Virus record (IMG/VR): IMGVR_UViG_3300010885_043927
Source: an uncultured virus (IMG/VR IMGVR_UViG_3300010885_043927)
Taxonomy: Duplodnaviria > Heunggongvirae > Uroviricota > Caudoviricetes
Reading direction: 5' to 3' (one strand)
DNA length: 20,000 bases
The position numbers and the translations under genes are program-made. Under the pieces are notes generated by a model. The model saw only the letters and a list, made by a program, of their open reading frames with translations. It searched no databases and was not told where the DNA came from. Of this stretch, positions 1 to 20,000 are shown in pieces (within the stretch, counting starts at the first letter, position 1; each line of letters opens with the position of its first letter).

Positions 1-2
1 AT

Positions 3-722
3 CAACCTGGAGTAGAACATAAGACTACCGAAGGTATCTTTGCTCCTTGGTTTTTGTTAAAAGAAGACTTCCAAGCAATAGGTGGTCACGACCCATTATA
101 TGCTCCTCAATCAAAAGAGGATAGTTATATCTTTAATCGTTTCTTGTTAGCAGGTTATTCATTCGTTCAGGTATGGGATGCTGCTATCTATCATATGACT
201 TGTAGAGGAAGTAGGTTTAATCCTACATTAACTACTCCTGGTAAGAATTCTGATGAGTGGGAAAAACAAAATGCTAGGTCTACTAGAAACTTTATTCGTA
301 AATGGGGACATTTTGTTAAGCATGATGAGTTTTTAATGCCTATTGTACCTCATAAATATGACATAGGTTTTGTAATTAAGAATATTACTTTGCAATCCAT
401 GACATTACTTGAACCATGGTGTAGTACTTTATACTCTGATGATGAAATGGGAGTACTAGAAGCTGAATATTGTGGATTAGAGCAACCAAACACTAAGTTT
501 AATCTCAAAAACAAACTTAAGGTTACCAAATACAGCCAACCTAATAATCAGATAGTTGTAGAATTTGATGCTGCTAAGTTAGATCAGTCAGGCTTTAACA
601 TTATAACTCAGTTACCTGAGATATTAGCAGAGTCCGGGGAAATAGGTACATTCGAAGTTGGTATTTTTAAAATCAATATTTATGCTTTAGATACATATGA
701 GCATGAATTGATTAACTTGTAA
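3..722 (+). CDS. Glycosyltransferase (GT2/GT-A-like), C-terminal part; 5'-truncated by the window edge
   Basis: Frame is open from base 3 (QPGVEHKTTEGIFAPWFLL...), upstream of the track's TTG at 54. FAPW...IGGHD-x-LY-x-P-x-S-x-ED-x-x-IFNRF...YH resembles the GGFD...ED.D..R region of GT2 enzymes. Confidence 0.65.
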   Translation, partial: QPGVEHKTTEGIFAPWFLLKEDFQAIGGHDPLYAPQSKEDSYIFNRFLLAGYSFVQVWDAAIYHMTCRGSRFNPTLTTPGKNSDEWEKQNARSTRNFIRKWGHFVKHDEFLMPIVPHKYDIGFVIKNITLQSMTLLEPWCSTLYSDDEMGVLEAEYCGLEQPNTKFNLKNKLKVTKYSQPNNQIVVEFDAAKLDQSGFNIITQLPEILAESGEIGTFEVGIFKINIYALDTYEHELINL

Positions 723-723
723 C

Positions 724-731
724 TATTTATA
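724..731 (+). promoter_or_regulatory. TATTTAT(A) putative phage late-promoter motif
   Basis: TATTTAT occurs in short intergenic gaps, starting about 19-32 nt before an ATG, at 724, 5288, 8094, 8429, 18340 and 19696. Confidence 0.5.
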
Positions 732-744
732 TAAAAAGACAGAC

Positions 745-1065
745 ATGGCATCAATAGTACCTAAGCCTTTATACAAAGCTACATTAGGAGGAGAAGAATT
801 TAATGTTGTATTCGATACAAATATTAACCCCACAAAAAGAGGAGTTAAGATTCGATTTGAACCTACTAATCAGAACATAGATATACGTAAACTAAGTACT
901 CAAGCTGATCAAATAGCAGTGGCTCTTCAAAAAAGATTTGCAGACTTTAATTTACTAATTGAAAGAGATACGGAGGTAAAAGATCCTATGGTTATAGGCT
1001 TTATAATGCCTCTAAGTTCTGTATCTGAATTTATAATGAAAAAAGTTCTTAAAGGAGGAGAGTAA
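745..1065 (+). CDS. Hypothetical protein (106 aa)
   Basis: ORF track; TATTTATA motif upstream; TAATG coupling to the next gene. Confidence 0.75.
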   Translation: MASIVPKPLYKATLGGEEFNVVFDTNINPTKRGVKIRFEPTNQNIDIRKLSTQADQIAVALQKRFADFNLLIERDTEVKDPMVIGFIMPLSSVSEFIMKKVLKGGE

Positions 1066-1433
1066 TGGCAAAGCAAACTAGAATAAGTAGAAAGATCCCT
1101 ATTTTAAATGTATTCCCTATAAACGAGAATACTAGAAAAACTATTCTAGAAGACGATAAAGTAAGACAATTTGTTATAGCAGAGACATTCAGATCGATAA
1201 AAGATGCTTATGCCTCTAAAAAGAAAGTTGCGACTCTATTTAGTTTAAATGGTAAAGAAGTTTTTTACGGTATAGATAAAAAGGATTGGGCACAAGCGTT
1301 AAATAGTTGTATCGATTTTCATATTAAAGCAGATGATTTTGAAATATGTATGGAAATTTCGACTTTACTAGATAAATTAAATACTAAAAAAGTAAATGAC
1401 AAGGTTACAAGATCCAATAAAGGAGACAGTTGA
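1065..1433 (+). CDS. Hypothetical protein with C-terminal helical motif (W-x3-L...D/E-x-F/Y-E-x-C)
   Basis: ORF track; the C-terminal half resembles the interrupted ORF at 2447-2746. Confidence 0.7.
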   Translation: MAKQTRISRKIPILNVFPINENTRKTILEDDKVRQFVIAETFRSIKDAYASKKKVATLFSLNGKEVFYGIDKKDWAQALNSCIDFHIKADDFEICMEISTLLDKLNTKKVNDKVTRSNKGDS

Positions 1434-1815
1434 TTCTATATTAAATGTAGATAGTACTAAGGTAGTTATAAATAAAAAACGAATTCCTAGAAAGGAGCTG
1501 TTTACAGCTATAGTTACTAATATAGAAAAAGTTGCTAATAGGTCTAATTTAGCATTTTTAGATCTTAACCTAGACCTGTCTACATTCGAAGATGCATATT
1601 ACGCTATCATAGACGGTTTAATACTAATGCACTTTGGGTACAAATGTGGAGAGATAATTTCGTTCTATATAAATGAAAGAACTGTTGACGAAGAAGTAAC
1701 AGGATGTAAATTTGAGGACGCTGACGGAAATACTATTGAACTTAAAAACGCAGAAGACCTCTGGAATTATTTAATTTTCCTTAACCCTAAACTATTAGAT
1801 GAAGAAGAAAGGTAG
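1396..1815 (+). CDS. Hypothetical protein (139 aa)
   Basis: ORF track; overlaps both neighbours in operon fashion. Confidence 0.7.
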   Translation: MTRLQDPIKETVDSILNVDSTKVVINKKRIPRKELFTAIVTNIEKVANRSNLAFLDLNLDLSTFEDAYYAIIDGLILMHFGYKCGEIISFYINERTVDEEVTGCKFEDADGNTIELKNAEDLWNYLIFLNPKLLDEEER

Positions 1816-2446
1816 GACAGCAGCTAATCTAACAGAGCAGCAAATTAAATATGCTATGGGTCGTACTTTGAGTAATAGAGCGGCAGCAAGAGTATTAAAT
1901 GTTGGGTACTATACTTATAGGCATTATGCTCGTTTATACTTCGATGTTAAAGAAGGTAAAACTCTTTTCGAAGTACATAAAAATGCTTCAGGGAAAGGAA
2001 TAAAGAAATTTTTTGAAGATAGTAGAGAGCCGAAATTGACAGACCTATTAAAAGAAGGTATGTATCTAGAATCTTACAGCATAGATAAGCTTAAGGCTAG
2101 GTTAATTTACGAAGGAATAGTTGAATGTAAATGCAATAGATGCGGCTTTAACGAAACAAGAGTTCTAGATCATAAAGCTCCTTTGTTATTAAATTACAGA
2201 GATGGTAACAAGACTAACTGGACTTTAGATAATTTAGAGTTTTTATGTTATAATTGTTATTTCTTGTTCATAGGGGATTTTTTATCGAAGAAACAAGAGA
2301 AGAGTATAGAAGACTTTGGGGCTCCTTCTTTAAGAGTACAGGAGCAAGAATGGGAGTTAGACGATTATTACCTAGAACATTTTAGAAGTCTGGGATTAGT
2401 TGACAGAGAAAAAGAAGAAGGATCAGAATTTATAAGCAAATTTTAA
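1799..2446 (+). CDS. HNH-like Zn-finger protein with putative N-terminal HTH; catalytic His apparently missing
   Basis: CNRC...LLLNYRDGNKTNWTLDNLEFLCYNC follows the CxxC...(H)xDGNxxNxxxxNLxxLCxNC HNH pattern. SNRAAARVLNVGYYTYRHY is HTH-like. Confidence 0.7.
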   Translation: MKKKGRTAANLTEQQIKYAMGRTLSNRAAARVLNVGYYTYRHYARLYFDVKEGKTLFEVHKNASGKGIKKFFEDSREPKLTDLLKEGMYLESYSIDKLKARLIYEGIVECKCNRCGFNETRVLDHKAPLLLNYRDGNKTNWTLDNLEFLCYNCYFLFIGDFLSKKQEKSIEDFGAPSLRVQEQEWELDDYYLEHFRSLGLVDREKEEGSEFISKF

Positions 2447-2746
2447 ATGGTATTTCAAGCATATTCTTTTGATGACTTTAAAGATAGAATAAGTAATGGT
2501 GAAACAGTAATATGTAACTACATGCTTAAAGCTATTAGGAAAGGTTTATTAAAGAATTATAAAAGAGTAAAAGTATTTGCTTTTTAAGTAAATGATCAAC
2601 CTGGAGTAAGATTTGATTTCTTTTTAGATAAAGAGCAGTGGTCTTTTACTTTAGAGGGAATTTTAGATGCATATACTAGAGACGAGTTATATGAACAATG
2701 TAAGGAGGTATATGATTTAATACATCAAGAAAAAAATAGAATTTAG
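2447..2746 (+). pseudogene. 99-codon reading frame interrupted by one in-frame TAA (2585-2587); paralog-like to 1065-1433
   Basis: ATG immediately follows the previous stop. Reads MVFQAYSF...VKVFAF*VNDQPGVRFDFFLDKEQWSFTLEGILDAYTRDELYEQCKEVYDLI...NRI, then TAG. Fills an otherwise empty 300-bp gap. Confidence 0.7.
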
Positions 2747-2777
2747 TTTGCTTTTTAAATTTATTATAATACCTTTA
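2747..2777 (+). promoter_or_regulatory. Bacteroidota-type -33/-7 promoter-like motif
   Basis: TTTG-N19-TACCTTTA versus the Bacteroides consensus TTTG-N19-21-TAnnTTTG. Confidence 0.6.
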
Positions 2778-2801
2778 CATCACACTTAAAAATAAATGGT
2801 T

Positions 2802-2927
2802 ATGAAAAATTTAAAATTGAATGAAACACTCACATACATTTTCGATATTTATATCGGATGGTTCTTTGTAAACGGTCGCAAACAACAAGCTTATTGGGAA
2901 TCAATGAAGCAAAAATATTCTAAATGA
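2802..2927 (+). CDS. Small hypothetical protein (41 aa, MKNLKLNETL...KQKYSK)
   Basis: Manual translation; follows the promoter motif and a GGTTATG start context; ATGA overlap with the next gene. Confidence 0.65.
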   Translation: MKNLKLNETLTYIFDIYIGWFFVNGRKQQAYWESMKQKYSK

Positions 2928-3553
2928 ATTTAATTGTCTCTCTTACTTTTTTAATTTTACAGTATGTACAGCTTAATGACGTAGTAGTTCTACCACATAA
3001 AGCATATACTATTCATTATAGTAAAAGCAAGAACTATCCTGTTAAGGTAGAATGGTGGCTTACTAAAGAAATGTTAAGCTGTGTAAAAAAAGTACCGAGA
3101 ACTGATAAATTTATCCAAGACCCATTATTTGTAACCGGAACTAATCTTCAAGATAGCTATACAGGTTCAGGATTCGATAGGGGTCATAATTATAATGCTG
3201 CTGATGCTGCTTGCGACCCTGTTAGTATGAGAGAGAGTTTCTACTTTTCGAATATGACTGCTCAGTATCCGTCTCTTAACAGAGGTGATTGGAAATCTTT
3301 AGAAGAGTATACCCGTAATTTAGCATTAGAGAAAGACTCCATAAGAGTTATATGCGGCTCTTCTGGTGAGCTTAAGAAGATAGGAACTGTTTCTGTCCCT
3401 ATTTCTTGCTGGAAAATTATTTATATTAAAAAAGAGAAAAGAGTTATAGCGTTTATTTTTTCAAATAATCAGTCTAGACCAGATGGTTTCGAAAATAATA
3501 AAGTGCCTGTAGAGGCAGTAAAAGCATTAGCTGAAATAAGAATAGATATATAG
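2924..3553 (+). CDS. DNA/RNA non-specific endonuclease (Serratia NucA/EndoG family), possibly exported
   Basis: GFDRGH active-site motif, SFYFSNMTAQ-x3-LNRGDWKSLE and VP-x3-WKII; hydrophobic N-terminus. Confidence 0.92.
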   Translation: MNLIVSLTFLILQYVQLNDVVVLPHKAYTIHYSKSKNYPVKVEWWLTKEMLSCVKKVPRTDKFIQDPLFVTGTNLQDSYTGSGFDRGHNYNAADAACDPVSMRESFYFSNMTAQYPSLNRGDWKSLEEYTRNLALEKDSIRVICGSSGELKKIGTVSVPISCWKIIYIKKEKRVIAFIFSNNQSRPDGFENNKVPVEAVKALAEIRIDI

Positions 3554-3584
3554 TTTGTTTTAAAAAATTATAAAGTTAAATTAA
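3554..3584 (+). promoter_or_regulatory. Bacteroidota-type promoter-like motif
   Basis: TTTG-N19-TAAATTAA, followed by an AAAAGGTTATG start. Confidence 0.45.
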
Positions 3585-3605
3585 GGTTATAAAATATAAA
3601 AGGTT

Positions 3606-4007
3606 ATGTTATCAAGATATAAAAAAAGATTAGCAGTTTGGTATTCACGATCATTAACACCGCTAGTTACCAGCGACAAATACTCTGCTGATAAAATATT
3701 AATCAGTACCGCATCTTCAATATTCAGAATAGCAGTTAAAGATCCTTCTGCTAAGTTACTATATTCACCCATAGAAAGTAAACGAATTATTAAGCTAGAA
3801 AACAAGGGCATGTTTATCGTCTTATCTAGTTATGTTATAGAAATAACAAATCATAATTTTAGTTATCATTTAGAATTAGGTCAAGTTATGGTTAAGCTAC
3901 ATAAAATGTTTGACACCAAGCTTAGAGAACTAGTAGACAGTGAAGAAGCTCAGTTCAAGGATCAGAGAAGTGTTGGACTTTTATCGGTTTTAGATATATT
4001 AAAATAA
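3606..4007 (+). CDS. Hypothetical protein (133 aa)
   Basis: ORF track; AAAAGGTTATG start context. Confidence 0.75.
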   Translation: MLSRYKKRLAVWYSRSLTPLVTSDKYSADKILISTASSIFRIAVKDPSAKLLYSPIESKRIIKLENKGMFIVLSSYVIEITNHNFSYHLELGQVMVKLHKMFDTKLRELVDSEEAQFKDQRSVGLLSVLDILK

Positions 4008-4043
4008 ACAGCAATTGGTAATTAATTTAACTTTCTAATTAGT

Positions 4044-4469
4044 ATGAAAACTTTAATAAATAAGATAAAATTAGTAATAGGTAAATTATTATTCAAAAAC
4101 AGCATTATAGCAAATTCATCTATAAGCAGTATAGAACCTATAAAATCAGAACAGCAATTAGTTACTAGCATTATGAATAATTTTAATTTTAATAAGGTTC
4201 ATAAAGCTATGACTGCTTTAAAATGGAAATGGGCAACAACAAACGGTTCTGAAATACCAACTGTAGTTGAATTGAGACGTAAGGCTAAAAAAGAACTCCT
4301 TACTGCAATTACATACGCTAAGTCTAAAAAACATAACAATACAGAAGATATACCTCTTGTACTAGAATCGGGAGGTTTTAAAGTAATTGCATTTGTTAAT
4401 AAAGAGTATACTAAAATTGAGATTTTAGAGCTTCAATTTATAGTAGAAAAATGGTACGAAGAAAATTAA
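4044..4469 (+). CDS. Hypothetical phage protein (141 aa)
   Basis: ORF track; protein-like segments IMNNFNFNKVHKAMTALKWKW, PTVVELR and SGGF. Confidence 0.75.
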   Translation: MKTLINKIKLVIGKLLFKNSIIANSSISSIEPIKSEQQLVTSIMNNFNFNKVHKAMTALKWKWATTNGSEIPTVVELRRKAKKELLTAITYAKSKKHNNTEDIPLVLESGGFKVIAFVNKEYTKIEILELQFIVEKWYEEN

Positions 4470-4481
4470 TTAAATTATAAT

Positions 4482-4838
4482 ATGAAACTAATAATCGCTA
4501 TTATCACAGTAGTTACTTTATTATCAGCAGTTTTGTGGACGGCTACTTATAGAAAAGTTAGTCCGGAATCTATGCCGGCGTCTCCAGTATGTAAAGATGA
4601 TTCGTTACAAAATGTGATAGACTCATTAACTACCGAACACGAAATACAAAGAGAAGGATGGGAAAATAAAGAAAAACGATATGAAAGTATTATATTTCAT
4701 TATCAGTATGGGTTAGGCTACATTAAGGATTATGACCCAGCTACATATAAGAAAATAGTTAGAATAGCTATGTTAAGAGAAGATTTTAGTTATGATGTAG
4801 AAAAAGATTTCAAAGAGCAAGTTAGACTAGATAGATAA
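4482..4838 (+). CDS. Hypothetical membrane-anchored or exported protein with coiled coil
   Basis: N-terminal MK plus hydrophobic stretch, followed by a heptad-like region. Confidence 0.7.
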   Translation: MKLIIAIITVVTLLSAVLWTATYRKVSPESMPASPVCKDDSLQNVIDSLTTEHEIQREGWENKEKRYESIIFHYQYGLGYIKDYDPATYKKIVRIAMLREDFSYDVEKDFKEQVRLDR

Positions 4839-4839
4839 T

Positions 4840-5064
4840 ATGGCAACAGCAACTCTAACGTTCGATTTAAACGACCCAGAAGATAAACAAGCACATTTAA
4901 GAGCTATCATGTCATTGGATTTAGTACTAATGATGTGGAAATATGACCAGCATTTACGATCGGAATATAAACATGGCGGTAATGAAGGAGCATATGAGTA
5001 CAGAGAGAAATTTATTCAAATGATGAATGAATATAATATCGATTTAGACAAATTATTATCATAA
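4840..5064 (+). CDS. Hypothetical phage protein (74 aa)
   Basis: ORF track; tight spacing to neighbours. Confidence 0.75.
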   Translation: MATATLTFDLNDPEDKQAHLRAIMSLDLVLMMWKYDQHLRSEYKHGGNEGAYEYREKFIQMMNEYNIDLDKLLS

Positions 5065-5067
5065 GTT

Positions 5068-5259
5068 ATGGATGAGAAGATAAAAGCTACTTCTTACGAA
5101 GGTAGAAAAATTTGCTTTAATTGCGAACAAATGATGTGGATGGTTGGCTTAGGTTTAGGACTTCGCTGTAAACTATCAAGTCCGCCAAAGATTATCGAGC
5201 ATCGGGAACATACTTGTGATAAATTTGAAGTTAAGATTAAGACTCCATCATTAAATTAA
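5068..5259 (+). CDS. Small Cys-rich (CxxC...C...C) putative metal-binding protein
   Basis: ICFNCE...RC...TCDKF pattern. Confidence 0.65.
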   Translation: MDEKIKATSYEGRKICFNCEQMMWMVGLGLGLRCKLSSPPKIIEHREHTCDKFEVKIKTPSLN

Positions 5260-5319
5260 TTAACATAAAAGACAGTTCAGATATAGATATTTATATAATA
5301 ATGTCTATTCAAACCTTTT

Positions 5320-6378
5320 ATGAAACCCAACAAAAATAAAGTACTCTTTATTTTAAAACGCAACGAAAATTATGGAGCCGAACAATATTCTCACGTAGGA
5401 TTAAGCACCGGCCTGTACAACTCAGCTCTCTTTATGAATGAGATGCTTAACAAAGATCATATAGAATCTAAAATGGTAATTGTAACTGATAATAATGATA
5501 TTGATCGGGAAGTAACTGAATTTAAACCATCACATGTTATTATTGAAGCTCTATGGGTAGTTCCGTCTAAGTTTGATGTACTAACTAAGTTACATCCAAA
5601 TGTTAAATGGGTAGTCCGTTTACATAGTGAAGTGCCATTTTTAGCTAATGAAGGAATGGCAATGGACTGGTTAGGTAACTATAGTAAGTACGATAATGTA
5701 GTTGTAGCTTGTAATTCCCCACAGACAACTAAAGACATTCAATTTTACCTAGGTCATAAAAATGACTGGAATAAGAAATTGCAAAAACAGCGAGTAATAT
5801 TCCTACCTAATTACTACCCTCAAGAATACAAATCTAAAAAGTTAAATAAATCAAAAGATAGTATTGAGATAGCTTGCTTTGGTGGTGTTCGTCCATTAAA
5901 AAACCATTTAATACAGGCAATAGCTGCTGTAGGATTAGCTGATAAAATTAATAAGAAGCTTAATTTTCATATTAACTTTAGGTTAGAGCAAAAAGGCGAA
6001 CCCATATTTAACAATTTAGTTGCTTTATTTGAACAATTGGAGAGTAAAGGACATAGGTTAGTAATTCATAAATGGGCATCACGAGAAGAATTTTTAGAAT
6101 TATGTTCTAAAATGGATATAGGAATGCAAGTATCCTTTAACGAAACATTTAATATTGTAGGAGCTGATATGGTGTCACAAGGTATACCGTTAGTAGCATC
6201 ACCTGAGATACCTTGGAGTAGTCATTGGTTTACAACACGTCAAACTAATACAAATGATATATTTGATACTTTACTTAATACGTATAATTACCCTAGTACT
6301 AATGTTTATGTTAATCAATGCTTATTGAAATCATATACAAAGAAAACAAATAAAATCTGGAGAAGCTATTTTAAATAA
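5320..6378 (+). CDS. Glycosyltransferase, GT-B fold (GT4-like)
   Basis: FGGVRPLKN and MDIGMQVSFNETFNIVGADMVSQGIPLVAS match the GT4 GR..K and PS..E.FG...EA...G.PVV motifs. TATTTATA lies upstream at 5288. Confidence 0.8.
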   Translation: MKPNKNKVLFILKRNENYGAEQYSHVGLSTGLYNSALFMNEMLNKDHIESKMVIVTDNNDIDREVTEFKPSHVIIEALWVVPSKFDVLTKLHPNVKWVVRLHSEVPFLANEGMAMDWLGNYSKYDNVVVACNSPQTTKDIQFYLGHKNDWNKKLQKQRVIFLPNYYPQEYKSKKLNKSKDSIEIACFGGVRPLKNHLIQAIAAVGLADKINKKLNFHINFRLEQKGEPIFNNLVALFEQLESKGHRLVIHKWASREEFLELCSKMDIGMQVSFNETFNIVGADMVSQGIPLVASPEIPWSSHWFTTRQTNTNDIFDTLLNTYNYPSTNVYVNQCLLKSYTKKTNKIWRSYFK

Positions 6379-6379
6379 T

Positions 6380-6559
6380 ATGAAAAAAATATTATATACT
6401 ATATTCCCGTCATTAATGCCTAAGCAGTGGAAAACAAGAAACGAAGATTACATTGTATATACTTACGATGAAGATGATGATGTCTTTATTGGGCAAAATA
6501 AAGTAGTAGTTGGATTAGGGTACGTAATAGACCATATGGATCCTTATTACAAAAATTAA
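6380..6559 (+). CDS. Small hypothetical protein (59 aa)
   Basis: Manual translation MKKILYTIFPSLMPKQW...DPYYKN; fills the gap between flanking genes almost exactly. Confidence 0.6.
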   Translation: MKKILYTIFPSLMPKQWKTRNEDYIVYTYDEDDDVFIGQNKVVVGLGYVIDHMDPYYKN

Positions 6560-6563
6560 AATT

Positions 6564-7316
6564 ATGACAAGGAAAGAAGCATTATATAATTCAAAATTAG
6601 CAGTATTAGCTTACTCAAATAGAGACCAGATAAATTGGGAAGAGTATGGATTATTATTAGTAAAGTGGATTGAGAATAAAAAATCAGATACACAAGGATT
6701 TGTTGCGATAAAGGGCAAAACAATTTATATTACGTGGAGAGGCAGCGAATCAAAGAAGGATTTTCAAAACGATGCTTCAATTGATAAAGTACCGTTTATA
6801 AACGAAGGTGAAAAAGTTCACATTGGATTTAAAAGCGCTTGGGAATCAGTATTAGAAGATACATATAACGCAATTGATAATGCATTAGAAAATTTACAGG
6901 GTGAAGCTATCAACATTGTAGTAACTGGACATAGTTTAGGAGGGGCAATAGCAACGCTTTATGCTTATTCAATAAAAAAACATTATTCTAATTATAATGT
7001 CAGTTCAACAACTATAGGAAGTCCAAGAGTAGGTAATAAAGTATTTAAGGAAAATTATGATAATAGCAGTATAGATACTTTGCGAATAGTTCACAACAAC
7101 GATTTAGTAACTCATACACCCTATATTAAATTTTACCACGTTAACTATCAGTTAAGATTAGATAACAATGGAAATGAATTAAAAAGAGATAAATCTCTAA
7201 AATCATTTTGGTTATATGTTAAATCAATATTTTCTGGTAAGAACATAAAAGACCATATGGGTGATGGATATTTAAAAGCATTAGAGAATTGGGCAAAAAG
7301 TAATCAAATAGATTGA
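6564..7316 (+). CDS. Lipase, class 3 (alpha/beta hydrolase)
   Basis: WRGSE, VHIGF, TGHSLGGAIA nucleophile elbow, GSPRVGN, RIVHNNDLVT and C-terminal DH; the Ser-Asp-His triad is plausible. Confidence 0.93.
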   Translation: MTRKEALYNSKLAVLAYSNRDQINWEEYGLLLVKWIENKKSDTQGFVAIKGKTIYITWRGSESKKDFQNDASIDKVPFINEGEKVHIGFKSAWESVLEDTYNAIDNALENLQGEAINIVVTGHSLGGAIATLYAYSIKKHYSNYNVSSTTIGSPRVGNKVFKENYDNSSIDTLRIVHNNDLVTHTPYIKFYHVNYQLRLDNNGNELKRDKSLKSFWLYVKSIFSGKNIKDHMGDGYLKALENWAKSNQID

Positions 7317-7349
7317 AAAAATTAAATCGTAGAAAAAAATAATGTAGTT

Positions 7350-8090
7350 ATGAAAATATGTTGCATAAGTGATACACACAACAAGCATCGGGAATTAAAT
7401 TTACCGGAAGCAGATCTTCTTATACATGCCGGGGATTTAACCGGCGTCGGTAGAAGATATGAAGTTGAAGATGTATTTAAGTGGTTTAAAGAAATAGCTC
7501 CTAACTTTAAGCATGGCATAGTCTTTATAGCAGGTAACCATGATATATCTTTTGATGTTAACTTTGGAGAGTTAGAATTCTTTTTAGAAGATGAGGTGGA
7601 GGTATCTAGAAAGAATAAACCGTTTTGGTTAAGACAGATACTTGAAGAGATAGAGCAAGATAACCTCAGTGTAAAATACTTAGAGAACGATTGGATAATT
7701 GTAGATGACGTAGTCATTTGGGGCTCACCTATAACACCATGGTTCCATGGAGATCGTTGGGCATTCAATAAGCATAGGGGTTATGGTATAAGAGAAGTAT
7801 GGGCTACCATACCTGAAGGCACACATGTAGTAGTAACTCATGGACCTCCTTCTTTTAAGGGAGACTTTATTCCTAGTACCGAAGAATATGTTGGCTGTGA
7901 TGACTTACGAGATGAACTAGATTACAGAATTAAACCTTTACTCCATGTATACGGCCATATTCACGAAGGATATGGAGTCTATGGAGATGGTAATAACCTA
8001 TATGCTAACGCTAGTTCCTGTAATGAGCATTACGACATAGTTAATAAGCCATTACTTTTCGAAATAGGAAGAACTATCAAAGTGTTGTAG
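7350..8090 (+). CDS. Calcineurin-like metallophosphoesterase (MPPED1/239FB-like)
   Basis: ISDTH, HAGD, AGNHD, THGPP and GHIHE motifs. Confidence 0.92.
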   Translation: MKICCISDTHNKHRELNLPEADLLIHAGDLTGVGRRYEVEDVFKWFKEIAPNFKHGIVFIAGNHDISFDVNFGELEFFLEDEVEVSRKNKPFWLRQILEEIEQDNLSVKYLENDWIIVDDVVIWGSPITPWFHGDRWAFNKHRGYGIREVWATIPEGTHVVVTHGPPSFKGDFIPSTEEYVGCDDLRDELDYRIKPLLHVYGHIHEGYGVYGDGNNLYANASSCNEHYDIVNKPLLFEIGRTIKVL

Positions 8091-8112
8091 TAATATTTAT
8101 TAATAAAGAATT

Positions 8113-8340
8113 ATGAAAAATTCTATAAAAGAAATGTCCGGTAAGGACTATCACTTTAATAAGGTACTATCTTATTTTGATAGTTTAGAAGACGAAAGAG
8201 AGAAAGCTCAAGCAGGAGCTATAATTACTCTACGACCAACAAAAGATAGAAATAAAATAATTCATGCTCTAGAAGATATGGACTATTCAGAAATAACAAC
8301 TACTGAAGATGATTTAGGAATTGGCGATGAAAAGATCTAG
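8113..8340 (+). CDS. Hypothetical acidic protein (75 aa)
   Basis: ORF track; TATTTAT upstream at 8094. Confidence 0.65.
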   Translation: MKNSIKEMSGKDYHFNKVLSYFDSLEDEREKAQAGAIITLRPTKDRNKIIHALEDMDYSEITTTEDDLGIGDEKI

Positions 8341-8413
8341 GAAGTATACTAAAGAAAGAGCTGCAGAATTTAAAGCTTATATAGAAGAGAAATACGGCAT
8401 TAAGCTCGTTTAA
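8327..8413 (+). CDS. Very small hypothetical protein (28 aa, MKRSRKYTKERAAEFKAYIEEKYGIKLV)
   Basis: Manual translation; overlaps the previous stop and fills the gap. Confidence 0.45.
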   Translation: MKRSRKYTKERAAEFKAYIEEKYGIKLV

Positions 8414-8451
8414 AAGTACACCTTATAGTATTTATACTAAATAACTGTTAC

Positions 8452-10266
8452 ATGGCTGAAAATAGATCAGAGAAGTTCGATTCAATTACCGAACAAATTA
8501 GAGAAGAGAAAGCAAACAAAAAAGCACCTATTAAATTTCAATTACAACTTAACGAAGAACAAAAAGCAGCAAAAGAAATAATCCTTAACACAACTGTATC
8601 TATACTTTCAGGACAGGCAGGAAGTGGTAAGACATTACTAGCTTGTAACGTTGCTTTAGATATGTTATTTAAAAAGCAAGTAAAGAAGATAGTAGTAACT
8701 CGTCCTACAGTTTCAAGAGAAGAGATAGGATTCCTTCCAGGAGACTTAAAAGATAAAATGCAACCTTGGATGCAACCAATCTACTCTAACTTTTATCAGC
8801 TTTATAATAAAGATAAGATAGACGGCATTATTAAAGATGAAACAGTAGAGATAGTTCCTGTAGCCTTCATGCGTGGAAGAGCTCAGCCTTTACATAGTAA
8901 GGTGCTAACCCCTGAAGGATGGAAAGAAATGGGAAGCCTTCAAGTAGGTGAAGAGGTTATAGGAAGAAACGGAAAGCCATGTAAGATTACCGGAGTATTT
9001 CCTCAGGGTACAGAGCAGGTATACAAGATCAGCTTTACAGATGGTTCATCGGTACTTGCTTCTGGAAATCACTTATGGGAGGTAACAGATACAAACAAAC
9101 CGTTAATCAAATCAAAGATAGTAAAATCTACTCTAGAGTTAAAAGAGCAAATATTTCAACCAGGTACTAACAAAAAGAAATGGTCTCTTCCAATGGTAGA
9201 GGCTGTAGATTTTAAAGAGAAGCAGCTAACGCTTAGCCCTTACCTTCTAGGACTATTATTAGGAGATGGATGTATAAGAGCAGGAATATCGTTCTGTAGT
9301 GCAGATACAGAGCTTATCGACAAAGTACAAGAGCTTCTTCCTGAAGGTACTGTTATAAAGAAGAGAGTAGGTTCGTTATATGATTACGGCATCGGTAAGG
9401 TAGTAAGATCTAGTCACGCTAAAAATAACCTTTATAATTTACTAGATGAATTAGAGCTAATAGGTACTTCTTCTTTAACAAAGTTTATCCCTGGAGTATA
9501 CCTACTAGGTTCTATCCAGCAAAGATTAGATCTTCTTAGAGGTCTTATGGATACAGATGGGAGTATATTCTCAGGAGGTGCACATACTAAAAGAAAAACC
9601 TCTTCTGTTGCTCATTACTATACTATCTCAGACAAGCTAGCTGAAGGAGTAAAATTCTTAGTAGAATCTTTAGGGGGTACAGTAAAGGTATCTTTAAATA
9701 AAATTGCAGGAACTGTAGATAAGTACGGAAGAAACTACAACCACGATTGCTACAACCTGTCGATAAGAATGCCTGAAGCATTTAATCCTTTCTCTTTAGA
9801 ACGAAAAGCATCTTTATTTGAAGTTAGGGAAAAACCTTCTAGAAGAATAGTCTCTATTGAAGAATACTCCTTTGAAGAGACACAGTGTATATCAGTATCA
9901 GCAGAAGATTCGCTATATATAACAGATAACTGTCAGGTAACCCATAATACTTTTTTAGATTCTATAGTAATAGTAGATGAAGCTCAAAACTGTACTAACG
10001 AACAAATGAGCATGATTATATCTAGATTAGGAGTTAGGAGTAAGATGATTATTTGTGGAGATACAGCTCAAGTAGATTTAAAGTATAAAAACGAAAGCGG
10101 TTTTAGATTCTTATTAACGGTATCTAAGAAAGTAAAGGATGTAGAGACTATAATGTTAAAAACTAATCACAGACATCCAGTAGTAGAAGCTATGCTTGCA
10201 CAATACGAGGAGCTATTTGACGTAGAAGAAACTAGAAAAAAGTCTAAAGAACTGTTGCATAATTGA
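8452..10266 (+). CDS. phoH: PhoH-family ATPase interrupted by an intein
   Basis: Walker A GQAGSGKT, TRP, IGFLPGDLKDKMQPW, MRGR|TF signature split by the insert, Walker B IVDEAQN, GDTAQVD and RHP. Confidence 0.95.
   Translation: MAENRSEKFDSITEQIREEKANKKAPIKFQLQLNEEQKAAKEIILNTTVSILSGQAGSGKTLLACNVALDMLFKKQVKKIVVTRPTVSREEIGFLPGDLKDKMQPWMQPIYSNFYQLYNKDKIDGIIKDETVEIVPVAFMRGRAQPLHSKVLTPEGWKEMGSLQVGEEVIGRNGKPCKITGVFPQGTEQVYKISFTDGSSVLASGNHLWEVTDTNKPLIKSKIVKSTLELKEQIFQPGTNKKKWSLPMVEAVDFKEKQLTLSPYLLGLLLGDGCIRAGISFCSADTELIDKVQELLPEGTVIKKRVGSLYDYGIGKVVRSSHAKNNLYNLLDELELIGTSSLTKFIPGVYLLGSIQQRLDLLRGLMDTDGSIFSGGAHTKRKTSSVAHYYTISDKLAEGVKFLVESLGGTVKVSLNKIAGTVDKYGRNYNHDCYNLSIRMPEAFNPFSLERKASLFEVREKPSRRIVSIEEYSFEETQCISVSAEDSLYITDNCQVTHNTFLDSIVIVDEAQNCTNEQMSMIISRLGVRSKMIICGDTAQVDLKYKNESGFRFLLTVSKKVKDVETIMLKTNHRHPVVEAMLAQYEELFDVEETRKKSKELLHN
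8881..9948 (+). mobile_element. Class 3 intein (356 aa) with LAGLIDADG homing endonuclease
   Basis: Starts AQPLHSKVLTPEGW and ends VTHN, followed by +1 Thr. Block B SGNHLW, block F TQCISV; LAGLIDADG motifs LLGLLLGDG and LLRGLMDTDG. Confidence 0.93.
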
Positions 10267-10285
10267 ACCTAAGTATCTATATTTA
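10254..10285 (+). promoter_or_regulatory. Bacteroidota-type promoter-like motif
   Basis: GTTG-N20-TATATTTA, followed by an AAAGGTTATG start at 10307. Confidence 0.6.
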
Positions 10286-10306
10286 GTCACAATAAAAATA
10301 AAGGTT

Positions 10307-10585
10307 ATGGAAAAGAGAGGTTTTACTGGTAAGCTAATTAACGACTTTAGATGTGAAGGAGTATTAGAGGTTTATATAAAAGATACTTGGTTTAGAGTTA
10401 TAGCAACTGAGTTTAGATCTTTTGACGGACCTCGTAGAGTAAGCCTTCCTGGTAATACTAGGCATTATGCTAAAATAACTGAAAACGATGAGCTAATGTT
10501 TACTTCTGAGTATCATGGCCCTGTTTACTTGTATAGGACTAATATAGTAGTTCCTTATTCTAATACTCAAAAAATTTCACGATGA
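10307..10585 (+). CDS. Hypothetical phage protein (92 aa)
   Basis: ORF track; good start context; ATGA overlap with the next gene. Confidence 0.75.
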   Translation: MEKRGFTGKLINDFRCEGVLEVYIKDTWFRVIATEFRSFDGPRRVSLPGNTRHYAKITENDELMFTSEYHGPVYLYRTNIVVPYSNTQKISR

Positions 10586-10815
10586 AAGCTAATTTTACTC
10601 CTGATGAAATGGCAGAGGTTTGGACTGCAGTATGGGCCAGCACTACTGATGAGTACAGAGTTAAAGCTAGACGTTTAATGAGAGAGATGCTTAGGCAAGC
10701 TTATGTGCATGGTATTATAGATGGCCCTAACGGGAACTTCAATAATTACTTTGAACAAAAGTACGGAGAGAAATGGAAAGAGTTTGTTAGAGAAGATGAT
10801 CACATAGGTATATAA
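10582..10815 (+). CDS. Hypothetical protein (77 aa)
   Basis: ORF track; translational coupling to the previous gene. Confidence 0.7.
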   Translation: MKANFTPDEMAEVWTAVWASTTDEYRVKARRLMREMLRQAYVHGIIDGPNGNFNNYFEQKYGEKWKEFVREDDHIGI

Positions 10816-10819
10816 TTTT

Positions 10820-10978
10820 ATGGAACTTTTAGCATTATTTGGACTTATTGTATTATTAGCATCACCATTTATTTGGTTATGGATACGTGGATTTGATTAC
10901 ATGAATACGAATCATCCTGATTATAAAGGTAACGACTTATTCGGATTCGATGAAGACGATAAAAATCAAATAGGATGA
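10820..10978 (+). CDS. Small membrane protein (52 aa)
   Basis: Manual translation MELLALFGLIVLLASPFIWLWIRGFDYMNTNHPDYKGNDLF...; ATGA overlap with the next gene. Confidence 0.7.
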   Translation: MELLALFGLIVLLASPFIWLWIRGFDYMNTNHPDYKGNDLFGFDEDDKNQIG

Positions 10979-11640
10979 AAATCAAATTAGAGCCTAATCA
11001 GCAACTATTTTTTACTTCAGATACTCACTACATGCATAAAAATATCTGTAGAGGAGTAACGAATTGGGTAGATGCAGATGATATTACTAGAGATTTTAAG
11101 ACATTAGATCAGATGAATGATCGAATCGTTAACGGACTCAATTCTCTAGTAGGTCAGGATGATATTTTATTTCATTTAGGTGATTGGTCATTTGGAGGTT
11201 TTGAAATGATAGAGCAGTTCCGAAATAGAATCAGCTGTAAGAATATTCATCTAGTACTAGGTAACCATGATCACCATATAGATAGAGACAGAGAAGGTAT
11301 AAGAGGTTTATTCTCTTCAGTACATCAGTACTTAGAATTAGAAGTAAAGAAGAATGGAGCTAAAAAAATGGATCAAATGCATGATACTTTTGAAGCTAAT
11401 TTTGTGTTAATGCATTACCCGTTAATGTCTTGGAATAAAATGAATGATAAGGTAATACATCTTCATGGTCATGTTCACTTACCTCCTAATAAAAGAATGG
11501 GCAAAGGTAAAATGATGGACGTAGGGGTAGATGGTAATGATTTAGATCCGATTAATATTAAAAAGGTTATTAATAAGATGCACTATCAACCTATAGCTTC
11601 TGGATTTGAATTTGATCATCATATTAAAAGAGTAGAGTAA
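10975..11640 (+). CDS. Calcineurin-like metallophosphoesterase (phage type)
   Basis: FTSDTH, HLGD, LGNHD, HYP, HLHGHVH and DVGVD motifs. Confidence 0.92.
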   Translation: MKIKLEPNQQLFFTSDTHYMHKNICRGVTNWVDADDITRDFKTLDQMNDRIVNGLNSLVGQDDILFHLGDWSFGGFEMIEQFRNRISCKNIHLVLGNHDHHIDRDREGIRGLFSSVHQYLELEVKKNGAKKMDQMHDTFEANFVLMHYPLMSWNKMNDKVIHLHGHVHLPPNKRMGKGKMMDVGVDGNDLDPINIKKVINKMHYQPIASGFEFDHHIKRVE

Positions 11641-11643
11641 AAC

Positions 11644-11777
11644 AGTCAGGTGGCGGAATGGGTAGGGGGATCCCTGCCGACGGTAGACGCTACTAGAGTA
11701 AAATGCCGGAAGTCTCCTTGATGCATCAAGCAATGTCAACTCTTGAGACTGTGCAGGTTCGAATCCTGTCCTGACTA
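11644..11777 (+). ncRNA. tRNA-like RNA 1 (134 nt): Leu/Ser-type D-arm with an inserted hairpin; expanded anticodon region with no identifiable anticodon
   Basis: Acceptor AGTCAGG/CCTGACT plus discriminator A; TGGCGGAATG...GGTAGACGC D-arm; T-arm GCAGG-TTCGAAT-CCTGT; no encoded CCA. Confidence 0.75.
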
Positions 11778-11893
11778 CGAGTAGTGAGAACCACGGTCGC
11801 AGCTATAATAGATAAGAGAAAAAGCTTTTCGGAAGCAAATTCAAATTGATGGCCAAAATGCGAGTGGTGACGAACGGGGAGAGACCCGTACAT
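11778..11893 (+). ncRNA. Structured spacer RNA between the two tRNA-like elements
   Basis: Nested stems ACCAC/GTGGT, TCGCA/TGCGA and GCTAT/ATGGC; hairpins GCTTTTCGGAAGC and ACGGG-GAGAGA-CCCGT. Confidence 0.5.
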
Positions 11894-11990
11894 AGTCAGG
11901 TAGTTTAATGGTAGAAAGCGGAAACGGGAGTAACCGAAAGGTCAGTACTATTCACTTGCCGCGGTATAGGTTCGAATCCTGTCCTGGCTA
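11894..11990 (+). ncRNA. tRNA-like RNA 2 (97 nt): anticodon loop replaced by a 37-nt GAAA-capped stem-loop
   Basis: Acceptor AGTCAGG/CCTGGCT plus A; D-arm TAGTTTAATGGTAGAA; stem GCGG/CCGC; T-arm ATAGG-TTCGAAT-CCTGT. Confidence 0.75.
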
Positions 11991-12004
11991 CTAAAAAAAT
12001 AGGT

Positions 12005-12235
12005 ATGAAAAAGGAAAATAAAATTAAAGAAACTGTTAATAGCGGAGCTGATTTTTTTATTATAGTTACTTTTGTTCCATCTGTAATATTAGCAATAGTA
12101 AAATTAGAATGGGGTATAGATATTTCTTGGGCTATAGTTTTTTTCCCTATTATTTCAATAGTATCTTTAGTAATATTAGTACCTTTATATTTCGAGTTAT
12201 CGGATAGTATTAAAAGGTTATTTAACAAAAATTAA
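12005..12235 (+). CDS. Small membrane protein with two TM helices
   Basis: Two hydrophobic segments separated by KLEWGIDISW. Confidence 0.7.
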   Translation: MKKENKIKETVNSGADFFIIVTFVPSVILAIVKLEWGIDISWAIVFFPIISIVSLVILVPLYFELSDSIKRLFNKN

Positions 12236-12255
12236 TAAATTAAATTTAAAAAGTT

Positions 12256-12528
12256 ATGAAAAAATTAATAGTAATGTTTCTTTTAGGTATAGTAATTACC
12301 TCCGATGCAAGAGATAAATTTAGAATCGAAGTTAGAGTCTACGGAGATAGGACTATTTACATTCCATTTGTAAAAAAGAAAGCAAGCGGTATATTGAAAG
12401 AATGGGTTCCTTTAGCTAATTATCAATTGTTGACTAAAGAACAAGCCTTAGCTGCAATTTCAGAAGAAAAGACAAGGCTAAACTACATCAGAAATTATAA
12501 TAAAGTAAAGTACATTAAACTAGATTAA
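12256..12528 (+). CDS. Hypothetical exported protein
   Basis: MKK plus hydrophobic signal peptide ending SDA. Confidence 0.7.
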   Translation: MKKLIVMFLLGIVITSDARDKFRIEVRVYGDRTIYIPFVKKKASGILKEWVPLANYQLLTKEQALAAISEEKTRLNYIRNYNKVKYIKLD

Positions 12529-12533
12529 AAGGT

Positions 12534-12746
12534 ATGAGAAAATTCTTAAAAGGCTGTTTGTTTATAGTATCATTACTTCTCCTTTTTTCTCCTGTTATAG
12601 CAACTATATTCAAAAAAGAAAAACCTGTAGAGAAGCCTCATTACAGTAAGGGGTTTGTTGTCTTTACTTTACCTTTAGGGGATACTACGGGGACAGTGCA
12701 GTGGAATGAGGAAGAGCAAGGAATAATAGAGGAAGAAGGTAATTAA
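12534..12746 (+). CDS. Hypothetical membrane-anchored or exported protein
   Basis: N-terminal hydrophobic helix. Confidence 0.65.
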   Translation: MRKFLKGCLFIVSLLLLFSPVIATIFKKEKPVEKPHYSKGFVVFTLPLGDTTGTVQWNEEEQGIIEEEGN

Positions 12747-12761
12747 TTAACATTAAACTTT

Positions 12762-13766
12762 ATGAGTCTAAAGATTTTATATGCTTTTAACGGTACCGGT
12801 TATGGACACGCTTCACGTGCAATTTCTATCTTACCGTTATTACAACATCATGAAGTAGATATTTTAGTATCCGGAGAAATGAATCCTATCGATATTGGAT
12901 ATAAAATAAAATACCGTTTCAAAGGATTTACCTTTGTGTATAGTTACGGAAAGGTTAGCTACTGGAAGACATTTAGACAGCTTAATGTATTAGAGTTTAT
13001 AAAAAACATATTCACATTAGATGTTACACAGTACGACTTAGTTATATCTGATTTTGAACCTATATCAGCATATGCTGCTAAGTTAAGAGTAGTAAAGTCC
13101 CTATCCTTATCTCATCATGCTGCGTTCTTATCTAAGAATACTCCTCGACCATATAAAATAGATCATATGGCTGAATGGATATTAAAGAATTACGCTCCGT
13201 GTAAATATAATATTGGATTCCATTTTGATAAGTATGATGACTTTATATTAGCACCTCACATCAGAAGTGTTATACGTGATAATAAAGATAAAACTGAACG
13301 TAAAAATTACATATTAGTTTACTTATCAGCATATAAAGTAGAAGACTTAGTTAATATATTTAGCAAATATAAGGATTTTAAATTTGTGATATTCTCATCT
13401 CAAATAGACAAACCAGGCTGGAATAACTCAAATGTTAAATTTAGATCAGCTAATCAATCTGAATTTATGTATGCTTTGCTACAATGTAGGGGAGTAATTA
13501 CAGGTGGTGGATTTGAAACAGTAGCTGAAGCATTATACTTAAATAAACCTGTACTAACAATACCAATTAAAGGACAATATGAACAGGAATGTAATGCAAC
13601 TGCAGCAAGTAGATTTCCTAATGGTTATAAAGGTACATTAGCTCCAGTATATTTAGAACATTTCCTATATAAAACATTTGAATCAGGTATTCAGAATGAT
13701 TTTAAAATATCAACAGACGAAGAAGTACTACAAGCAATAGAAAACGTACTATATGACCAAGTATAA
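12762..13766 (+). CDS. Glycosyltransferase, GT-B fold (MJ1255/VC2487-like, MurG/GT28-related)
   Basis: GTGYGHASRA, DLVISDFEP and GGFETVAEALYLNKPVLTIPIKGQYEQECNA. Confidence 0.88.
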   Translation: MSLKILYAFNGTGYGHASRAISILPLLQHHEVDILVSGEMNPIDIGYKIKYRFKGFTFVYSYGKVSYWKTFRQLNVLEFIKNIFTLDVTQYDLVISDFEPISAYAAKLRVVKSLSLSHHAAFLSKNTPRPYKIDHMAEWILKNYAPCKYNIGFHFDKYDDFILAPHIRSVIRDNKDKTERKNYILVYLSAYKVEDLVNIFSKYKDFKFVIFSSQIDKPGWNNSNVKFRSANQSEFMYALLQCRGVITGGGFETVAEALYLNKPVLTIPIKGQYEQECNATAASRFPNGYKGTLAPVYLEHFLYKTFESGIQNDFKISTDEEVLQAIENVLYDQV

Positions 13767-14475
13767 AACAATTATAGTATCTGATATTCATTTAGGAACT
13801 AAAGACAGTCAGGCTAAAGAATTTATTGAGTTCTTAGATAATTACTCTTGTAATACTTTAATATTAAATGGAGATATTATAGATGCTTGGGCTTTAGAAA
13901 GAGGGAGCAAATGGAGAAAGCAACACACTAAAGTTATTAAGAAGCTCTTAACTATTTCGAAAAATACTAAGCTTATTTACCTTAGAGGTAATCATGATGA
14001 TTTTATTAAAGATTTTTTTAAAGTATCTATAAAAGGTAATATAGAAATTTTAGAAGACTATAAGCTTAAAATAGGATCAAAGAACTATCTAGTATTTCAT
14101 GGAGATATCCTAGATGTATTTAGTTCAACATGGAAATGGGTTGCCAAATTAGGATCGATAGGATATGACTTAGCTTTATCTATTAACACTTTTTACAACA
14201 GGTATCGAAAACTACGAGGAAAACCGTACCTTTCTATATCCAGGCAAATCAAACATAGAGTTAAACAAGCAGTATCGTTTATAAATAACTTTGAAGAAAA
14301 TGCATGCAGAATAGCTAAGCAAAGAAACTGTGAAGGAGCAATTTGTGGACATATTCATACTGCAGATAATAAAGTATTAAATGGAGTTCATTATCTTAAC
14401 TCCGGGGATTGGGTAGAGTCTAAAACTGCTATCCTTATAACGAAGGATGACGATATAATAACTTATAACTTCTAA
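13753..14475 (+). CDS. UDP-2,3-diacylglucosamine diphosphatase-like metallophosphoesterase (LpxH/YbbF-like)
   Basis: SDIHLGT, LNGDIID, RGNHD, HGDILD, CGHIH and YLNSGDWVES. Confidence 0.85.
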   Translation: MTKYKTIIVSDIHLGTKDSQAKEFIEFLDNYSCNTLILNGDIIDAWALERGSKWRKQHTKVIKKLLTISKNTKLIYLRGNHDDFIKDFFKVSIKGNIEILEDYKLKIGSKNYLVFHGDILDVFSSTWKWVAKLGSIGYDLALSINTFYNRYRKLRGKPYLSISRQIKHRVKQAVSFINNFEENACRIAKQRNCEGAICGHIHTADNKVLNGVHYLNSGDWVESKTAILITKDDDIITYNF

Positions 14476-14551
14476 ACGGAAAGGGGGGGCGCAAACCATT
14501 TAGGCGAGGCTCGCGATTCTATATATATATTCTCTTATAATTTACATAGTT

Positions 14552-14722
14552 ATGGCTAAGAAAAAGAAAGAAAAGAAGGCTAAGTCGGCTAGGGTAGAGA
14601 ATACGGTATACGGATACACATTCGGAATGCTAGAGACGCTAACACCAACGCTAGGGCCGGTAAGTTTAACATACACAATGCTTCCGCGGGGGTACTCTAC
14701 GGGTAGTTACCTGGAGTATTAA
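14552..14722 (+). CDS. Small hypothetical protein with Lys-rich N-terminus (56 aa)
   Basis: Manual translation MAKKKKEKKAKSARVENTVYGYTFGMLE...SYLEY; AGTTATG start context. Confidence 0.5.
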   Translation: MAKKKKEKKAKSARVENTVYGYTFGMLETLTPTLGPVSLTYTMLPRGYSTGSYLEY

Positions 14723-14756
14723 CTATGTCTTGGAGGTTAAATCTTTCTATGCTCTA

Positions 14757-14788
14757 GTTGCTATTCTGCTACATAGTATATACATTAA
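14757..14788 (+). promoter_or_regulatory. Bacteroidota-type promoter-like motif
   Basis: GTTG-N20-TACATTAA; shares AGTTGCTWTTCTGCTAYATA with the copy at 19491. Confidence 0.55.
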
Positions 14789-14895
14789 GGTATATAATAA
14801 AACATAAGAGGTTGCCATGTTTCAGATTACAGACAATACTTTCAATATCAATAGGAGGTATTAAGTAAACAATAATCAATTAAATAATAAAAGTT

Positions 14896-15195
14896 ATGAA
14901 ATCAAATTACACTCGCTTCGGCAAAAACCTTCTAGTATCAGGTACTATATTCGACTATGTCGCTTTAGATACCGTTAATGATTCAGTCTTAAGAGTAAAC
15001 TTTCGTCCTTCTTTTCGTTCTCAGCTTCCGGCAGAGATTACTATTACAACTTCATTAAACTTTGTTGTTAGTGTAGTAGGTTGTTCTCATGTAGCTATAT
15101 CAGAGCAAGAGTTTTGGAAGCAATATGATAAAGCTATTTCAGCTTTAGCTTTAGTTAACCCACATGAGTTATTCGAAGAGGATTATGTCCAGTAA
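14896..15195 (+). CDS. Hypothetical protein (99 aa)
   Basis: ORF track; AAAAGTTATG start context. Confidence 0.7.
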   Translation: MKSNYTRFGKNLLVSGTIFDYVALDTVNDSVLRVNFRPSFRSQLPAEITITTSLNFVVSVVGCSHVAISEQEFWKQYDKAISALALVNPHELFEEDYVQ

Positions 15196-15511
15196 TACTG
15201 TAACATGTCAATATTGTAATCAAGTTATCGATCTAGACAATACAGATTGGTGTAATTATTGCGATAGAAGTATCTTTGATGATAGAAGAGACTTATCTTC
15301 CTTTGATCGAAGGCAGATCTTTCTTAAAAGGATGATCGAGTTATCTGAAGAGATCGGGGATTATGATACTGATGCAGAGATTAACGTATGGCTTAAAATG
15401 GTAGATAATGGCTTTACTAGTATCGCTCAAGCAAGGAACTTTATTATTGAGAATAGAAAAGCCTTAAAAGAATTTTTAAATTTAGTTAAAGAAGAGAATG
15501 GAGTTATATAA
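15164..15511 (+). CDS. Hypothetical protein with N-terminal Zn ribbon (CxxC-x12-CxxC)
   Basis: CQYC...CNYC. Confidence 0.7.
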   Translation: MSYSKRIMSSNTVTCQYCNQVIDLDNTDWCNYCDRSIFDDRRDLSSFDRRQIFLKRMIELSEEIGDYDTDAEINVWLKMVDNGFTSIAQARNFIIENRKALKEFLNLVKEENGVI

Positions 15512-15599
15512 AACATCAGAGAATAAAATAAGATGAACTAAACCAGATTCTGAAGTAGGCGTTAAGGTAACAGCATCGGCTTATGTTTGTGGAGAGAAA

Positions 15600-15848
15600 A
15601 TGAAGAGGGCTATAATGAATGAAGCTTTATCATCTTCTTATTTAGATTATGTTACAATAGGTACTAGAAAGTATAATGCTGAATCTTTATGCTATAAGAT
15701 TGATTTAATGGCTAAGATTCAAACTATTAATGCTTATCGTTTATTTTTAAATGAAGGGCTTCCTGGCCTAGTTGCAGGATTAACTTATAATAAAGGAGCA
15801 GTTAAAAAGACTGTAAAGAAAAAAACTACTGTTAAAAAAACAAAATAA
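15600..15848 (+). CDS. Hypothetical protein with Lys-rich tail; possibly the 3' part of a longer frame 15498-15848 broken by TGA at 15534
   Basis: ORF track; an upstream in-frame ATG at 15498 gives MELYKTSENKIR*TKPDSEVGVKVTASAYVCGEK-MKRA. Confidence 0.6.
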   Translation: MKRAIMNEALSSSYLDYVTIGTRKYNAESLCYKIDLMAKIQTINAYRLFLNEGLPGLVAGLTYNKGAVKKTVKKKTTVKKTK

Positions 15849-15852
15849 AATC

Positions 15853-16476
15853 ATGAAAAAATTTATATTATTATTGATGCTAGTTAGCATAACTGCTTTA
15901 GCTCAGAAGCCTAAGTATATAACAATAACATCCTATACTAATGGTAAGGCTAAAATAATTAAACAAATCCCATACCCTAAACCGGATACGGTATATAAGG
16001 TAGTAACTAGAGTAAAGATAAAGAAAGTACCGAAGATAGTTAAGGTACCTGTGTATAGTATAGTTACAATTCCTTCTCCTCCTACAGCAATAGATACTTT
16101 AGCTATTATAGAGAAGTACCATTCTAAAAATATCTATAAGGAAACTATAAAACTTCCTAATAACCAAGGTTGGGTATTTATTGTGGATACTTTAGCTTAT
16201 AACAGACACGTAGGAAGGCATTGGCATGCAGAGATTACTCCTAGATTTATTACTAAAGATCACATAGTAGTTATGCAAGACCGTTCTAAAATTTATTTCG
16301 GGGCTAGTGCATCAACTAATTTTAATGGCTTATTTAATTTCTGGGGTGCTAATTTATTATTTAAATCTAAAGATGAATCTTTGCTGCATGTAGGAGCAGG
16401 AATGTCTATGAGGCAAGATGAAAATTATGGTATATCTCCATATTTAACTTTGGGCTACTATGTTAAAATAAAATAG
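15853..16476 (+). CDS. Exported or envelope protein with beta-strand-rich C-terminus
   Basis: Signal peptide MKKFILLLMLVSITALA|Q; V/K/P-rich linker; ends YLTLGYYVKIK. Confidence 0.7.
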   Translation: MKKFILLLMLVSITALAQKPKYITITSYTNGKAKIIKQIPYPKPDTVYKVVTRVKIKKVPKIVKVPVYSIVTIPSPPTAIDTLAIIEKYHSKNIYKETIKLPNNQGWVFIVDTLAYNRHVGRHWHAEITPRFITKDHIVVMQDRSKIYFGASASTNFNGLFNFWGANLLFKSKDESLLHVGAGMSMRQDENYGISPYLTLGYYVKIK

Positions 16477-16499
16477 AAACCTTTAACTACTTAAATAAG

Positions 16500-16739
16500 A
16501 TGAAATTAGTATACGATTACCAAGCAGAAAAATTACTTAGAGAGCATTATTCAATTCTTTCTTCCTTAGGAGGTGAAAGTATAGATGAGGAAACATTAAC
16601 TGTACTTGTAAAAGCTAGTGCTATACTAACAGTTAAGTACTTACAAGACAACTCTAAATCTTCTCATTCAAGTCAAGAAAATAGTCTTCTTACTAAGGAT
16701 CATTGGGAAAATATAAAAAAATCTTTAATTAGTATATAA
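16500..16739 (+). CDS. Hypothetical protein (79 aa)
   Basis: ORF track; weak resemblance to 17293-17511 (AEKL...AK/KAS AxxxV...W..I/VK). Confidence 0.65.
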   Translation: MKLVYDYQAEKLLREHYSILSSLGGESIDEETLTVLVKASAILTVKYLQDNSKSSHSSQENSLLTKDHWENIKKSLISI

Positions 16740-16740
16740 A

Positions 16741-16890
16741 ATGGAACAGATTGCTAGTATGCTTGTAAATATTTTAGAATGGATATTTTTTATAACTATC
16801 GGTTCAGCATTTATAGTTACTTTTGTATTTTTTTATGGATTTTTAATCCATCTTTATAAACGTAGAAAACGAAGACAAAATAAATTATGA
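16741..16890 (+). CDS. Small membrane protein (49 aa) with basic C-tail
   Basis: Manual translation MEQIASMLVNILEWIFFITIGSAFIVTFVFFYGFLIHLYKRRKRRQNKL. Confidence 0.6.
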   Translation: MEQIASMLVNILEWIFFITIGSAFIVTFVFFYGFLIHLYKRRKRRQNKL

Positions 16891-17066
16891 TAGTTTTAAT
16901 AGTAACAAATGTAATAACAGTAGCCGCTTTAGTAGCAGCTATATTTAAAATTAGAAGACTTCAATCAGATATAAATATTAGTCAAGCTTTAGAAGAGCAA
17001 ATGTGGGATGATATTAGCATCATGATGGATGAAATAAATGAAGAAAAAGTAGATATAAAAGACTAA
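16887..17066 (+). CDS. Small membrane-anchored protein (59 aa)
   Basis: Manual translation MIVLIVTNVITVAALVAAIFKIRRLQ...; ATGA overlap with the previous gene. Confidence 0.6.
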   Translation: MIVLIVTNVITVAALVAAIFKIRRLQSDINISQALEEQMWDDISIMMDEINEEKVDIKD

Positions 17067-17087
17067 ATTTTTAAATTAAAAAAGGTT

Positions 17088-17300
17088 ATGTTAGTAGAAA
17101 GAAAAAGTAGAGTATCGGGATTAGTTCATGCCTTGGACTTAGACATTACACCTGAGCAATTAGCAAGAGTAGATAATAGATTCGAATCAGGAGAACTTAT
17201 TCAAAAGATAGTTCCTCATCTTTCTGTAGACGATAGAGAATTCCTCATGACAGGAATAACAGGAGAAGAATGGGCTTTAACTTTCGGCGAAGATGAGTAA
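17088..17300 (+). CDS. Conserved-looking small phage protein (70 aa)
   Basis: AAAAGGTTATG start; GELIQ-x3-PHLS-x3-REFLMTGIT-x2-EW pattern. Confidence 0.75.
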   Translation: MLVERKSRVSGLVHALDLDITPEQLARVDNRFESGELIQKIVPHLSVDDREFLMTGITGEEWALTFGEDE

Positions 17301-17511
17301 GGAAGCTAAGTACCCAAGAGAGAAAGCAGAAGAAATTTATGATAATTACCTAAATAAAATACAGGGATTAGAAGGCAGAGAATGGTGGGAGTCCGCCAAA
17401 CAATGTTCATTAATTGCAGTAGATGAGATAATAAAATTCGGTAACGAGCAAGGAATTAGAGAACCAATGATGTATTGGTATAAAGTTAAGGAGGAAATAG
17501 AAAAGTTATAA
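17293..17511 (+). CDS. Small phage protein (AKQCSLIAVDEI...YW..VKEEIEKL type)
   Basis: ORF track; overlaps the previous gene; the motif is one I associate with Bacteroidota phage accessory proteins (from memory, not searched). Confidence 0.75.
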   Translation: MSKEAKYPREKAEEIYDNYLNKIQGLEGREWWESAKQCSLIAVDEIIKFGNEQGIREPMMYWYKVKEEIEKL

Positions 17512-17512
17512 T

Positions 17513-17770
17513 ATGGATAAAGTAATATGCATTAAAGACGGAACTAATAATCATTTTCCAGATCGTCCACATATAAGCCGTGGTGAAATATATCATGTAT
17601 TAGATGTAGTACCACACACTTCATTTAAAGAAGCAGCAAAATATAATGTAGCACCAGGTGATTGGTATGAATTTGCAGAAATACCATATTGCCATTGGAG
17701 CGGTCTATTTATGAAGATTGAATATGATGAACAATTAGAAGAATTAGAACAGATATATAATGGCAAATAA
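17513..17770 (+). CDS. Hypothetical protein (85 aa)
   Basis: ORF track; tight packing. Confidence 0.7.
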   Translation: MDKVICIKDGTNNHFPDRPHISRGEIYHVLDVVPHTSFKEAAKYNVAPGDWYEFAEIPYCHWSGLFMKIEYDEQLEELEQIYNGK

Positions 17771-17975
17771 ACAAACAGCAGTAGAATGGTTAATTGAAGT
17801 ATTATGGGCTCCTTGTCAAGGAATACCATCTGATATAATTGATCAAGCCAAACAAATGGAGAAAGAGCAGATAAAAGATGCTTTTGTAAAATGCTGGGAA
17901 TCAAATATACCTGATGGCATAGAATGTAAATTAGATGCAGAAGAATATTACAACGAAACTTATAGCAAAGAATGA
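17760..17975 (+). CDS. Small phage protein (KQTAVEWL...QAKQMEKEQI...AEEYYNETY type)
   Basis: ORF track; the motif is one I associate with Bacteroidota phage accessory proteins (from memory, not searched). Confidence 0.8.
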   Translation: MANKQTAVEWLIEVLWAPCQGIPSDIIDQAKQMEKEQIKDAFVKCWESNIPDGIECKLDAEEYYNETYSKE

Positions 17976-18090
17976 ATTATATAGTGCTATAGAAGCTGCA
18001 ATTATACGTTGGAACCTTGATGGTACTAAAACAGCAGGTGAATTAACAAGAGAGATTATGTTATTAATTAAACAACAAGACAATGGCTGA
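17935..18090 (+). CDS. Small hypothetical protein (51 aa; start uncertain)
   Basis: Manual translation MQKNITTKLIAKNELYSAIEAAIIRWNLDGTKTAGELTREIMLLIKQQDNG; fills the gap and overlaps the next ATG. Confidence 0.55.
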   Translation: MQKNITTKLIAKNELYSAIEAAIIRWNLDGTKTAGELTREIMLLIKQQDNG

Positions 18091-18295
18091 TATAACAATG
18101 TGTAATGATATGAAATGTCCTATGAAGTTTGACTGTTACAGACATACAGCTCCGTTTAACCAATGGAGGCAATCAACGTATTCTAAATCTCCTAGAGTAG
18201 AGGGTATGTTCTATTGTGACAAGTTTTGGAAGAATACAGGATATACTTTAGATGTAAGATTTAGAGAATATGAGAAAGAAGGTAGCAAAACTTAA
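18083..18295 (+). CDS. Small Cys-rich phage protein (MADITMC-x4-CP-x4-CYR type)
   Basis: Four Cys residues in a conserved-looking spacing. Confidence 0.75.
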   Translation: MADITMCNDMKCPMKFDCYRHTAPFNQWRQSTYSKSPRVEGMFYCDKFWKNTGYTLDVRFREYEKEGSKT

Positions 18296-18360
18296 AGCAT
18301 AAGTCAAGTAAGTAGGAGATACAAGACACTCAGAATCGGTATTTATTATAAAAGAAATTT

Positions 18361-18861
18361 ATGATTAAGCTAATCAACATACTTAAAGAAATTACTGAAA
18401 AGGTTTATAAGGATGAGTCTAATACTTGGACTCACGTAACTAATAAAGTAGAGGTACTATCTAATATTAAACGAGAGAAAGCTTTCATAGGTATAAATGA
18501 AGATCTAGATGAGTTTGACTATACTATTAATGCAAAGCTATCAGCCGATAAACAAAATTCAACTGCTCCTAATTTTTACAAAGGAGGATTATATGATGGA
18601 GGTTCATCTAAGTCAAAGTACCTGATAACATTTAAAGCTAAAGAAACATATCCTGGAGATAGTTTTGAAACTACTAACTGGAAAGAAGAAGATTATCCAA
18701 TGATACCAAATGGCAATAGAGTTAACAGATTATCATTTCAAAAGAGTTCTAAGATAGGGATACTAAAACCGGAGTATAGAGGAATAGATAACTTTAACTT
18801 CTATCAATACGATTCTGGAATGGATAAATACGTTCCTTTGAATTTGGATAAAATTGATTAA
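18361..18861 (+). CDS. Hypothetical protein (166 aa), candidate late or virion-internal protein
   Basis: TATTTAT upstream at 18340; N-terminus MIKLINILKE. Confidence 0.7.
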   Translation: MIKLINILKEITEKVYKDESNTWTHVTNKVEVLSNIKREKAFIGINEDLDEFDYTINAKLSADKQNSTAPNFYKGGLYDGGSSKSKYLITFKAKETYPGDSFETTNWKEEDYPMIPNGNRVNRLSFQKSSKIGILKPEYRGIDNFNFYQYDSGMDKYVPLNLDKID

Positions 18862-18953
18862 GTGGGTAAGACACAGTCAAAATATCCAGAACGATAGTAG
18901 ATATAATACAGAAGAAAAGAATAAGAGAGAGTACAAGTAAATAATAAAGGACA

Positions 18954-19196
18954 ATGAATAAAAGACTAAGTACAAAAGAGATAGAAAAGAAAGCTGCAAT
19001 AATGACAACTAAGCTAATGTTAACAGTATTAGGAGCATTAACACTAGTAGTAGGTATATGTTATATCTTTCCTCCTATAACTGCATATGTAGCATATGGA
19101 TCTGTAATACTCTTGTTTTTATTCTTTATGTGGTATATGATCTATATAGGAGTAGAACAGGATGTAAGACACGAGGAATATTATAAAGATCTATAG
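18954..19196 (+). CDS. Small membrane protein with two TM helices
   Basis: Two hydrophobic segments, basic N-terminus and charged C-terminus. Confidence 0.7.
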   Translation: MNKRLSTKEIEKKAAIMTTKLMLTVLGALTLVVGICYIFPPITAYVAYGSVILLFLFFMWYMIYIGVEQDVRHEEYYKDL

Positions 19197-19491
19197 GACA
19201 GTAGAGAGTAGCAAGAATAGCTAAGGTGTAGCTAATTGGTTTAATTAGGTACTATGTGTCACAAGGTACTAAATGAAATAGGTAGTAGGTGTGTAGAGAA
19301 GAAGAGAGAGAAAGTGTAGTAGCAGAAACTGAAAATTAGGGGCCGAAGGGCCTCCCCCCTTGAAAAAAGCCTCCTAGGCAAAATATATAAGAATGCTCCT
19401 TGCTCCCCTAGTTCGATTCGATACAAGGTACTAGGTAGTACACGGTACCGTAGAGTACAATCGCATTGTATATACACTAGCTCCTAAGGGA

Positions 19492-19523
19492 GTTGCTTTT
19501 CTGCTATATAATTCTTACCTTTA
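19492..19523 (+). promoter_or_regulatory. Bacteroidota-type promoter-like motif
   Basis: GTTG-N20-TACCTTTA; same -7 octamer as at 2770. Confidence 0.6.
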
Positions 19524-19620
19524 CGGTACCATTGCTATACCAGCGATACTAAGAAGTACAATCGCATTGTATAACATTGTTTAAGGGGTTACAAGAGAGT
19601 AATCAAGCATTTAGAATGAG

Positions 19621-19646
19621 GAGCCGGCCTAGCCGGCTTTTCTTTT
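19621..19646 (+). terminator. Rho-independent terminator
   Basis: AGCCGGC-CTA-GCCGGCT hairpin followed by TTTCTTTT. Confidence 0.8.
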
Positions 19647-19773
19647 CCCTGAGGGTAGAGGAGACAGGATCAAGGTAAGGAGGTAAACAATTAGATATTT
19701 ATATACATAAACACAGGAGCCATGAGAGTACAATCGCATTGTATAATAGGGATCCAGGAGCTAACTAAAGAAC

Positions 19774-20000
19774 ATGAGCAATTTTATCGACGAGGCAGAG
19801 AAGTCTCACAGCTATTCAGTATTCCAGATTAAGAATGAAGACAAGAAGAGCAAGAATAGAAACCATAAGTTTTATGTTGTTTCTAAGCTTGAAGAGCCAG
19901 AAGCTGTTCTCAACATGGTTAGATCCATGGCCTACAGCCCTACGGCAGGAGGAGGAACTAAGGAGATCTCTTCTGACATGAAGAAGGTAGGGAAAGATTA
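19774..20000 (+). CDS. Hypothetical protein, 3'-truncated by the window edge
   Basis: Manual translation MSNFIDEAEKSHSYSVFQIKNEDKK...DMKKVGKD, open to the end of the window; TATTTATA upstream at 19696. Confidence 0.65.
   Translation, partial: MSNFIDEAEKSHSYSVFQIKNEDKKSKNRNHKFYVVSKLEEPEAVLNMVRSMAYSPTAGGGTKEISSDMKKVGKD

Follow-up and report, generated by a model that had tools for sequence, protein, structure and literature searches.

Small RNAs that are shaped like tRNAs and do not decode have been known from bacteriophages T4 and T5 for decades. The rnaC and rnaD genes of T4 (species 1 and 2 RNAs) and RNA1 and RNA2 of T5, annotated as 'tRNA-like stable RNA with unknown functions', yield RNAs of 119-144 nt that are encoded next to tRNA genes in large lytic phages and are matured with the tRNAs. 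Here we describe a block of 347 nt (positions 11644-11990) in a 20,000-nt stretch of DNA from an uncultured phage of a lake, the whole of which was analysed and is called the window below. Lying between two protein genes, the block is best explained as encoding three small non-coding RNAs: two tRNA-like elements and a spacer RNA. Like the T4 and T5 stable RNAs, the two elements are small and non-decoding. Nonetheless, none of them has the frame of the window elements: RNA1 of T5 gives only a weak end-to-end match to the tRNA model (24 bits, below threshold, as against 30.5 and 38.8 for the window elements), while RNA2, rnaC and rnaD give none at E <= 1. Furthermore, the T4 and T5 RNAs are single-copy and sit inside tRNA clusters, whereas the window block lies in no such cluster and belongs to a family in which one frame carries more than 100 different inserts.

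Several other systems resemble the elements in part. The engineered 'tRNA scaffold' of Ponchon and Dardel reportedly uses Lys and Met tRNA bodies for recombinant RNA in E. coli. Its design is the same, with foreign RNA in place of the anticodon arm and a chimera that is processed and protected like a tRNA; however, the scaffold is man-made, whereas the window design is natural, of leucine type, and equipped with D-loop modules and a dedicated leader hairpin. As in tmRNA, an acceptor/T-arm domain without anticodon encloses a large insert between its halves, but the elements have no alanine pair and no tag frame, are much shorter, occur (as a family) many times per genome and look restricted to phages. 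YrlA (Rfam RF02553), a Y RNA of bacteria and phages that includes a tRNA-like domain, is likewise a non-decoding mimic of the tRNA D/T elbow. Its ends form the Ro-binding stem and its tRNA-like part is internal; the window elements have the reverse topology, their termini forming the acceptor stem. Searched up to E = 10, the region 11500-12100 gave no hit to RF02553, and there was no Ro/TROVE domain among the Pfam matches of the window. Lastly, the mascRNA of MALAT1 and the tRNA-miRNA units of MHV68 are tRNA-shaped handles in eukaryotic and herpesviral RNAs, where they recruit RNase P or RNase Z and so set the ends of adjacent RNAs; these belong to another domain of life and hold no variable insert within the tRNA-like body, unlike the elements described here. 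The one match of the mascRNA model in the block, on the minus strand, scores 14.5 bits (threshold 42.5) and is noise.

Results

Layout of the block and its flanking genes

The block starts 3 nt beyond the stop codon of a phosphoesterase gene, which shares 69% nucleotide identity with the 'calcineurin-like phosphoesterase' gene of Flavobacterium phage immuto, and A73 of its last element lies 14 nt before the ATG of a gene for a small hydrophobic protein (Table 1). Its surroundings stand out in composition, with a G+C content of 0.45 in 11601-12000 against roughly 0.25-0.42 in the remainder of the window. One metagenome contig (L170) is identical to the window, and 24 sequencing runs hold the stretch, the number of RNA runs on record among them being zero. 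Between 10800 and 12800, sigma-70-like sites were not enriched and no terminators were found. The motif TANNTTTG, which we take to be the consensus of the Bacteroidota -7 promoter motif, occurs 31 times against 25.8 expected, and not at all on the plus strand within 240 nt upstream of the first element. Antisense complementarity of the inserts and spacer to the remaining window (20 kb tested) did not exceed that of shuffled controls. In Rfam searches of 11500-12100 up to E = 10, nothing credible appeared besides tRNA. Default ARAGORN runs, for which an earlier note on this DNA had expected undetermined or pseudogene calls or none, called no tRNA in the 20-kb window.

Table 1. Features of the RNA block and the genes on either side (window coordinates).
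Feature	Position	Strand	Details
Phosphoesterase gene, upstream flank	10975..11640	+	ORF list; phrog_547 phosphoesterase, E 6e-38
Element 1, 134-nt non-decoding tRNA-like RNA	11644..11777	+	Rfam tRNA 30.5 bits; constrained fold
Element 1 acceptor strands	11644-11650 / 11770-11776	+	
Element 1 D stem	11653-11655 / 11688-11690	+	
Element 1 D-loop hairpin	11661..11678	+	7 bp, GGTAGGG / CCCTGCC, loop GGAT
Element 1 insert, 62 nt	11691..11752	+	At anticodon/variable position; constrained fold
Element 1 T arm	11753-11769	+	A73 at 11777; C74 = 11778
Spacer RNA, 116 nt, between elements 1 and 2	11778..11893	+	Conserved in L127, L171, L172
Spacer proposed helices a	11781-11785/11802-11806; 11818-11820/11840-11842; 11824-11828/11832-11836	+	
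Spacer proposed helices b	11790-11794/11864-11868; 11798-11801/11859-11862	+	Cross 11781-11785/11802-11806, giving a proposed pseudoknot
Spacer proposed helix c	11874-11878/11885-11889	+	
Leader hairpin module, spacer 3' end	11868..11893	+	TGAC 11868-11871, 5-bp stem, GAGAGA loop, ACAT
Element 2, 97-nt non-decoding tRNA-like RNA	11894..11990	+	Rfam tRNA 38.8 bits, 37-nt insert
Element 2 acceptor strands	11894-11900 / 11983-11989	+	Including U3-G70
Element 2 D arm and T arm	11903-11917; 11966-11982	+	
Element 2 insert	11919..11961	+	3-bp closing stem, irregular GAAA-capped hairpin (11926-11949)
Element 2 3' end	11990	+	A73 at 11990; C74 = 11991
Small hydrophobic protein gene, downstream flank	12005..12235	+	ORF list; weak phrog_1374 match

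Two elements on a common frame

The earlier note had described two elements with a shared 5' acceptor strand, a near-identical 3' end, recognisable D-arms and unrelated, enlarged middles without a 7-nt anticodon loop, and in all of this it was correct. AGTCAGGT occurs twice in the window, at 11644 and 11894, as does the 24-mer AGGTTCGAATCCTGTCCTGRCTAC (11755-11778 and 11968-11991; none in shuffled sequences). The A/G difference between the 3' strands falls at pair 3:70 and is neutral for pairing (U-A versus U-G), neither element encodes CCA, both again as had been stated, and C74 is encoded in both. An anticodon stem with a 7-nt loop is absent from the constrained folds of both elements. The enlargement described for element 1 proved to have two parts, the insert at the anticodon/variable position being joined by the 7-bp hairpin in the D loop.

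Both elements are best explained as sharing the frame of a leucine-type tRNA, composed of the acceptor stem AGUCAGG/CCUGRCU, a D arm, a T arm and the elbow nucleotides; the D arm of this frame is that of the annotated tRNA-Leu(TAG) of Synechococcus phage S-CAM3. Where the earlier note had expected undetermined, pseudogene or no calls, the Rfam tRNA model RF00005 does match both elements above its threshold of 29 bits and from end to end (model positions 1-71), with skipped stretches of 37 nt (element 2) and 58 + 19 nt (element 1), although element 1 was scored only in a more permissive regional search.

The insert of element 1 consists of a 19-nt A-rich unpaired stretch followed by a long irregular hairpin (11711-11716 with 11745-11750), and U48 lies at 11752. 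A 24-nt piece of it was found in no viral contig, and nothing significant was found among the compared loci; that this insert stands without any relative is a point against the reading favoured in the Discussion, as is the C, in place of U, at position -1 of the same element. Its D-loop hairpin is one of few such modules, D-loop inserts being present in 5 of 149 family members.

Covariation in relatives of element 2

Folding of the single sequences gives weak z-scores (-1.50, -0.06 and -1.81), which also counts against the favoured reading, and the case for structure therefore comes from comparison with relatives. A 23-nt core of the element 2 insert is identical in 8 additional viral loci. 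Near-invariance extends to adjacent insert positions beyond the search pattern; it is the acceptor, D and T stems that differ among the relatives. In one of them (L163) the insert is kept although the acceptor stem is AUGGGAG/CUCCUUU. Across the 7 distinct relatives of this subfamily, both sides have changed in 10 of 28 pairs (four in the acceptor stem, three in the D stem, two in the closing stem of the insert and one in the T stem). Pairing is found in 98% of cells, and in 28-41% once the alignment is slid. All four stems of element 2 are supported by compensatory changes. Decay of homologues without such changes, which the earlier note had raised against itself, was not seen among these relatives.

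The spacer RNA and its leader hairpin

The spacer joins the upstream C74 and the downstream +1 position exactly, between two tRNA-like elements, in all four lineages that hold it, and the bracketing elements have four different acceptor types. From its 4 sequences only, 27 pairs can be aligned, with 96% of cells paired (31-48% when slid) and 5 double-sided changes; the spacer is probably pseudoknotted. Coding on the minus strand was considered and rejected: the 55-aa ORF of the window (11726-11893) is closed in the other three homologues of the spacer. The window, conversely, closes an antisense frame that is open in two homologues and, after a 1-nt insertion, in the stretch shared by L171. 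None of the antisense frames stays open throughout the four sequences, and the homologues are separated by single-base indels.

At its 3' end the spacer carries a hairpin module, present once in the window, whose ACAT lies immediately 5' of position +1 of element 2. We found 23 distinct instances of this leader hairpin in the 182 kb compared, 21 of them 3-6 nt before a tRNA-like 5' end; 17 distinct motifs are fully paired, against 0.03 in shuffles, and the stems covary. A role as a general promoter was discarded, since in two tRNA arrays the module stands only before family elements and before none of 52 canonical tRNAs.

Alleles at the site and exchange of modules

The nearest record (G001, 65.7 kb) encodes a phosphoesterase that is 100% identical over 221 aa, its flanks are 96.6-97.1% identical (97% at the nucleotide level for the small hydrophobic protein gene), and yet it holds one element of 105 nt at the site. 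This allele has no spacer, bears G73 and lacks the D-loop hairpin; G001 contains 2 tRNA-model matches, the element itself and one below threshold. A single 105-nt element beside an identical flanking protein means that the cassette has been swapped inside constant parts. A third allele was seen at the site in run X4 (record 13, coverage up to 11690); it has the D-loop hairpin with another loop, as does locus L063. In relatives at the level of 72-74% protein identity, the gene pair is present but no RNA separates the two genes.

Contigs from four lake metagenomes show the same ends connected over different middles, with several such contigs in each run and as many as 10 for a single joint; the joint from 11661 to 11754 is found on 8, 10, 3 and 8 contigs. 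The same insert is also present in two different frames. As many phages that occur together have the constant parts in common, recombination inside these parts exchanges entire modules.

A family of elements across phages

Both elements belong to a family defined by AGTCAGG and a D arm of leucine type on the 5' side and by a T arm and the acceptor strand CCTGRCT on the 3' side, with an insert replacing the anticodon and variable arms and a trailer of A73-C74 without CCA. At least 136 viral-contig stretches contain the 3' 21-mer common to the elements, and as many as 7 copies lie on one contig. Among the matches listed, 154 of 163 have the 5' partner strand, which gives 149 distinct elements of 61-189 nt, with inserts of 9-137 nt. 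A scan anchored on the 5' half, and so independent of the 3' 21-mer, found at least 122 viral stretches, and a fitting T arm and acceptor strand are present in 112 of the 123 distinct stretches listed. The earlier note had conceived of a conserved top half with variable cargo. With 125 insert clusters among the 149 elements, and with the tRNA core largely kept (U8 in 138, A14 in 119, A15 in 122 and U48 in 121 of 145), that idea is supported for the family; it does not hold for the insert of element 2, which is constant.

The flanks resemble those of tRNA genes. Among 145 family elements, U-1 is found in 113, A73 in 135, C74 in 142 and CCA in none, while the canonical tRNAs in related phage arrays (n = 55) have C74 in 55, CCA in 12 and U-1 in 38. 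On these counts, the element flanks (U-1, A73, C74, no CCA) match those of ordinary tRNA genes in the related arrays. Within the inserts, GNRA hairpins are present in 28 (13.9 expected) and extra T-arm-like hairpins in 5 elements (0.2 expected). Family inserts fold only mildly better than shuffled sequences (mean z -0.76), a further point against the favoured reading.

The family is very large and looks confined to phages. Its 20 genome matches are all metagenome-bin contigs, with none in isolate genomes, and among 707 cultured-phage records with partial matches none covered at least 80% of the G001 element. Other members lie in arrays with 33 tRNA-model matches each (G002 and G004). Rfam searches of 20 long-element loci (E up to 0.05) gave, besides tRNA, only a sub-threshold Plastid-ycf2 match (30.8 bits against 65.7), which lies antisense to a canonical tRNA. 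In the literature and Rfam we found no description or family for these phage RNAs, whether frame elements or spacer. The spreadsheets of PMC10690425 contain none of the frame motifs searched for; the family may nevertheless be among the 10,006 unnamed candidates of that study.

Discussion

We propose that the block encodes tRNA-frame RNAs that are excised by tRNA-processing enzymes, with the inserts as their working parts, a reading to which we give about an even chance. The block would be cotranscribed with the flanking genes. Host RNase P would cleave at the +1 positions, 11644 and 11894, the tRNA 3'-end pathway would cut beside A73/C74 (11777/78 and 11990/91), and the ends would be completed by the CCA-adding enzyme, leaving three discrete, stable RNAs. 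What the comparisons show is membership in the family, selection on the RNA, flanks like those of tRNA genes and the exchange of modules. The tRNA frame would then serve as a handle for processing and stability, and the inserts would most likely be decoys of host or phage proteins, or their ligands, in takeover or counter-defence. One feature of the family fits this poorly. Were the frame only a handle, its stems could vary freely, and the acceptor sequence is nearly fixed over very different phages, which counts against the proposal. Something may read the acceptor sequence, or frequent recombination may homogenise it.

How much of this could be achieved by cutting alone? Mitochondrial tRNAs split polycistronic messages, and the elements could be pure punctuation of this kind, dividing the message and releasing the spacer while the inserts are tolerated filler. 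Element 1 follows a stop codon and element 2 precedes an ATG at short distances, the block shows no enrichment of promoter-like or terminator-like sites, and the leader hairpin would leave the upstream product with a protected 3' end. The spacer is bracketed exactly in four of four lineages by elements of four acceptor types. This abutment, with the leader and trailer signature of ordinary tRNAs, lends indirect support to the suggestion of the earlier note that the elements are a processing signal releasing the intervening RNA, the cleavage itself being presumed. Filler, however, would not be expected to stay invariant over 7 distinct sequences while the frame around it covaries, as the element 2 insert does. 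The lone element of G001 has no spacer to release, and relatives at 72-74% protein identity manage the expression of this gene pair without any intervening RNA. Ordinary small tRNAs would suffice for cutting, which leaves 9-137-nt inserts and D-loop modules unaccounted for, and we regard punctuation alone as unlikely. Exchange at the level of DNA might instead be the point, the constant parts serving mainly as homology arms between co-infecting phages and the cassettes being selfish or a source of evolvability. In favour of this, the site next to a 100% identical protein has three alleles whose break-points fall within the constant parts, lake metagenome contigs join the same ends over other middles, one insert is found in two frames, and the acceptor sequence of the family is almost fixed rather than covarying. 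Against it, the conserved positions are those of tRNA folding (U8, A14, A15-U48, GG, TTCGA), the stems covary where they have changed, and the flanks match tRNA-processing signals. It is thus more likely that exchange follows from the sharing of RNA frames than that the frames exist for it, and we hold this second account to have a similarly small chance of being right.

The remaining alternatives take the elements for tRNAs or tRNA substitutes of a known kind. Bacterial leucine identity rests on A73, the A15-U48 Levitt pair, G18G19, U8-A14 and D/T-loop contacts, and G73 in tRNA-Ser is an antideterminant against LeuRS (PMC9976931). The frame appears to keep this set (both window elements have A73, A15 and U48), and its D arm equals that of the S-CAM3 tRNA-Leu(TAG); the elements could be leucine-accepting mimics, charged by the host leucyl-tRNA synthetase and serving as sponges for the synthetase or EF-Tu, or as non-translational leucine donors. 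Nonetheless, among the 7 carriers of the element 2 insert G73 occurs in 2 and A48 in 3, the G001 allele at the same site has G73, and so have 13 of the 112 elements listed from the 5'-anchored scan. The exceptions among the insert carriers and in G001 also weaken the synthetase decoy put forward in the earlier note. Moreover, the host synthetase, probably of Bacteroidota type, may follow other identity rules, and we consider charging with leucine improbable. Broken or intron-bearing tRNA genes, whether decaying pseudogenes or tRNAs restored by removal of the insert, would explain why RF00005 scores exceed threshold and why the intron mode of ARAGORN proposes Gly(GCC) and Val(CAC). These proposals, which bear on the canonical tRNA after intron removal that the earlier note had allowed for, were rejected: they place introns at the non-canonical positions 29/30 and 35/36, the Gly call needs a 30-nt extra arm, and the proposed CAC loop has 1-nt insertions in two relatives (L168 and L163), so that no 7-nt loop is conserved. 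Decay is excluded by covariation and invariant inserts. Group I introns are much longer than the inserts, and among the introns and ribozymes of Rfam no family matched in the block (E up to 10) or in the 20 long-element loci (E up to 0.05). Taken together, we judge this origin very improbable. Least credible of all is a miniature tmRNA-like rescue RNA, in which the tRNA-like domain would carry an internal coding or ribosome-directed module. The topology is indeed the same, with ends that form the acceptor stem, a T arm that is kept and foreign RNA replacing the anticodon arm. A tmRNA search with ARAGORN (-m) at relaxed threshold nevertheless found none, nor did Rfam up to E = 10, the G3-U70 alanine mark is absent (3:70 being U-A or U-G), and the 43-62-nt inserts have no conserved reading frame.

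Returning to tRNA-frame RNAs with working inserts, a broader and more tentative form of this proposal, possible and in our view rather less than probable, is that lake phages, whose hosts are probably Bacteroidota, maintain a modular RNA display on one tRNA-Leu-derived frame, equipped with a leader hairpin of its own and flanks of tRNA type. By means of this frame more than 100 effector RNA domains would be expressed, excised and stabilised, to be presented as decoys or ligands in takeover or counter-defence, and they would be traded between unrelated phages by recombination in the frame. If true, such a display system would be the natural RNA counterpart of swappable anti-defence gene cassettes and would hold the key to what the stable RNAs of T4 and T5 do, a puzzle of 50 years. 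The family offers what those phages did not: hundreds of natural variants with a fixed frame and exchangeable inserts, structures backed by covariation, and alleles distinguished by nothing but their RNA module. It thereby becomes testable how far bacteria use tRNA-processing enzymes to produce RNAs other than tRNAs, whether RNA effectors are deployed by phages on a large scale, and whether nature invented the tRNA scaffold of biotechnology.

Finally, tRNA finders miss or mislabel such genes, which distorts phage tRNA counts and the inferences on codon usage and suppressor tRNAs drawn from them. ARAGORN calls a tRNA in 28 of the 149 family elements, with a motley and arbitrary set of anticodons.

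Two tRNA-like elements without an anticodon arm

Both elements proposed in the earlier note lie where it had placed them: the 24-mer AGGTTCGAATCCTGTCCTGRCTAC recurs at their 3' ends (11755-11778 and 11968-11991; no occurrence in shuffles), and the 5' strand AGTCAGGT is found at the expected sites, 11644 and 11894. The G+C content of the element block (0.45) is the highest in the window, the remainder of which ranges over roughly 0.25-0.42. Surrounding genes are on the + strand throughout, with 3 nt between the stop codon of the upstream phosphoesterase and element 1, and 14 nt between the end of element 2 and the next ATG. No promoter-like or terminator-like sites were enriched within the block.

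Features of the element block
Feature	Position	Strand	Anatomy
Element 1	11644-11777	+	134 nt; 7-bp acceptor stem, leucine-type D arm, U48, T arm, A73
D-loop hairpin of element 1	11661-11678	+	7 bp; interrupts the leucine-type D arm
Element 1 middle		+	19-nt unpaired stretch, then long irregular hairpin at the variable-arm position
Leader hairpin	last 26 nt of the spacer	+	TGAC, two bases, 5-bp stem, GAGAGA loop, other half of the stem, ACAT
Element 2	11894-11990	+	97 nt; acceptor stem as in element 1 but U3-G70; 4-bp D stem, T arm, A73
Element 2 insert		+	3-bp closing stem leading to an irregular GAAA-capped hairpin at 11926-11949

It had been expected that tRNA finders would return undetermined or pseudo calls, or none. 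This held for ARAGORN with default settings, which called no tRNA anywhere in the 20-kb window, but not for the Rfam tRNA model, which matched both elements end to end above its 29-bit threshold (element 2, 38.8 bits; element 1, 30.5 bits) by skipping 37 nt in element 2 and 58 + 19 nt in element 1. In intron mode ARAGORN proposed Gly(GCC) and Val(CAC), placing the introns at unusual sites. Single-sequence folding energies were ordinary (z = -1.50, -0.06 and -1.81). Small stable RNAs are annotated in T4 (rnaC, rnaD) and T5 (RNA1 and RNA2, 'tRNA-like stable RNA with unknown functions'); among those compared, T5 RNA1 alone matched the tRNA model, weakly (24 bits).

A family of phage RNAs with a constant frame and variable inserts

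The frame shared by the two elements, namely a constant AGUCAGG-type acceptor stem, D arm and T arm, is widespread. At least 136 viral-contig stretches contain its 3' 21-mer, with at most seven copies per contig among the matches listed, and the 5' partner strand accompanies 154 of 163 matches in the collected loci. These paired matches yield 149 distinct elements of 61-189 nt (median 103), just 28 of which are called by ARAGORN, with motley anticodons. At positions outside the search pattern (tRNA numbering, n=145) conservation is strong, with U8 in 138, A14 in 119, A15 in 122 and U48 in 121, and at the flanks A73 in 135, C74 in 142 and U-1 in 113. Another scan, which started from the 5' half and is thus free of 3'-anchor bias, gave 123 distinct stretches. 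In 112 of these a matching T arm and acceptor strand followed; of the 112, 55 contain the exact 3' 21-mer, 96 have A73, 13 G73 and 105 C74. In three of the 123 (loci L198, L201 and L223) a hairpin with a TAGAAAT loop sits downstream of the T arm, within or just after the acceptor 3' strand; this may be a small mobile or intron-like element targeting the frame.

Inserts are highly diverse, the 149 elements falling into 125 clusters with 112 singletons. GNRA-capped hairpins show some enrichment (28 elements versus 13.9 expected), extra T-arm-like hairpins occur in 5/149 (0.2 expected), and D-loop inserts likewise in 5/149. The D-loop hairpin of element 1 recurs at another viral locus, L063, and in a further allele of the window locus; for the element 1 insert, no relative was found in the viral contigs and collected loci searched.

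Among cultured phages, none of the 707 records with partial matches covered 80% or more of an element. One genome each from 185,579 prokaryotic species gave 20 stretches with the family motif, all on metagenome-bin contigs and none in an isolate genome; 11 came from bins labelled Bacteroidota. Judged by the phosphoesterase gene, the window is closest, among cultured phages, to a Flavobacterium phage, and we infer the host solely from these labels and this relative. We found no published account of the family; the spreadsheets of PMC10690425 contain none of the frame motifs searched for.

Selection on the elements and their proposed route of maturation

As judged by sequence comparison, the family elements evolve as RNAs maintained by selection and are no mere remnants. 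Eight further viral loci contain the 23-nt core of the element 2 insert, and together with the window they provide seven distinct sequences. Scored on a cloverleaf-like structure, these pair in 98% of cells, compared with 28-41% after sliding of the partner strand, and 10 of 28 pairs have changed on both sides (acceptor 4, D stem 3, insert closing stem 2, T stem 1). At one locus (L163) the acceptor stem is wholly replaced (AUGGGAG/CUCCUUU) and the insert is unchanged, including positions beyond the search pattern, which argues that constraint in this subfamily is strongest on the insert.

The frame could in principle serve for charging with leucine. Its conserved A73, A15-U48, G18G19 and U8-A14 constitute the bacterial leucine set, its D arm is that of an annotated cyanophage tRNA-Leu(TAG), and a review (PMC9976931) states that E. 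coli LeuRS can still charge tRNA-Leu without its anticodon and variable arms. However, carriers of the element 2 insert differ both at the discriminator (A73 in 5/7, G73 in 2/7) and at position 48 (U48 in 4/7, A48 in 3/7), and a related virus, G001, has G73 at the corresponding site.

The best evidence for how the elements would be matured comes from their flanks. Across 55 canonical phage tRNA genes identified with ARAGORN (52 in arrays L183, L184 and L185 of the related large phages G002 and G004, three in L003 and L179), C74 is universal, CCA is encoded in 12 and U-1 is present in 38; the bases after C74 are mostly A-rich. This suggests that the 3'-end pathway keeps or needs C74. The family elements have the same C74 and U-1 pattern, and would on this basis enter normal tRNA maturation, i.e. 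RNase P cleavage, 3' trimming and CCA completion.

In the arrays of two phages, every copy of the leader hairpin precedes a family element, and none precedes any of the 52 canonical tRNAs. The 182 kb of collected DNA contain 23 copies of the module, 21 of them 3-6 nt ahead of a tRNA-like 5' end. With no pairing requirement, the sequence pattern of the module has 27 instances, 17 paired at 5/5 positions (shuffled control: 4.5 and 0.03). There are about ten different stem sequences; the 100% pairing in their alignment arises by construction, as only paired instances were selected. Possible roles of the hairpin are to shield the 3' end that RNase P cleavage would leave on the upstream product, or to modulate that cleavage.

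A probable structured RNA between the elements

A copy of the spacer (11778-11893) at locus L127 matches it with 86% identity over 88 nt, and a metagenome scan added L171 and L172, making four distinct lineages; L170, identical to the window across the stretch shown and probably the contig from which it derives, was not counted as independent. In 4/4 lineages the spacer starts at the C after the discriminator of the upstream tRNA-like element and ends at the base preceding +1 of the downstream one, and four different acceptor stems are represented among the elements that flank it. The downstream element in L172 combines an L163-type frame with the element 2 insert, so this insert accompanies the spacer in two lineages. 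A model of six helices, including one pseudoknot, pairs 96% of cells, against 31-48% when slid, with five pairs changed on both sides; covariation among these four sequences lends the model modest support. No antisense reading frame is open in all four copies.

The element upstream of the L171 spacer copy has the acceptor GCTCACG/CGTGAGC and, mid-element, a second complete T-arm-like hairpin, GGGGTTCGAGTCCCC. Another conserved RNA, ~130 nt long, precedes family elements in two contigs (L030:642-831 and L048:599-788, both on the - strand), in L030 between two of them; it starts with CTGACACGCACGGCA and closes with the leader hairpin module. Inter-element gaps seem to hold several RNA families.

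Turnover of the cassette

G001 is the nearest of the virus records compared. Its phosphoesterase is 100% identical to that of the window over 221 aa, and the flanks are 96.6% and 97.1% identical; at the site itself is one 105-nt element with another insert and no D-loop hairpin. Similarity is lost at ~11660 and regained at 11968, both break-points falling within constant parts. A third allele, on a contig from sequencing run X4, matches until 11690, continues with 98 differing letters and matches again from 11984. Runs from four lake metagenomes each contain several contigs, as many as ten for one joint, that link identical constant ends across other middles, and assemblies of the phage break at the constant ends of elements. 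No RNA occupies the site in relatives whose phosphoesterase is 72-74% identical. Together, the allele differences and RNA-free relatives identify the cassette as accessory and exchanged by modules.

Other features of the window

Three metallophosphoesterase-type genes lie within 7 kb (7350-8090, 10975-11640 and 13753-14475), near genes for a non-specific nuclease, a class-3 lipase, two glycosyltransferases and an HNH endonuclease; this looks like an accessory or host-takeover region. An in-frame insert containing a LAGLIDADG domain interrupts the PhoH-like ATPase gene (8452-10266), the two PhoH stretches flanking residues ~145-495; it is an intein-type insertion. Finally, the 18-nt palindrome GTACAATCGCATTGTATA has three exact copies (19455-19472, 19556-19573 and 19728-19745; 0.01 in shuffles) in a gene-poor stretch of roughly 575 nt (19197-19773), with G+C-rich hairpins nearby at about 19340-19358 and 19621-19640; the repeats resemble operator or promoter sites preceding the next block of genes.
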